DNA from: Promethearchaeota archaeon
GTDB taxonomy: Archaea; Asgardarchaeota; Lokiarchaeia; Sigyniarchaeales; SOKP01
Assembly (NCBI GenBank): GCA_029838195.1
Contig: JALGVJ010000002.1
Coordinates: 32,001-96,000 of the forward strand
Length of the DNA stretch: 64,000 nt
Direction: 5' to 3'
Shown: piece by piece, positions 1 to 64,000 of the stretch
Layout: each line of letters starts with the position of its first letter
How positions within the stretch are numbered: position 1 is the first letter of the stretch
Notes under the pieces: model-generated
What the model was told of the DNA's origin: nothing
The model's input: the letters and a program-made list of their open reading frames with translations, nothing else
Databases searched by the model: none
Translations under genes and position numbers: made by a program

Positions 1-1
1 A

Positions 2-853
2 GCTAATGAAGAGTATTTAAAAGCTCTTCTAAATTATCAAAAAGCTTTAGAATTATTAAATTCCATAGGATGGCATCATCAAACTCGAAATATTAAAGCA
101 ATAATTATCAATTTGAAAAAGCAAATCCAAGATCAAAAAAAATCTGCCAAATTGGAGCAAGTAGAAGAGAAATCCACGATTGAGGAGCGTGGAGAACCCA
201 AGATAATACAGCCGGAGCCAATGGAAGAGCTTCGAGAATACAAGGTTCTTGAATTAAAGAAAAAAAGAGAAGAAGTTGAACAGATTCAGAATAAAGCATT
301 CAAGCTAATTGATAAAGCTAATGAGCTAGAAAAAGCAGAAGAACTTGATGAAGCACTCACAAATCTAAATGAGGCAATAAAATTGTTAAAATCTATTGGT
401 TGGGACGATTATTTAACCCCAATCATCACAAAAATTAATCAAATCAAAGATAAAAAGTTGACTCAAGAAAGAAAGAGAGAATTAGAACAAAAAATGAAAC
501 AAGTTGTTGAAAAAGCAGAACTTGAACAAGTCGATTTAAAAGAAGTAGAAATAGCAGAAAATTTAGAAGATGTAGATATTTTGACTAAAAAAATAACTCA
601 AATGGTAGAAAAAAGTAAAAAGGATATAATGTTAAGGGAAAAGCAAAGACGAGAAAACGTGAAAGCTCAAGCAGCTCAATTTAGCAAATCCATGGGAGAC
701 TTAATTAAGCTTAAAAGAGAATTTATTGAAGAATTAAAAAAAGCGAAAATGGAGGAGGAAAAAAAACTACAGCAGTTAGAGCAAGAAAAAGAGAGAGAAA
801 AATTAGATGAGATTGCACGGATGTTAGATGAGCTTAATAGGAAAAAGCAATGA
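2..853 (+). CDS. C-terminal part of a helical-repeat/coiled-coil protein (5' truncated by the window edge)
   Basis: The frame is open from position 2 (ANEEYLKALLNYQKALELLNSIGW...) into the listed 113..853 ORF. It has a repeated TPR-like unit (ALELLNSIGW / AIKLLKSIGW) and E/K-rich heptads. Confidence 0.75.
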   Translation, partial: ANEEYLKALLNYQKALELLNSIGWHHQTRNIKAIIINLKKQIQDQKKSAKLEQVEEKSTIEERGEPKIIQPEPMEELREYKVLELKKKREEVEQIQNKAFKLIDKANELEKAEELDEALTNLNEAIKLLKSIGWDDYLTPIITKINQIKDKKLTQERKRELEQKMKQVVEKAELEQVDLKEVEIAENLEDVDILTKKITQMVEKSKKDIMLREKQRRENVKAQAAQFSKSMGDLIKLKREFIEELKKAKMEEEKKLQQLEQEKEREKLDEIARMLDELNRKKQ

Positions 854-860
854 GGAAAGA

Positions 861-2420
861 TTAAAAACCAGATTTTACTCTTATTTTAATAGCACGCGAT
901 TTTAATACATGAATTATTGCCCCAAAATTCATGGCAAGCACGAGGAACATCCCTCCTAACTTCAAATTAAAACCTAATGAAATGGAGAGAGAGAATGTTC
1001 CTGAAGGTATGTCGGTACTGTACACTAATTTGACTAATAAAAAATAAGAACGGTTTTCTTGAGAATACAACCCCATTTCTTTTATATCTGAATTAATTGT
1101 GAATTGAGAAATTGAATTCCCAAGCAAAATAGGACATCCATAATCGTCTGGTTCCGAGTTAAATAAATATATCTCTGCATCAGCAGATTCAGGCTCTTCT
1201 AATTTAAAAAAATAATGATTCACGCTTAAATTAATTGGCAAGCACAATACATGTTTGTCTGATCCTAATGTAAAATCGATCTCCGTGAAGCTATTGATAT
1301 TTAATGGGGGATTCAATGCATCTAATGCAGCATATCCTTGTACAATCCCCCAACCTTGCACGTTATCTTGAATTGTTAATGGTTCGTAGGTTTTATATGA
1401 AGTTAGTGAGATTATATTTTTAAGTTCTAAAGCAGTTAAATTCCGATTTTTTTCTAACATTAATGCTGCTAATCCAGAAACTAACGGAGTTGAACCTGAG
1501 GTGCCTGAATATGTTTCATATTTTTTTCCATTATTAGAAGTAGTTGCTCCATAAATTTCATGAGCTGGAGCGCATGTGTCTGGCTTGATCATTCCTTCGT
1601 GAGTTGGTCCTTTTCCACTCAAGTAATACATGGTGTTCTCATCTACAATTCCTCCCACGGTTAAGGCAGATTTAGCAGAACCCGGAGCTGAAACGGATCC
1701 AACTCCATCGTCCGAGCCTCCACCTCCTCCATAATTTCCGGCAGCAGCGACCACTAGAATATTTTCTCTTACCAATTGTTCTACAGCATCATTTATTTCA
1801 TTTATCAAGTCTACATAATTTTCGTCATATTCTACTCCAAAACTCATGCTTGCTATTCTAATATTATATTTTTCTTTATTTTGGAGGATCCAATTAATTG
1901 CCTTCTTTAATTTCTCTACGTCAGAAACGATTTCACCATTTTGGTATTTAAAAATTTTTAAAATGACAAATCTTACATTAGGAGCAATTCCTTGATAATT
2001 CTTGCTATTTCCACCCAATATGGATGCAGTCCACGTTCCATGCCATGAAATATCATAAGGATGAGGGGATTCTCCATTTACACTATCGTCATAGAATGCT
2101 CTTATTCGTCTTGCCCAACTAATTGTATTGTCATTAGTAAAGACCTCGTGAATGGCATCAATTCCTGTATCTATCACGGCTACTGTTACCTTATTTCCTG
2201 TTAAATCGTTATTCCAAGTATTTTCCGTTAACTTAATATAATCTTTTGCTTGAAATTGAGAATCCAAATCTAAAGGAGTTGAGAGAACGTTTTTCTTAGA
2301 AGGAATATTAAGATGATTCGAGATATTTTCTTTATTTAAATCAAGATATAAGATAGGCTCTTTCTGGGAATGTTGCACTATAATTATCCCACATGGAAAG
2401 CCCCAAATTATTAATATCAA
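861..2420 (-). CDS. Membrane-anchored S8 subtilisin-like serine peptidase
   Basis: Catalytic triad motifs VIDTG, WHGT and GTSGS; oxyanion motif AAAGN; hydrophobic N- and C-termini. Confidence 0.92.
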   Translation of the reverse strand: MILIIWGFPCGIIIVQHSQKEPILYLDLNKENISNHLNIPSKKNVLSTPLDLDSQFQAKDYIKLTENTWNNDLTGNKVTVAVIDTGIDAIHEVFTNDNTISWARRIRAFYDDSVNGESPHPYDISWHGTWTASILGGNSKNYQGIAPNVRFVILKIFKYQNGEIVSDVEKLKKAINWILQNKEKYNIRIASMSFGVEYDENYVDLINEINDAVEQLVRENILVVAAAGNYGGGGGSDDGVGSVSAPGSAKSALTVGGIVDENTMYYLSGKGPTHEGMIKPDTCAPAHEIYGATTSNNGKKYETYSGTSGSTPLVSGLAALMLEKNRNLTALELKNIISLTSYKTYEPLTIQDNVQGWGIVQGYAALDALNPPLNINSFTEIDFTLGSDKHVLCLPINLSVNHYFFKLEEPESADAEIYLFNSEPDDYGCPILLGNSISQFTINSDIKEMGLYSQENRSYFLLVKLVYSTDIPSGTFSLSISLGFNLKLGGMFLVLAMNFGAIIHVLKSRAIKIRVKSGF

Positions 2421-2521
2421 GAAAGTTATATATTTTAATCTCGTTTGAACTTAAAACACCTAAAAATCTATAAATGTAAGTTTTTATATTATTATAAATA
2501 AAAGAAAATAGCTTTTTAAAA

Positions 2522-4108
2522 ATGTCTCATAGAAAAAAAGAGCATGTCTTCAAATCACGGTTATTTGCAAGGCAACAACTCATAGAAGGCTGGGACCAAG
2601 AAGTGTTAAATCAAAGTTGTATCTTGATAGCGGGAGTTGGGGCATTGGGATGTGAAATTGCAAAAGATTTTACTTTGATGGGTATTAAAAAATTAATCTT
2701 AATTGATTTGGATACTATTGAAACTTCAAATTTATCCCGACAAATGTTATTTCGTCCTGGAGATGAAGGTAGACCAAAAGCAGAGGTAGCTGCAGAAAGA
2801 TTGAAAGAAATGAATCCTTTCATTGAAATTGACTATTATTTTGAAAAACTCCAAAATATTCCGTTGGATGTGTATGAAGAAGCGGATATAATTGTCGCTG
2901 CATTGGATAATTACAATGCTCGCTTGGATTTGAATAAGCTAGCATTACGCTTGAAAAAACCATTTGTAGAAGGGGGTACAGTAGGTTTTGAAGGTCATGT
3001 TCAAATTGTCATTCCAGAAGGAAGTGGCATTTCCTATGGAAATCGAGAACGAGAAATTGAAAGAGTGGTTAATGAAGAATTATGGAATTTAGATGAAACC
3101 CAATATCCCGATTATTTTAAAGCTCTAAAAAAAATAGAAGAATTGGAAGAAGAAATTGAGAGAATAAAGAGAGAAAAAATTGACCCCGTAAGAGAAGAAA
3201 TTAAAAAGCAAGTTGAAAGTCAATTTGACGATAAACATGCTCCTAAATTATTAAATATTACACCTTGTTATAGATGTCTCGTTCCCATACCCCCTCCCGA
3301 TGATAAATTGATCGCAGCTTGTACGTTAAAAGGATTACCACGAAATAGAAATGATTGTGTTATTAAAGCAGAGGTTAATTTTGAGAAAGAATTTAGCCGA
3401 AAACCGGATTTGAGAAATGATGATGACGTTTTAAAATTAAAAGAATTAGCCCAAGAAGAATTAGAAAAATTAAGAGAACGCGTTTTTGAAGAAAATGTCC
3501 CGCCTGAGAAAAAAAATGCATTAACTGAGGAGGAAATTTTAGAATGGAAGGAAAACATTCGGACCACGTTTGGTCCCGATTTTCAATTTCATGAAATGGA
3601 AAATATTTTAGGAAACAAAATTCCGGCTATTCAATCCGTTAGCTCTATAATTGCCAGCATTCAATCGCAAGAAGTATTAAAATTATTATTTAGAACAAAA
3701 GGTAGAAATATTGGCGACCCCATGTATCCTCCCTATATTAATTATAACGGGGTATATGGGCAGTTTGACATGTTAGACATAATAAAAAGAGAAGATTGTT
3801 TAGCTTGTGGTAAAATAGAAGGGGAAGAGACAATTCATTTAGTAGTTCCTTTTAATGCAGATGTAGGTTATATTTTTAAAGCCTTGCAATTAATTGAGAT
3901 AGATCTTAATCCTGAAGAATGGATGATCACGAATTCAATAACTAAGGAAATTGCATGGCATCCTCTAATTCCTCAGTTTAAAGATCCTACAATTAAACTG
4001 AATTCATTAAATATAAAAAATAATGATATTATACATTTGACGCCCCTTGGAAAAGCCCGAGAGCAATTTGAAATAAAAAAATATAATGCTATTATTTCTT
4101 ACATGTAA
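2522..4108 (+). CDS. Ubiquitin-activating enzyme E1-like protein (ThiF/UBA family)
   Basis: GVGALG, DLDTIETSNLSRQMLF, Zn pairs CYRC and CLAC, catalytic-Cys motif ACTLKGLPR resembling eukaryotic UBA2/UBA3, and a C-terminal extension. Confidence 0.9.
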   Translation: MSHRKKEHVFKSRLFARQQLIEGWDQEVLNQSCILIAGVGALGCEIAKDFTLMGIKKLILIDLDTIETSNLSRQMLFRPGDEGRPKAEVAAERLKEMNPFIEIDYYFEKLQNIPLDVYEEADIIVAALDNYNARLDLNKLALRLKKPFVEGGTVGFEGHVQIVIPEGSGISYGNREREIERVVNEELWNLDETQYPDYFKALKKIEELEEEIERIKREKIDPVREEIKKQVESQFDDKHAPKLLNITPCYRCLVPIPPPDDKLIAACTLKGLPRNRNDCVIKAEVNFEKEFSRKPDLRNDDDVLKLKELAQEELEKLRERVFEENVPPEKKNALTEEEILEWKENIRTTFGPDFQFHEMENILGNKIPAIQSVSSIIASIQSQEVLKLLFRTKGRNIGDPMYPPYINYNGVYGQFDMLDIIKREDCLACGKIEGEETIHLVVPFNADVGYIFKALQLIEIDLNPEEWMITNSITKEIAWHPLIPQFKDPTIKLNSLNIKNNDIIHLTPLGKAREQFEIKKYNAIISYM

Positions 4109-4190
4109 TTTAACACGGCCATTCCATTAAATGAAAAAAAAGTCGTTTTTATCTTGCTTTAATTTTAAATTTATTCATTATCCTCTTAAT

Positions 4191-4808
4191 CTATTGTCTA
4201 TTTTTCAGTTTTTCTCTGACCATTTCTTTTAACTCTCCAATTAAATGAGATTCTATACCTGCTTTTTCCCCGCAAATCATATCTTTTTGCATGTCTCCGA
4301 AAAAGATCGCTTCAGATTTATCTACCTTTAATTCTTTTAATATTTTCAACAAACCATCTGGTTCGGGTTTCCAATGACGCACATCTTCTCTTCCAACGAT
4401 CATATCAAATTTATTTTCAAGACCCAAGATTTCAAGCGCTTTTTTAATTGTTTTTCTCGTATTTAATGACATGATGGCTAATTTAACATCATCTTTAACG
4501 CAAAATTCCTCTAAGTGGTTAATAAAATATAACGATTCTTTTATCGGCGTGCTATTTTCAATATTTCTAACCTCGTGCTCTTCAATTACTTTAAAAAATT
4601 TTTTTAATAAAGTTTCATCTTGTCTTTCTCTAATGTGCGTTAAACACCTTGAAATACTCGTAAATGAATGTTCTTCGCCATAAATCTCATTTACCATGCG
4701 ACTTAAAGTTCGTTTTAATAATGGCCAATCCACTGCTAATTTAATGAGTGTTCCATCTAAATCAAATATGATTAGTCTTTTGTTTTCTAAAGATAGGGAT
4801 CCCATCAT
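4191..4808 (-). CDS. HAD-superfamily hydrolase (phosphoglycolate phosphatase-like)
   Basis: FDLDGT, KPEPDG and FFGDMQKD motifs. Confidence 0.9.
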   Translation of the reverse strand: MMGSLSLENKRLIIFDLDGTLIKLAVDWPLLKRTLSRMVNEIYGEEHSFTSISRCLTHIRERQDETLLKKFFKVIEEHEVRNIENSTPIKESLYFINHLEEFCVKDDVKLAIMSLNTRKTIKKALEILGLENKFDMIVGREDVRHWKPEPDGLLKILKELKVDKSEAIFFGDMQKDMICGEKAGIESHLIGELKEMVREKLKNRQ

Positions 4809-4925
4809 CCTTAATTCTTCCTAATTTGAAAATATTTTACAAAAAGATATCAAAAAAATAAATAAAATAATGTGTTATATAAAACAAGAGCCTGAACGTA
4901 AATTTTGCGCGTGCATGGTGACTAA

Positions 4926-5466
4926 TTAATCCATTGCGTATTTAGCAGTCCATTTTTTTGCTTTTTCCATGAATTTCTTCTGAGAGCGAAAATATTGTTC
5001 ACCAGCTTCATGATTTAATGGATCTCCAGGATTGAAAAAAGGGGGTTCCATGTGCATCATGCCTTTTAAGGCTTCAATAATATTCGTCAGAGTTTTACTT
5101 GGTGTCCAGCCAGAAGCTCCTGTAGCTGCATCTACTTTGCCAACCAAATCCGGATTGAGCAGATCCAAGCAGATATTTAATTTCCCCGGCGGAATGGAAG
5201 AGTCTATATTTGGATGCCACATTAAGGTAACAGCATATGCATTTCCCCAAATTAGTCAGAATCGGCTAATTTAATGGAGGTTGGAATGGATAATTTGGCG
5301 GAAATTTAATCTCAAATACAAATCGCCCTTTTGCATATGGAGTTCCTTCTTTTCCAATGATTGTTAGTCTCAAATGGTCAATACTTCTCCCCCATGGCTC
5401 CAGAATCACGTATTCATCATCTTTAAATACTTCCAATGCTTCCGTATAATCCGTTTCTTCTCGCAT
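4926..5466 (-). CDS. Ubiquitin-conjugating enzyme E2, split by a 31-nt putative intron (exons 5466..5274 and 5242..4926; 169 aa if spliced)
   Basis: The 5' ORF has GTPYAKGRF..FPPNYPFQPP and the 3' ORF has WHPNI..NICLDLL..WTP. Removing 5243..5273 gives PFQPP-Y-AYAVTL-MWHPN, the canonical 8-residue PP-to-W spacing. Confidence 0.9.
5243..5273 (-). other. Putative 31-nt BHB-type pre-mRNA intron
   Basis: Minus strand reads CUCC AU|U AAAUUAG-(10 nt)-CUAAUUU GGGG AA|A. This gives a 4-bp central helix CUCC/GGGG, a 3-nt bulge and a 7-bp intron helix. The insert contains an in-frame UAG and shifts the frame. Confidence 0.72.
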
Positions 5467-5762
5467 TTTAATATTTCTCCTATATCAATTAATATATGAA
5501 TAACTATCTAGTAATTCTATTAGTTTTTAAAATTTTTGATTTCATAAAATTTTTTATCTTTTGAAATTGATAGAGATCTCTAAGGATTTATCCTATTAAA
5601 GATTATTTATACTAGGAGACATTGAGCATCAATTTTATTAAGACTCATCATGTTTATTTCCTATTCATGTTTTCACCATGGAGCAACTCTTCAATTTATA
5701 AAGATCGAAAAAAATATATTCAGTCGATTATTTTTGAAATCAATGAAATAATGGAAAAAATT

Positions 5763-5928
5763 CCCCTCTTAACTCAGACTGGTAGAGTGCTCGGCTGTAG
5801 ATATTAAAAATCGCGCAAGAAGGATCAAGCATCCAATGATCATGCGTCAGCAGGCACCGAGATGTCGCCGGATCAAAATGGGTGTTTTAAATTAATAAAA
5901 ACCCATGATAAGCCGGCAGAGGGGACCA
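5763..5928 (+). tRNA. tRNA-Tyr(GTA) with two introns (5801..5855 at 37/38; 5878..5911 at 59/60) and encoded CCA
   Basis: Acceptor stem CCCCTCT/AGAGGGG with C1-G72, A73 and CCA; D stem ACTC/GAGT; anticodon stem CTCGG/CCGAG with GTA at 5797..5799; T stem GCCGG/CCGGC; BHB motifs at both introns; T-tract downstream. Confidence 0.93.
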
Positions 5929-5942
5929 TTTTCTTTTTTTTG
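5929..5942 (+). terminator. Oligo-T archaeal terminator after tRNA-Tyr
   Basis: TTTTCTTTTTTTTT lies immediately after the CCA. Confidence 0.6.
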
Positions 5943-6293
5943 ATTTTATTTTAGAATTGTCATTTTTTTATAAGTATTAAAATCGTTTATGCTACGAAAT
6001 ATTTTAAGGTTTTTTTCATTGAATTAGTTATTAAATTTTAGACGTCTAAAGATATGGAAAAATTTTAGATGAGGTATTGAACTAATTATCGTCATTAAAA
6101 TATCAGAACTTTTTTTAATTTTTTTTAATTTGATTTATTTTCTCTTATTATATAACATCCAAAATTTAATTTTAATGTAGTCTTTCAGTAAATTGCCTCA
6201 TAATTCCCCCAATTCTTTAAAACATGCCAAATGCAAAAATAATTAATGAGAACACGGAAAAAAAATTAAGTTTATCAATAATTTCCTTATATA

Positions 6294-7580
6294 TTACATT
6301 TCTTCTTTAAACTCTAACTTCGAAAACAGAAATGCTATTATAAGAGGTATTCCAGCTAAACTTACATAATCTCTTATTAATACATTATAAGTACTAATGA
6401 ATAGATAAAAAAATAAAAAAAATAGAAAAGCTGAAGCGATTATTAAAAAAAGGTGAAATTTATTTTTACATTGAATAAGCCCTAAAATAATAGTAATGAA
6501 TATTATAAAAATAGTAATAATAATACAGTTTGTCATTCCATAATTAAGGGTACTCTTTAAGATAGTTACGATGATATTACCTGGAAATATTAATTCATCA
6601 TCTCGCCAATTACTCATTTTACAATTATGCCCTATTGGTGCTACATTGATAAACCAATCTATATCCATTAACATAAATGGTAATATCCACGCTAGGAAAC
6701 AAGAGATTGAAATTATCGAAAGAATAATTGTATTTTTAAATCCATAAATTTTTAAAATATATAAAAAAACAATTACCCCGATCAACCAAAGATGCATTCT
6801 TGCTGCTAAAAGAGAACCAAATAGTATTGAAAAACTTAATACTTTTTTATTTATGGGTAATGGTTCATGTGGGGTAAGTTTAATATATTTGAAAAGAATT
6901 TTTTGTTCAGGAATTTTATCTGGAAGAATAAATAAACACAAGCAAAAAAGAATCTGAATTGTTAAAAGGTCACTTTGCATTACCATTTCTAAAAAGAAAA
7001 AATCAGAAAATGTAATAAATGAGATGATTGGCAAAATTATTTTATCATTTTCCGAGTCAATAAATTTATAAAAAATAAAAATATAAAAGAAAACTATTGT
7101 AATTAATGCCATAAAAAAAGTATGTCCATTTGTAATTAAATAAATTGGCATGTAAAGAAAATAAGAAAAAGGTAAATTACTGGGTCTTAATCCTAAAGAG
7201 CTCATGGTATAATAAGGATTTTCACCCCTAAAAATAGCTTCAATACAATTCCTAATTTCTTCATCTCTGTCAGATTTGGTCCAATAAACAAATGGATTTC
7301 CAACGACGAACATAATAATACAAGCTATAGATAGTAAAATTGCGAAATAAATAACCCTTTTTTTTATACCTGCTAAATATAAAATAATAGAACAAATCAT
7401 TAAGGATAAACCTAAAAAAGTAAAAGAAAAGAGATTTCTAGTAACAAATTTGCTACTAACCAAAGAGATTAAAAATGGTATAAAAATTAAAATTAATTCC
7501 GTAGGAGTTAATTCTTTCTTTAAAGCTTTAAATTTATCGCTATTTTTGATCTTTGTAAAGTAAATTTTTAAATCTCTCAT
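6294..7580 (-). CDS. Polytopic membrane protein, probable GT-C fold glycosyltransferase
   Basis: About 10 TM segments, a loop SDRDE...GENPY...NLPF typical of lipid-linked sugar transferases, and position next to a GT2/GtrA gene. Confidence 0.6.
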   Translation of the reverse strand: MRDLKIYFTKIKNSDKFKALKKELTPTELILIFIPFLISLVSSKFVTRNLFSFTFLGLSLMICSIILYLAGIKKRVIYFAILLSIACIIMFVVGNPFVYWTKSDRDEEIRNCIEAIFRGENPYYTMSSLGLRPSNLPFSYFLYMPIYLITNGHTFFMALITIVFFYIFIFYKFIDSENDKIILPIISFITFSDFFFLEMVMQSDLLTIQILFCLCLFILPDKIPEQKILFKYIKLTPHEPLPINKKVLSFSILFGSLLAARMHLWLIGVIVFLYILKIYGFKNTIILSIISISCFLAWILPFMLMDIDWFINVAPIGHNCKMSNWRDDELIFPGNIIVTILKSTLNYGMTNCIIITIFIIFITIILGLIQCKNKFHLFLIIASAFLFFLFFYLFISTYNVLIRDYVSLAGIPLIIAFLFSKLEFKEEM

Positions 7581-7815
7581 TTTTAAAAACCTTATATTTT
7601 ACTTTAACTTTATAATATAAAATATTCATAGATCTTAATTTTAGTTTATTATATCATTAATAGATAATGAATGAGTAGATCAATATTAAAAACTAAAAAC
7701 ATCATCCAATTTTTTTAATTAATTTGAAATTGGATAAGAATCCTTTTTTTATTAATATTATTAAATTTACCTTACCTTCTTTTTTTTAAAGTTCTTTCCT
7801 TTATTATCGAAATAA

Positions 7816-9042
7816 TTATTTAATTATGCTGTCAATTTCATTTGCCTTAATTATCTTATTACCTCTTAATATTATTCTAATAATTCCTAAAAAAGTTAAA
7901 ATGATTTTTTTAAAATTCAATTTTGACTTTCCAGACGCTCGTTCATAAAAAATTATGGGAATTTCTTTAATACGTGCCTTACTTAGAAGACAAGCATATA
8001 AGATCTCTTCTGTTATTGAATAATGAGTAGATATAAAATTCTTAAGATTAAATTTATTTATAATTTCTTTTCTAAACATTCTAAAACCACTTGTACAATC
8101 TTTAATATTTGTTTGGAACAACATCCTTACAATAAAATTAGATATCAAAGTTAAAATATATCTACCATAACTCCGTCCGATCGCACCTCCATTTTTTACT
8201 AAACGCGAACCAATGATAACATCATAATTATAAATTTGTTCTAAGAATTCTGGAATATATTTTGGATGATGAGAAAAATCGGCATCTAATTCCATCAATA
8301 TATTATAATCATTTTTTTGAAAATAATTTAAAGCCGTTATGCCGGCTAATCCTCGTCCCTTTTCTCCTCTTCTAATTATCAATTTTATATTTCTATATTT
8401 TTTTTGTTTATTATGTATTATTTCAAGTGTTCCATCGGTACTATTGTCATCGACGATAAGAATATCCTTTTCAAAAGGTAGTGAATTTATCAAATCAATT
8501 AGATTTCCAATATTATTCTTTTCATTAAATGTGGGAATGAAAATAAGGATTTTTAAATGATTTTTATCTATCTCTCCCTTTTTTAAATACGTTTTGTATT
8601 GTAATTCTTTACTCCGAGAAAAAGTCCATAGTTTATTTCCAATAAAATTAAAAAAAAAAGCAACACATATAGCCACTAATTCTCCTAAAATATAATAAAA
8701 ACCAAAATATTCTACAAGCATGAAAAGAACTGTGAGATTTACAAATAAAGATATAACACTTACCGAAATAAATTGTGTATATTTTATCATGAGTTTTTCT
8801 TTGAAAACTTCTTTAAAAGTCCAAATTTTATTTAAGGTAAAATTATGGAGGCTTGAAATAATAAAAGCAATAATTTCTGAAATGATATAAAAAATATGAA
8901 ATATTTCTGTAAATAAAAATAAAACTAAAATATTAACAATTGTTCCCAAGCCACCGACCACAGCAAATCTAAATGCTTGGAGAATGATATTCCATGATAA
9001 ATGATCTGAGGTTTCTTTTTCCAATTTAATAGACGGATTCAT
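7816..9042 (-). CDS. GtrA-like membrane domain fused N-terminally to a polyprenol-phosphate mannose synthase-like GT2
   Basis: N-terminal RFAVVGGLG..NFTLNKIWTF (GtrA); C-terminal IPTFNE, VDDNSTDGT, DADFSH, DCTSGFR and ERASGKSK. Confidence 0.88.
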   Translation of the reverse strand: MNPSIKLEKETSDHLSWNIILQAFRFAVVGGLGTIVNILVLFLFTEIFHIFYIISEIIAFIISSLHNFTLNKIWTFKEVFKEKLMIKYTQFISVSVISLFVNLTVLFMLVEYFGFYYILGELVAICVAFFFNFIGNKLWTFSRSKELQYKTYLKKGEIDKNHLKILIFIPTFNEKNNIGNLIDLINSLPFEKDILIVDDNSTDGTLEIIHNKQKKYRNIKLIIRRGEKGRGLAGITALNYFQKNDYNILMELDADFSHHPKYIPEFLEQIYNYDVIIGSRLVKNGGAIGRSYGRYILTLISNFIVRMLFQTNIKDCTSGFRMFRKEIINKFNLKNFISTHYSITEEILYACLLSKARIKEIPIIFYERASGKSKLNFKKIILTFLGIIRIILRGNKIIKANEIDSIIK

Positions 9043-9267
9043 AGTGATTTTAAAATTAAATTGGGGAATATACCTTATATATTAAAAATTTCGAAATCAG
9101 AAGATTATGCCTTTTTAACACGAAATTTTAGGTTAAAGCAGAATTCAAAACCTAAATATAACTATATCATGTATAAAATAAAAATTATTATTTTTCAATC
9201 GAAATCATAAATTAATAAAATTTTCACTTTTTATTTTTTTAAATCATTTAAAGAATTATATTAATAA

Positions 9268-10649
9268 CTAAAGTTCGACAAGTCCAATTAATTTTTGCTT
9301 TCTCGCCTAAAGGGAGTCTATAGCATGCGGGTCCCCTCCATGGATTAACGTGTATATAACGCGAGCCATCTTGCGCGCCCTACATTCTTCTTTTAATGAA
9401 GTAATCCAGGCGCCAAAGATCTCCTCATAAAATCGATAAAAAACTGCCCGTTTCTTGCCCAACGTGTCCGCATCTGGGTGATGCGGGAATAACAATCCCA
9501 AGCGAGCGGCCCACGTGAGGAGACGGTACACTAAAAATACCAGGGTAATAAAGCAATACTGCCCTTCGATATTTCTTAACATGCACCCCTTCAAGTGCAA
9601 CTCTTGGGACTCGTCCCGATAACTCGTTTCGATGGTTCAGCGCTTCAAATAGGCTTGGATGATGCCCTTGGGACGTTCATTGAGCATGTTGGAAACTAAA
9701 CCGGTCCATCCTTTCTTATATTTCGGGGCAGATTTCCCCGAAGTGTCTCTCATCACCTCTCGCAGGAAGAGGACTCGTTGCACGCCAATTTTAGGAACGA
9801 ATACATCCCGATGAGCCATCAAATAATGGCGCTTTTCCTTGGTCTTGGGATTCGTGACTTCCACGTGCTCAAATTCTGATTCTGCAATATCCTCGTACAA
9901 CTCTTCCACCTTCCAGCGCTTCCGCTGATACGTGACCACCCAATTGCGTTTTATTTTGGACACGTAGAAATAGCCCGGTAAACTCAAGAGCTTCATTTTT
10001 CGGCACGTACCGTTCGGAGTGGTGCCGTTTTTCTAATTCTTGCGGACGTCGATAGAGCAAGCAATCGAGGGGATATTCGAAAGGACCGCCGTAGTAATGC
10101 GTGGTGATCATGGAAAGCCCAAGTATCTCTTTATTGTGGGCCGTGGAGTAAAAATAATCCACGCCTTCGATTTCCTTGCCCGTCTTGGGAATGACATGCT
10201 CGTCAAGCGCAATCACGCCTTTCGGGCGAATGGCAAGAGAAGTAATGGTCTGGAGCGAACGAAGATTATAAAGGAGCATGTCTCTTGCTCTTCTTGCACT
10301 TAGTCGGTGGAGGCTCCGATTCATCTGCCTCTCGCTCTGCCCCCGAACGGTGTTCTCAGCAACATGCTTGACGGAAGCTCCTTCATCCACTAATAAACCA
10401 TGAACAAACGCCTTCACGGCCTTTTCCTCGTTGGGTGGTAAACGCAAGCCATGTTCTTCAAAAAAATTCATGATAAGCGGGTTTTCTTCCACGACTAGCA
10501 TTTTAAGATAAAGGGCTCTTCCTTTCTTATAAAAGCGTACATGATGAGGGTGATATGTCACGCTTTTTCCACGTGAGCCTTTCTCAAGTCATTAGAGAGG
10601 TACAAGGATTTATAAAGCTTCTAAGATACATTAAGTTGTCGAACTTTAG
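9268..10649 (-). mobile_element. IS701/ISH3-like insertion sequence (degenerate)
   Basis: Terminal inverted repeats CTAAAGTTCGACAA / TTGTCGAACTTTAG. Flanking direct repeat TTAATAA at 9261..9267 and 10650..10656 (or TAATA if the ends lie 1 bp further out). Visibly higher GC than the flanks. Confidence 0.9.
9307..10561 (-). pseudogene. DDE transposase pseudogene in three fragments
   Basis: IALDEHVIPKTGKEIEGV carries the first D. There is a frame break near 9990 with the second-D region apparently missing, and YLKR*TIE has TGA in place of W in the RWxIE motif. Confidence 0.85.
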
Positions 10650-10704
10650 TTAATAAATTATTATTTTTTATACACTTCTATTAATAAAAGAAGCATGGGT
10701 TTCA

Positions 10705-11616
10705 ATGAAAAAAAAAAGGACAGCAGTGATCGGAGCGGGCTGGTTTGGAAAAGCACACATTAGAAACTTTTATGAATTATCTAAGCTCGTAGCGGTATGT
10801 GATACGAATAAGGAAACATTATATCGAGCAATTCAACATCTTGAGGGTGTAAATGGATATTATAACGTGGATGAATTAATAAAAAATGAAAATATTGATG
10901 CAGCAAGTGTTGTCATACCTCCTAAAGAAATTCCATCAATATCAAAAAAACTAGCTTCTGCCGGAATAGATATATTAATGGAAAAGCCCTTGGCGTTAGA
11001 TTGGCGTGAATTGATTAATTTAAAATCGTATGATGTTCGAATTATGCCTGGATTTATTGAATTATTTAATCCAGTATTCGAGAAGCTCTTGAGTCATTTA
11101 CCCGAAATTGGAGAAATATACACCATTTCTTCCAAGAGAGTTGGATTATATCCAAGGAGAGAATGGCACATGGGCGTGATATTAGATTTATCCTTTCATG
11201 ACTTATATCTCCAACAAAGGATTATAAAATCTGAAATTATTAAAACCAAGTGCTTTAAAAGATGCTTTAAAGACAATGTTTATGCAGACGCAGCCTTCAT
11301 TATTTTAGATTATGGGAATGCCATTGGCCAGATAGAATCCAATTGGTTAACGCCTTCAAAATTTCGAAGGATGCATGTTAATGGTGAATTTGGGGGGATT
11401 ATTGTGGATTTTCTTACTCAAAAAATGGTCATTCGAAAAGGAATAGACTTACTAGGCGACCGTCCGTTATCGAAGGCTGTAGAATATGAACCTTTAACAA
11501 TTGAAGAGCCTTTAAGAAGAGAAATTTATAATTTTCTTTATGAAAAGGAAGCCAAGGTTACTTTAGAAGAGGGGATCAAAATTTTAGAATTAGCTTTAAA
11601 AATTGTAAATAATTAA
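10705..11616 (+). CDS. Gfo/Idh/MocA family oxidoreductase
   Basis: IGAGWFG, LMEKPLA, GFIELFNP, DLSFHD and SNWLTPSK. Confidence 0.9.
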   Translation: MKKKRTAVIGAGWFGKAHIRNFYELSKLVAVCDTNKETLYRAIQHLEGVNGYYNVDELIKNENIDAASVVIPPKEIPSISKKLASAGIDILMEKPLALDWRELINLKSYDVRIMPGFIELFNPVFEKLLSHLPEIGEIYTISSKRVGLYPRREWHMGVILDLSFHDLYLQQRIIKSEIIKTKCFKRCFKDNVYADAAFIILDYGNAIGQIESNWLTPSKFRRMHVNGEFGGIIVDFLTQKMVIRKGIDLLGDRPLSKAVEYEPLTIEEPLRREIYNFLYEKEAKVTLEEGIKILELALKIVNN

Positions 11617-11642
11617 ATAGCATTAAGAGAGGTTAAAATATC

Positions 11643-12074
11643 ATGGATGAAAATAGGAATAAAGAAGACTCGCACGAATTGGATCGCATTCGAATGCAAA
11701 AAGTGAAAGCATTGTTAGAAGCTCAAAAAAGAAAACAACAACAAGAAGAAAGAAAATCCAGTATTCAAGATAAAATTGATTATCTTTTACGGGTGGTATT
11801 GAGTCCTGAAGCTCATGCCTATTTTAATAAATTGAAACAAGCAGAACCTTGGGTATATCAGAAAATCTATAACGAGCTAATTAGTCCTGACGTTATTAGA
11901 AACATGGATTATTTGTTAGCAATAATTTCCCGACAAGGAGGCGTACCACGTCGAATTCCGGTGGATGTTATCATGTATCTAGAAAGACAAGTCAAAGGAA
12001 TAAAAGGAACCATTAAAGTAAAGAGAGGCGATGAGGTATTAGATTTGGGTTCCTATTTAACAAAAAATAAATAA
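11643..12074 (+). CDS. PDCD5-like (dsDNA-binding) protein
   Basis: ELDRIRMQKVKAL...LLRVVLSPEA matches the PDCD5/MTH1615 pattern. Confidence 0.7.
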   Translation: MDENRNKEDSHELDRIRMQKVKALLEAQKRKQQQEERKSSIQDKIDYLLRVVLSPEAHAYFNKLKQAEPWVYQKIYNELISPDVIRNMDYLLAIISRQGGVPRRIPVDVIMYLERQVKGIKGTIKVKRGDEVLDLGSYLTKNK

Positions 12075-12205
12075 TCATGAAGATAAAAAACCATAATCTT
12101 CTTATTCTACGTATTATAGTTTTTATTTTTAGATTCACGTTTTAAATTAATTTATTAATTACTCTTTTCGTAATTTATCTTCATTACTCTCAATTAAGTA
12201 TTTCC

Positions 12206-13216
12206 TTGACCATGCTTTTAAAAAGTAATCCTAAGAAAGATTTTATCAGCACGCAAGAGTGGCCTGAAGAGGAGTTACAAAATCTCATTAATTTAACCGA
12301 GGATGTGAAAAAAAATCCAAAAAAATATAATAATTCTTTAATGGGAAAAGCACTCTGCATGTTTTTCTATAACCCATCCACGCGCACGCGAAATTCTACA
12401 GAAGTTGCAGCTTATCAATTGGGAATGCATCCTACTTTCAATAGCATTAAAGATTCATGGATTGGGTATAATTCAGAATCCATTAAGGATACTGCCCATG
12501 TCTTGGCACGGTATTATGACGCTATCGGAATACGGATTTTTCCGGTATCGGTAAATTGGATTTATAAAGAAGGAAATCGAATATTAAGAGAATTCGCAAG
12601 TCATGCGAGGATTCCCATTATAAATTTTGAAGATGATCTTTATCATCCACTCCAAGCCTTAACGGATATTTATACTATAAAAGAAAAATTTCATACACCA
12701 AAAAACAAAAAAATTGTGATATCATGGGCTTACCATCCAAAACCATTGCCATTAAGCGTTCCTAATTCCATATTATTGATAAGCACGAGGTTTGGAATGG
12801 ACGTCACGCTTACTCATCCAAAACATTTTGAATTAGATGAAGAAATAATCAATATGGCAAGGCATAATGCAGAAGAATCCGGAGGATCCTTGACGATCTC
12901 AAATAATATTGAAGAAAGTTATGAAGGTGCGGATGTTGTATATATAAAAAGCTGGGGCTCCTGCGAATTCTACGGAGATCCGAGAGAAGAAAAAAAACTT
13001 CGCCTGCCTTATAAGGAGAGTTGGAGAATTAAAGAAAAATACTTGGAATACACACAGACTAATTCAATAGTAATGCATTGCTTACCAATTAGAAGGAATA
13101 TCGTTGCTGATGATGAAGTTATTGATGGGCCCCATTCCATCGTATATGATCAAGCAGAAAATAGACTATATACAATAAAAGCATTGTTATACTACTTGCT
13201 CAAGGAAAGCAAGTAA
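12206..13216 (+). CDS. argF: N-acetylornithine carbamoyltransferase (ArgF'-type)
   Basis: NPSTRTR, HPLQAL, SWAYHPKPLP (AOTCase-specific proline loop), HCLPIRRN and QAENR. Confidence 0.85.
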   Translation: MTMLLKSNPKKDFISTQEWPEEELQNLINLTEDVKKNPKKYNNSLMGKALCMFFYNPSTRTRNSTEVAAYQLGMHPTFNSIKDSWIGYNSESIKDTAHVLARYYDAIGIRIFPVSVNWIYKEGNRILREFASHARIPIINFEDDLYHPLQALTDIYTIKEKFHTPKNKKIVISWAYHPKPLPLSVPNSILLISTRFGMDVTLTHPKHFELDEEIINMARHNAEESGGSLTISNNIEESYEGADVVYIKSWGSCEFYGDPREEKKLRLPYKESWRIKEKYLEYTQTNSIVMHCLPIRRNIVADDEVIDGPHSIVYDQAENRLYTIKALLYYLLKESK

Positions 13217-13257
13217 TAAAGGGATCATTATTTTTATAATGTACTAAAAATAGCGCA

Positions 13258-13812
13258 TTATTGCTCCCGAGCAGAAATTACTGCATTTACTTTTATTTCC
13301 CCGTTATCCAATTTTTCAGAATCAATGCTTGCGAACTGAAATGCGAAGGGCCTTTTAAAAACCTGGACCACTAACGGAGCAAAAGAACTAATAGCAAAAA
13401 TTAAAAGGCGTTTTAATATGCTCTCCGTGCTATCTTTTATATTTAACTCTTTCTTTACCTCTTCAACAGCTTCAATCTCTTTCAATGAATAGTGATATTT
13501 GTATACAAGCTTAAAATCGACAGGAGTAGGGGCTTCGGGGTCAGAAAATTCAAGTCCCCGCTTGCGAAAAGGAAAAATCGTATTTAAATAAAAATAAAAA
13601 ATTTCTTCATGATGATCCTTTAATAAATGTGATATTCGGCTTCTGTCTTCATATTTTGGCCAATATCTTTTCATTATCTCTAACAAGCGAGGATAATTTT
13701 TGTACTTGTTTTGACTTTCTTCTGTTAAATAATCCAATAGCCGATTTTTTAGAGGTTTAAATTCACTTTCCCGTGCTACTCTCCTGATGAATTTTTTAAA
13801 ACGAACACTCAT
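13258..13812 (-). CDS. Hypothetical protein
   Basis: 184-aa ORF with coding-like composition and no recognised motif. Confidence 0.6.
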   Translation of the reverse strand: MSVRFKKFIRRVARESEFKPLKNRLLDYLTEESQNKYKNYPRLLEIMKRYWPKYEDRSRISHLLKDHHEEIFYFYLNTIFPFRKRGLEFSDPEAPTPVDFKLVYKYHYSLKEIEAVEEVKKELNIKDSTESILKRLLIFAISSFAPLVVQVFKRPFAFQFASIDSEKLDNGEIKVNAVISAREQ

Positions 13813-14128
13813 TCTCTTAAGGAATAAAGTTTATGGTAATTACTCTGATGATCTTTATTTTACTGAGTATTATAGATATATTATCACTATAATATCAAAT
13901 AAATTTATTTATCTCAATTAAACAAAGAATCTATTGCCTTTAGAAAGAAATAATGAAATTGATTAAAAAGTTATTTTTCCTAAAACGAAAATCATGAACA
14001 CGGAAAAATGGAGTTAGAATGATCCCGCATTAATGAAATATCATAATTATTTTTATTACCTATAGATATCATTATTTTATCATGAGATTTGTAAAATAAT
14101 TTTATAAAAGAAAGGAGCTACCACTATA

Positions 14129-15334
14129 ATGAAAAAAACTGCTTTAATATACACGACCGAATACCAAAAATACAATTTTGGTCCCGACCATCCCTTAAGA
14201 CCGCTCCGAATTGAACTCACTTATAGTCTTTTTAGGAAATTAAGTTTGCTAAATTCCAAAACACTTGAAATTCTCACGCCCAGACCTTGTACGGAAGAAG
14301 AAATTGAACTGGTGCACACTAAAGAATATATTAACGCCGTTAAAAAATTAAGTGTTAATCCAAATGATAAATCAGTAAATCCCTTCATGTACGGATTGGG
14401 ACCTGGAGATAATCCCGTTTTTAAAGGAATGTATGAAGCATCCGCATTAGTGTGCGGAGCAAGCGTAACTGCCGCAGAAAAAGTATGGACGGATGATGAT
14501 TTTCGAGCGGCATTCAATCCTGCTGGTGGTTTACATCACGCCATGGCAGATAAAGCTTCAGGCTTTTGCATTTTCAATGATATCGCAGTTGCTATAAAAT
14601 ATTTAAAGAAACTAAAAGAAGATATTCGAATTGCCTATGTTGATATAGATTGTCATCATGGGGATGGCGTGCAATCCATTTTTTATAAAGATCCAAATGT
14701 CCTAACCGTTTCCTATCATCAAGATGGGCGATATTTGTTTCCAGGAACGGGATTTATAAATGAACGGGGAGAAGATCGTGGTGAAGGTTTTTCTATTAAT
14801 TTTCCCTTATTACCAAACACTAATAATAAAATGTATTTAAAAATTTTTAGAACAACCCTTCCAAAAATTCTTGAAATCTATGCGCCTGATATTTTGATCA
14901 CTCAGCTAGGCGTGGATACCTACTATAAAGATCCGCTTACTCAAATGGGTTTATCTCTGGATGCTTATCGCCACATTGCTCAAACATTAAAAACTTGTGC
15001 GTTTGAGTTTTGCAATAATAAATGGCTAGCCATTGGAGGTGGAGGGTATTTATTATCCGTGGTACCTAGAGCTTGGACCATTTTTTTAGCTAAAATGCTC
15101 GATGTTGAATTAAAAAACGAATTACCGGCAAGTTGGATTGAAGAAGTAAAAAAAAAAGCACCTTATGAAGATACCCCCTATTCGTTGTGGGATAGAGACG
15201 ATAGAATTGAAGTTGAACTCCTTTCTCACCCTGAAATTGCCAAAAAAATGATTGAATATGGAAATCAATTGATATCCATAAATGAAGAAAAATATTTACC
15301 TGATTTAGAAGCAAAACTCCGTGCCCTCTCATAA
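14129..15334 (+). CDS. acuC: AcuC / class I histone-deacetylase-family protein
   Basis: HPLRPLR, GGLHHA, SGFCIFND, DIDCHHGDG and GGGGY. Confidence 0.9.
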   Translation: MKKTALIYTTEYQKYNFGPDHPLRPLRIELTYSLFRKLSLLNSKTLEILTPRPCTEEEIELVHTKEYINAVKKLSVNPNDKSVNPFMYGLGPGDNPVFKGMYEASALVCGASVTAAEKVWTDDDFRAAFNPAGGLHHAMADKASGFCIFNDIAVAIKYLKKLKEDIRIAYVDIDCHHGDGVQSIFYKDPNVLTVSYHQDGRYLFPGTGFINERGEDRGEGFSINFPLLPNTNNKMYLKIFRTTLPKILEIYAPDILITQLGVDTYYKDPLTQMGLSLDAYRHIAQTLKTCAFEFCNNKWLAIGGGGYLLSVVPRAWTIFLAKMLDVELKNELPASWIEEVKKKAPYEDTPYSLWDRDDRIEVELLSHPEIAKKMIEYGNQLISINEEKYLPDLEAKLRALS

Positions 15335-15611
15335 AATTCTGGAACATTTATGGAGTCTATCTTAGGGATAGCACCTATTCCATTACAAATCGTGGCTTTT
15401 CATGAATTTAATGTGTTTTTTAATCAAGAACTTTACTATATTTTTTAGCAGTCACTCTAAGTGCCATTAAATTAATTAATTCTTATATTCAAGTGATTCA
15501 TTTAAATAATTAGTTAAACTTTGTTTAATTTAATCTATCTTTATTTTTCTTATTTTTTTATAAGATCCACCCTTATTCTTTTTAAATTAATAAATCATGA
15601 AAATTATTAAG

Positions 15612-16723
15612 ATGGATAAAATATTTGACATTTTAGTAGTGGGAGAGCGGGACCTGCCGGCTCAATTGCTGCTAAAGTTGCCGCTGAACAAGGGTTTTCT
15701 ACATGCCTATTGGAAAAAGAAAAATTAGGCAAAGATGGTCGATATAAAGCATGTGGGGGTGCAATTGCTTGGGAGTTAATAGAAGAAATAGATTATCCCG
15801 AGAACAAAATTGAAAGAATTATCGAATCTCTGGAACTCCATCACGTGGATGGTGAACGTTATTCTAAAAAGGGAAAAGGGGCAGTTATATGGAGAAGCGT
15901 TTTTGATAAATTTCTTACTAACATGGCTATTGAAAGTGGAACACTCTTGAAAGATGCTGAAGCATTAATTAATATAGAGAAAGGCGGAGAATTCTATAAT
16001 ATCATTACGAAAAAGGGAATATATAAAGCTAAATATGTCATTGTAGCTGATGGCGCCACCTCACAAACTTTAAAAGCATTAAAATGGCCTTATTTCGAGA
16101 AAAATAATTTAATCTTGACTATTACAAGAGAAATGAAGTCAAAGAAAAATTACATCGATGGAGTTCTAGGAAAAAATGCGGTACACCTTTTTTTTGGCAT
16201 TAAAAATTTAATTCCTATAGGATATGCATGGTTATTTCCCAAGAAAGAAACAATAACTGTAGGCTGGGGCAATCAAATTAATTTAATTAAAAATTCGAGA
16301 GCGGAATTTAAAAAATTCGTCCATTTGCCTTTCGTTAAAGAAGCCCTAAAAAATGCTTCCTTAGAAATCTTCAAGCCCCATTTGATTCCTGTTGGATTAC
16401 GTCCAATGCTCTATAATGAAAATGTTTTTGCCGTAGGAGACGCTGGAGGAATTGTAGACCCTATAAGTGGTAAAGGTATTCCCTATGCCATGATGTCGGG
16501 ACAAATTGCTGTTGAAACCATAGCAACATGCGAAAAAAAAGATAAGATAGATAAAATGGGCGCAATTTATGAGCGAAACTTGGACAAAAAATTTCTTAAA
16601 GTTTTAAAAGCTAAAAGAATGGCCCGTGATAAAATTTTTGAAAGTGATGAAACACTTAAAAAATTTTTATCTCTCTGGGAGACCTATAGATCCTCCCAAA
16701 TAATAATGGGAAAAATGATTTGA
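15612..16723 (+). pseudogene. Geranylgeranyl reductase-family FAD oxidoreductase with a 2-nt frameshift near the start
   Basis: ATG at 15612 gives MDKIFDILVVG. An extra GA at 15645..15646 precedes AGPAGSIAA, which is in frame with 15710..16723 (KACGG, ADG, GYAWLFP, GDAGG..DPISGKGI). Confidence 0.8.
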
Positions 16724-16785
16724 ATGTATCTTGACTTTTACACGTGATTTTTTCTTCAATAACTTCTCTCTTTACCTAATAACAT

Positions 16786-17295
16786 TTACAAGATGATGGG
16801 TGATGGCTCATCATTTCTAAATAATACGGTCTCCCCTAAATCAACACCATGTTCATTTAACCACGATGAGGGTAAAGCAATATTAAAATCTTCCTTATTA
16901 TCCTCATCAAACTCGAGCAATTCTTCGAGTTCTAAAGTCCTTGTCTTAATTTTATTAGAATCGTTAAAATATTTCATCAATGTTTTTAAATTTTTCAGAT
17001 AGTTTTCATCAATAATTCTATATTTATTTGCTCCAAGTGCTTTAGACACTTCTTTTAAAATAGTATAATTCTTTACCAACTCTCGATAGAAAGGTAATAA
17101 CATGAATTTGTCCGTGAATTTCTCTTTTGAATGCTTCCCCATAAGACTACAGATCTTTATTCGCTTTCCGGGAAGTAACTCGTAATCTTTCATGATAGCA
17201 GGATCTACCGCTACTATATTTTTTGGAGACTTAAGACTGGCTGTAATTTTAGCCAAGTACCAGCCGTGAGAACGAGAAATTATATTCCAATTCAA
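16786..17295 (-). CDS. Hypothetical protein
   Basis: 169-aa ORF with a TTG start and no recognised motif. Confidence 0.55.
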   Translation of the reverse strand: MNWNIISRSHGWYLAKITASLKSPKNIVAVDPAIMKDYELLPGKRIKICSLMGKHSKEKFTDKFMLLPFYRELVKNYTILKEVSKALGANKYRIIDENYLKNLKTLMKYFNDSNKIKTRTLELEELLEFDEDNKEDFNIALPSSWLNEHGVDLGETVLFRNDEPSPIIL

Positions 17296-17565
17296 TTCAT
17301 TTATTATAATCTATTTGTTCAATTTAAATTTTTCTCTTTTTAACTAAAGAATATTATTAGAAAAATCTAATTAATTAAAAATCAAAGTGGAGAAAAAAGA
17401 CTGATTTATTCTTCATTTTATTAATAAATCATTTAGCATGACTTTAATCAAAATGAAATTTCCCCTTTTAAATATTAAATATATACTCTCCTCATTCTAG
17501 ACTATTTCCCTCCAGTTTTATCATGTTTAAAAAATATTTTGACATTATTTTCATTTTTTTCCTAT

Positions 17566-17580
17566 GAAAAAGTTTAAATA
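17566..17580 (+). promoter_or_regulatory. Archaeal BRE + TATA box upstream of the structured RNA
   Basis: GAAAAAG followed by TTTAAATA, about 30 nt before the stem at 17610. Confidence 0.55.
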
Positions 17581-17609
17581 AATGGGTAACTAATTATTAC
17601 CATGTAAAG

Positions 17610-17757
17610 AAATTGGAAAGCCATGAACTATGCAAAATATATTCTTATACCTAATTTCCGATTCAGATCGGAGCAATACCTCAACCCTTAACCCTGTTAT
17701 TAGATAATACGTCTCCTCTTCTTTAAATTTTAAAGAAAGGTTCATGCTTTCCAATTT
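17610..17757 (+). ncRNA. Candidate structured small RNA (~150 nt)
   Basis: The 5' and 3' ends pair over 18 bp (AAATTGGAAAG-C-CATGAAC / GTTCATG-CTTTCCAATTT). Two internal hairpins, a TATA box upstream and T-tracts downstream. Confidence 0.55.
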
Positions 17758-17939
17758 TTCCTTTTTTTTACCTCATGAACAATCACGTGTCAATAATAAT
17801 TTTTAATTTCATGATGAAAATGTTTTTAAAAACAATTGGGATTCAAAGATGCTCTTGAATATGGTTCAAACAAAAATTTTAAAAAGCTGAAGTCCATTAA
17901 TTATTAAGAAAAGAATATATTAGAGAAGAGGCTAAAAAA

Positions 17940-18386
17940 GTGAAAAAAACCATAAAGTTGAGCACGCTTAAAGAAGTTGAGATTGAAGAGGATAATCCCA
18001 AACCATTATTTGAAATGTTAATCAACGAGATTTTAATCCCAAAATATAAAGAAACCGATGATTTTAACTTGACGATTAATATCGTTTTAGAAGAAATGAA
18101 TCAAATTATTAAAGACCACGATTTAGATGCCAAGTTGAAATTAGAGTTGTTGAATGAAATTGAAAATCAATTAGATAAAAGTATCGAACAATTAACGGGA
18201 GTTGGAAAAATCGAAATTCTTTTCTTGAACATGGACGATTACGTGGAAGATATCAAAAAATTAATCATTTCTGGACTAGATAAGCAAGATCTTCGCAACA
18301 GCATGGCTCAATTGATTAGGCCCTTGACTCTTTTCGAATTAACTGAATTATTCATTTACTTAGGTAAAAGAGCTTTTTTAAAATAA
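17940..18386 (+). CDS. Hypothetical helical protein
   Basis: 148-aa ORF with an SD-like GAGG upstream. Confidence 0.65.
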   Translation: MKKTIKLSTLKEVEIEEDNPKPLFEMLINEILIPKYKETDDFNLTINIVLEEMNQIIKDHDLDAKLKLELLNEIENQLDKSIEQLTGVGKIEILFLNMDDYVEDIKKLIISGLDKQDLRNSMAQLIRPLTLFELTELFIYLGKRAFLK

Positions 18387-18440
18387 TTTCTTTAATCGAG
18401 AACTTTTTCCCCTCTTTTTCATGTGAAATTTACTTTTCCT

Positions 18441-19451
18441 TCATTCCTTGTTCAATCTTTCTTTTTCATCAAGGGATGTAATGGCTCGCGATTGTAATAC
18501 ATAAATTTGCCCATCTTTTATTGCCCATTCGATATCTTGAGGAAATCCAAAAAATTGTTCGATCCACACGCCCATTTGGAACAAGTGAAAAATTTGCTTC
18601 TCTGATAGGGAGCATTGATTTTTCTTGTCCTCTTCAAGTTCAATAAGGGATGCTCCGAGGCTTGTAGTATGATTCCACATGATTATTTTTTCTTTTTTAC
18701 CCACTTGCATTTTCAAAATTTTACCGGAATTTTTGTCTAAAATGATCATGTCAGGATTAATTTTATTGCTTGTTACGGTTTCGCAAGAACCCCAAGTGGA
18801 ATTGATGATCATTTGATTCAGGTCATTATTTAATACGTTAGCCGTAAATAAAACGCCACCGATATCAGGTTCAATCATTTCTTGAACGATAACCGCGACT
18901 TTAATTTCAGATAAATTTTTTATTCCTATTTTTTTCCCAATTTTTATCATGTAAAGAAGAGCTTGAGGAGAATATAAGGATTTCCAACATCCTTTCATGG
19001 AAGTTAAGATTTCTTCAAGCGTGTTATTATATAAAAAACTTTCTAATTGCCCTGCGAACGATGATTTCTTAGAATCTTCTATAGTAGCAGAGGAGCGAAC
19101 GGCAAAAAAAGGGCTTGAAGCTTTTATTTGTTTTTTGAGTTCATTTAATCCCCATTTTACAGCATTTTCAAGGTCCACGGGTAAAGGTGTTTGGTCTATC
19201 AAATCAAATATTTTTTTCGAAAGACCTAAAACATCCTTAGGAGTATAACCTAAAAAAAGAAGGTTCTTTAACTCTGTTTCATGCGATGAAGATTCTATGA
19301 AATACTCGTGAGCCCGTGTATTAATTATAAAACCTTTAGGAATGGCAAATGGTAATTCTATTAAAGAAATAAGATTCGCTCCTTTTCCCCCTACTAAATT
19401 AACATCGTCCGTCCCTTCCATGAAAAAGGTAATGAATCTTGAATTTCTCAT
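18441..19451 (-). CDS. Stand-alone PEP/pyruvate-dikinase ATP-grasp (N-terminal) domain
   Basis: GGKGANL, AVRSSATIED..SFAGQ, VIVQEM and DIEWAI..LQSRAIT. The protein ends without His or pyruvate domains. Confidence 0.9.
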   Translation of the reverse strand: MRNSRFITFFMEGTDDVNLVGGKGANLISLIELPFAIPKGFIINTRAHEYFIESSSHETELKNLLFLGYTPKDVLGLSKKIFDLIDQTPLPVDLENAVKWGLNELKKQIKASSPFFAVRSSATIEDSKKSSFAGQLESFLYNNTLEEILTSMKGCWKSLYSPQALLYMIKIGKKIGIKNLSEIKVAVIVQEMIEPDIGGVLFTANVLNNDLNQMIINSTWGSCETVTSNKINPDMIILDKNSGKILKMQVGKKEKIIMWNHTTSLGASLIELEEDKKNQCSLSEKQIFHLFQMGVWIEQFFGFPQDIEWAIKDGQIYVLQSRAITSLDEKERLNKE

Positions 19452-19686
19452 TAAAATTAATTAACACGATGTTATTAATAAATCTATGTACTCGTGAAGT
19501 ACTAATAAAAACTTGGTTTTTTTTCAGATTCCTTGGTAAGCACCGCGAGGTGTTGATTTCTTCAAATCTTATAGGTATAAATCGTTCGAACGGAATAGTA
19601 AAATAATTATTAGAATATAATAAAGATCCTGAAAATTTAAAATGGTTTTAGTTTAATAAAAAATAGAGCATTTAGGTTTCTTAATA

Positions 19687-20052
19687 TTAATCAATCAAGT
19701 AAAGAATTCCCTTATTATCTTTTTCTGTAATAATTTTTGCTTTCTTATTATTTAGAGAGGTAATGTCTTCTACCGCAAGATTAAGATTCATGATGCAGGG
19801 GATTTCAAACTCCCTGGAAACAATTGCTAAATGAGATCCCATGCCGCCCGTAGTACAAACTACACCGGCTAATTCGGATAAAATGGGACTTAATGCCGTG
19901 GTTCCATCGTTATCTATAATACAAATCTTCCCAAAAGCTTTATCAAACAAATCGATTACATCTTCTAAAGTTTTAATATAAATTAATTCTCCCACTACTT
20001 CCTCGGGAGAAGAACACGATAATCCTTCACCAATTTTCTTCATTAGGGGCAC
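19687..20052 (-). CDS. Stand-alone PEP-utilising phosphohistidine (swivel) domain
   Basis: GGMGSHLAIVSREFEIPC. Confidence 0.9.
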   Translation of the reverse strand: MPLMKKIGEGLSCSSPEEVVGELIYIKTLEDVIDLFDKAFGKICIIDNDGTTALSPILSELAGVVCTTGGMGSHLAIVSREFEIPCIMNLNLAVEDITSLNNKKAKIITEKDNKGILYLID

Positions 20053-20163
20053 TCTCGCACGATTAATTTAATGATGTACTAAGATTTAATTTAGAAAAAA
20101 TATATAACATTTTAATAAATTTGATGTAAAATTAAAATTTTAGCTCTTCCTAAGGTAAAAAAA

Positions 20164-21321
20164 ATGAATGTAAAAGAAGCAAATGAACTGATTTCCCATC
20201 TATCAGATGTTATAGATTCTCAAGTTAACAAGCGGGGTTTGGTTGAATCCCAATTATTTCCTGTTACAGCTTATATTTGCGTGGCTTTTTATAATACTTA
20301 TGATTGTCTTTATAATATTTTGAAAAAGATTTCTGAAAAAATCACGCCGGAAAAAATGGGCAAGGAAAGCAAGAAAATCTTGTCGGAACTTCATGCACTT
20401 TCGATTTTTTACATACCTCTCTATTACTTACCGGGAAGAATGGGGTACATTCACAGAAATGGGGGGGCCCCTCATGTAGAGAGTGAGGAACAACAGAAGC
20501 AAACCATGTTCATTCTTGATTTTTGGAAACGATTAGCCAGTTCGTATCACCCAAATGGCGCACTCTGCGTGGAGGACGCAGGAGGCGTGAATCTAGCCTT
20601 AAATCAAGAGGATGTGGATTGGACATTGGAACATCTAAGAGAAATCTCGAAAGAAGAGGCATTAAAATTAAAAAAAACAATGGCAAATCTGGAATTGTTT
20701 TCCTTTCTCGATGAATGTGAGGCTCGTGCTAAAATTCATGACCATGGCCCTTATAAAATTAATGATAAAGAAGCCCTAATTTTTCGAGAAATTTCACACC
20801 TTTATGCTGGCGGCAAACCTCATTTTCCTTGGTCTGAAACCAAATTAAAGGCTCCTTATGAAAATATTGCCTTTGCCTTTAAGGTAAAGGATTTGGAAAT
20901 ATCCATTGATAACTTAGCAACAATGACTACGAATCCTCCAAATTTCACTCAAAATATTACGGCTGCTGCGATCTTTACTAGAGAGAAAGATACTGTAAAG
21001 CCCCTTAATTTTGACGTGTTAGATGCGTTTAATACTTATGCGACAGAAGGAAATAAGGAACTTTTTAAAAAATTTTATAAATGGAGTAAAAAAGAAAGAT
21101 TACTAGCGGGAGCCTTCGCATATTGTTATGGGTTTGCCCGATATACGAATTTTGTGGGAATAACAAGCGAAATTGATTGGAATTTAACAGAATATACCAT
21201 GAACACTTATGTTCCCATTTTTTTAGAAACGGATCATGATCCCGGCATTGCACGATTTTTCAGAACAAAGAGACAAAAGAAAAAAGAAGGCCCCTCTCTT
21301 TACCTATTACCGGAGAATTGA
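20164..21321 (+). CDS. Hypothetical protein, possibly the substrate-binding subunit of the split dikinase
   Basis: 385-aa ORF divergent from the His-domain gene. The function is inferred from context only. Confidence 0.55.
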   Translation: MNVKEANELISHLSDVIDSQVNKRGLVESQLFPVTAYICVAFYNTYDCLYNILKKISEKITPEKMGKESKKILSELHALSIFYIPLYYLPGRMGYIHRNGGAPHVESEEQQKQTMFILDFWKRLASSYHPNGALCVEDAGGVNLALNQEDVDWTLEHLREISKEEALKLKKTMANLELFSFLDECEARAKIHDHGPYKINDKEALIFREISHLYAGGKPHFPWSETKLKAPYENIAFAFKVKDLEISIDNLATMTTNPPNFTQNITAAAIFTREKDTVKPLNFDVLDAFNTYATEGNKELFKKFYKWSKKERLLAGAFAYCYGFARYTNFVGITSEIDWNLTEYTMNTYVPIFLETDHDPGIARFFRTKRQKKKEGPSLYLLPEN

Positions 21322-22250
21322 TGATAGAAATGAAGGATAGAAGCAGAATGGTCGTAAAAAAGGAAGAAGATGATTATCTCCATGATCCCGATACCACTCT
21401 TAAATGGAGAGAATCTTATTATTTTAATTGGGTGGATCTAAAAAATAAAATTTCCGGCTTCTCTACAATTGGAATCGTACCAAATGAAAAAAAAAGAGAA
21501 TTGGTATTTTTTCTCTTTACTGAAGATAAGAGAGAGGCATATTATCGAGAGCCTCCCTTGGAAAAGTATGATAAAAATATTGACATGATGCTCCAAGACA
21601 AGAAACTTGCCTATAAATTAATTAAACCCTTGAAGACGTGGGATATCATGTTTAAATCTCATAAATTAGAATTTAAAATTAGATTTGATGCACGTTATCC
21701 TCATCACTATTTCGGAGTAGGCTCCTCCTCTTCATGGCACCAACATTTTGAAGCCTCAGGCAATATTAAAGGAGCATTAACGTATAAAAATGAAAATACC
21801 ATCAATATTAACGGATATGGCCAAAGAGATAAAAGTTGGGGATATCGCGACTGGCATAAATTCCAAAAATGGTTTGCCGGGCATTTTCAATTTGAAAACT
21901 GGACGTGTGGATTCCGAAAAGATTATATCCATGACAAGGTGGACCTCTCAGGATATATCGCTGACGCAAAAGGAAGTTATCGGCTCTCCCAACTCGATAT
22001 TAATGTTCAATATAATAATGATCAATACAAAAGCCCTCAAATAACGACCTACTTCATCAAAGATGAGAATGGCAGAGAGTTTCACATCGAAGCCCGCTTA
22101 ATTCAAAAACATTCATTCATTCGGTTTGCCAGAGATTTTCCCGGCGGTTATACCGAATTATTTGAACAAATGGTAATCATGAAAAATTTAGATACTGGAG
22201 AAATTGGTTCAGGAATGGCTGAACAACTGCGAACTATCCGTCAAAATTGA
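21318..22250 (+). CDS. Lipocalin/AttH-like (tocopherol-cyclase-like) beta-barrel protein
   Basis: WRESYYFNW, HFEASG and GQRDKSWG.RDW. Confidence 0.65.
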   Translation: MMIEMKDRSRMVVKKEEDDYLHDPDTTLKWRESYYFNWVDLKNKISGFSTIGIVPNEKKRELVFFLFTEDKREAYYREPPLEKYDKNIDMMLQDKKLAYKLIKPLKTWDIMFKSHKLEFKIRFDARYPHHYFGVGSSSSWHQHFEASGNIKGALTYKNENTININGYGQRDKSWGYRDWHKFQKWFAGHFQFENWTCGFRKDYIHDKVDLSGYIADAKGSYRLSQLDINVQYNNDQYKSPQITTYFIKDENGREFHIEARLIQKHSFIRFARDFPGGYTELFEQMVIMKNLDTGEIGSGMAEQLRTIRQN

Positions 22251-22413
22251 AATTTTTTTTACCTTATTCTCGTTATATTATTCTAGCACAAATACCGATT
22301 GCATTTTCCGATTATTTTACTTATCATGATAAATTACAAAATTTAAATATTTAAAAATTAAAATCTAAGTATATAATAAATAATTTAAAAATCATTATCA
22401 AGGTAAAAAAACT

Positions 22414-23283
22414 ATGTGTCAATGGTGCATGAAACATGGCGCTGGAAAAAAATGGTACATGAATGCGCGAAATTACTCCAATGAACTCGCCGATGAATAT
22501 AACATGAAAGAATACCTAACTGAACAATGGATGAATTTCGAACAAGTGTTCATCAGAAAAATCGCTGGCACTTCCTCCAAAAATTTAGGTTATAAATTAA
22601 AACTCCCCATCATTGGACGTATCTTACGATGGCAAGCGGAGAAAATGATTCACTCTGAAAAGAAAAATCGAAACCCCGTGCGAGCCGACGGCCATTTTGG
22701 ACAAGTAATCCCCCTAGAAGATGCCCAAATTATAATGCAACAATTAGCTGCTGAACCCATCATTTTGAATTATTGCATGTGCCGATGGATGCAGAGAAAA
22801 GAAAAAGAAGCTGTTTGCATCAATTTTGGTGTACTATCGGAAGTGATAGAAAAATTGCCTCGCTTCATTCCGAAAGATAGAACTGTTCGAATTGATAGGG
22901 AAACAGCAGTGAAAAAATTAGAGGATTTTAATAAGAAAGGATACATTGCATCGGTATGGTTTCAACCAGTTCCATACATAAATGCGATTTGTTCGTGTGA
23001 AGCTCCCGAATGTGGAGGATTAACATTAAGAACGAATTTTGACCTTAAAGCCGTCTATAAGGCAGAATATATCATCCAATTAGATCAAGATAAATGCCAA
23101 GGATGTGCGCAATGTGTCAAGATGTGCCAATTTAGCGCAATCAGGTATATCCCTTCCTTAAATCGCGTTATAATTGATTATGACAAGTGTTTTGGCTGTG
23201 GAGTCTGTCGTCATGCGTGTAAAAACGGAGCCTTGAAGCTCATCCCTCGAGAAGAATATCCCGGCTTTACGGGAGAATATTAA
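22414..23283 (+). CDS. 4Fe-4S dicluster ferredoxin-domain protein
   Basis: N-terminal CQWC, CMCR, ICSC..C, and C-terminal CQGCAQCVKMC and CFGCGVCRHAC. Confidence 0.85.
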   Translation: MCQWCMKHGAGKKWYMNARNYSNELADEYNMKEYLTEQWMNFEQVFIRKIAGTSSKNLGYKLKLPIIGRILRWQAEKMIHSEKKNRNPVRADGHFGQVIPLEDAQIIMQQLAAEPIILNYCMCRWMQRKEKEAVCINFGVLSEVIEKLPRFIPKDRTVRIDRETAVKKLEDFNKKGYIASVWFQPVPYINAICSCEAPECGGLTLRTNFDLKAVYKAEYIIQLDQDKCQGCAQCVKMCQFSAIRYIPSLNRVIIDYDKCFGCGVCRHACKNGALKLIPREEYPGFTGEY

Positions 23284-23286
23284 GAT

Positions 23287-23580
23287 TTGGGGGTGTCAAT
23301 CATGGTGATGGGAAAAAAAAGAAGGAAAACGAAAATTAAGATAGATTATTCTAAATGTGGGGAGAAGGGAAAAGTAGACCCTCGTGATTGCGGTCTCTGT
23401 TTGAAAGCGTGTGATCCTGCAGTTTTTATTATGCATGAGACTATTGGTACGGAGAAAAAACAAAAAGATCCATTTGATCCTCAAGATTGGAGGATCACGC
23501 CTATTTGGGGTTCTTTATGCACTCGCTGCTTTAAATGCGTTCAAGTTTGCCCGGAAAATGCGATATCTATTAGTTGGTAA
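23287..23580 (+). CDS. Ferredoxin
   Basis: C...CGLCLKAC and CTRCFKCVQVCP. Confidence 0.8.
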   Translation: MGVSIMVMGKKRRKTKIKIDYSKCGEKGKVDPRDCGLCLKACDPAVFIMHETIGTEKKQKDPFDPQDWRITPIWGSLCTRCFKCVQVCPENAISISW

Positions 23581-23607
23581 AAAATTTTTAATCTTTTTTT
23601 TAAATTT

Positions 23608-24378
23608 TTAATCATTTTCGTTTAATTTCGAAAGGATCTCTTTCATAATTTTTTTTTCGAAATTTGGGAAAAGATTTTGAGTTTCATGATAAACCTTGGT
23701 GAGATCAAGGTTAAAACACTTGGCGATTCGCTTTAATTTTTTAAGTTGATCTTCAATGGAAAAATGGGTTATTTCTTGCACGGAATGATCAATTTCAACG
23801 TCAGCGAAGCGGAAAGTGGCGTATCGAATTGCTTTTAACGTGATTTCAAAATCCGCCAGCCAATTTTTATCTTCGGGTAAAATTAATTCAGTAATCTCGC
23901 TTTTAAAGCCATATAATCCAGGTTGAGCATCAAAGTCTAATGTTAGATTAGGATTGTTTAAGATTTTAATGGCGCATGCGGCTTCAAATTGTTCAAATGG
24001 TAATCTATTTAAAATTTTATCTTGATATTTCATTTTTAGATTTCGATTTTTTCTTTGGGGAATGATGATCTCCCATTTATCTTGGAACAACAATTCTTTT
24101 ACAATCTCGAGAGAATTCAAGGGAAATTGCCCATCACCATCGGTAATCATGCAATATTCTCCCAATTCTCTGGCTAAAATCATGGACATTCGTCTATTCT
24201 TTCCGAATCCCAAGCGAGAGTCATTAATTAAATAGTTATCGCAAAATTGCGTGAAATCTAAATTCTCGGGTTCATCGAATGAAATAACGATTCTTGCATT
24301 CAATTTCTTTTTAAGAAGTTTTAACCAATCTAGGTTGATGTTCTTGTAAGCAATGAGAGCGATGGTTAGATTTCTCAC
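23608..24378 (-). CDS. GT2-like glycosyltransferase
   Basis: GFGKNR, DGDGQF and DAQPGLYGF. Confidence 0.65.
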   Translation of the reverse strand: MRNLTIALIAYKNINLDWLKLLKKKLNARIVISFDEPENLDFTQFCDNYLINDSRLGFGKNRRMSMILARELGEYCMITDGDGQFPLNSLEIVKELLFQDKWEIIIPQRKNRNLKMKYQDKILNRLPFEQFEAACAIKILNNPNLTLDFDAQPGLYGFKSEITELILPEDKNWLADFEITLKAIRYATFRFADVEIDHSVQEITHFSIEDQLKKLKRIAKCFNLDLTKVYHETQNLFPNFEKKIMKEILSKLNEND

Positions 24379-24629
24379 GATTAAGAGGTTTAAGGAGTTG
24401 AGTTTATTTACATTATGATGCGTTCTATTTATTTTTTATTAAAAGGTTTTCATATCATTCAATTTAAAAAATGCGGGAACAAGAGAGTTTTATTTAGTAT
24501 TTACCGGTTAGAATTAAGGGATTTGAATCTTAATCTTAATAGTGGAAGTTTAAAAGAATGAACGAAATCGAATTTATTTTGGTGAGTGTTTCATTTTCTT
24601 TTATGATAAGTAAATAAAGATTAAGAAAC

Positions 24630-26099
24630 TTGAAGAATTATTTAAGAACGCGTCATTACCCATATTTTAATGAAGGTGATTTAAAATACATGATAGATAA
24701 GAACGAGTTAACTAGTCAGTTCCGGTCGTTTAAATATAAAACTATTGATGATCTTAAAAGTGAGTTAAACCACCTCAATTTAGAGCTACCCCTTGTAGAG
24801 GATTGTAGTTCTTTAACCAAAGAGCTGCTATTTGAGCAAATCCTCTTGCCAAATCGGATAGCTATTCAACCTATGGAAGGATTTGATGCCAAATTAGATG
24901 GTACGCCGGGACATTTAACCATGCGAAGGTATGAACGATATGCTCGGGGCGGTGCTGCATTAATTTGGGTGGAAGCTACGGCTATAGTTCCTGAAGGCAA
25001 ATCAAATCCGCGACAATTATATCTTTCCGAGAAAAATGTAAACCAATTTACTCAATTCGTATCTACTATTAGGAATAGGTGTAATTCAACCCTGAAAGAA
25101 TTAGGGTTTAAAGCAAATTGTTTAATCATTCTTCAATTAAATCATTCAGGAAGATATAGCAAAAAAAATGGTCATCCATATCCTATCAAGATTTATCAAA
25201 ATCCAGCATTGGATAAAGCAATGGGGATTTCAGAAAGAGAAGGAAAAATTATTACTGATGAGGAGCTGGAAGAGTTAGAAAAAATATGGGTTCAAAAAGC
25301 TCTTTTAGCAAAAGAAGCAGGATTTGATGGCGTAGATATTAAATCTTGTCATGGCTATTTGATTAGCGAATTAATAAGTTCGCATTCTCGATTAAATTCT
25401 AAGTATGGAGGTAAGAGTTTGGAAAATCGAACAAAATTTTTCTTTAATATAATTAAAAAATTAAAAAAAAGGCTCCAAATCGGAGATCCTTTTATTATAA
25501 CCACGCGATTTGGAGTTTATGATGAATTACCGTATCCTAATGGTTTTGGAATCTCACGTGATAAAAAACAAAAGGTGCCTTCCATTGATTTAACTGAACC
25601 CATTCAAGTCATTAAAAAATTACATGAACTCGATATTAGATTAATTAATATTTCTGCGGGAAATCCTCATTACAAGCCTTATTTGACCAGACCTTTTGAT
25701 ACTCCGATTCCAGGAACTGATTTTCCTCCTGAACATCCCTTGTATGGCGTTTTTAGAATCATTAAACTAGCATCATTGATAAAATCTCAAGTGCCAAAAG
25801 ACATGGTAATATTAGGTTCCGGCTATTCTTATTTACGTCATCTTGCGGGCTATATCTGTGCCGGACTTATCAAGCAAAACATGGTGGATATTTGCGGTTT
25901 CGGTCGAATGGCACTTGCCAATCCGGATTTTCCGAAACAATTATTTATGGATGGTCAAATATACCCAAAAAAATCCTGTATTACATGCTCTAAATGTTCA
26001 GAATTAATGCGCTTGGGGTCTATTACAGGATGCGTAATTCGTGATGAATTATATAAAAAAATTTATAAAGAAATAAAAAGTAAGAACGCCGCTCGTTAA
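24630..26099 (+). CDS. NADH:flavin oxidoreductase (old yellow enzyme family)
   Basis: NRIAIQPMEG, QLNHSGR, GFDGVDIKSCHGYL, YGG..ENR and C-terminal CITCSKC..C. Confidence 0.9.
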   Translation: MKNYLRTRHYPYFNEGDLKYMIDKNELTSQFRSFKYKTIDDLKSELNHLNLELPLVEDCSSLTKELLFEQILLPNRIAIQPMEGFDAKLDGTPGHLTMRRYERYARGGAALIWVEATAIVPEGKSNPRQLYLSEKNVNQFTQFVSTIRNRCNSTLKELGFKANCLIILQLNHSGRYSKKNGHPYPIKIYQNPALDKAMGISEREGKIITDEELEELEKIWVQKALLAKEAGFDGVDIKSCHGYLISELISSHSRLNSKYGGKSLENRTKFFFNIIKKLKKRLQIGDPFIITTRFGVYDELPYPNGFGISRDKKQKVPSIDLTEPIQVIKKLHELDIRLINISAGNPHYKPYLTRPFDTPIPGTDFPPEHPLYGVFRIIKLASLIKSQVPKDMVILGSGYSYLRHLAGYICAGLIKQNMVDICGFGRMALANPDFPKQLFMDGQIYPKKSCITCSKCSELMRLGSITGCVIRDELYKKIYKEIKSKNAAR

Positions 26100-28174
26100 T
26101 CAAATATTTTATTCTGAACGTAATCTTTCCATGTATTTTCAAACCACGAAGTTACTTTAGGAATGGGTCTTACATCCACCCATTTACATTTTATTGGGAG
26201 AGGATTCATGGAATTTTTTGGTGTCCTTTCAAGAAAAATTGTCAAAATCTTGTCTTTTAAATTTCTTTTACTCTTAATGAAAGCATATTGCTGTAATTGC
26301 TTGCATGGTATTGCTTTCTTTTCCGCATGATTGGGATTTAAAGTATTGCGCAAGATGATGGATGATCCCCTACTTCCTCCATGAGCACGATGATATTCTA
26401 GAAGGGAAGTAAGAATGAAGAGTCCCATGAGAAGCGAATTTTTGATTTTAAAATACTCAAAAACATCTTTATTAGATTCAATTAAAACTATATTATTGAA
26501 GTTTATTAGCCACTTTCTAAGGATGTTTATTTTTTCTTCAAGACCTTCTAAAGGTCTAATGATACCTCCATATTTTTCCATGATTTCTTTAAGTTGATTA
26601 AGATAAAACGAAACATGTTTACATTGAAGGGAAAAATTGCGCAAGTCGTTAGCCATTTTCTTGGTTTTATTATTAAATAAAGGTTTTAATTCCATAATTA
26701 AATCATTAAGCTCTCGTTTCGCGAGACGGACAAACTCTTCCTTCTTCATGGTAATTGAATGATAAGCATGTCCAATTTTTTGAGCCGCCCGCAAGCCTCC
26801 CACTTGACCTGAATTTAATGCACTTCCACCGGGCCTGTGAATACCATGGCTTCCATTAACTTCCCCTATAGAAAATAAATGTCTTACGGAAATAGTTTCC
26901 CACCAAATATCACCGGCAATTCCCCCATTCATGTGCTGATTACAAACTGCTATTTCGAGTGGCTCTTTTTTTAAATCGATATCATGCTCCAAATAGAGAT
27001 GATAGGCATCTTCATTCAATTTTAATAAACGCTTAATAGGAGTTTTAGCTAACGCATTTGATTTAGCTAAATATTCACGAGCGATGGGATCTAATTGTTC
27101 CATGCTAAATCCTTTAGGATTTTCGGTATAATCCAAAAATACTTTCCTTCCCAACGTTTCTGTTTCATGGTATACCGCTAAATCGATTAGAGAAGAACCG
27201 TGATTTTCTATCCGTTCTACATTAAATGGCCATTGATATCCTTTTAAAAAGATGGCTCGAGAGAGAATCGTAAAGGAGGGAAAATATTGCTCGAGAAACT
27301 CGAATATCCTTCCATTTTCATCAAGAGAATAATAACGCGGAATGACTTGTTGATAAGAACCGGAAAGATTCCACCGAAATTTTTTTGAAGCTATCCCAAA
27401 TTGCGATTCAGTCAAGTTCTGTAATACGGCTCCTGCTTGAATTGCTACTCCCGTTGATCCCCATTGAGAAGGAGGATAAACAGAATTTTTATAAAGTTGA
27501 GCTGGACCTCCGGTAGCAAGGATTAAATTTTCCGCTTTATAAACCTTAATACTGCTAATTAAATTTTCAATGCTTAATGTATCTTTTAATTTATCTATTT
27601 GAAGAGCTAACAAACCGATTGCTTCAGGAGGATTTCTTGAAGAATCAGTAAGTATACGAAAGACAAGGGTGTTATCATGAATGGCTATATCGTATTGTCG
27701 CACTTTTTTTAAAAGGCAATTACACATTTCTTGCGAAGTTAAGGGTCCTATAGACGTCGCTCTTTGCCTTGGATCATTATCCGTTTTATATCCAACATAC
27801 CCTCCAAATTTATCGTGAGGAAAAGGCATGCCTAAATGAATTAAGTGAAAAAATTCACGAATTGAGTTAGTGGCTTCCACGAGAGCAATATCACCGTGCA
27901 TGCATCCCCCCTTAAATAAATCTCTTGCTAATTCTAAAGGAGAATCCAATTCTCCCCCATGAATGGCCATTTTATAATATGTTTGTTTATCAGAACCCGC
28001 ATTAAAAGAAGTACCTCCACCTAATTTCTCCGTCACGATAGCAATTTGCGAATTTTCAAATCCTCCTTCTTCAACGAGATGAATAGCACAATTAAGACTC
28101 GCCGCACCCGATCCAATTAATATAGAATGATATTCGAAAATCTCTTTATTTTTTTCAAATTTATCGTTTTCCAT
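26096..28174 (-). CDS. FAD-binding protein of the succinate dehydrogenase/fumarate reductase flavoprotein superfamily
   Basis: IGSGAA, LATGG, QHMNGG, GEVNGSHG..RPGGSAL and GGSRGS. Confidence 0.85.
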   Translation of the reverse strand: MENDKFEKNKEIFEYHSILIGSGAASLNCAIHLVEEGGFENSQIAIVTEKLGGGTSFNAGSDKQTYYKMAIHGGELDSPLELARDLFKGGCMHGDIALVEATNSIREFFHLIHLGMPFPHDKFGGYVGYKTDNDPRQRATSIGPLTSQEMCNCLLKKVRQYDIAIHDNTLVFRILTDSSRNPPEAIGLLALQIDKLKDTLSIENLISSIKVYKAENLILATGGPAQLYKNSVYPPSQWGSTGVAIQAGAVLQNLTESQFGIASKKFRWNLSGSYQQVIPRYYSLDENGRIFEFLEQYFPSFTILSRAIFLKGYQWPFNVERIENHGSSLIDLAVYHETETLGRKVFLDYTENPKGFSMEQLDPIAREYLAKSNALAKTPIKRLLKLNEDAYHLYLEHDIDLKKEPLEIAVCNQHMNGGIAGDIWWETISVRHLFSIGEVNGSHGIHRPGGSALNSGQVGGLRAAQKIGHAYHSITMKKEEFVRLAKRELNDLIMELKPLFNNKTKKMANDLRNFSLQCKHVSFYLNQLKEIMEKYGGIIRPLEGLEEKINILRKWLINFNNIVLIESNKDVFEYFKIKNSLLMGLFILTSLLEYHRAHGGSRGSSIILRNTLNPNHAEKKAIPCKQLQQYAFIKSKRNLKDKILTIFLERTPKNSMNPLPIKCKWVDVRPIPKVTSWFENTWKDYVQNKIFD

Positions 28175-28190
28175 TTTACTTCACTTCTTA

Positions 28191-28991
28191 CTAAAGTCTA
28201 TGTAAGTGAAATCCTCCATCCACGTGTATTATCTCACCCGTGGAATAGGGTAAATTACCCGCAACAATCGCAGCTACCACTTGTGCTACCTCTTCGGGCA
28301 ATCCCCATCGCCTCAGAGGCGTAAGACCTTGTTCAAATAATTTATCATATTTTTCTTTTACGGGTTCCGTCATGGGCGTTTTAATAATTCCCGGTTGAAT
28401 TTCAAATACCGGAATGTCATGTTCAGCAAGCCTAACGGCATATAATTTCGTCATCATGGTGAGTCCTGCTTTTGATATGCAATATTCTCCACGATTAGGC
28501 GAAGCCGTGAAACTCGAGATAGAAGAGATGTTAATGATATAGGGTGTATACTCTCCTTGAAACCTTTTCTTTAATTCAATCATCCATTTGGCAATTGCTT
28601 GAGTAAGGAAATAAGGACCTTGGAGGTTAATCCTTAACACCCTTTCAAATTCTTCCTCGGATGCTTCTAATAAGTCTTTTCGTTCTCTTGGCGCTACTCC
28701 GGCATTATTTACTAACACATCAATTCTATTGAACTTCTCTTTAATTGTGCTCACTAACTTTTCTCGATCCTCAGGATTACCGATATCTGCTTTAACATAA
28801 GTGAATTTCTCTAATGCATTTCCAAAAATCTCGTTTAATTGAGATTCATAACTTTCGGATAACCTTACAGTTGAGGCTCCATTTAATACGAGAGAATATT
28901 TCAATCTTGCTAATTTAAGAGCAATAGCTTTTCCTATACCGTGCGTGCTACCCGTTATAAGTGCAACTTTATCGGATGAATTCATTCCCAT
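28191..28991 (-). CDS. Short-chain dehydrogenase/reductase
   Basis: TGSTHGIG, NNAG, YCISK, PGIIKT and VDGG. Confidence 0.92.
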   Translation of the reverse strand: MGMNSSDKVALITGSTHGIGKAIALKLARLKYSLVLNGASTVRLSESYESQLNEIFGNALEKFTYVKADIGNPEDREKLVSTIKEKFNRIDVLVNNAGVAPRERKDLLEASEEEFERVLRINLQGPYFLTQAIAKWMIELKKRFQGEYTPYIINISSISSFTASPNRGEYCISKAGLTMMTKLYAVRLAEHDIPVFEIQPGIIKTPMTEPVKEKYDKLFEQGLTPLRRWGLPEEVAQVVAAIVAGNLPYSTGEIIHVDGGFHLHRL

Positions 28992-29226
28992 TACCTTTCG
29001 CTTTCAATGTGTAAAGAAAATTACTCATTCCTAAAAAATGCTCTAAACCTAAAATCATTATAATCTAAATATTTTCACATGAGAAAAATAAATTTTATAT
29101 TTTACTAAAAAGGAAAAAAAATCTAAAGTATCATTCAGAGATATGAAAAAATGAAATCATTATTAATCGAACACTTAGATTTCTAAATTCTTAAATTAAA
29201 AAGCGTTTTATGGTAAGAAAAAAGGC

Positions 29227-30021
29227 TTAACCAATCTCAATGGGAGCAGCTGTTCGCCATAAATAGCTAAAATAATAATTAGCCGCCGGCGCAAAGGCAA
29301 TATAATCCGCCAGAATTCCAAAATACGACATTCTTTGGAAAAACTTTTGCGATAATATGATAAATGCATCCTCTCCCTCATCAATTACGATAGATTCTCC
29401 AAAAATTTGATCACGATATCGAATTTCGCATAATTTATCATATTTTAATAAAATTTCTTTTTTCTTGTCAACGTTTAAGCTTGTCTCTTCCACCAATAAT
29501 CTTAAATCGGTACACCCTCGCGCTCGAGCTTTTTCTATATCACTAAAATAAATATCTAAAAATTCAAAATCCGTAGCTGTGAGGTATATAGCCGTTTTAG
29601 CGATATTAATCAAAGCTAAGACTTTATTTAAACAAACGTCTCTTCCCCGATGAACATACAAGGAAATTTTAATGGGAGTATCATGTGATTGATAGATGGG
29701 AGAAAGAGCATGAATGATATTGTTAGAATGCGAATCAAACATGTCATTATATTGCTTTTTAGCTATCACGAGAGCCTCGTCCGGGCTTTTGGCAAAATAT
29801 CGTGAGGGTCGAGAATCCTCTTTAACAATCCACTGCTTCTCTTTTTCTAATTGGGTTAAAATATTATATATACGAGAATAAGGGACTCCTGAGGCCTCGG
29901 AAAGCTCACGAGCATCCATGGGCCCCTTTGAAATGAGTGTTAAATAGATTGAAATTTCATAATCGGTTAATCCAATTTGCTTCAATGATTCTTTAACGCT
30001 TTCGGGTATTTCTCTTGACAT
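29227..30021 (-). CDS. TrmB-family transcriptional regulator
   Basis: GLTDYE..YLTL..ARELSEASGVPYSRIYNIL..RPSRY. Confidence 0.9.
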   Translation of the reverse strand: MSREIPESVKESLKQIGLTDYEISIYLTLISKGPMDARELSEASGVPYSRIYNILTQLEKEKQWIVKEDSRPSRYFAKSPDEALVIAKKQYNDMFDSHSNNIIHALSPIYQSHDTPIKISLYVHRGRDVCLNKVLALINIAKTAIYLTATDFEFLDIYFSDIEKARARGCTDLRLLVEETSLNVDKKKEILLKYDKLCEIRYRDQIFGESIVIDEGEDAFIILSQKFFQRMSYFGILADYIAFAPAANYYFSYLWRTAAPIEIG

Positions 30022-30258
30022 TACACTTGACCTTTTATTCTAAATTTAATCTTGTAAGATTTGTATTCGACTTATTATATTAAATGATGTTTAAGTCCAA
30101 TACAAACAATAATATTGCGATTACTAATTAATTAATCTAAATGGAAAATGCTATTTATTTTTATTTAGTTCCGGCGTGATATAAAATCTTTTTGAAATGC
30201 ATCCTCATATCAAGACTATATGGTAAGAAAAAAAAGCAATTTTTTCAAATCTCGTTAG

Positions 30259-31890
30259 TTATTGAAAATATTTTCGAATGAATTCTTTTCTAAAAGGTTC
30301 TGGGTTAGGTCCTTTATTCAGATAATAATCCTCATGCTTCTTGTAAAGCTTTACCATATCATCATAAAGTTGCCTATATTGAAGCCTTGGAGTTATTCTT
30401 TTTATAGTTCGCCCTTTTGAATGAGTATTTATTAATTCTCGCCAAGATATTTTTCCGTGAAAATGACGAGTATAAGAATAAATGCTTCTTAACGCAGCAC
30501 CTAACACGGCTGAATTGGTAATATCTAATTTATTTACATGGGCTCCAAAAATATCTGCGATGGTCTGAAGGATTTCATCATTAATCGAAGCGCCACCTGT
30601 AACCATGATCTCTTTAGGCGTTTCATTTATCCATTGGGAATGGAGTTTCATGGAAAGAAACTGCCCCTCGATTATCCCTCGCACATTTCCCTCCATATCG
30701 AATTTATCAAAACCAAAGCGCATTATCCGAGGATTTAATACTAAAGGAACTATCTCTGGTAAATAATATGGAAGCATGATTTTACCAAGATTTCCGGGAG
30801 GTGTGTTCATTAAAATCCTTGAAAACTCTTGCCAACTCAAGCCTAAAGAATTTTTCACGTATTCTCTCGTTAATGAGCCATTTTTATAGCAAATTAAACT
30901 CATGTAATCTCCTGTTGGAGCACTAAATACATGCCCTTCCCCCTTCAAGTCGAGTGAAAGTTCTTTTAAATAACTAAAATAAGTATCACTCGTCCCCAAA
31001 CTAATCGCAACCTTTCCTTTTTCAATCAATCCTACGCCAATCAAACTATTTGGGTTATCTCCGCTCCATGCTACTATATATGTATCGGGATTAAAACCAT
31101 ATCGTTTAACAAAATAAGGTGAAATCTTTCCAATGATTTTATGGGAGGCACATAATTTAGGAAGCTTTTTCTTTAAACCCGGCGCTGTTGCATTAAGTGC
31201 TCTGACATCCCATTTTTTTGATTGGATATTCATTAAATTCATCCCCGCTCCATCGCCATGATCAATAGGGGCATTTTTTCCAAGAAGGAGTGATGATAAA
31301 AAAGAACTCACGAGATGAATTATCGCTGTTCGACCATATTTTTCCGGCTGTTTTTGATAAAATTTCCTAATTTGAGGGCCTGAGAATCGTTCAAACGTGT
31401 CCGAGCCCGTAATTTTTATGGTTGCCTCTTTTCCTCCCAAGGCTTTCCGAATTTCCTCACATTGTTCAGTGGTGCTTGAATCCATCCAAATGGGACTCGT
31501 GTTTCGTGAAAATACGTGTTCAAGTTGAAAAGCGAGTGAAAGCTTGGGGTTCAAATTTTTTAATCTTTTCTCAAACGTGCTGTTTAAGTAAACTTGTCCA
31601 TGTTGCTGTGCAGAACCGCTTATTGCTTTAATTTGCTCTATTTCGACTCCTCTTTTCAACATGTAATCAAACATGGTTTCTAAAGCTTCTATCCAAATCA
31701 AGGGAGGAGAATGAACGGTTTTTTCATCCAGAAGTAAAACGCCATTTTTAGTGTTATAGTGAGGAAATGTGGTTTCAAAATCGAGATCATGAAAAAATTT
31801 TACGCCACTCGTGTTTTTTTCGATTATAATGGCAGTCAATCCCTGCGTAGAGCAATCTAACCCTAAAAATAGTTCATTCATCCTTCCCAC
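30259..31890 (-). CDS. xylB: Xylulokinase (FGGY family, eukaryote-XYLB-like)
   Basis: GLDCSTQ, SGSAQQHG, WMDSST, ERFSGPQI, GMNL, GDNPNSL, SLGTSDT and GGAS.N. Confidence 0.85.
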   Translation of the reverse strand: MGRMNELFLGLDCSTQGLTAIIIEKNTSGVKFFHDLDFETTFPHYNTKNGVLLLDEKTVHSPPLIWIEALETMFDYMLKRGVEIEQIKAISGSAQQHGQVYLNSTFEKRLKNLNPKLSLAFQLEHVFSRNTSPIWMDSSTTEQCEEIRKALGGKEATIKITGSDTFERFSGPQIRKFYQKQPEKYGRTAIIHLVSSFLSSLLLGKNAPIDHGDGAGMNLMNIQSKKWDVRALNATAPGLKKKLPKLCASHKIIGKISPYFVKRYGFNPDTYIVAWSGDNPNSLIGVGLIEKGKVAISLGTSDTYFSYLKELSLDLKGEGHVFSAPTGDYMSLICYKNGSLTREYVKNSLGLSWQEFSRILMNTPPGNLGKIMLPYYLPEIVPLVLNPRIMRFGFDKFDMEGNVRGIIEGQFLSMKLHSQWINETPKEIMVTGGASINDEILQTIADIFGAHVNKLDITNSAVLGAALRSIYSYTRHFHGKISWRELINTHSKGRTIKRITPRLQYRQLYDDMVKLYKKHEDYYLNKGPNPEPFRKEFIRKYFQ

Positions 31891-32181
31891 TTTTGTAAAA
31901 TGATCAACATTTATTACATTTTCATTACAAAACTTTAAATATTTACATTTATACTATTAACATTTTTCGAAAAAAATACTAAACTCTGAAATTTTTTTAA
32001 TTATTTTCTACAAATTTAGAGAAATTTTTTTTAATTATTTTTTATTTTTTATTATAAAAAACAAATAGTATTTAGAAAACTATCACCTAATAACATAACT
32101 CTTCGCTAAATTAATGATCACGCAAGTGATTTTAATATTTTATCATTAGAAATAATTAATAAAATTTGGGAGTTTAATAAA

Positions 32182-32601
32182 ATGGACGTAATAGATCTCA
32201 AAATTTTAGAAGAATTAAAAGATAATAGTCGAGTTTCATTCAATGAAATTTCTCAGCGTGTAGGGAAAACAGAGGCAACGGTGCGACGACGCGTGAAGCG
32301 TTTAATAGATGAAGGAATAATAAAAAGATTTACAATTGAATATTCGGTTAATAGTAAACCAAAAACAAGAGCTACCGTAAAAATAGAACCTGATTTTAAA
32401 GAAATAAAAAGAATATTGAGTGAATTGAAGCAAATTGAAGAAATCACGGATATTTGGAGGCTTTCAGGGGATTGTGGTCTATTCTTGCGAGTGGAAATAC
32501 CGAGTATCGAGGATTTTAATCCATTGATTGAAGAAAAAATTTCGCCCATTAGGGGCATTAAAATCGTAGAGACGTGTTTTATCACGGATGTAATCAAATA
32601 A
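32182..32601 (+). CDS. Lrp/AsnC family regulator
   Basis: DLKILEEL..NSR.SF..I..TVRRRVKRL..EGII helix-turn-helix plus a RAM domain. Confidence 0.92.
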   Translation: MDVIDLKILEELKDNSRVSFNEISQRVGKTEATVRRRVKRLIDEGIIKRFTIEYSVNSKPKTRATVKIEPDFKEIKRILSELKQIEEITDIWRLSGDCGLFLRVEIPSIEDFNPLIEEKISPIRGIKIVETCFITDVIK

Positions 32602-32791
32602 TGCTGGAAACTTTCCTTTACTTTAGCATGTATGTGAATGCGCGAATTAATAGTATGATGTCCTTCAATTCACGCGTTTAATAAAAAATTTTTATTATTC
32701 CTTCTTTTCTCATGGGGTTTAATAATGTACTTTATTTAAGTTGAAGTACTTTAATAATTATCTCTGAATGAATTCTATATAATCTTCTAAG

Positions 32792-34132
32792 ATGAGTTAT
32801 AAATTCAGTAAGGAAGAGCTGGAAAAGCTATTAGTAGATTATAATAAGATTGCGTTAAAAGATCATGATCTTCCCTCCAGAGTTTATATATGGGATGAAA
32901 CCTTGAGAGATGGGGAGCAAAGCCCTACGGTTTATCTTACTTTAGAAGAAAAGATAGATCTTGCTAAACGAATGGATGAAATTGGGGTAACATTAATAGC
33001 AGTAGGGTTTCCAGCTGTTTCTGAAATGGAAAAAAAGATCGTCAAGACCATCGTTAATGAAGATTGTAAAAGAGCCACTATTTTGGGAGTGGCTCGTCCG
33101 AAAAAAGAAGACATTGATGCTTGTATTGATGCCGACCTCAAAGAAATCGTCATTTTCATGCCGATTTCCCCTATTTTTATGAAAACGCTCAAATTAACTG
33201 AGGATGATGAGCTCCGCCAAATACGAGGAGCCATTTATTATGCTAAAGATAATGGATTTAAAGTTAATTGGGTTTCTGAAGATGGAACCCGAGCCGAATT
33301 TGAGCACCTAAAAAATGTATTTCAGACGGCAATTGATGCCGGAGCGGAGCGCATTGTATTAGGGGATACCGTAGGCGTGCTTACTCCTGTTTCGACCTCT
33401 TATTTAATACGGCGAATTAAGAAGGAAGTATTAGAACCCATAAATAAGAACATTCCTATGGGCATTCACACGCATAATGATTTCGGACTAGCCGTTGCTA
33501 ATACAATTACCGGAGTTTTTGAAGGCTGCCTTTATCCTCATACGTGTATAAACGGATACGGAGAACGAGCCGGTAATGCAGCATTAGAAGAAGTAGCTAC
33601 TATCTTAGAACGCATGGAAATAGATACCGGAATAAACTTAAAAAAATTACCTGAACTTAGCGAGACGTGTGAGCGCTATTTTTGTCAGCCCATTTCTCAA
33701 TATAAACCTATTGTAGGAGATAATGCTTTTTCACATGAAAGTGGTCTACACATCGCAGCAATATTAGCACATCCTCTCACATATGAACCGATTAATCCTC
33801 ACATGGTTGGGAGGCGAAGGAAATTTTATTTGGGTAAATTTTCAGGCTCTAAATCTATCTTACATGCTATCAAAAATAAAATAAAAGTATTAGATCTGGA
33901 TCTTCCTGAAGATGTCATTAAGAAAATAGTGAACGAGGTAAAAATGAAACATGAATCCACATCGAAAGAGGAGTTAAGAAAATCCTTTAAAATCATTAAA
34001 AATGAATTAAAAAAGATAACAAAAGGAGTTAGTGATAAAGATTTTTTTGAAATTACTTATAAACATGCTGAACCATATTTACCAGAAGAATTCAAGAAGA
34101 AAAAAGAAGAGATTAGTGAGGTTGAAGAATAA
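32792..34132 (+). CDS. 2-isopropylmalate/homocitrate/citramalate synthase family enzyme
   Basis: DETLRDGEQ, DTVG, HTHNDFGLA, GERAGNA and HESGLH. No LeuA regulatory domain is visible. Confidence 0.9.
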   Translation: MSYKFSKEELEKLLVDYNKIALKDHDLPSRVYIWDETLRDGEQSPTVYLTLEEKIDLAKRMDEIGVTLIAVGFPAVSEMEKKIVKTIVNEDCKRATILGVARPKKEDIDACIDADLKEIVIFMPISPIFMKTLKLTEDDELRQIRGAIYYAKDNGFKVNWVSEDGTRAEFEHLKNVFQTAIDAGAERIVLGDTVGVLTPVSTSYLIRRIKKEVLEPINKNIPMGIHTHNDFGLAVANTITGVFEGCLYPHTCINGYGERAGNAALEEVATILERMEIDTGINLKKLPELSETCERYFCQPISQYKPIVGDNAFSHESGLHIAAILAHPLTYEPINPHMVGRRRKFYLGKFSGSKSILHAIKNKIKVLDLDLPEDVIKKIVNEVKMKHESTSKEELRKSFKIIKNELKKITKGVSDKDFFEITYKHAEPYLPEEFKKKKEEISEVEE

Positions 34133-34140
34133 TTTTCATG

Positions 34141-35586
34141 CTATTTCCTTTCAAGTCGTTTTTCAATCTCTTTTATCTTCTTATGTAATTTTTTTAAATC
34201 TTCCTTGAGATCTTCCGATTGATCATTATAAGAATTCTCATCTAATTTTCCAGATTCAAATTTCTTTTTAATGAATTCTAAGAGATAGTGAATGGAGTTG
34301 ATTTTATTTTCTAAATTCTCTTTTTCCTTGCTCAATTCAGATTCACTCATCATTTCTAGTGTCGTTACTTCTGTGGGCTTAGAAGATTCCATACCCGCTC
34401 TTCCTTTTTCAATTTTTCCCTTCTCTCTTGATTTATTAATATCCCTTAAAATTTCTTCTTCTGAGGGAGGAGATTTTTCAGATAAATCTGATACAATGGA
34501 TTGAATTATATTTTCTTGAGTTAATGTAGTATCTTTATATGTGGGGCCCAATTCTATTTCTTCGGGAGGAATTTCTTGAGCTTTTATTTCTTTCGGAGGA
34601 ATGTATGTTTTAGCTTCTTTTAATTCCGCAATTTCTTTTTCACTTGCAGAAGCTATTTTTATCAATTGATTGATCGTTTTTTGAATGGTGTTAATTTGGC
34701 TCGAAAAAGTTTTTAATAAATTCATTAGGTCACTTTTATTCGAAATTTTAATATCAATAGCCACGCGTGGTTCTGAAATCTTTTCTGCAGCTTCTTGACC
34801 TTGGATGGAACTTGAAGACTCTGAAATGAATTCTTGTACAGCAACTTCGGGAGTAGGTATCAATCCTTTAGATTTTAATTCTAATCGAAAATCTGAAAGT
34901 AGCCACTTGAAAATGTTTAAAGCTAAGGTAGAATGTTGATCGTGATTAAATCCTCCCCCAATTTCATTTCGAAACATTTCATAACTTCCTATTGCGCATA
35001 CTTTCCCATTTTCCGGTTCCGCCACGCATATTAAAGGAGAACTGAAGGGCTCAGAAGATTCATTAGAATATGCGATGGAAAGAGCATTCCCAATAATGGT
35101 TAAGGAGCATCCTGCTCTATAACAAAGCGATGTAATACCTTCTGTTATAGGATGGGGAGGCCGAAAATCATGTATGATTGGTAAATTCTCAAATCCTAAA
35201 TTACTAATTTCATCTAAAACTTGATCATTTTCAAATGCAATGCCGAAACGTTCACTTAATTCCGATAAATTACTGTTGCGTCCTTTATCTCCTCCTGCGT
35301 GCGATAAAAGTAATAATCCACCCCCATCTTCTAAGACCCATCGTTCAATATAACTTATTTCTTGGCGGGATAATTTTGAAAAATCAGGACATCCTATTAC
35401 TAGAATATCAAATGAGCGCAAATTTTCATGTGTCATGGGGTCAGTAAAATTATAACAGACAAATCCATTTTCATTTAAAAAATCTCTTACATGAGAGTAA
35501 TTCTCGTTTATTTTTACCCTATTTTTATGAGTAGCATCAAAAGCCACGTGGATCTTGTCAATTTCTTCTTTTTCTAACATGATCAA
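34141..35586 (-). CDS. GIFT/IFT52-like (GATase-fold) domain protein with a C-terminal coiled coil
   Basis: FDATHK..DILVIGCP..EI..I..WV..GGGLLL..FGIAF.ND.V..HPITEGI, followed by an acidic linker and coiled coils. Confidence 0.6.
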   Translation of the reverse strand: MIMLEKEEIDKIHVAFDATHKNRVKINENYSHVRDFLNENGFVCYNFTDPMTHENLRSFDILVIGCPDFSKLSRQEISYIERWVLEDGGGLLLLSHAGGDKGRNSNLSELSERFGIAFENDQVLDEISNLGFENLPIIHDFRPPHPITEGITSLCYRAGCSLTIIGNALSIAYSNESSEPFSSPLICVAEPENGKVCAIGSYEMFRNEIGGGFNHDQHSTLALNIFKWLLSDFRLELKSKGLIPTPEVAVQEFISESSSSIQGQEAAEKISEPRVAIDIKISNKSDLMNLLKTFSSQINTIQKTINQLIKIASASEKEIAELKEAKTYIPPKEIKAQEIPPEEIELGPTYKDTTLTQENIIQSIVSDLSEKSPPSEEEILRDINKSREKGKIEKGRAGMESSKPTEVTTLEMMSESELSKEKENLENKINSIHYLLEFIKKKFESGKLDENSYNDQSEDLKEDLKKLHKKIKEIEKRLERK

Positions 35587-35725
35587 GCTGTAAAAATGAT
35601 TAATTAGATGAATTGGAATAATAATATTTTTTCCGTTAAATCTATAATACGATTAATATTTATTATTTCTTTCAATTTATTTTTCATCACTTAAAAAAAG
35701 AAAATAAAAGAGTGCAATGAAATCA

Positions 35726-36823
35726 TTAATATTGACTTTTATCTCCAATTATTAGGTAATTTTTTGAAATATTTTCGATTTTTACATTGCTTCCTATTAT
35801 GGAGTTTTCGGAAATCATGTTTTTTATGAGTGAATTCCTCTCAATTAAGCAATCACTTAATATAGAATTCATGATAATCGTGTTTTCCCCGACTGATACG
35901 TAAGGACCGATCACCGAATTGATAATTTTTGCATTTTTCCCTATATAAACGGGATTTTTTAAAAAGGATCTCTCGACGGTAATGTTCAATCGTTCAAAAT
36001 CTTCTTTTTTACTAGCCACATGTTCCAATAAATATCGATTTCCTTTTAATAACTCGGAAGGTCTTCCAAAATCTAATATGCCTTGCTTTAAAACTACTGC
36101 AGCTATCTTGAATCCTTGCTTCACAAGATCTTGTAAGCTTTCTGTCATGTAGATCTCTCCAGATTCCTCATTTCGTTGATCTAAATATTTTTTTAAGCTA
36201 TTAAAAAGTGCTTTCATGGCTGTATGAGAAAAAGCATAAATTCCCGCTATTGCTAAATCGGAAATAAATTCCTTTGGTTTCTCTACTAGCCTTGTTATTA
36301 ATCCTTCCTCATCGGTTTCCACTATCCCATATGAACTCGCACTTTCTCTCGGAACTTTCATTACCGTTATAATACCATCTACTTCAGAACTATAATATTT
36401 ATACATGATATAAGAATATTCATCTAATGGAATCATATCGCCTAAAAATATGAGAGCTCCTTGTCTTTTATCTTCTTCTCCATTTACCGGAGTTTTCTCA
36501 TTAAATCTCTCATGGGCTAAATAGATAGCTTCTCCTAAGCCCCAATAATAGGGAATATCCTCTTTATAGCCTCTTGGAACTTGTTCAATAAATGTGAGTT
36601 TAAATTTATCTTTGTAATATTCTTTCACGTAATCCATTATCTGCCTTTTCTTATATCCCACGATTAAGATTAATTCTGTTCCGAAATCGAAGGTATTAAT
36701 AAATTTATCAAGTATGTGGTCTAAAACAGTTTTACCGGCCACTGTTATGAAAGCTTTCGGCTTGCTTAACGTAAAGGGGCGCAAGCGGGAGCCAATTCCG
36801 GCAATAGGCCCGATAATTTTCAT
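35726..36823 (-). CDS. Sugar-phosphate nucleotidyltransferase (glucose-1-phosphate thymidylyltransferase-like, long form)
   Basis: AGIGSRLRP.T..KPK, VEKP and C-terminal hexapeptide repeats. Confidence 0.9.
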   Translation of the reverse strand: MKIIGPIAGIGSRLRPFTLSKPKAFITVAGKTVLDHILDKFINTFDFGTELILIVGYKKRQIMDYVKEYYKDKFKLTFIEQVPRGYKEDIPYYWGLGEAIYLAHERFNEKTPVNGEEDKRQGALIFLGDMIPLDEYSYIMYKYYSSEVDGIITVMKVPRESASSYGIVETDEEGLITRLVEKPKEFISDLAIAGIYAFSHTAMKALFNSLKKYLDQRNEESGEIYMTESLQDLVKQGFKIAAVVLKQGILDFGRPSELLKGNRYLLEHVASKKEDFERLNITVERSFLKNPVYIGKNAKIINSVIGPYVSVGENTIIMNSILSDCLIERNSLIKNMISENSIIGSNVKIENISKNYLIIGDKSQY

Positions 36824-36880
36824 GATGAGATAATTTTTGTTAATTTGTATTTAATTTTGTTATAAATAATAATCTTGATT

Positions 36881-37657
36881 TTAATAAAATCTTGACTTGT
36901 CTGAATCAAATACTCTCTGTAAATAACCGAATATTAAATCTAAACCATGCTCTTCTTTTATGGAGCAAGGAGTCAATTCAGCAGTGGATCCTAATTGAAT
37001 GAATACCTCAGATAATAGCATGGAAAGCTCTCGAATCAAGCCTTTTTCTCTTTCACTAGTATGTTCTTCTAAAGCTTTAAAATCCGTGCTCCAATTCACG
37101 ATCATGTCAATCTGATCCTCATCTAATAAATCCATCTTCGAAAGTGCGTTTATTTGGGGGATTTTCTGAAATCTAAATTGAACAGAAGCCGCTAATAAAA
37201 GTGTTGATATGAATCCATTAGGTCTTAAAACTAAATTAGAATCAAAAAGAAAGGTAATGGACCTCTGAATTCCATTTATCCCTAAAGAGCTGGCGATTAA
37301 GGGCCCCGTATCCCTAAAAGCAAATAATTCTAATTGCCCTGCTGTATCGACTAAAATCCAATCCGCATTAAATTCATCCAATTCATCTTTAAGATCATCT
37401 AAATAATTCACCATTAAATCTGATGCAAGAATCATGGCTCCATTCGGACCCAATCCATATGTCTCCATCACTTCTCTTAATAAAATATATTCTCTAATAT
37501 CTATATCGGGCACGTAAGGAAGAACTTCAGCTCCAGGATCTAAATTTACGGTTATTGCTGAAATCTCGGGATCTCTATTCATCAAGTAATCCTTTAATGC
37601 GCCTGTTAAGGTACTTTTACCAGAACCCGCCGTCCCAATAAAATAATTGAGTAACAT
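36881..37657 (-). CDS. GPN-loop GTPase
   Basis: GTAGSGKS, NLDPG, GLGPNGA, DTAGQLE and SKMD. Confidence 0.93.
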   Translation of the reverse strand: MLLNYFIGTAGSGKSTLTGALKDYLMNRDPEISAITVNLDPGAEVLPYVPDIDIREYILLREVMETYGLGPNGAMILASDLMVNYLDDLKDELDEFNADWILVDTAGQLELFAFRDTGPLIASSLGINGIQRSITFLFDSNLVLRPNGFISTLLLAASVQFRFQKIPQINALSKMDLLDEDQIDMIVNWSTDFKALEEHTSEREKGLIRELSMLLSEVFIQLGSTAELTPCSIKEEHGLDLIFGYLQRVFDSDKSRFY

Positions 37658-37920
37658 AATGAATACCTCACTCCTTTATTCTTACAATCTAAGATGGATT
37701 TATATTAAATCTAATATAGAACATAACGTCTCATGCCATTTAATTGTTCTTATACCCTCCATGATTTAAATAAAGGTGATTATTAATTTAAAATTCTAAA
37801 ATTGCCTCATCTTTTTTCATCTTTTAAAAAGCATTACAAGAAACATCTTTATTTCATGTTTATTATTAAACCATTTCTTTTCAGAAAAAGGGAGGAATAT
37901 CTTCTAAATAAAATTCTTGT

Positions 37921-38316
37921 TTAGTTCTTTCGTATTGTGCGCAATTCGGATAAATAATATATCGGTTTTTTTATAACATTTTTAAAATATTCTATTTCTT
38001 CTCTGGATTCCTTACCGATATACCCATCCACATCCAGCACTAAAATTGCTTCTTGTAAATGTAATTTTTTTAGAGCAATTTTTTGCAATGCATCCCATTC
38101 CTCTTTCGAAAATTTTGTTTTGTTCAAGAGACCATCAATTGAGCAGAGAGATATCAATTTATCATGGAAAATTTGCAAGATTGACTCAATTTCGATAAAA
38201 TAATCTCTTGCTTTCGAAACCGAACCAACTAAATATATTTTTTCTTCCTTTATTTTAGAAAAGTCGTAGTTTTCGTATTTTTTTAGAAAACTTTTATTTA
38301 ATCTTCTCTCATTCAT
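37921..38316 (-). CDS. Hypothetical protein (nucleoside deoxyribosyltransferase-like fold possible)
   Basis: IYLVGS...AILVLDVDGYIGKES..EIEY...KPIYY. Confidence 0.55.
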   Translation of the reverse strand: MNERRLNKSFLKKYENYDFSKIKEEKIYLVGSVSKARDYFIEIESILQIFHDKLISLCSIDGLLNKTKFSKEEWDALQKIALKKLHLQEAILVLDVDGYIGKESREEIEYFKNVIKKPIYYLSELRTIRKN

Positions 38317-38352
38317 AATATTTAATAATATTCACTCGTATTTATTTCTGAA

Positions 38353-39153
38353 ATGAATATAAATCAAGTATATCAAAAAGACAATTTAGAACTTTTATCC
38401 GAAATTAAATCAGAGATAATTGATTTAATTTACATAGATCCTCCGTTTTATACTGGTGTTGATTACTCAGAATTCAATGATAAATGGGATTCAATGAATG
38501 CTTATCTCCAATTCATGGAAATTCGCATTCGTGAAATGCATCGTGTACTTAAGAAAACCGGAAGTTTCTATCTGCATTGTGATCGAAATGCCGTTTTCGA
38601 ATTGAAATTAACGTGTGATAGGATATTTGGAAAAGAAAATTTCAAAAATGACATCATCTGGAATGTAGGAAGCGTTTCGGGTTTTAAAAGTCAAGTAAAG
38701 GGCTGGGTGCGGCAACATGACATCATTCTTTATTACACGAAATCCGACCACTATACCTTTAATAAACAATATTTGCCCTATAATGAAAAATATGTAAAAA
38801 AAATGTTTAGATATAGAGATGAAAATGGGCGATTATATAGAAAAAGACGAGGAGGAAAGCAATATTTAGATGAAAATCCTGGAACTCCTCTTGGTGATGT
38901 GTGGAATGATATCTTTTCTTTCCAAACTGCCACTCGCGCTAAAGAATATGTAGGGTATCCCACGCAGAAGCCTCAAAAATTATTAGAACGGATCATCTTA
39001 GCCTCGTCTAATGAGAAGGATTTAATAGCTGATTTTTTCTGTGGATCAGGAACCACTCTAGTCGTAGCAAAGAAATTTAATAGAAATTTCATTGGATGTG
39101 ACGTGAATCCTAATGCTGTAGAACTTAGTAGAGTCAGATTAAAAGAGATATAA
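38353..39153 (+). CDS. DNA N6-A/N4-C methyltransferase (beta class), apparently orphan
   Basis: IYIDPPF precedes YPTQKP and DFFCGSGTT. Confidence 0.92.
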   Translation: MNINQVYQKDNLELLSEIKSEIIDLIYIDPPFYTGVDYSEFNDKWDSMNAYLQFMEIRIREMHRVLKKTGSFYLHCDRNAVFELKLTCDRIFGKENFKNDIIWNVGSVSGFKSQVKGWVRQHDIILYYTKSDHYTFNKQYLPYNEKYVKKMFRYRDENGRLYRKRRGGKQYLDENPGTPLGDVWNDIFSFQTATRAKEYVGYPTQKPQKLLERIILASSNEKDLIADFFCGSGTTLVVAKKFNRNFIGCDVNPNAVELSRVRLKEI

Positions 39154-39178
39154 TACTCGTTCTTAAATTAATTACATT

Positions 39179-42100
39179 TCATTCTTTTTTGGGAACTATT
39201 ATTCCCAAATTAATTAAGTTTTCCATGGCTTCAATAATTAAATCTTCATTTTTGTCTGCCATTAAATCAAAAATAATATCTAATTTGAAATCATCATGTT
39301 CTCTTAAATAGGATTCTATAACATGTAATACCCGATTTTCTAAGGACGATAATTCTCGTAATTCTTTAATCTTTTGAAATCGAGTTTTCTCATCAATAAG
39401 AACAAAATAATCCTTATAATAAAGTTCGAGTACTTCATTTAAAATATCTGGAATTCCCTCTTTAAAAGGAGTCATGTTACCATAGAATTCCTCTAATTCT
39501 TTACTAAAATGTATCGAAATTTTTTCTGCTAATTCGTATAATTTTTCTTTTAATCTTTCAGAACTCCTTTTGTTAAGAATTAAAATGGTTCGCAATCGTT
39601 GATAATCAAAAATTAACGTATAAAAATATTTAAAATCAATTTCCATGGTTTTACCTTTTTCCTCAGTTAATTTTTCCATTGTTTCTTGTTCTGTTATTGT
39701 TGTTCCTATTGTGATTATGGCTTGGATGAATCCTGATAATAATTGGGGATCAATATCTTTGAAAAAGGAATAAGCTTGGGAATAGAGAGGAATACCAGAC
39801 TCCTCATGCATGAAAAATATGGCTTGAATATTTCGAATATCCTTGAATTTCTGGGTTTTAGCTTTTAAAGCCAATACCTTTCTTTCTCTTCGTGGTTTGA
39901 TTACACGTGCTCTCAAGCCAATAATACCAAGGGAAGTTGTAGCTCCAATTGATACAGCTACCAAAATCCATAGCCAATAAGCTGGAACAGGTCTTTCTGA
40001 AATGAAGATCAAAATGGAATATTCCTTCGTTTGATAAATTTTGCTCTCTTTAAATATTATCAGCGTTAATTTATAATTACCAATAACATTTTCAGGAAGA
40101 TCCAAGTTTAAAATGTAAGTGCCATTTTTAAGGTTTTGAAATTGTCCCGTCCCATATTCCCATGAATAAGATATGTTTGCATCTTTAATTAAATTCTTTT
40201 TACTATCTGTTAGCAGGATGATAATGGTAATTGAATCGCCTTCGTATGCTTGAATCGAGTCTTGAAAATTAATCGCATTCACATTAAATTCTATTTGTTC
40301 CACCTCTAATTGAAACATGAAAGTAGTGGTTGAATAATCAGTTTTTTGAAATTCCACATGCAAGGCATTTATCCCAAGAGAAAAATTTTCTGATGTTATA
40401 GTCAACGAAATTTCGTACCAATTATCATCATCCGATTTTTCTAATTTTATTTCATGTTCTCCTAAGTGTAGAGTAAAAATAGCCCCTGATAAATATACTT
40501 TATCAATTTCTCCATAGGCACGGGCTCTTAATGTTAATTTATCATTATACCTTACTCCAATGACTTCATTTTCATTAATTTTCTCATCATCAACATGAAC
40601 AGTTAAACTCACATATTGGGGGTTAATGATTACAAAAATGTTAATAAATCCCGTTGCGAAACCAGGCTTATTTAATTCAATGAGACAAGAATGTTTCCCC
40701 ATCGCAAGTCCCGAAGTATTTAATTGAATTATGAAACCCTCTGAACGATTCTCAATACTAAATGTACTACTCCACGTGACAGAACAATTAGCTCCTTCTA
40801 TCAATTCGCTAGTAGCGGAAATCGAATAATTTGCCTTAACATTAACAATTTCATTTTTGTAAGAATTAAACAACGTATTATTCGAGTCAACATTAGTTTC
40901 AATGGGGTGAATAATTAATAAGATCGAATTAGCTGTAGTTCCAAAATCCGTCTTATTCGCATTAATGATAATGGTATAGGTTTTTATTACGCCTTCTTCG
41001 GGTAAATCATTAGTTGAAAAATTGAGAGTATACGTGCCATTATAATGATCTGTAATATTATAAAATTTTTGCCAATTTGTTGAAATATTCGCCGGATAAA
41101 GGGGAGCTCCATCCTTTACTCCCTTGAGATTTATTCTACAAATAGCAAATGAATTACTCGTGGCATTAATTGCTTCACTGGGTATTTCAATTATCATGCT
41201 TGGTTTAATTATTTTCAAATGAATGAGATGATTTCTTGTAATATTTTCAAAAAATGTTTTAGAAGCATTAAAAGAGAAATAATAATCGCCTAAATCTAAG
41301 GAACTCGTGTCTATATCTCCAAAATAAATACCATTTCCTAAATATGTCATAGTCCCAAAGGAACCGTAAGTAGAATTATAAGAAACTTCAGCATAAGTAA
41401 TACTTTCATTGAAATCAGTATCGGTTAGATTAACCTTTAGCAAAAGGGGCTCTCCAGCAGCTTGTTCAAAATAATCTTTTACCGCCGTCAAATTTACATG
41501 ATGCCATGCAATAAAACTCAACTCTTTATATCCTATTTTATTTCTATATAAATAAGACTGATTATTAGACCAGAATATTTTAACAATATATTTACCCACG
41601 GACATGTTATCGCCTACTATGAAATTTCCAATTTTCACGTTATAGTCCTCAGGTTCTTTCCAGTTGTCCATGAGTATCGTTCCGTTAGGATAATAAATTG
41701 TATAATTAACAATAGTATTAGCTAAAGGAAGCGAATCATCTAGCGTAATATTTATACGGAATTTATCTCCATGAGTCAATTTTGAAAGATCGAGAAATTG
41801 GGTCCCATTCCAAGTAGCTATATTTCCTTCTATTAAATAATTCCCGCTAATTGCCTCGAATTTCCATAAACCTTCTGATAATATTTCATTTGATATTTTT
41901 AATTTTGTTGATCCAAGATCAACACCCTCGCAATTCTGCCTTTGTTGTTCATAAAAACCATCCAGTATGGATGTAAAATTCCAGTCTGAAGGTTTTTCAA
42001 TTTCCGCCCAACTTTGATATCCCGTAGGAATAGTTATTGAAGCTTCTAAGTACCAATTAACTTGGGCTCCTACGGAATAATAACTTCCCTCTTTACCTGA

Positions 42101-43180
42101 AACCGTAGAATTAAAGCTTTTTGTTAAAAAGGATCTAATAGTAATAGAATCTATTATGAAATCAGAAGCATCAGACATGTTATTATAAATGGTAAAATCT
42201 ACTTGGCCCGCTTGCGACCTATCTCTTTCAATATAAGTATATCCATTACCTGAAGTAACATTAGAATAAGTATGATTTTGATTGAACTCATTATCGTAGA
42301 TTCTTATTAATCCTGATGCGTTTGGTTCCGTCCAGAGATTAAACTTGGCATTATCCAATAAAAGAGTGGGATCTGAGGAGGATTTAACTTCGGATTCCGC
42401 TTCAACATGAATACCCATTTTTAAAGTTATATTTCCTAGAGCTTTTTGACCAAAAGTTAGTGGATTAAAAAATAAAGTAAATGTTGTCCACGAATTATAA
42501 ATGGAATTATTAAAATGCAACGTATTATTTTTTTCCATTCCATTGCAAATAATTGCAATATACAAGCTTGCGTTGAGAATAGCACTTGAATCATAATAAT
42601 AATCAATAGAAAAGCTTGCTATTTTAGAAGAAAATTCCTCAGGGATTGTTAAGTTTTGATAATAATATGCGTAATGCCCTATTTCAAAACCAATATTTCT
42701 AACAATAGTAATTGATACACTTCCACTTGGATTTCCCTTGGTATCTTCATATTGATGGTCAAATCCTTCTTTAGAAGTATCATTTTCAATATAATACCAT
42801 CCCTCCATACCAGTATTAAAGCCACCATTAATTGCCCAATCTTTCTTTTTAGATACACCCTCAAAAGTAATATTCACGTTTTTAGAAGTCCAATCTTGAG
42901 CGATTGCAAAACTAATGTTTTCCCCCGAGTTTATATTTGTAAAAATATTTGAAACATTAGCGTATTGATTCACGCGCAAGGGATTTCCATTGGTTTCCGT
43001 GGAAGCGAGAGGCGTATTTTTAATGCCTTCATTTTCATCCTTCTTAGTTTTATTATAAAAATCATTCTTTTCATTCCTTATTAGATTAGGTGTAAATTCA
43101 GGGTTTAAAACTAAAAATAAGTTTAAATATAAACCCATTAAGACCAATAAAATTAATTTAAAGCATTTTTTCTTTCTCAT
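39179..43180 (-). CDS. Large single-pass surface glycoprotein with a cytoplasmic longin-like domain
   Basis: N-terminal signal/anchor, about 1050 aa of beta-rich ectodomain with many NxS/T sequons, TM segment YWLWILVAV..., then IFFMHEESGIPLYS..DPQLLSGFIQAI. Confidence 0.8.
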   Translation of the reverse strand: MRKKKCFKLILLVLMGLYLNLFLVLNPEFTPNLIRNEKNDFYNKTKKDENEGIKNTPLASTETNGNPLRVNQYANVSNIFTNINSGENISFAIAQDWTSKNVNITFEGVSKKKDWAINGGFNTGMEGWYYIENDTSKEGFDHQYEDTKGNPSGSVSITIVRNIGFEIGHYAYYYQNLTIPEEFSSKIASFSIDYYYDSSAILNASLYIAIICNGMEKNNTLHFNNSIYNSWTTFTLFFNPLTFGQKALGNITLKMGIHVEAESEVKSSSDPTLLLDNAKFNLWTEPNASGLIRIYDNEFNQNHTYSNVTSGNGYTYIERDRSQAGQVDFTIYNNMSDASDFIIDSITIRSFLTKSFNSTVSGKEGSYYSVGAQVNWYLEASITIPTGYQSWAEIEKPSDWNFTSILDGFYEQQRQNCEGVDLGSTKLKISNEILSEGLWKFEAISGNYLIEGNIATWNGTQFLDLSKLTHGDKFRINITLDDSLPLANTIVNYTIYYPNGTILMDNWKEPEDYNVKIGNFIVGDNMSVGKYIVKIFWSNNQSYLYRNKIGYKELSFIAWHHVNLTAVKDYFEQAAGEPLLLKVNLTDTDFNESITYAEVSYNSTYGSFGTMTYLGNGIYFGDIDTSSLDLGDYYFSFNASKTFFENITRNHLIHLKIIKPSMIIEIPSEAINATSNSFAICRINLKGVKDGAPLYPANISTNWQKFYNITDHYNGTYTLNFSTNDLPEEGVIKTYTIIINANKTDFGTTANSILLIIHPIETNVDSNNTLFNSYKNEIVNVKANYSISATSELIEGANCSVTWSSTFSIENRSEGFIIQLNTSGLAMGKHSCLIELNKPGFATGFINIFVIINPQYVSLTVHVDDEKINENEVIGVRYNDKLTLRARAYGEIDKVYLSGAIFTLHLGEHEIKLEKSDDDNWYEISLTITSENFSLGINALHVEFQKTDYSTTTFMFQLEVEQIEFNVNAINFQDSIQAYEGDSITIIILLTDSKKNLIKDANISYSWEYGTGQFQNLKNGTYILNLDLPENVIGNYKLTLIIFKESKIYQTKEYSILIFISERPVPAYWLWILVAVSIGATTSLGIIGLRARVIKPRRERKVLALKAKTQKFKDIRNIQAIFFMHEESGIPLYSQAYSFFKDIDPQLLSGFIQAIITIGTTITEQETMEKLTEEKGKTMEIDFKYFYTLIFDYQRLRTILILNKRSSERLKEKLYELAEKISIHFSKELEEFYGNMTPFKEGIPDILNEVLELYYKDYFVLIDEKTRFQKIKELRELSSLENRVLHVIESYLREHDDFKLDIIFDLMADKNEDLIIEAMENLINLGIIVPKKE

Positions 43181-43270
43181 TTAATTTATAAAGTTCAACA
43201 AATTTCATAATAATTATATTTTCGAACAATTTCATAAAATTCGAAAAATTGAATAAATAAGTTTTCCAGA

Positions 43271-43711
43271 TCATTCTTTTTTAATTCTAATCTCATTTAT
43301 CCCTATCCAATCTTTTGCTTCCTCAAAATCCTTAACAATTTTACGGTTGGGTGAACCCGCTTCTTGAATTAATACTTCAAATTCTTTTTTTAAAAGAGGA
43401 TTTTTCGAAATTATGAACACCGATTTTTCTAATTTTTCATTATTTTTTTTTAAAAAATCAAGAACTTTATCGAATGATTGTAAGTGCAATAAAACGGCAT
43501 CTAACAAATCTACGATTACAGAAAATTTTTCTACATTCATAGTAAGGTTTTCAAAGTCTTCGATAAAAACATCCGTTACCGAAGGAGGAAACGTCCCAAT
43601 TGCTTTAATATATAAGATATTATCTTCTATTTTTTCTATTTTATACATCGCACGTACCTCAATTGGTCTATTATATAGACTTTTAATAATAATATAAATT
43701 TTTGTCTTCAT
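43271..43711 (-). CDS. STAS/SpoIIAA-like small protein
   Basis: ILYIKAIG..VIVDL..and terminal DFEEAKDWI. The real start may be the internal Met of MYKIEK. Confidence 0.6.
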   Translation of the reverse strand: MKTKIYIIIKSLYNRPIEVRAMYKIEKIEDNILYIKAIGTFPPSVTDVFIEDFENLTMNVEKFSVIVDLLDAVLLHLQSFDKVLDFLKKNNEKLEKSVFIISKNPLLKKEFEVLIQEAGSPNRKIVKDFEEAKDWIGINEIRIKKE

Positions 43712-43883
43712 GTTGGTATTTTAACATGAAATCCCGCTAATATGATTAAAAATGAAAAATGTGGGAAGTAAAAAAAAGTATTATAAATTTTTAAAGGCGA
43801 GAATCGTGAAACGTATCTTTTACGAAAAAGCAAATATATCTCCGTGATATACTTTTTATTTTATTTAACTTTTTCCAAAATTA

Positions 43884-44840
43884 ATGGAAAATATACGAAA
43901 GGACTCCGCTTCTCCATCATCATGGATAAAATTCCTCTCCTTCCTTTTATTGGTGCTGACGACTCTTTTGTGGGGCACTACTTTTATTATTACCAAGAAT
44001 GTGGTCTCTCACGTCCCCGTTTTTTTTTATATATCGATTCGTTTCCTCTTTGCCCTCATCGTTCTTGTACCAATAATACTCTTTCGTTTAAAAGAAGTAA
44101 ATAAGGCATTAATTCGAGCGGGAATTCTAAACGGATTAATATATTTTCTCGCTCTTTCAACACAAACCATTGGTTTGCAAACAACCACGGCGGGAAAAGC
44201 AGGATTTATTACGGGGTTAAATAGTTTAATCGTCCCCTTTTTAATGTGGGTTGGTTTTAAAAAACCGGTAAAAAAAAGAATTTGGGCATCGGTAATAATT
44301 TCTGTGGTAGGAATGCTTCTATTAATGGTTGATGAAGTTTCCGGATTCGTTATCGGGGATATTTTTGAAATTTTTTGCGCTTTTTTTTGCGCAATTTATA
44401 TTATTTTAGTAGATTATCACGTCAATATTAAACAACTTGATGTGCATGCGTATTGTTTCACGCAAATCGTGATGGTTTTTTTAGCAAGTTCATTGACGAT
44501 GGTTATCAGCAATGAAACTTTTATCATTAAAAATTTATCCCTACCTTTTTGGCTGGTAATGATGTATTTAGGTGCTATTGTCACTTCTTTAACATTCATT
44601 TTTCAAAATCAAGCGCAAGTACACGTGGAACCTTCAAAAACAGCCATTATTTTTGCGCTTGAACCCGTTTTTGCCCTTCTTTTTGCCTCGTTTTTAATTG
44701 GAGATGAAAAAATTACGCTTCAAGGATTAATAGGCTGTAGTTTAATTTTCGTGGCAATTCTCTTAGCCGTGATCAAAAATAATGGATGGGAATTTAAGCA
44801 CGAATTAAAAGATAATATCCTTCTTCAAAATGATAAATAA
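43884..44840 (+). CDS. DMT/EamA family transporter
   Basis: LWGTTF, RF, KAGFIT, GD and ALEPVFA; about 10 TM helices. Confidence 0.92.
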   Translation: MENIRKDSASPSSWIKFLSFLLLVLTTLLWGTTFIITKNVVSHVPVFFYISIRFLFALIVLVPIILFRLKEVNKALIRAGILNGLIYFLALSTQTIGLQTTTAGKAGFITGLNSLIVPFLMWVGFKKPVKKRIWASVIISVVGMLLLMVDEVSGFVIGDIFEIFCAFFCAIYIILVDYHVNIKQLDVHAYCFTQIVMVFLASSLTMVISNETFIIKNLSLPFWLVMMYLGAIVTSLTFIFQNQAQVHVEPSKTAIIFALEPVFALLFASFLIGDEKITLQGLIGCSLIFVAILLAVIKNNGWEFKHELKDNILLQNDK

Positions 44841-45113
44841 ATTTTTCCAAAATATCGTTTATTTCTTTATTATCTATTCAAATTAATGTTATTAGCAGAT
44901 TAAGATGAGCTTATGTAATGATAAAAAAGGATCATGAACATGAGATAAAACCTAAGTGAGATTATTGCTTTTCATTCATGTTTTTTAAATATAATAATTT
45001 CTTTTGATTTAATTATCATGACTCGTGAAGGAGTGTTATTGAATTATTTTCCATAAACCGAAATTTTTTTATATTCGAATTGTTAGGATAATTGAAAATA
45101 AATATTATGGTGA

Positions 45114-47270
45114 ATGTATATTAATTGTTCAGCAGAGGTTTGTAATTTAGATATCTTATCTGAGGAAGAAGAGCATGAGTCTTTTTTTGAAGAACATTAT
45201 TGGTACTTTATAATACCTGCTTCAATATTACTGGCCATTTCCATAATTCTTGACTTCTTCACGAAAGAACCTTTTTTAAGTCAATTAATAGCAGCAATTT
45301 CCATTTTACTTTCCAGTTATGGCGTAGTATCGGAAGCTATTAAAAACGTAAAGGAGCGAAAAATTACAGCAAATTTATTGATGTTAATTGCCGCAGTAGC
45401 TTCTTTTTTCATTCTTCATGGACAAGAAGGAGCTACCGCAATTTTATTATATTCTATTGCAGAACACATTGAAGAGCTTACCACTGAAAAATCAAAATCT
45501 GCGATAAAACAATTGTTGGAGCTTGCTCCCGATGAAGCCTTATTAAAAAAGGATAAAGAATATATCCGGGTTCCAACAAGTAGCGTCGAACTTGGGAACA
45601 TAATAGGGGTAAAACCGGGAATGAAAATTCCTTTAGATGGGATTATTGTTAAGGGAAATTGTTATGTAAATGAAAGTGCGATAACAGGAGAATCTATACC
45701 AGTTTTTAAAAAAGTAAACGATGAAGTTTATGCCGGAACTCTTGTAACAGATAATTTTATCGATATAAAAATAACTAAAGATAGTTCGAATACCTTGGTG
45801 GCTCAAATTGCCCGTTCTATTCAAGACGCTCTTAAAAATAAAAGTAAAAAAGAAAAATTTATCGAGCGGTTTGCAAGATATTACACACCCATAATATTGG
45901 CTTCCGCTATTTTTGTAATGATCGTGCCCCCATTAGTTTTTAATTTAGATTTTAATTCTTGGTTTTATAAGGGATTGGTTTTATTAGTAGTCTCTTGTCC
46001 TTGTGCCTTAACGTTATCCACGCCCCTAACTAATATTGCGGCTTTAACGAAATTAGCACGTGAAGGTATCTTGGTGAAAGGAAACCGGTATATTGAACTT
46101 GTTAATGAATTAGAACTGTTCGCTTTTGATAAAACGGGGACTTTAACCGAGGGAAATTTGAGAGTGTATGAGATCAAGTCGTATAATTCTAGTGCTCAAG
46201 ATGTGTTGTCAATCGCAGCAAGCTTGGAAAATCTTTCGGAACATCCCATTGCTAAAGCCATTTTAAGATATGCCAAAGAACAAGCAGTCCCTTTAATTTC
46301 CGTAGAGCAATTTGAAATTTTTCCGGGAAAAGGAATCAAAGGAAAAATTAATGGAGAGATTTATTTCGTGGGGAATAATGCGCTAATAAAAAATTTGGAT
46401 TATGAAATCCCACGACAAGACATGGAAGAAATTGAGAGAACAGGCACCATTCCTATTTTGGTAGGAAATGAAAAGAATCTCTTAGGAATCATTACTATTC
46501 GAGATGTATTAAGGCTTGATGCTCCTATTCTCATAAACGGTTTAAAAGAGAGGAAATATAAAACAGTCCTAATATCTGGTGATAAACAAACCGTATGTAA
46601 TTCCATAGGGTCCTCCTTGGATATTGATGAAATCCGTGGTGAATTAATCCCTGAACAAAAAAATCAAGAAATTTTAGAATTAAAAAAGAAATATAAAGGT
46701 GTTGCCATGGTGGGCGATGGTATTAATGATGCTCCTGCCTTAACCACCAGCGATTTGGGAATAGCAATTGGAGCTTCTGCCACGGATTTAACTCTTGAAA
46801 CGGCGGATGTTATTATAATGAATGATCGATTGGTAAATATTCTAAAATACATTGATATTTCCAAAAAAGCTAATCGAATCATCAAACAGAATATTTGGAC
46901 ATCTATTATCATAAAAGTATCTTTTGCGATTCTTACGGTATTAGGATTAATGACTCTCTGGCTTGCCGTTGGCATTGGAGATGTGGGTGTTTCCCTTTTA
47001 GTCTTTGCCAATGGATTAAGAGTTTTTCGATATAAAAACGTGTTTGAATCTATCGATGCTGAAATGATGAAAAATGAAGCAAAAATATTAGTCTGCAATA
47101 ATTGTCAAACAAGAAAAATTATTCCTCAACATCATGGGAGAGATATGATATTAGAAGATGATAAATTGGTATGTTGGAGAAAAATGCTTATAGATGAAAA
47201 TTTAGAACCATGTGAAGAAGAACTTCCTTTAGATTGTCCTATTTGTAATCAAAAATATGACCTTCAATAA
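45114..47270 (+). CDS. P1B-type heavy-metal ATPase (Zn/Cd type) with a Cys/His-rich C-terminal domain
   Basis: TGES, SCPC, DKTGTLT, SEHP, GDGINDAP, and K and DxG in the last TM helices. Confidence 0.93.
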   Translation: MYINCSAEVCNLDILSEEEEHESFFEEHYWYFIIPASILLAISIILDFFTKEPFLSQLIAAISILLSSYGVVSEAIKNVKERKITANLLMLIAAVASFFILHGQEGATAILLYSIAEHIEELTTEKSKSAIKQLLELAPDEALLKKDKEYIRVPTSSVELGNIIGVKPGMKIPLDGIIVKGNCYVNESAITGESIPVFKKVNDEVYAGTLVTDNFIDIKITKDSSNTLVAQIARSIQDALKNKSKKEKFIERFARYYTPIILASAIFVMIVPPLVFNLDFNSWFYKGLVLLVVSCPCALTLSTPLTNIAALTKLAREGILVKGNRYIELVNELELFAFDKTGTLTEGNLRVYEIKSYNSSAQDVLSIAASLENLSEHPIAKAILRYAKEQAVPLISVEQFEIFPGKGIKGKINGEIYFVGNNALIKNLDYEIPRQDMEEIERTGTIPILVGNEKNLLGIITIRDVLRLDAPILINGLKERKYKTVLISGDKQTVCNSIGSSLDIDEIRGELIPEQKNQEILELKKKYKGVAMVGDGINDAPALTTSDLGIAIGASATDLTLETADVIIMNDRLVNILKYIDISKKANRIIKQNIWTSIIIKVSFAILTVLGLMTLWLAVGIGDVGVSLLVFANGLRVFRYKNVFESIDAEMMKNEAKILVCNNCQTRKIIPQHHGRDMILEDDKLVCWRKMLIDENLEPCEEELPLDCPICNQKYDLQ

Positions 47271-47679
47271 TTTTTATCTTTATTTATTTTTTCACTCATT
47301 CGAACAGAATTAGAGGAAAAGCATTGTTTTAATTTAATTTCAAGCCAACAAATCAATTTTTTCAATAAAGTGGTTTAAGAGACTTCTACAATCTTTAAGA
47401 AATTCTTTTACTTTATACTAATAGTGCTTTGCATTAGATATAAAAGCTTCCTTAAAAACTCCTTCCACATGACCGTCAATCTATTCCATTACTCATTTAA
47501 TAACCATTTTTCCCAGTACCATTTTTTCCCTAAAATTTCTTATCTACAAATTCTTTAAAAATTTTTTTCTTGAATGACTAATATTAGGAAAAAATTAACA
47601 TGGAAATGACGTTCATGGATTTAAATTTTAAATGGTATTTTTAAGAATTTTATTCACCCTCTTACCAAAGAAAGAACTT

Positions 47680-49590
47680 TTAATCCATTTTCTCATTTGA
47701 TACCATCCAAATAGGACTAGACCACGCCATGTTATTGTGCTCTAAAAAAATTCTCAAGTAATAGAAAACAAACTTTTCTTTATTATTATCGCATGTTAAT
47801 ACCATACAGTTGAAATTTTCCATATCTATTATCTTTTCTTTCACTTTTTTCGAATTTACATTAATTTTTTTAAAAATTTTATTATTTCTAATTATCTCAA
47901 TTTTTTCCATGAGAATTGGACTAATTAAATTGAAAATTAAGGCCCTTTTATTATAAAAACTAGGGTGATCTTTCAAATCTATAATATCGCCCATGAAAAA
48001 TTGTTCTAAATAAAATTCAATGATAACTCTTGGACCTGTCGTGCCATAACAACGACGCTGGTGTAGCGCTTCCCATAGAGACTCTCTTGAAAGTTCTTTA
48101 GCCCACAAACCCATTATTCCTGGTTTATATAACCCATTTTCAATTTCAATCGGGCCCGAAGGGAAAATCCCCAAATGATCATCTCCTCCCGCTGTAAAGC
48201 CTAATTTGTAGCCTTTTTCAAGAGCATCTCGTACGAAACTTCCTTTTTTCTCTAACACAACACCTTTTTCGCGAGCATGAGGGCCATGTCCATAGAATTT
48301 ATAGCGGGGAGGAATGGGATTCCCTTCATTAAATGGATATTCTTGATTGCCCCATGTAGAATAAATTTCCACTAATTTTTCTAATTCATTATCAAAAAAA
48401 TCCCAATTTCGATACCCGGGCCTTAATGCAGAGTGATGGCAAATCATTAATATCTTATCTTTCCATGGTCGAAGATTCTTTATTAATTTAGGAAGCGAAT
48501 TGTATTTATTCATTTCTGACCGGAATATTGGAATAGTATCCTCCTTGTAATAAATGCAAATATCGCCATATCCCGTAAACCATGTTCCATACTCATAGCC
48601 AAAAAATGTAATAAATTTCTGATCTTTGTTGAATCGTTGAATTAATTGCTTTATATCTTCAAAATCCCGGTCCGTTGTTTCCCATGAATGATCGTGTTCC
48701 GTACAAGTACCAAAATCCAATCCTGCCTTAATTAAGTTTTCAAAATATTCTTCTGGATCAATAATTCCATCACTTTTATTGGTATGCCCGTGAATGAACC
48801 CCCAAAAGAGTTTTCTCTCATTAGATGGATTTTTACAAGTTAAGGGATTTGAAGTGAACATTTTTTCATTAATTTCCCCTTCAAAATAATAGATCCCTTC
48901 TTCACTGATTTTTACTTCGATAGTATTGGAGAATCCCTTACTAAAATCATCTTTATGTAAAGTGGCGATAAATTTTTTGTTAGTATCGTTCTTTATTAAA
49001 AAAATTTTCAACGGCAAGGATAGCGAATTGTCTTCCACTAAATTATTATACTTATCTTCTAACCGAACAATAATCTTAAATGATTTATTGCAATCTATAG
49101 TGGAGGGATTAATAATCCTTATATGGTCAAATTTACCGTTTATTACTTGTAACGTAGGAATTGGATTAACTAGATGGGTAGTTCCATTCGGAAACTGAAT
49201 CAGTACTTCAATCTTTTTTTTCTTTTCCACAAATGATTGTACTAAAGTATTTGATACATGAAGTGTAAAGTTCGTGTTTTTTTTAATTCCTTTCTTCTCT
49301 AAAATTAAATATTTTATCAATAATTCTTTTCCGGTAATTACTAATGGAATGACTTTTGGATTGTTTGGAATTTTTAAAGTAAAAAATCCGTTTTCCAACG
49401 GATCATGATTTTGAAGAAAATACCAATCGTTTTTGTTATTTCTTCCTCCACGGAAGCGAAAAATGAGAAATGAGTTATAAAGCAAATCAAAATCAAGAGA
49501 AAATGAGAGCATTAAGTTAGTAAACTCTCTTACTTTTACCTTTTTAGGTTTTATAGTTATCTTTCTTAAATGAAATAAATTCTTCTTCAA
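47680..49590 (-). CDS. DUF3604-like PHP-fold metallohydrolase
   Basis: WGFIHGHT..SDG, TEHD, GYEY, HH, GGDDH, YGTTG and AWSSPIW. Confidence 0.8.
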   Translation of the reverse strand: MKKNLFHLRKITIKPKKVKVREFTNLMLSFSLDFDLLYNSFLIFRFRGGRNNKNDWYFLQNHDPLENGFFTLKIPNNPKVIPLVITGKELLIKYLILEKKGIKKNTNFTLHVSNTLVQSFVEKKKKIEVLIQFPNGTTHLVNPIPTLQVINGKFDHIRIINPSTIDCNKSFKIIVRLEDKYNNLVEDNSLSLPLKIFLIKNDTNKKFIATLHKDDFSKGFSNTIEVKISEEGIYYFEGEINEKMFTSNPLTCKNPSNERKLFWGFIHGHTNKSDGIIDPEEYFENLIKAGLDFGTCTEHDHSWETTDRDFEDIKQLIQRFNKDQKFITFFGYEYGTWFTGYGDICIYYKEDTIPIFRSEMNKYNSLPKLIKNLRPWKDKILMICHHSALRPGYRNWDFFDNELEKLVEIYSTWGNQEYPFNEGNPIPPRYKFYGHGPHAREKGVVLEKKGSFVRDALEKGYKLGFTAGGDDHLGIFPSGPIEIENGLYKPGIMGLWAKELSRESLWEALHQRRCYGTTGPRVIIEFYLEQFFMGDIIDLKDHPSFYNKRALIFNLISPILMEKIEIIRNNKIFKKINVNSKKVKEKIIDMENFNCMVLTCDNNKEKFVFYYLRIFLEHNNMAWSSPIWMVSNEKMD

Positions 49591-49825
49591 TTTAAATTAT
49601 TTAATTTGAAATAGAGAAAAAATGTTTCTAAATTACAATTAAAGTGTCGGTAAAATGGTCTCCACTTAAAATTTCAAGTTAAAGCTTTGATTCCATCTGC
49701 TTGCTTTTTTCCTTTAGGATTGATGAAGATTCATCCATATAATTTAATGAAGCTATATTAGAGAATAAGAATGGTTTGAATTATCAATTATCCTGTATAA
49801 TTGCTCCTAAAAATCTTTTCTTTGT

Positions 49826-50425
49826 TCATTCAAGGTTAAAGGCTAATTTTAAGAGATCAGCATCGGTAATTATACCCACATAATGATTACCTTTCTTAAC
49901 AAGCACGGCAGGATAAGAACTGAGTAAATTGGAAATATTAGATGCTTTCCAATTCATATCTACTTCCGGAAAAGGCAATTCTTTAATCAGAAGAACATTA
50001 GCATTGATCAGTGTGGGATTATCGGTTATGAGTTTTTGAATTTTTTTTGACGTAATACTGCCGATGTTTTGATCATTTTCTATAATGGGTAATTGAGAAA
50101 TCTGATGCTTGTTCATTAATTCAATTGCTTGTTTTATTGTTGATTTCGAGCTAATGGAAATGATATTCGTGGTCATTATATTTTCAGCAAGTATTTCTGA
50201 ATTCTTTTTCTTCAAGGAATATTCTTCCAAATAGTCAAAAATTTTCTTGACTACGTGATAAGATGGATTTCCCTTTCCAGATTCAATGCGAGATAAAGTA
50301 GATTGGGGAATGTGTAAAACTTCTTCCAAATCTTTTTGCGTGAGATTAAGCTTTCTTCTTAATTCCTTAATCTTAGTTAATTCGGGTATTGAAGGCATTT
50401 TTTTCCAATATTGGCAAAGAATCAT
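49826..50425 (-). CDS. HTH-XRE/CBS-domain transcriptional regulator
   Basis: LRRKLNLTQ..QSTLSRIESG..PS followed by a CBS pair. Confidence 0.9.
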   Translation of the reverse strand: MILCQYWKKMPSIPELTKIKELRRKLNLTQKDLEEVLHIPQSTLSRIESGKGNPSYHVVKKIFDYLEEYSLKKKNSEILAENIMTTNIISISSKSTIKQAIELMNKHQISQLPIIENDQNIGSITSKKIQKLITDNPTLINANVLLIKELPFPEVDMNWKASNISNLLSSYPAVLVKKGNHYVGIITDADLLKLAFNLE

Positions 50426-50554
50426 GATATTAATGAATATAACATGTCATAAATGAATAATTTCTTTCCATTTATTTATAAATGATATATTTTTTTCTAT
50501 TATAAATTTAATGTAATTTAAAAACTATTCTAATATAATATTCAAGGTGATTAT

Positions 50555-52030
50555 TTGACTAAAACATATGAAGCGATAAATGAAAAAATAAAAAAAAGAG
50601 AAGCAGTAGTAGTTACTGCGGAAGAAATGATAAAAATCGTGGAAGAACGAGGGACTAAAGTTACAGCTGAAGAAGTTGACGTTGTCACCACCGGTACATT
50701 TGGCGCCATGTGTAGCTCAGGCGCATTTTTGAATTTTGGGCATTCTGACCCTCCAATAAAATTTGAACATCTGTGGTTAAATGAGGTGCACGCATACCAC
50801 GGAAATGCGGCCGTAGATTGCTACATAGGCGTCACGAGAATGGCAGATAAAAGACCTTTCGAATATGGTGGTGGGAATGTCATTGAAGAATTAGTTGCTG
50901 GAAAGCCTATAAGGTTGCGTGGAATCTCCTATACTACGGATTGTTATCCTTTAGGAGAAATTGATACCTACTTTACCATCGATGATATAAATCAAGCAAT
51001 TTTATGTAATCCTCGTAATGGATATCAACGATACGTGTGTGCTACGAATTCTACCGACAAGACAATTTATACTTATATGGGAAAACTTTTACCTCATTTC
51101 GGCAATGCTCATTATTCTGGAGCAGGGGCCTTAAGCCCCCTCTGTAATGATCCTGATTATGAAACTATTGGTTTAGGAACAAGAATTTTTCTTGGTGGGG
51201 GAATCGGTTATGTAATTGGTGAAGGAACCCAACACAATCCACGTAAGAATTTTGGCACACTCTTCGTTAAAGGCGACTTGAAACAAATGTCTTCTGAATT
51301 CTTAAGAGGCGTAAATTTCGAAAAGTATGGGACTTCTTTATATGTAGGAATTGGTATTCCCATTCCTATTTTAAACGAAGGATTAGCAAAAAAAACCGCA
51401 GTTAAAGATGAGGATATCGTTACTGAAGTGGTTGATTATGGTATTCCTAGGAGAGATCGTCCCGTCCTCAGAACCATAAATTATAAGGAACTAAAAAGTG
51501 GAATTATCGATATAAATGGAAAGAAAGTAAAATGCTCCCCATTATCATCCTTATTTCACGCACGGAAAATTGCCAACATTTTAAAAGAATGGATCGAAGA
51601 TGGTGATTTTTTATTAAGTGCCCCTATTGAACGATTACCCACCAATACCATCTTCAAACCAATGAAGCAAATTTCTGAACAGAAATTTGTTAAAGATCTA
51701 AAAAAGAAAGCTATAATATGTCATGAGGACTGTGATATAAAAATAGTGGCATCTAAAATAGTTAAGGAAAACATGAACCACATTATCATTACAGACAAGG
51801 ACAATACGTTAAAAGGAATAGTTACCAGTTTCGACATCACGAAAGCTATAGCTGAAGAAAAAACGAAACTCTTGGATATCATAACTAAAAAAGTAATCAC
51901 GACAACCGATAATGAGCCAATTGATATCGCTGCGAGAAAAATGAGAATGAATGACATTTCTGCCTTGCCCGTAATTGATACTAATAATAAAGTAGTGGGA
52001 ATAATTACTGCGGAGGAGTTGATGCTATAA
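50555..52030 (+). CDS. Homocysteine biosynthesis protein (DUF39 + CBS; L-aspartate semialdehyde sulfurtransferase, MA1821-like)
   Basis: VDVVTTGTFGAMCSSG, PRNGYQ, NDP..TIG.GT and a C-terminal CBS pair. Confidence 0.9.
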   Translation: MTKTYEAINEKIKKREAVVVTAEEMIKIVEERGTKVTAEEVDVVTTGTFGAMCSSGAFLNFGHSDPPIKFEHLWLNEVHAYHGNAAVDCYIGVTRMADKRPFEYGGGNVIEELVAGKPIRLRGISYTTDCYPLGEIDTYFTIDDINQAILCNPRNGYQRYVCATNSTDKTIYTYMGKLLPHFGNAHYSGAGALSPLCNDPDYETIGLGTRIFLGGGIGYVIGEGTQHNPRKNFGTLFVKGDLKQMSSEFLRGVNFEKYGTSLYVGIGIPIPILNEGLAKKTAVKDEDIVTEVVDYGIPRRDRPVLRTINYKELKSGIIDINGKKVKCSPLSSLFHARKIANILKEWIEDGDFLLSAPIERLPTNTIFKPMKQISEQKFVKDLKKKAIICHEDCDIKIVASKIVKENMNHIIITDKDNTLKGIVTSFDITKAIAEEKTKLLDIITKKVITTTDNEPIDIAARKMRMNDISALPVIDTNNKVVGIITAEELML

Positions 52031-52429
52031 ATGACCATCATAAGTTTATTAGTTCCGCTAGGTTTGTTTAAGAGCATTGAGGATTATTCAAAACTGATCA
52101 ATAATATCCTCAGGCATGAAATTACTTTGAACATTCTAAAATTTTCTATGGGCTCGACTGGTGTCAATTTATTAATCGATGTACCAGAAGATAAAATAAA
52201 AGAAATTACGGAAGATTTAAAGCAAAATAATATCGTTATAACCAGTAAAGGAAGGGTTTCTATTGATGAAGACAAATGCATTTTCTGCGGAGCATGCGTG
52301 AGCTTATGTCCAACGGATGCATTACATTTTGAAGCAGATGATTCAATAGCTTTTTCAAACCAGCAATGTATTGGATGCCTGCTCTGCATTGATTCATGCC
52401 CAAGACAAGCAATAAGCGAAAATCTTTAA
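52031..52429 (+). CDS. NIL-domain ferredoxin partner (MA1822-like)
   Basis: Abuts the DUF39 gene; CIFCGACVSLCP and CIGCLLCIDSCP. Confidence 0.88.
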   Translation: MTIISLLVPLGLFKSIEDYSKLINNILRHEITLNILKFSMGSTGVNLLIDVPEDKIKEITEDLKQNNIVITSKGRVSIDEDKCIFCGACVSLCPTDALHFEADDSIAFSNQQCIGCLLCIDSCPRQAISENL

Positions 52430-52718
52430 TCTTTTTCATGTAAATTTTTAAATAATTTTTTATTTTTTTTTTTGGATTTTTTCTACATTCATTTTCCACG
52501 TGTTTAAAAAGATCATTAATAAATCAGAGACAATCTCTTTATCCCTTTTTTATCTACTTAAAAAAAATTTAAAGTATTTGAGAACCTTCTCGATTATTTA
52601 CAGAAAATGAGAAAGAAAGTAATAACATGCCAAATACTCTAATTAAAAGAAAAATTTAAGTAAACATGTTGCCATACCTTGTTTTTTTTTAAATAGGAGG
52701 ATTATATGATGGTTAATT

Positions 52719-53744
52719 TTATTGATTCGTAATGATATTAAAAATCTCTTCAATCCTGGGTGTTTTTCTACGCAAGGTAATGCATCGCTTCTCTTCACAC
52801 CCTCTTAAAATTGCAATTAATTCATTAAGATGAATGGTTGGAATATCCAAATCATTATCATTAAATAAATTTTTCATGTCTTCCCTAAATTCCGGTTTAC
52901 TCAAGGTATATAAGCATGTCGGGCACGGCATTAATAGGAAATCAGCACCAACATTCTCCGCACTTTTTAATTTTCTATAAGTGATTTTTAAAGCATCGTT
53001 TTTATGAAGAACGATCTGACTTGCACCCCAACCACAGCAACTCTCACGTTCTTGATAATCTACTGGAATTCCACCAAACAATTCAACCAATTCCTCTAAT
53101 TTGGTTTTATCTTTAAAATATTCCTCACGTAATCCATTTTTTGTACGTTTATCCCTCTCCAGATTTAAGTAATGACATCCATAATGAACTGCGACTTTAA
53201 GACCTCTTAAATCAAATTTTAATGTATTTAAAACATCATTCCTAATTAGATAAATAAAATCCAAATCATGAATTATTTTTAAAGGAGGATTCTCTAAAAT
53301 CTGATATTGTCCTGAATAAAGCTCTCCGCCCATTTCTTTTTTAACTTCTTCTAGTATTTTCTCGGTTTTTTTTCTCACTTCAGGCGTATCCAAAAAATCC
53401 CGCCCTCTTAATAAAGAATTATAGCAACCATTGCAACTAACTAATAAAATATCTGCCTCATGAGCTATTTCAATTAAATTACGTTCATTAATCGCTGCGA
53501 ACTGAGCACGAGTAATTAAATTTCTTTGGAAAAATGTTCCCGCACAGCAAGAATTTTCGCAAGATACTACTGATAAATTCAACTCTTCTAAGAGGTCTTC
53601 CATTCCAAAACGTACGCCGGGGAAATATTTTTCCAAACAAGCTTTAAATAAGCAAATTTTTTTTCCTTTGAAAAATTCCAAGGGATGACCCCCATATTCT
53701 TTTTCTATCGCTTTTACATCCAAAACTAATTCATTACCCGGCAT
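52719..53744 (-). CDS. hdrB: Heterodisulfide reductase subunit B-like (CCG domains)
   Basis: C..CCAG..CNGC and HYGCH..CCGWG..CPTC. Confidence 0.85.
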   Translation of the reverse strand: MPGNELVLDVKAIEKEYGGHPLEFFKGKKICLFKACLEKYFPGVRFGMEDLLEELNLSVVSCENSCCAGTFFQRNLITRAQFAAINERNLIEIAHEADILLVSCNGCYNSLLRGRDFLDTPEVRKKTEKILEEVKKEMGGELYSGQYQILENPPLKIIHDLDFIYLIRNDVLNTLKFDLRGLKVAVHYGCHYLNLERDKRTKNGLREEYFKDKTKLEELVELFGGIPVDYQERESCCGWGASQIVLHKNDALKITYRKLKSAENVGADFLLMPCPTCLYTLSKPEFREDMKNLFNDNDLDIPTIHLNELIAILRGCEEKRCITLRRKTPRIEEIFNIITNQ

Positions 53745-53779
53745 GATTTTAATAAAAAATTCTATTTAATCCGTATTTT

Positions 53780-54319
53780 TTATTTTTTTTTATTTTCCTT
53801 ACCTGTGTTTTTCTTTTTAGCCTTGAAAACATATTTTATTCGGGCAAAATCACATATTTTATCTATTTCTTTAATTCTTCGCTCAGATAATGTCGCTTCT
53901 AAAGGTTCTACCAAAACCGTCCCATTAGTAAGAAAATTATTCGCCATTTCTACATATTTCGTGAGATCATTGTATTTTGGGCCGTACCCCCTTTTAAAAG
54001 ATTCATTCCTCAAGTTCAAGATTAAAAGAGGAATGTCTATTCCCTCTCTTGGACATACTCTTTTACATTGTTCACATAAAAAACAGTACCATATCTCCGG
54101 ATCTTTTAAAACGCTTTTATCGCCTTTTAAAATTTTTGTAATGATTTTTCGTATATTATAATTTGAAATCTTAGTAGCAGGGCAATTTCCGACACAGCGT
54201 CCACAAGAGATGCATGCTCGTATGTTCCTATTATCCTCTACATCTTTTACCAGTTCATTATAAAAATCGTAGTTCCATTCTTCTTCTGAATAATTTTCCA
54301 TGATTATACTCGTTTTCAT
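53780..54319 (-). CDS. hdrC: Heterodisulfide reductase subunit C-like
   Basis: CISCGRCVGNCP and WYCFLCEQCKRVCPR; lies upstream of hdrB. Confidence 0.87.
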   Translation of the reverse strand: MKTSIIMENYSEEEWNYDFYNELVKDVEDNRNIRACISCGRCVGNCPATKISNYNIRKIITKILKGDKSVLKDPEIWYCFLCEQCKRVCPREGIDIPLLILNLRNESFKRGYGPKYNDLTKYVEMANNFLTNGTVLVEPLEATLSERRIKEIDKICDFARIKYVFKAKKKNTGKENKKK

Positions 54320-54579
54320 GTCATGAGAAAAAATTTCTTTTTCAATGTAGAAACATAGTTCATGGTAAAAAAAATCTTATATTTTACTTTAAAAAAGAAA
54401 AATAAATCGTGATTAATCCTGATAAATTAATTGAGTTTTGAATTTTTATTTTTTAAAAATTCCTCCAAAAAAGGATAAAATTAAACTTGGTAAATGCAAC
54501 CTTTTATCATACATGTTATTTTTGGATAATAGAAAAAATTTCAATTATTTCGCCTAAGAAATTAAAATTATAAACAAGC

Positions 54580-54837
54580 TCATTTTAATAGCGATCTCAA
54601 GCAAACTTTTATTAATTGTCGTTGAGCATTACAATAATTTAGTCTTTGTTGCGGATTAAGGTCATGTCCTCTTACTATGAACTCTTGCGTTTTTTTTAGA
54701 AGATATAACCGTTCGTTTCTATCTAATTTTTCAGCATTTTGGAGTTTTAAAAATAAATTTTTAAACTCTTCTGAATTTATGGCAGAGTTCTTTAGTGCAG
54801 ATTGGCTTTCTAATTCCTTAGTTCTTGGAACTATCAT
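54580..54837 (-). CDS. Small hypothetical protein
   Basis: 85-aa helical ORF with no recognised motif. Confidence 0.45.
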   Translation of the reverse strand: MIVPRTKELESQSALKNSAINSEEFKNLFLKLQNAEKLDRNERLYLLKKTQEFIVRGHDLNPQQRLNYCNAQRQLIKVCLRSLLK

Positions 54838-55019
54838 GAGAGTAAGCTATAAACGAGAGTTAGTTATCATTTCAAACAAATATATTCTCGTATTTTACAA
54901 ATAATATTTCTTTTTTTAATGAAAATAATATCCCGATATTATCATTAGATAGCTTCTTAGTTTTTCATTAATCGAGTTCATGAAAAAATCTTATAATTTA
55001 AAATGATGATTTCTTATTT

Positions 55020-55757
55020 TCATGGATCAAAAAGATATCCTCCACTTATCACGTTCGAAGGTTCTACAATTTCTCCTTTTAATGTAACCCGCGTGGCGTT
55101 AATTTTAAAATTTATAGCCGTTTTTATCTCTTCCACGATTATTACTCTACCATAAACAAATTCAAAAGCTTTTAAATAGAGGGGGTCAAATTCAATCAAA
55201 TCCATGGCTTTACCTAAAATTTTTCCATTTGCCTTGATGACCATGTCCAAAGGATAAGTTTTAAGGTCTTTAAGAGGTAAAAAATAGCACCGATTTAACC
55301 TATTCTTTTTTAGAAAATTCAAACATTCTTGAGCAACACGTAAATCATCGACGATAATATGGTTTAATTTATCCCCTGCAGCAGCTTTTAATGCTTGTTT
55401 ATATTTAATATCATGAGAAAATAAACCGGCAACAGTTCCATGAATTTTTCCGTGAATATGGTATTTTACTTTAAGCTCCGGAACCTTTTCTAATTCAAGC
55501 AAGGCATCAATCGGATTCAATAACTTATCATTGATTATATTCGCATGGTTTAAATCCTGATGGAATTCATGATTTTCAAGGAAGAGCGGAATTTTTCTTA
55601 AATTTAATGTTTTTTCTAACCTTTGTTGTTCACTTTTTAATAGATTCAAATTCTCTTTCTTTAAATCTAAGAATGGAATGATATGGGTCATTCCTTTCCA
55701 CTCATGACATGAATCTCTTCTTGAATTATATTCTTGAGCATTTTCTTGAAAGGTCAT
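55020..55757 (-). CDS. Stand-alone SMC hinge-domain protein
   Basis: IHGTVAGLF..Y..AL.AAAG.KLNHIIVDD...FLPL...FVYG...RVTLKGE....ISGG. No ATPase heads or long coiled coils. Confidence 0.8.
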   Translation of the reverse strand: MTFQENAQEYNSRRDSCHEWKGMTHIIPFLDLKKENLNLLKSEQQRLEKTLNLRKIPLFLENHEFHQDLNHANIINDKLLNPIDALLELEKVPELKVKYHIHGKIHGTVAGLFSHDIKYKQALKAAAGDKLNHIIVDDLRVAQECLNFLKKNRLNRCYFLPLKDLKTYPLDMVIKANGKILGKAMDLIEFDPLYLKAFEFVYGRVIIVEEIKTAINFKINATRVTLKGEIVEPSNVISGGYLFDP

Positions 55758-56018
55758 TTTTAGTCACTAATTAATTCTTAAATAAACCGATTTAATTTAA
55801 ACTGAAATAAAAAATCGTTTTTATGATTGCAAGATCTTTTTTTCTAATTAAAGAAAATAATATTCACGTGATATGGAACTCGTACCGCAAAAAAATTTTT
55901 TATTTTTATACTTAGAAGAATAAAAGAAAATTATCAAAAAAGGAGAGAAATTTAAATGATAGCATCATTCTTAAACTTTTAAAATCTAAATATTTAATAC
56001 AAGCATGATTTTAATGAG

Positions 56019-56930
56019 TTAAAGATTTAATGCCTCCCTTGATAAGATTTCAATTACCGCCTTCCACGTTTCTTCAACACTCCACGGATTATTATTTTTT
56101 ATTTTTTCTGAAATGTCCATAAATAATTTTTTTACCTTCATGCTTTCAAAATAATTAATCTTGGGTGCCAATAAAGTTAACATGTACTGTTGCTGTTTTC
56201 CTCTTTTTTTTGGATCGACGCATGAATCAAAAAGCATGTAACACATCTTTCCAATTTTTTCAATGTTTATTAAAATTCCCTCGGGTTTCGTGATTTTTTC
56301 CTGGCCAAAAAGGAAAACGGACGTCTGAAATAGTTGAATTCCCATATTTTCAATAAATTCTTTATTTTCTTCTCTTATAGGATACCACCAATTTAATTGA
56401 GGGCCGTATACATCGTCCCAATGCATCATGAATAGGAGGATATCCTCTTTCTTATCTTCCTTTTGCAAGGAAGGTTTCACGACCTCTTTTAATTTTTCGA
56501 TCGATTCATTCACGTTTTTTTTGATAATTTCTGATCTTTTGACCTTGTTAAGTTTTCCATTAATAACTGCCAAAAGGTCCTTTCCTTTAAAAGGTTTCAC
56601 GATATAATCGTCAACTCCAAGTAATTTACCGAATCGAATCTCCTCTTTCGAGGATTTTGCCGTTAAAAAAAGAAACGGGATGTGAAACCATTGAGGATTG
56701 TTCGAAACTTCCTTGAAAAATTCATATCCATTCATTTCAGGCATGATGATATCACTAATGATTAGATCAGGTAAAGTAGGAGAATTTTCTAAAATTTTTA
56801 TTGCCCTTTTTCCATTAATTGCCCTGATAACTCTAAATCTATTAGTTTCTAACATTAATTGCAGATTATCGAGGAGCTCTTGATTATCATCCACTATTAA
56901 AATTAAAGATTTACTTCTTCTTCTTCCCAT
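56019..56930 (-). CDS. Response-regulator receiver fused to a uDENN/longin-like domain
   Basis: IVDD, SDIIMPEMNG, TAK and KPF in the receiver; C-terminal LFMMHWDDVYGPQLNWWYP. Confidence 0.8.
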   Translation of the reverse strand: MGRRRSKSLILIVDDNQELLDNLQLMLETNRFRVIRAINGKRAIKILENSPTLPDLIISDIIMPEMNGYEFFKEVSNNPQWFHIPFLFLTAKSSKEEIRFGKLLGVDDYIVKPFKGKDLLAVINGKLNKVKRSEIIKKNVNESIEKLKEVVKPSLQKEDKKEDILLFMMHWDDVYGPQLNWWYPIREENKEFIENMGIQLFQTSVFLFGQEKITKPEGILINIEKIGKMCYMLFDSCVDPKKRGKQQQYMLTLLAPKINYFESMKVKKLFMDISEKIKNNNPWSVEETWKAVIEILSREALNL

Positions 56931-57231
56931 ACAACCTTCCCATTAGTTAAAAAAGCCTCTCATGAATTTAAATTTATATGAGTAAATGATCAAAAAAAAT
57001 TTTAACTATCATGGTGGGTCATTATTTACTAAATTTTAAGTAAGCATTCCGAGTTTTCAATTACCTTTAAATAGTTGGAGAATGAATAAAAAATTCCGAA
57101 TAGTTAATTAAGAGCTCATGGTTGAATTTTATACTTGAAAGAGAGAATTGATTTTACTATTCCTGAAAATATCTTGGCAACCAATTTAAAAACAATTGAT
57201 TCAAGGAAAAAAATCAAATTAAACAAATTTG

Positions 57232-57759
57232 TTAATAAATGGTGGTGTTTTGAAACACGGTAAATATTGTCGATTTTTGAATGGTATAGTTAATATTTGA
57301 TGGTATGAGCTCTTGAATGCTTCCAATGAGTTTTATTATCTTTTCTCCCAGATCATTTTTCTTTTCTTCCAATTGGGGGTCATATTTGTGCAATAAAATG
57401 GAAAATTTCAGCGATACGTTTTCCCTTTTAATTATTTGAATGATGTTTCGTAAGAACTCCAAGGCAAGCTCATATCTATCGATATCTTGGACGTCTATCA
57501 GATACATTATCTTATTAGCGCCTTGAAGATGGTGTTTTAAGTTCTCTAAATGATTTTTTCTATAGGTTTCTTGCCCTCCAAAATCAAGAATAATATAGAT
57601 GTCCTCCTTGATCTTAACCTTTCGCATTTCCGTGCCTTTAGTAGGTGTGAGTTCGTCCAAAAGCGATAATAAATTTTTTCCCATTAAACTAAAAATCAAA
57701 GACGTTTTACCGCAATTATCTAAACCCAAAATCAAGATCTTTTTCGGTTCTTTTTCCAT
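57232..57759 (-). CDS. Small GTPase (Arf/Rag-like, Asgard type)
   Basis: GLDNCGKT, PTKG, DFGGQ, HKYD and STI. Confidence 0.9.
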   Translation of the reverse strand: MEKEPKKILILGLDNCGKTSLIFSLMGKNLLSLLDELTPTKGTEMRKVKIKEDIYIILDFGGQETYRKNHLENLKHHLQGANKIMYLIDVQDIDRYELALEFLRNIIQIIKRENVSLKFSILLHKYDPQLEEKKNDLGEKIIKLIGSIQELIPSNINYTIQKSTIFTVFQNTTIY

Positions 57760-57797
57760 GGAATTTCCTTATCTTTTCAATTGTTCATGAACTCATT

Positions 57798-58133
57798 TTA
57801 TAACAAGAGATCTTCAAGATCGCGCTTGCTTCTTTCCCATAATTCATTTTTTTCGATATCATCAATGAATGCTTGCAAAATCGCTAATAACTTGAAAATG
57901 TCGTCATTTTTAATGAAATAGTAATTGATATTATTTACTTTTTTGTAATCTATTAACTGATTTTCTCGAAGCATTTTTAATTGCTGGGAAATCGTTGACT
58001 GAGACTTATTCAAAATTTCTTGAATCTCTGCAGATGTCCTTTCTTTTTCTTTTAACAAGTTTAAAATATCCAACCGAGTATTATCCGCTAAAAGGTTTAA
58101 TAAATTTATCAATTTGTTGTATTGTGAGTTCAT
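57798..58133 (-). CDS. ArsR/SmtB family regulator
   Basis: LADNTRLDIL..SQSTISQQLKML. Confidence 0.88.
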   Translation of the reverse strand: MNSQYNKLINLLNLLADNTRLDILNLLKEKERTSAEIQEILNKSQSTISQQLKMLRENQLIDYKKVNNINYYFIKNDDIFKLLAILQAFIDDIEKNELWERSKRDLEDLLL

Positions 58134-58286
58134 TTAAAATCTTAAATGTATTAGCTATTTTTATTAATTTAATGTTTTCCCTTATAATTCATTTATATTA
58201 ACATCCATTTTTGAAGATACAAAAGTTTAAATAGAAATGTATCTTAATTATTATTTGAGTACCGTTATATGCCGATATGTCCATAT

Positions 58287-58347
58287 GCAAAATGATCGAT
58301 ATCTTATAAAATTTTTGAAGCCGCAAAATGATCGATATCTTATAAAA
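58287..58347. repeat. Perfect 25-bp direct repeat (2 copies), probable operator/promoter
   Basis: GCAAAATGATCGATATCTTATAAAA at 58287..58311 and 58323..58347, between the divergent ArsR and Lrp genes. Confidence 0.85.
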
Positions 58348-58379
58348 AATAAAAAAATTAGAAAATTAGGCCATAAAGA

Positions 58380-58883
58380 ATGGTAACAGAAGTTTTAAAA
58401 ATTGATGAGGTAGATAAAAAAATCATTCAAATTGTTCAAGAACAACCTCATCTCACTCATACAGAAATTGCTTCACGGGTAAATCGTTCTCAGCCCACTG
58501 TTGGAATGCGTATTAAAAGATTAGAGGAGACGGGTGTTTTAAAATATCAAGCCGGAATAAATATTAAATCGACGGAATTATATTATGCGAGAGTAGAAAT
58601 TGAAACAAATCATCCTGATATATTTTTAAAGAAAATTAGCACGTGTCCTTTCATGTTAAATGCTTTTAAACTAAATGGTGTTAAAAATTTAAGTATCATA
58701 ATCGCAAGTTTCAATCTTGAAAATTTAGATAAGATCGTAAATTACCATTTTCGAAATAATCCCGATGTCATATCCTTAAGATACGACATTATCGTGGATG
58801 TCTTACGTGATTTTGTTTTACCTTTTAATTTTACCCTAGATCATTGTGAATGCCCATTAAAAAGCAATTGTCTTAATCCTTGA
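58380..58883 (+). CDS. Lrp/AsnC family regulator with a Cys-rich tail
   Basis: DKKIIQI..SQPTVGMRIKRLE helix-turn-helix, CPF, and terminal CECP..C. Confidence 0.88.
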   Translation: MVTEVLKIDEVDKKIIQIVQEQPHLTHTEIASRVNRSQPTVGMRIKRLEETGVLKYQAGINIKSTELYYARVEIETNHPDIFLKKISTCPFMLNAFKLNGVKNLSIIIASFNLENLDKIVNYHFRNNPDVISLRYDIIVDVLRDFVLPFNFTLDHCECPLKSNCLNP

Positions 58884-59137
58884 ACGGGCAAATTTTAGTT
58901 AGACACTAAAAAATATCAAATCATCAATTTTTTTCCATTAAAATTAATATTATTGTGGTAACGGGGAAAAGACCCCTTATATCAAAATCGATTTTATGAA
59001 TTGAAATCGTTAATTTATTTTATCTAAAAATGCATGAATTAATACTTTATATAGGAAAAAAAAGCGAGTATTATTAAAAGAGAAAATGTTAAAAAAATAA
59101 TAAATTATTGAATAATACTCTATTTTCGAAGGCAATT

Positions 59138-59788
59138 TTAGAAGTTTTGGGCAACCCATTCTTCAAATTTTATTTTTCTCAACTGTTCTGCCCATAGAGA
59201 TTTAATGTTTGGAACATTTGGAAGTAAATTTTCTTCCTTGAGGAAGTCGTGAAGTTTTTCCATGGTTTTTTCTAACAATATTTCTTGTAAGGGAACATTA
59301 AATTTCGAAAATAATTTTAATTTTGCATCAATTTCCTTTTTGGACTCTTTAATTATTTTTATCCAATTTTTTGCTAATATTGTAGTAATCTCCTCAATGT
59401 CTCGAATTTGTTCCATGAAAAAAATGGGAAACGTGAGGTGATATTTCGACCCTTCCTTTTTTATTAATTTATACCATTCCAAAATTAATAAATGATTTTC
59501 GATCGTTTCTCTTGTCCATTGAAATTTCACGTTAGGAATGAATTCTTCGGCAGATACCAATAAGGGGGCAGGAGAAAAATTTAGATGCTCATGGATCTCT
59601 TCCATGGAACTTACTCCATTTTTAGCCAAATAAATTAATATTTCTCTCCTAACCTTATTTTCTAAGATCCAGGGTATTTCTCCCTCATCCCACGGCTTTC
59701 CCTTATCAAAATCAAACCATGGCTGGATTTCATCGACCCGAATATTTCCAACAAAACGAAATTGATTATATTTGCTGGTTTCTTTCAT
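59138..59788 (-). CDS. Winged-helix domain hypothetical protein
   Basis: VRREILIYL..SMEEI...TIENHL..LEWYKLI. Confidence 0.6.
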   Translation of the reverse strand: MKETSKYNQFRFVGNIRVDEIQPWFDFDKGKPWDEGEIPWILENKVRREILIYLAKNGVSSMEEIHEHLNFSPAPLLVSAEEFIPNVKFQWTRETIENHLLILEWYKLIKKEGSKYHLTFPIFFMEQIRDIEEITTILAKNWIKIIKESKKEIDAKLKLFSKFNVPLQEILLEKTMEKLHDFLKEENLLPNVPNIKSLWAEQLRKIKFEEWVAQNF

Positions 59789-59832
59789 AGCATGTTTATT
59801 TTAAGCTAAAAAAAATATAATTATCTGATTTT

Positions 59833-60345
59833 TTACAGCACTTCAAGAATTGCATCAATATCTAACCAGCCCTTTTTGGCATGAATGATCTTACCCTTTT
59901 CATCAATGACAAATTGGCCTGGTTCTTGTTTTTCATAACCCTCATATTCTCCATGCTCAATTCCAAGCTTTTTAGCCTCTTTTAACCGCTTGGGAACTTT
60001 CGCAATGGTCTTAATCCCCATCATGCCTAAGCCATACTGTGTATAAAGCTCTTCTTTTGGAGAAAAAATAACGGGAAAATCCACATTTCTCTCTTCAATA
60101 AATTTACGTGCCACCTTTTCTCCAGATTGCGTAACGTATAATATCGTTGCTCCTTTATTTTTTATCTCATCTTGGCGTTCTAATAAAATATTCCAGTCCA
60201 TTTGGCAGATTGGACATCCAAAATATCTCGAAAAGATCAAAACTATCTTTTTATTTCCAATTAATTTTTCCAAGTCCACTAGTCCCTTGTTATAGGAAGT
60301 CAATTTAAACCGGGGAGCATCGGCTCCCTCTTTTATATCTCCCAT
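59833..60345 (-). CDS. Peroxiredoxin-like (AhpC/TSA) redoxin
   Basis: APRFKL, RYFGCPIC and PGQFVIDEKG. Confidence 0.88.
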   Translation of the reverse strand: MGDIKEGADAPRFKLTSYNKGLVDLEKLIGNKKIVLIFSRYFGCPICQMDWNILLERQDEIKNKGATILYVTQSGEKVARKFIEERNVDFPVIFSPKEELYTQYGLGMMGIKTIAKVPKRLKEAKKLGIEHGEYEGYEKQEPGQFVIDEKGKIIHAKKGWLDIDAILEVL

Positions 60346-60406
60346 CGATTCATCACGTGTCTCTTCTTATATTTTATTTTAAATTATATTAATTAAAAAT
60401 TCATGA

Positions 60407-61387
60407 TTATTTAAATGGATTTTGAGTTTCTTCCTCTAACATGGCTTCCACTAACACATCCGTAGCTTCCGCTTCAGTTAGCCCCCTAGCCATGAGTTCA
60501 TTTAACCATTTCTCGGGAAATCTCCCTAAAGAAGCTTCGTGAGATACGCTCGAAGTCGGGTCTATCGCTCGAATGAAAGGACGAGCCCTACATTTTGAGC
60601 CTTTTCCTAACACGATCTCACTGCATTCCACGTGCCCATTACAATAGGGTGCATTAGCTTCCGTGATTCCCTGCATGAGCACCTCTCCTCCATCCTTAGC
60701 GGCAGCTTTCATTTTTATTACACTTCGTGCTTTTATTCCTTCAAGGAAAATTGCATCCCGAATTCGTATGGAATCATTTTTGGTTTTTCCAAAAGCTTTT
60801 ATGTTAGATCGAATGATTGAATTTTCCATTGCATAGATATCAATGTTTATTTTTACTTTACCCGTAGTACCCCGTGTCAATGTGAAATTATTTTCAAAAA
60901 CACTATTTTCTCCCACGTACATGTAGGCCACTGGCGCTACTAATGCACCACTTTTCTCGCCATGATAATGCGTTTCACTATATGTGAAATCACAGTTGTT
61001 TCCAATGTAAAAATGACCAAACATCTTGTGAATTAACCCATCTGCATTAGGAAAACTACAATGTGCTTGAATAATGACCTTTGTATTATCCTCTGCAATA
61101 ATTCGGGGGAAAATCTCTTGAATCCCCGATTCTTTTTGAACACCGAAGCATAAATGAACGGGATCCTCAAGCTTAGTTCCTTCCTTTATGATCACGTCAG
61201 CAACAATTCCATTTTCTATTTCTCTTCCTTTTAATATGATCCCATCTACTTGTTCCATGGCCCGAATCCTGTTAAAATCTAATAATAATTTAGCTCCCCT
61301 CCCATGTCCGGGCATAAAATCCCTAATATCAATGTTATAATCTTCTAAACTTTCTAATATCTTTTCTGGATATTCCGAATTTGACAT
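60407..61387 (-). CDS. sufB: Fe-S assembly scaffold SufB/SmsB
   Basis: PVHLCFG, AHCSFP, GHVECSEI, HEASLG and LMARGL. Confidence 0.9.
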   Translation of the reverse strand: MSNSEYPEKILESLEDYNIDIRDFMPGHGRGAKLLLDFNRIRAMEQVDGIILKGREIENGIVADVIIKEGTKLEDPVHLCFGVQKESGIQEIFPRIIAEDNTKVIIQAHCSFPNADGLIHKMFGHFYIGNNCDFTYSETHYHGEKSGALVAPVAYMYVGENSVFENNFTLTRGTTGKVKINIDIYAMENSIIRSNIKAFGKTKNDSIRIRDAIFLEGIKARSVIKMKAAAKDGGEVLMQGITEANAPYCNGHVECSEIVLGKGSKCRARPFIRAIDPTSSVSHEASLGRFPEKWLNELMARGLTEAEATDVLVEAMLEEETQNPFK

Positions 61388-62184
61388 TAGTCTCCTTCCT
61401 CACTAAAGATTTTCTCAATATAATCATCTGAAAAACATTTCTCTCCATTTTTGGATAAGGTGCGTTTGCAAAACTCTTTAAGACCCGCTTTCTTGCAATA
61501 ATGGAGCATTACTTTTGGAAACTCATCCGTGATAAGCGCATCTCCGTACCACAATAACGTGCCATAATCTGCTACTATGCCAATATCCTCTCGATGCGTG
61601 ATTAATAATATTGTCATGTTAAGTTCTTTTATCTTATTGAAAATCCTCAAAAAATCTTCCACGATAATAAAATCAAGCCCGGAATCAGGCTCATCTAAAA
61701 TTATCAAATGGGGACGCATGGCTATGGTAGCTGCTAATTCAATGCGCTTTCTCTCTCCTCCACTTAGAGTTTCGTCGATTTTCCTTGATAAATATTTCTC
61801 TGGCTCTAAAGAAACGATTTCTAATGCTTCTCTTACCCGTTCTTCGCAATTTGTTTTCTCGCGAATCCCTAATGAAATGTACTTTTCCACGGATAGCCCA
61901 TCTATCCTTGCAGGTTCTTGCCAAGCCAGAGTAATCCCTAATTGAGCCCGCTCCGTGACATTTAAATGTGTAATGTCCTTGCCATTAAATAGTATTTTAC
62001 CCCGTAATATCTTATGCGAATCTAATCCCATGATAGCATAGGCTAACGTGCTTTTTCCTGAACCATTGGGGCCAATTATGGCATGAATCGTGCCCTCTTT
62101 CACGCCAAAGGATACATCATTTACGATGACGCATTTTCCATCTAAGGTGGGGATTGTCACGTTTTGCAGTTCTAATAGATACAT
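61387..62184 (-). CDS. sufC: Fe-S assembly ATPase SufC/SmsC
   Basis: GPNGSGKS, LAWQEP, LSGGERKRIE, LDEPDSG and ITH; coupled to sufB. Confidence 0.9.
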   Translation of the reverse strand: MYLLELQNVTIPTLDGKCVIVNDVSFGVKEGTIHAIIGPNGSGKSTLAYAIMGLDSHKILRGKILFNGKDITHLNVTERAQLGITLAWQEPARIDGLSVEKYISLGIREKTNCEERVREALEIVSLEPEKYLSRKIDETLSGGERKRIELAATIAMRPHLIILDEPDSGLDFIIVEDFLRIFNKIKELNMTILLITHREDIGIVADYGTLLWYGDALITDEFPKVMLHYCKKAGLKEFCKRTLSKNGEKCFSDDYIEKIFSEEGD

Positions 62185-62522
62185 GGATGGTCTATTTTCT
62201 TTTTTTCTAAATTCATCTCTATCTCATTTATTCAAGCTATATAATATTTTTTTTAAAGAAAACTTATTGTTCTCCATTTATCTATATAGATAAAAAAAGC
62301 CTTCCAAAAGTCTTAAAAATGATACAATCAGCTCAAATTCGCACATCTTTTCTCCATTTTCCTCTTCGCTGTTAATTTCATGACCATTTAAATCAGCTCT
62401 TTCTTATTATTCTAAGTTTTCTCTCTCATTACAAGATATAATTAAAATCTTTAAATTAAGAGAACTCTATATACTTACATGAAAAATCATGTTAAAAAGA
62501 AAAATTAATTGAGAGTTAAAAA

Positions 62523-63314
62523 ATGGTCAAAAAAGAATATGTTAGTAAAAAAGGAGAAAAGTCTGCGGTAATTATCGAGGATCTGACCTTACAGATTAAA
62601 GAAGGACCAACTATCATACTGGGATTCGCAGGAATCGGATTAATCGGCCCCATAATCTGTAATACCCTTGTAGAGCAAATCCCGGATATTAAAGAAATAG
62701 GATTTGTAACAAGTGAATTACTTCCCCCCATCGCCATCTTCTATGATGGAGTATTAAAACATCCTTTTAGGATTTATTATTCTCCCATGTATAACCTCAT
62801 CGTGGGAATTTGTGAAGTTCCTTTTCAAACACCGAGCGCTTATACGGACTTAGCTAAAACCATTTGTAATTGGGCTTTGTCTGAAGATGTACAAGCGAAA
62901 GAAGTGGTAATTTTTCAAGGAATTCCTCAGAAAGCAATTATTGATGACTTTCCTGTATTCTATGCGGCTGAAGATGATTTAGAAGATCGATTTAAAGATC
63001 TTAACGTTGAAAAAATTTCACGAGGCATCATTAATGGCCCGGAAGCGACTATTATCAACGAAATCCTCACAAATCGCTTACAAGCAATTACCTTATTTAC
63101 ATACGTGTATCAAATTCCCACGCCCGAAGCCGCCGCAGCAATCATTGACGTGTTAAATAAATTATACGATTTAAACATTACCACATCAAAACTCATTGAA
63201 GAAGGAAAAGAGATCAAGGCAAAAATGCTTGAATTAGCCCAGAAAGCACAAGAATATCAGAGACAACAGTTAGGGTCTCCAGAATCTAAAGGATACACGC
63301 AATATTATCAATGA
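62523..63314 (+). CDS. PAC2-family proteasome assembly chaperone
   Basis: GFAGIGLIG, LPPIA..G....PFRIY, P.PEAAA and LIEEGKEIK; ends in QYY-Q. Confidence 0.88.
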   Translation: MVKKEYVSKKGEKSAVIIEDLTLQIKEGPTIILGFAGIGLIGPIICNTLVEQIPDIKEIGFVTSELLPPIAIFYDGVLKHPFRIYYSPMYNLIVGICEVPFQTPSAYTDLAKTICNWALSEDVQAKEVVIFQGIPQKAIIDDFPVFYAAEDDLEDRFKDLNVEKISRGIINGPEATIINEILTNRLQAITLFTYVYQIPTPEAAAAIIDVLNKLYDLNITTSKLIEEGKEIKAKMLELAQKAQEYQRQQLGSPESKGYTQYYQ

Positions 63315-63505
63315 AAAGAAAAGAAAATGATTTATATAAACTCAACATGAATCATCAAAAATCTACTAACTAAATAAGAAAATCTTGTAAGCCTTAAAGA
63401 TATTATATGAATTAAATTAATTTTAATACGAGAATTAATATTTATACCTTATATTATAAAGTGTTAATAGAAAAAAAATTCAAAATGAAAGCGTGAAAAA
63501 TTCAA

Positions 63506-64000
63506 ATGGTTAAAAAAGAATACATTTGCGATGCTGGAAAAAATAGCAAGGTGGTAATTGAAGATTTTTCAGTACAGATAAAGGAGGGTGCTACATTAAT
63601 TGTAGGCTTTGCAGGTATTGGTCTAATAGGACCTATTGTGTGTAACTCCTTAATTGATCAAATTCCCGATATTAAAGAAATAGGATTTATTACGAGCGAA
63701 TACCTTCCTCCGATTGCAATTTTTTATGAAGGTATTCTCAAGCATCCTTTTAGGATCTATTATTCTCCGATGTATAACCTCATCGTTGGAGTTTGTGAGG
63801 TTCCGTTTCAAATTTTTTCTGCTTATAATGATTTATCGCGAACGATTTGTAATTGGGCTCTCTCTGAAGATGTACGGGCAAAAGAAATAATTGTTTTCCA
63901 AGGTATTCCTCAGCGAGGAATTATTGATGATTATCCCGTTTATTATGCGGCTGAAGAAGAGATGGTTGAGGTGTTAGAGAAACACGGTCTTGAAAAAGTC
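63506..64000 (+). CDS. Second, tandem PAC2-family paralog (3' truncated by the window edge)
   Basis: MVKKEYICDAGKNSKVVIEDFSVQIKEGATLIVGFAGIGLIGP... is closely similar to 62523..63314. It is absent from the ORF track because it has no stop in the window. Confidence 0.88.
   Translation, partial: MVKKEYICDAGKNSKVVIEDFSVQIKEGATLIVGFAGIGLIGPIVCNSLIDQIPDIKEIGFITSEYLPPIAIFYEGILKHPFRIYYSPMYNLIVGVCEVPFQIFSAYNDLSRTICNWALSEDVRAKEIIVFQGIPQRGIIDDYPVYYAAEEEMVEVLEKHGLEKV

What the first reader, a model, noticed from the sequence alone, without database searches (positions are those of the whole stretch)
5243..5273. Candidate tRNA-type (BHB) intron inside the mRNA of an Asgard ubiquitin-conjugating E2 gene
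Seen: the E2 is broken into two ORFs in different frames. Between the PP codons (cct cca) and AYAVTLMWHPN lie 34 nt where E2 spacing (PP-x8-WHPN) needs one codon, so 31 nt are surplus. The minus-strand RNA folds as CUCC-[AUU]-AAAUUAG-loop-CUAAUUU-GGGG-[AAA]. Known: the archaeal splicing endonuclease EndA cuts after the second nucleotide of each 3-nt bulge, relaxed motifs lacking the outer helix are accepted by some EndA types, and crenarchaeal cbf5 has such an mRNA intron. Applying that rule removes exactly 31 nt and gives in-frame ...FQPP-Y-AYAVTLMWHPN (169 aa). The alternative pairing register would remove 29 nt and fail. Both halves look intact, which argues against decay. Inference: E2 expression depends on EndA/RtcB splicing, possibly as a regulatory switch reminiscent of the short frameshifting XBP1/HAC1 introns. 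Caveat: the exon-exon outer helix is not evident.
Basis: partly seen in the sequence, partly recalled or inferred. Interest (0 to 1): 0.95.

Follow-up and report, generated by a model that had tools for sequence, protein, structure and literature searches.

The report
tRNA-type mini-intron in Asgard E2 gene
The ubiquitin-conjugating enzyme (E2) gene of this Asgard archaeon is split by a 31-base insert shaped like the introns archaea cut out of tRNAs; relatives carry such inserts at seven places in the same gene, so its mRNA almost certainly has to be cut and re-joined, which published work confirms for only one archaeal protein gene (cbf5).

Summary
The E2 gene (window 5466-4926, minus strand) is broken by 31 nt at 5273-5243. 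Removing them gives a 169-aa E2 with the same PP-Y-AYAV junction as about 100 uninterrupted orthologs.

The intron reading is strongly supported by comparison, but it was not seen in RNA, because no RNA run holds this DNA. Evidence:
- In the same family, 16 of 114 genomes with E2 carry 22 inserts of 29-39 nt at seven sites, up to three per gene.
- All 22 restore the ORF when cut after the second nucleotide of each 3-nt bulge.
- 20 of 22 have a perfect 4-bp central helix in exactly that register, against 2.6% at shifted registers.
- Helices covary, including exon against intron.
- Intron-bearing alleles are under strong purifying selection on both sides of the insert.
- The genome encodes EndA (a crenarchaeal-type alpha subunit plus paralogs) and RtcB.
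- Elp3 in the same genome is a second case.

The outer exon-exon helix is missing, so the motif is the relaxed HBh' type. Nothing supports the XBP1/HAC1-like regulatory switch, and the patchy distribution argues against a conserved one.

This scan has already noted such mini-introns many times on other Asgard DNA, in this genome too. In the papers I could search, only cbf5 is confirmed.

The parts
5274..5466 (-). E2 exon 1: ATG at 5466 to the T at 5274, which is the first base of the split Tyr codon. Encodes residues 1-64 plus one third of Tyr65.
   Evidence: (UQ_con 22-62).
5243..5273 (-). 31-nt mini-intron (U AAAUUAG-loop10-CUAAUUU GGGG AA). It contains the in-frame UAG (5268-5266) and, in the downstream frame, UGA (5258-5256).
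   Evidence: The boundaries equal the gap against about 100 intronless orthologs and the intronless relative in run X2.
4926..5242 (-). E2 exon 2: AT of the Tyr codon, then AYAVTLMWHPN..., the catalytic Cys (NICLDLL), and the stop at 4928-4926.
   Evidence: UQ_con 68-139. Purifying selection downstream of the intron.
5276..5279 (-). Central helix H, exon strand (CUCC, inside the Pro-Pro codons).
   Evidence: Pairs with GGGG 5248-5245 (C-G, U-G, C-G, C-G). In G001, G113, G118a and G130 the partner is GGAG (U-A).
5273..5275 (-). 5' bulge AUU; the predicted cut is between 5274 and 5273.
   Evidence: Cut rule as stated in PMC2738675.
5266..5272 (-). Inner helix h', 5' arm (AAAUUAG).
   Evidence: 7 bp with 5255-5249. 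Identical in G001 although synonymous sites are saturated. 5 of 7 pairs show two-sided changes across the six site-A introns.
5249..5255 (-). Inner helix h', 3' arm (CUAAUUU).
5245..5248 (-). Central helix H', intron strand (GGGG).
5242..5244 (-). 3' bulge AAA, not closed by an outer helix; the predicted cut is between 5243 and 5242.
   Evidence: outer helix 0 of 5 pairs at site A.

Best explanation
The 31 nt at 5273-5243 are a bulge-helix-bulge (tRNA-type) mini-intron in the E2 pre-mRNA. The transcript folds so that four exon nucleotides (CUCC, in the Pro-Pro codons) pair with GGGG near the 3' end of the insert. That 4-bp helix is flanked by a 3-nt bulge (AUU), closed on its other side by a 7-bp hairpin inside the insert, and by AAA on the other strand. 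The archaeal splicing endonuclease EndA cuts after the second nucleotide of each bulge. RtcB joins the exons, rebuilding the Tyr codon U|AU, and only then can the full 169-aa E2 with its HPN motif and catalytic Cys be translated. What is shown: the sequence geometry, the exact match of the predicted cuts to the ortholog gap, covariation, selection on both exons, and the presence of the enzymes. What is inferred: the cutting and joining themselves. The intron belongs to a population of about 30-nt introns that have been gained and lost repeatedly at seven or more positions of this gene within one Asgard family, and that also occur in other genes (Elp3 here).
For: (1) About 100 orthologs are uninterrupted 510-nt genes with one codon (TAY) where G000 has 34 nt. 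(2) 22 inserts of 29-39 nt in 17 alleles from 16 genomes lie at seven sites. Applying the one rule 'cut after bulge nucleotide 2' restores an ORF collinear with the orthologs in every allele: 169 aa in the 15 complete ones, and 140 and 141 aa in two alleles read only in part. (3) The 4-bp central helix is perfect in 20 of 22 at exactly that register, against 2.6% of shifted registers. The chance of the full motif at a given position and length in this genome is about 4e-4 (391,829 hits over about 9.7e8 trials). (4) Covariation: at site C, 96.6% of cells are paired against 15-47% when slid, 6 of 10 pairs have two-sided changes, and 0 of 500 shuffles reach the score. This includes exon-intron compensation in H (AUGU/GCAU, ACGU/GCGU, AUAU/GUGU, ACAU/GUGU). 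At site A, 90.9% are paired, 5 pairs are two-sided, and 0 of 500 shuffles reach the score. (5) Selection: G000 and G001 both carry the intron and differ by 76.5 synonymous against 10.5 non-synonymous changes. Downstream of the intron the counts are 48.5 against 5.5. Other intron-bearing pairs are similar. (6) The stems of the G000 and G001 introns are identical and the loop differs by an indel (31 against 30 nt), yet each length restores the frame. (7) At sites A, B', C, E and F a codon is rebuilt from both exons (T|AT, G|AA, G|AG, AT|G, G|AA), as expected for RNA splicing. (8) The genome encodes an EndA most like the crenarchaeal catalytic alpha subunits (3p1z_B, 3ajv_B, 2cv8), a second full-length paralog, a short third one, and RtcB. 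Asgard EndA is reported as the (alpha-beta)2 type with the L1 loop that allows relaxed motifs (PMC5829648). (9) A second gene, Elp3, has a 31-nt insert of the same design at a point where 28 of 30 relatives are continuous.
Against: Excision was not observed, because no RNA run was available. The outer exon-exon helix is absent at site A (0 of 5 pairs), so the 3' cut site lies in an unclosed single strand. The G000 hairpin is no more stable than shuffled sequence (z = -0.22), and the BHB fold is 1.3 kcal/mol above the MFE, which uses a different register. One of the 22 inserts (site E in G118a) has only 1 of 4 central-helix pairs, and one (site A in G146) has 3 of 4. My genome-wide scans for further cases showed no excess over shifted-cut decoys.
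Confidence: 0.88

Rival explanations
1. Same splicing mechanism, but used as a regulated switch. Under this reading splicing of the E2 mRNA is conditional, as with XBP1/HAC1, and controls when the ubiquitin-like system is active.
For: The unspliced mRNA cannot give active E2 because the catalytic Cys is in exon 2. The stems are more conserved between G000 and G001 than synonymous sites are.
Against: 98 of 114 family genomes with E2 have no intron in it. Occupied sites differ between very close alleles: A, A+B', A+E+F, C or none within one g2 clade. An unrelated gene, Elp3, has the same kind of insert. Stem conservation is what any spliced intron needs. No IRE1-type KEN domain was found, but that search had no positive control.
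Confidence: 0.07
2. Translational bypassing (T4 gene 60 type). The ribosome takes off at AAU (5271-5269) before the UAG, skips the hairpin and lands on AAU (5243-5241).
For: In G000 there are matched AAU codons, a stop directly after the first one, and a hairpin that starts at the take-off site. At site B a GAA...GAA pair would give the same product as splicing.
Against: In G000 the product would be PP-LN-AYAV, one residue longer than in about 100 orthologs, where the spacing is invariant. At sites A, B', C, E and F a codon has to be rebuilt from both sides of the insert, which hopping cannot do. Hopping does not explain the 4-bp exon-intron helix, its register or its covariation.
Confidence: 0.02
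3. Broken gene: the insert is a small mobile or slipped DNA element that has inactivated E2, which is now decaying. A paralogous E2 exists on contig C26.
For: There is a frameshift plus in-frame stops. A 39%-identical E2 paralog exists. Insert presence is patchy among relatives.
Against: Both halves are intact. pN is 0.02-0.03 against pS of 0.73-0.74 between the two intron-bearing species, also downstream of the insert. No other copy of the insert exists in the genome. The same design is kept at seven sites with compensatory changes.
Confidence: 0.02
4. The insert is removed from RNA, but by a nuclease other than EndA that recognises the hairpin, with RtcB or another ligase sealing the exons.
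For: The outer helix is missing at site A. Cutting by EndA was not tested.
Against: The geometry that is conserved and covaries is exactly the one EndA measures: 3-nt bulges, a 4-bp spacer, and a cut after bulge nucleotide 2. The neighbouring tRNA-Tyr has two introns that rely on the same enzyme.
Confidence: 0.03

Closest known systems
BHB intron in the cbf5 pre-mRNA of Crenarchaeota (Desulfurococcales, Sulfolobales; Watanabe 2002, Yoshinari 2006, Yokobori 2009 = PMC2738675)
   Same: A short intron inside a protein-coding sequence, mostly with an unconventional (relaxed) BHB motif. It is cut between the 2nd and 3rd bulge residues by a hetero-oligomeric splicing endonuclease. It is patchy among relatives, showing gain and loss.
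   Different: A different phylum (Asgard) and a different gene (a eukaryote-type E2). cbf5 has one site, whereas E2 has seven sites within 510 nt and up to three introns per allele. The size class is uniform at about 30 nt. Splicing is confirmed by cDNA for cbf5 and is not observed here.
[quoted passage not shown]
   Same: The same motif, the same enzymes, repeated lineage-specific gains, and a preference for sites that can form the BHB. The tRNA-Tyr next to E2 itself has two introns.
   Different: The host RNA is an mRNA, so there is no tRNA body to help recognition. The exon half of the central helix is made of codons, so it covaries under coding constraint, as in the synonymous CAU to CAC change matched by GCAU to GCGU.
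XBP1/HAC1 unconventional mRNA splicing (IRE1 plus RtcB or Trl1)
   Same: A short, frame-changing intron is removed from an mRNA without a spliceosome, and the exons are joined by a tRNA ligase (RtcB in animals).
   Different: There the cut sites lie in twin 7-nt loops recognised by IRE1, the splicing is stress-regulated, and the unspliced form encodes a different C-terminus. Here the motif is a BHB, no IRE1 KEN domain was found (no positive control), and nothing suggests regulation.
Intron in the 5' UTR of a Haloferax volcanii mRNA cut by EndA (PMC7714728; cited by earlier scan notes, my look-up of it failed)
   Same: An EndA substrate outside tRNA and rRNA.
   Different: It is reported as a UTR element and not as an interruption of a coding sequence. 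I could not read the details.

Membership tests
Archaeal BHB (EndA-type) intron | Two 3-nt bulges on opposite strands, separated by a 4-bp helix | tested here: met
   G000: CUCC/GGGG with bulges AUU and AAA. The central helix is 4 of 4 in 20 of 22 E2 inserts at the splice register, against 2.6% at shifted registers.
Archaeal BHB (EndA-type) intron | Cuts between the 2nd and 3rd nucleotide of each bulge give the functional RNA | tested here: met
   The rule removes 31 nt and gives PP-Y-AYAV, as in the orthologs. It restores a collinear ORF in all 17 alleles with 22 inserts (169 aa in the 15 complete ones). The rule is as stated in PMC2738675.
Archaeal BHB (EndA-type) intron | Flanking helices: inner (h') and outer exon-exon (h), the strict hBHBh' form | tested here: not met
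   The inner helix is present (7 bp, covarying). The outer helix has 0 of 5 pairs at site A and 2 bp at site C. This is therefore the relaxed HBh' form and not the strict motif.
Archaeal BHB (EndA-type) intron | Host has a splicing endonuclease able to cut relaxed motifs, and an RNA ligase | tested here: met
   EndA of 202 aa, closest to the crenarchaeal alpha subunits (3p1z_B at 5.9e-36), a second 199-aa paralog, a 106-aa third, and RtcB. The subunit type and the L1 loop are taken from PMC5829648 and were not verified residue by residue here.
Archaeal BHB (EndA-type) intron | Helices supported by compensatory changes | tested here: met
   6 and 5 pairs with two-sided changes, and 0 of 500 shuffles reach the score.
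Archaeal BHB (EndA-type) intron | Excision and exon ligation seen in RNA (spliced junction, circular intron) | not testable with these tools
   No RNA run is listed for this DNA. Only DNA contigs could be laid.
XBP1/HAC1-type regulated splicing | IRE1 kinase/RNase and twin stem-loops with 7-nt loops at the cut sites | tested here: not met
   The cut sites lie in 3-nt bulges around a 4-bp helix, not in 7-nt loops. PF06479 was not found in G000, which is 96.6% complete, but the search had no positive control.
T4 gene 60-type translational bypass | Matched take-off and landing codons that give the conserved protein | tested here: not met
   AAU...AAU exists in G000 but would add one residue compared with all orthologs. 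Sites A, B', C, E and F need a codon rebuilt across the gap.

The most novel reading that the evidence does not exclude
The roughly 30-nt inserts are a self-spreading intron population. In this reading excised (circular) introns re-enter other RNAs at sites that can offer the 4-nt helix partner, by reversal of the EndA/RtcB reaction, and become fixed in DNA. Eukaryote-signature genes such as E2 would then act as repeated targets, giving a working example of intron gain in protein-coding genes in the closest archaeal relatives of eukaryotes. The recurrence of the same pentaloop (AUCUC) in inserts at three different sites (A, B', C), including two sites in one genome, would be a trace of such copying.
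Probability: 0.1. Interest if true: 0.95.

Novelty: new variant of a known kind. Interest (0 to 1): 0.8.

Why it matters
The papers I could search confirm EndA-type splicing of a coding sequence for one archaeal gene only (cbf5, in Crenarchaeota), and PMC2738675 says so explicitly. Here the same mechanism is inferred for a eukaryote-signature gene in Asgard archaea. The gain and loss is dynamic in a way cbf5 does not show: seven sites in 510 nt, up to three introns per allele, and close relatives that differ in which sites are occupied.

- **Annotation:** such genes are called as two fragments or as pseudogenes. The neighbouring tRNA was also missed by both ARAGORN and Rfam.
- **Evolution:** these lineages tolerate, and keep acquiring, introns in mRNAs, and removing them depends on enzymes shared with eukaryotic tRNA and XBP1 splicing.
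- **Testability:** pairs of near-identical alleles with and without a given intron are available, so the route of intron gain can be studied.

The scan has met this phenomenon repeatedly on other DNA. This case adds the multi-site picture and the exon-intron covariation, not the first sighting.

Tried and rejected
1. **RNA evidence.** The look-up of sequencing runs listed no RNA holder, only two DNA metagenome runs, so expression and splicing could not be examined.
2. **Genome-wide scans of G000.** I searched for the motif H(4 bp)/bulge(3)/stem and asked whether excision fuses two ORFs. In four versions the true cut gave no more hits than shifted-cut decoys, for example 137 against 122-154, and 17 against 5-22. 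Gene boundaries swamp the signal and my filters miss short exons, so no genome-wide count can be given. Only E2 and Elp3 came out as convincing. Candidates on C39 (GTPase and Roadblock), C35 and C49 were ordinary neighbouring genes.
3. **Folding energy alone.** The hairpin is not more stable than shuffles.
4. **Rfam.** No family matched over 4850-5550 or 5400-6300 at E up to 1.
5. **ARAGORN.** It found no tRNA in the window, even in intron mode.
6. **Other copies.** No other copy of the insert plus its flanks exists in the genome, so it is not a repeated element at the level of sequence.
7. **IRE1 KEN domain (PF06479).** No match, but the control genomes also had none, so this is uninformative.
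8. **Plain frameshifting.** A +1 or -1 frameshift is rejected. The upstream frame ends at UAG 5268-5266 and the downstream frame opens only after UGA 5258-5256, so there is no overlap in which to shift.
9. **PMC7714728.** My look-up failed on a term-format error and I did not repeat it.

Full report
**What is in the window.** On the minus strand, an ORF from 5466 to 5266 encodes 66 residues ending ...FQPPLN*. A second frame, open from 5255, reads AYAVTLMWHPN... to the stop at 4928-4926. Pfam places the first piece on UQ_con positions 22-62 and the second on positions 68-139, so together they make one ubiquitin-conjugating enzyme (E2) with about one codon missing between them. The PP codons end at 5275 and AYAV starts at 5240, which leaves 34 nt where one codon is expected. 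A plain +1 or -1 frameshift is impossible: the upstream frame closes at UAG 5268-5266, before the downstream frame opens after UGA 5258-5256.

**Is the DNA real?** A Logan contig of run X1 covers 5129-5500 without a single difference. That run may be the source sample. A contig from a relative in run X2 matches up to 5242 and then continues with the intronless sequence ...CCUCCUU, so it places the gap boundary at 5242|5243. The same kind of insert occurs in 16 separately assembled genomes (see below), so an assembly artefact is excluded.

**Orthologs.** Searching 41 and then 135 genomes of the same order and family found the E2 ortholog in 114 family genomes. In nearly all of them it is an uninterrupted 510-nt gene with exactly one codon, TAY (Tyr), between PP and AYAV. 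Seventeen alleles in 16 genomes are interrupted. Aligning them to an intronless reference gave 22 inserts of 29-39 nt, mostly 29-32. The positions, in reference nucleotides, are:
- Sites B and B', at about 169-171: G011, G056, G113
- Site D, at 220, inside the WHPN motif: G146
- Site E, at 380: G055, G118a
- Site C, at 388: G003, G008, G012, G015, G059, G060, G118b, G128, G146
- Site F, at 436: G118a

G146 and one G118 allele carry three inserts each, and G113 carries two.

**One rule explains them all.** I enumerated every place in each allele that can form a 4-bp helix, a 3-nt bulge, a stem, the helix partner and a second 3-nt bulge. I then asked which excisions, cutting after the second nucleotide of each bulge, restore a full-length ORF. 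For the ten single-insert alleles this automatic search recovered excisions giving a 169-aa protein collinear with the orthologs. For one further single-insert allele (G055) and the three multi-insert alleles, where the search failed or mis-assigned, I placed the cuts by hand with the same rule. Those alleles too gave ORFs collinear with the orthologs: 169 aa for the two complete ones, and 140 and 141 aa for the two read only in part.

At exactly the register the rule requires, the central helix is 4 of 4 in 20 inserts, 3 of 4 in one and 1 of 4 in one. Over all registers shifted by up to 6 nt, only 2.6% are 4 of 4. In the whole genome the full motif occurs at about 4e-4 per position and length, so three or more independent sites matching it at pre-defined boundaries is far beyond chance. 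PMC2738675 states the same cut rule for the cbf5 intron.

**Covariation.**
- *Site C (nine sequences):* 96.6% of cells pair at the proposed register, against 15-47% when the partner is slid. Six of ten pairs show changes on both sides, and no shuffle of 500 reaches the observed score. The exon strand of the central helix also covaries with the intron strand (AUGU/GCAU, ACGU/GCGU, AUAU/GUGU, ACAU/GUGU). One of these is a synonymous His codon change (CAU to CAC) matched by A to G in the intron.
- *Site A (six sequences):* 90.9% pair, five pairs have two-sided changes, and 0 of 500 shuffles reach the score.
- *G000 against G001:* the stems are identical, GGGG becomes GGAG (U-G to U-A), and the loop differs by an indel. 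The inserts are therefore 31 and 30 nt, and each length is the one that restores the frame.

**Not a pseudogene.** G000 and G001 both carry the site-A intron. Their synonymous sites are saturated (pS 0.73) while pN is 0.026. The differences are 76.5 synonymous against 10.5 non-synonymous, and downstream of the intron 48.5 against 5.5. Other intron-bearing pairs behave the same way. The part of the gene that could not be translated without removing the insert is therefore under strong purifying selection.

**Rivals.** Translational bypass from AAU to AAU is formally possible in G000. It would give PP-LN-AYAV, one residue longer than every ortholog. At sites A, B', C, E and F a codon has to be rebuilt from both exons, which hopping cannot do. 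No copy of the insert occurs elsewhere in the genome, and Rfam has no match.

**Enzymes.** G000 encodes:
- a 202-aa EndA with both domains, closest to the catalytic alpha subunits of Aeropyrum, Sulfolobus and Pyrobaculum
- a second full-length paralog of 199 aa
- a 106-aa third EndA-family ORF
- RtcB

PMC5829648 reports that Asgard archaea have the (alpha-beta)2 type with the L1 loop, which is associated with cutting relaxed motifs. That matters because the outer exon-exon helix is absent at site A (0 of 5 pairs) and only 2 bp long at site C, so the motif is the relaxed HBh' form. The BHB conformation is not the MFE in G000 (+1.3 kcal/mol), and over the 22 inserts it lies 0-4 kcal/mol above the MFE, with a median of 1.7.

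**Distribution.** On the gene tree the intron-bearing alleles are scattered. Within one well-supported g2 clade the alleles carry A+B', none, A, A+E+F, C and C. G055 (site E) is sister to an intronless allele, and G000/G001 (site A) are sister to intronless g7. This means repeated gain and/or loss. No IRE1-type domain was found, though that search lacked a positive control.

**A second gene.** My strict scan of G000 recovered E2 and one other convincing case, Elp3 on contig C23. A 31-nt insert, GUGG-[AC|U]-stem-CCAU-[AA|A], lies between ...GHDVD and KIELIVMGGTF.... ELP3_N and the start of the radical-SAM domain lie on one side. Radical_SAM profile positions 67-158 and Radical_SAM_C lie on the other. 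28 of 30 relatives, including the same-genus G001, are continuous there. G006 has a different 31-nt insert at the same point. The scans as a whole showed no excess over decoys, so they give no count.

**Literature and earlier notes.** In the searchable library, confirmed splicing of an archaeal coding sequence is limited to cbf5 (PMC2738675, which says other cases were only predicted). A 2026 preprint describes heavily interrupted Asgard tRNA genes with repeated gains but does not mention mRNAs. No paper on Asgard mRNA BHB introns was found.

Within this scan the phenomenon has been noted many times on other Asgard DNA and in other genes of this genome. One note reports that an E2 intron with the GUAG|A border (my site C) is removed in environmental RNA from another genome. 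I did not test those notes. They are leads, not evidence.

**Verdict.** The insert is almost certainly an EndA/RtcB-spliced mini-intron (confidence 0.88), with excision itself still unobserved for this DNA. It is a new variant of a known kind: cbf5-type mRNA splicing, but in Asgard archaea, in a eukaryote-signature gene, at many sites and with rapid turnover.

Noticed in passing
G000 contig C23, about 59892-59922 (locus L052, about 1393-1423, minus strand): Elp3 (ELP3_N, radical SAM, Radical_SAM_C) is split by a 31-nt BHB insert, GUGG-[AC|U]...CCAU-[AA|A], between GHDVD and KIELIVMGGTF. 28 of 30 relatives are continuous there, including the same-genus G001. G006 has a different 31-nt insert at the same point.
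   Followed up: yes
window 5763-5928 (+): A tRNA-Tyr (anticodon GTA) lies divergent to E2 and is interrupted twice, after position 37 and in the T-loop. The acceptor stem CCCCTCT/AGAGGGG plus ACCA and the anticodon stem CTCGG/CCGAG can be read directly. ARAGORN (also in intron mode) and Rfam both miss it.
   Followed up: partly
loci L040, L032, L045 (E2 inserts of G113 sites A and B', G008 site C, G060 site C): The same pentaloop ATCTC closes the hairpin of 4 of the 22 inserts, at three different sites and twice within one gene (G113). It is unexplained; it could be shared ancestry or a preferred loop.
   Followed up: partly
L048 (G146) and L049 (G118, contig C91): Two alleles carry three mini-introns each in a 510-nt gene (sites A+D+C and A+E+F). 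Site D lies inside the WHPN motif (TGG CAT|CCA).
   Followed up: yes
L049 against L050 (G118 contigs C91 and C185): One MAG holds two E2 alleles with different intron sets (A+E+F and C). With 8% contamination this may be two strains in one bin rather than a duplication.
   Followed up: no
L049:558-600 (G118a, site E): This insert keeps the hairpin and restores the frame, but has only 1 of 4 central-helix pairs (CAUG against CUGC). It may use a shifted 3-bp helix (GCA/UGC), be cut as a bulge-helix-loop, or be decaying.
   Followed up: partly
window 2522-4108 (+), 4191-4808 (-), 4926-5466 (-): Gene context: a 528-aa ThiF-family E1-like protein, a HAD-family hydrolase, then E2. I did not look for a ubiquitin-like gene or a RING gene in the window.
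   Followed up: no
G000 contig C53, about 22033-22353 (L038:1492-1812, minus strand): A third, short (106 aa) ORF matches only part of the EndA catalytic domain (29.4 bits). It may be a fragment, a degenerate structural subunit, or itself a split gene.
   Followed up: no
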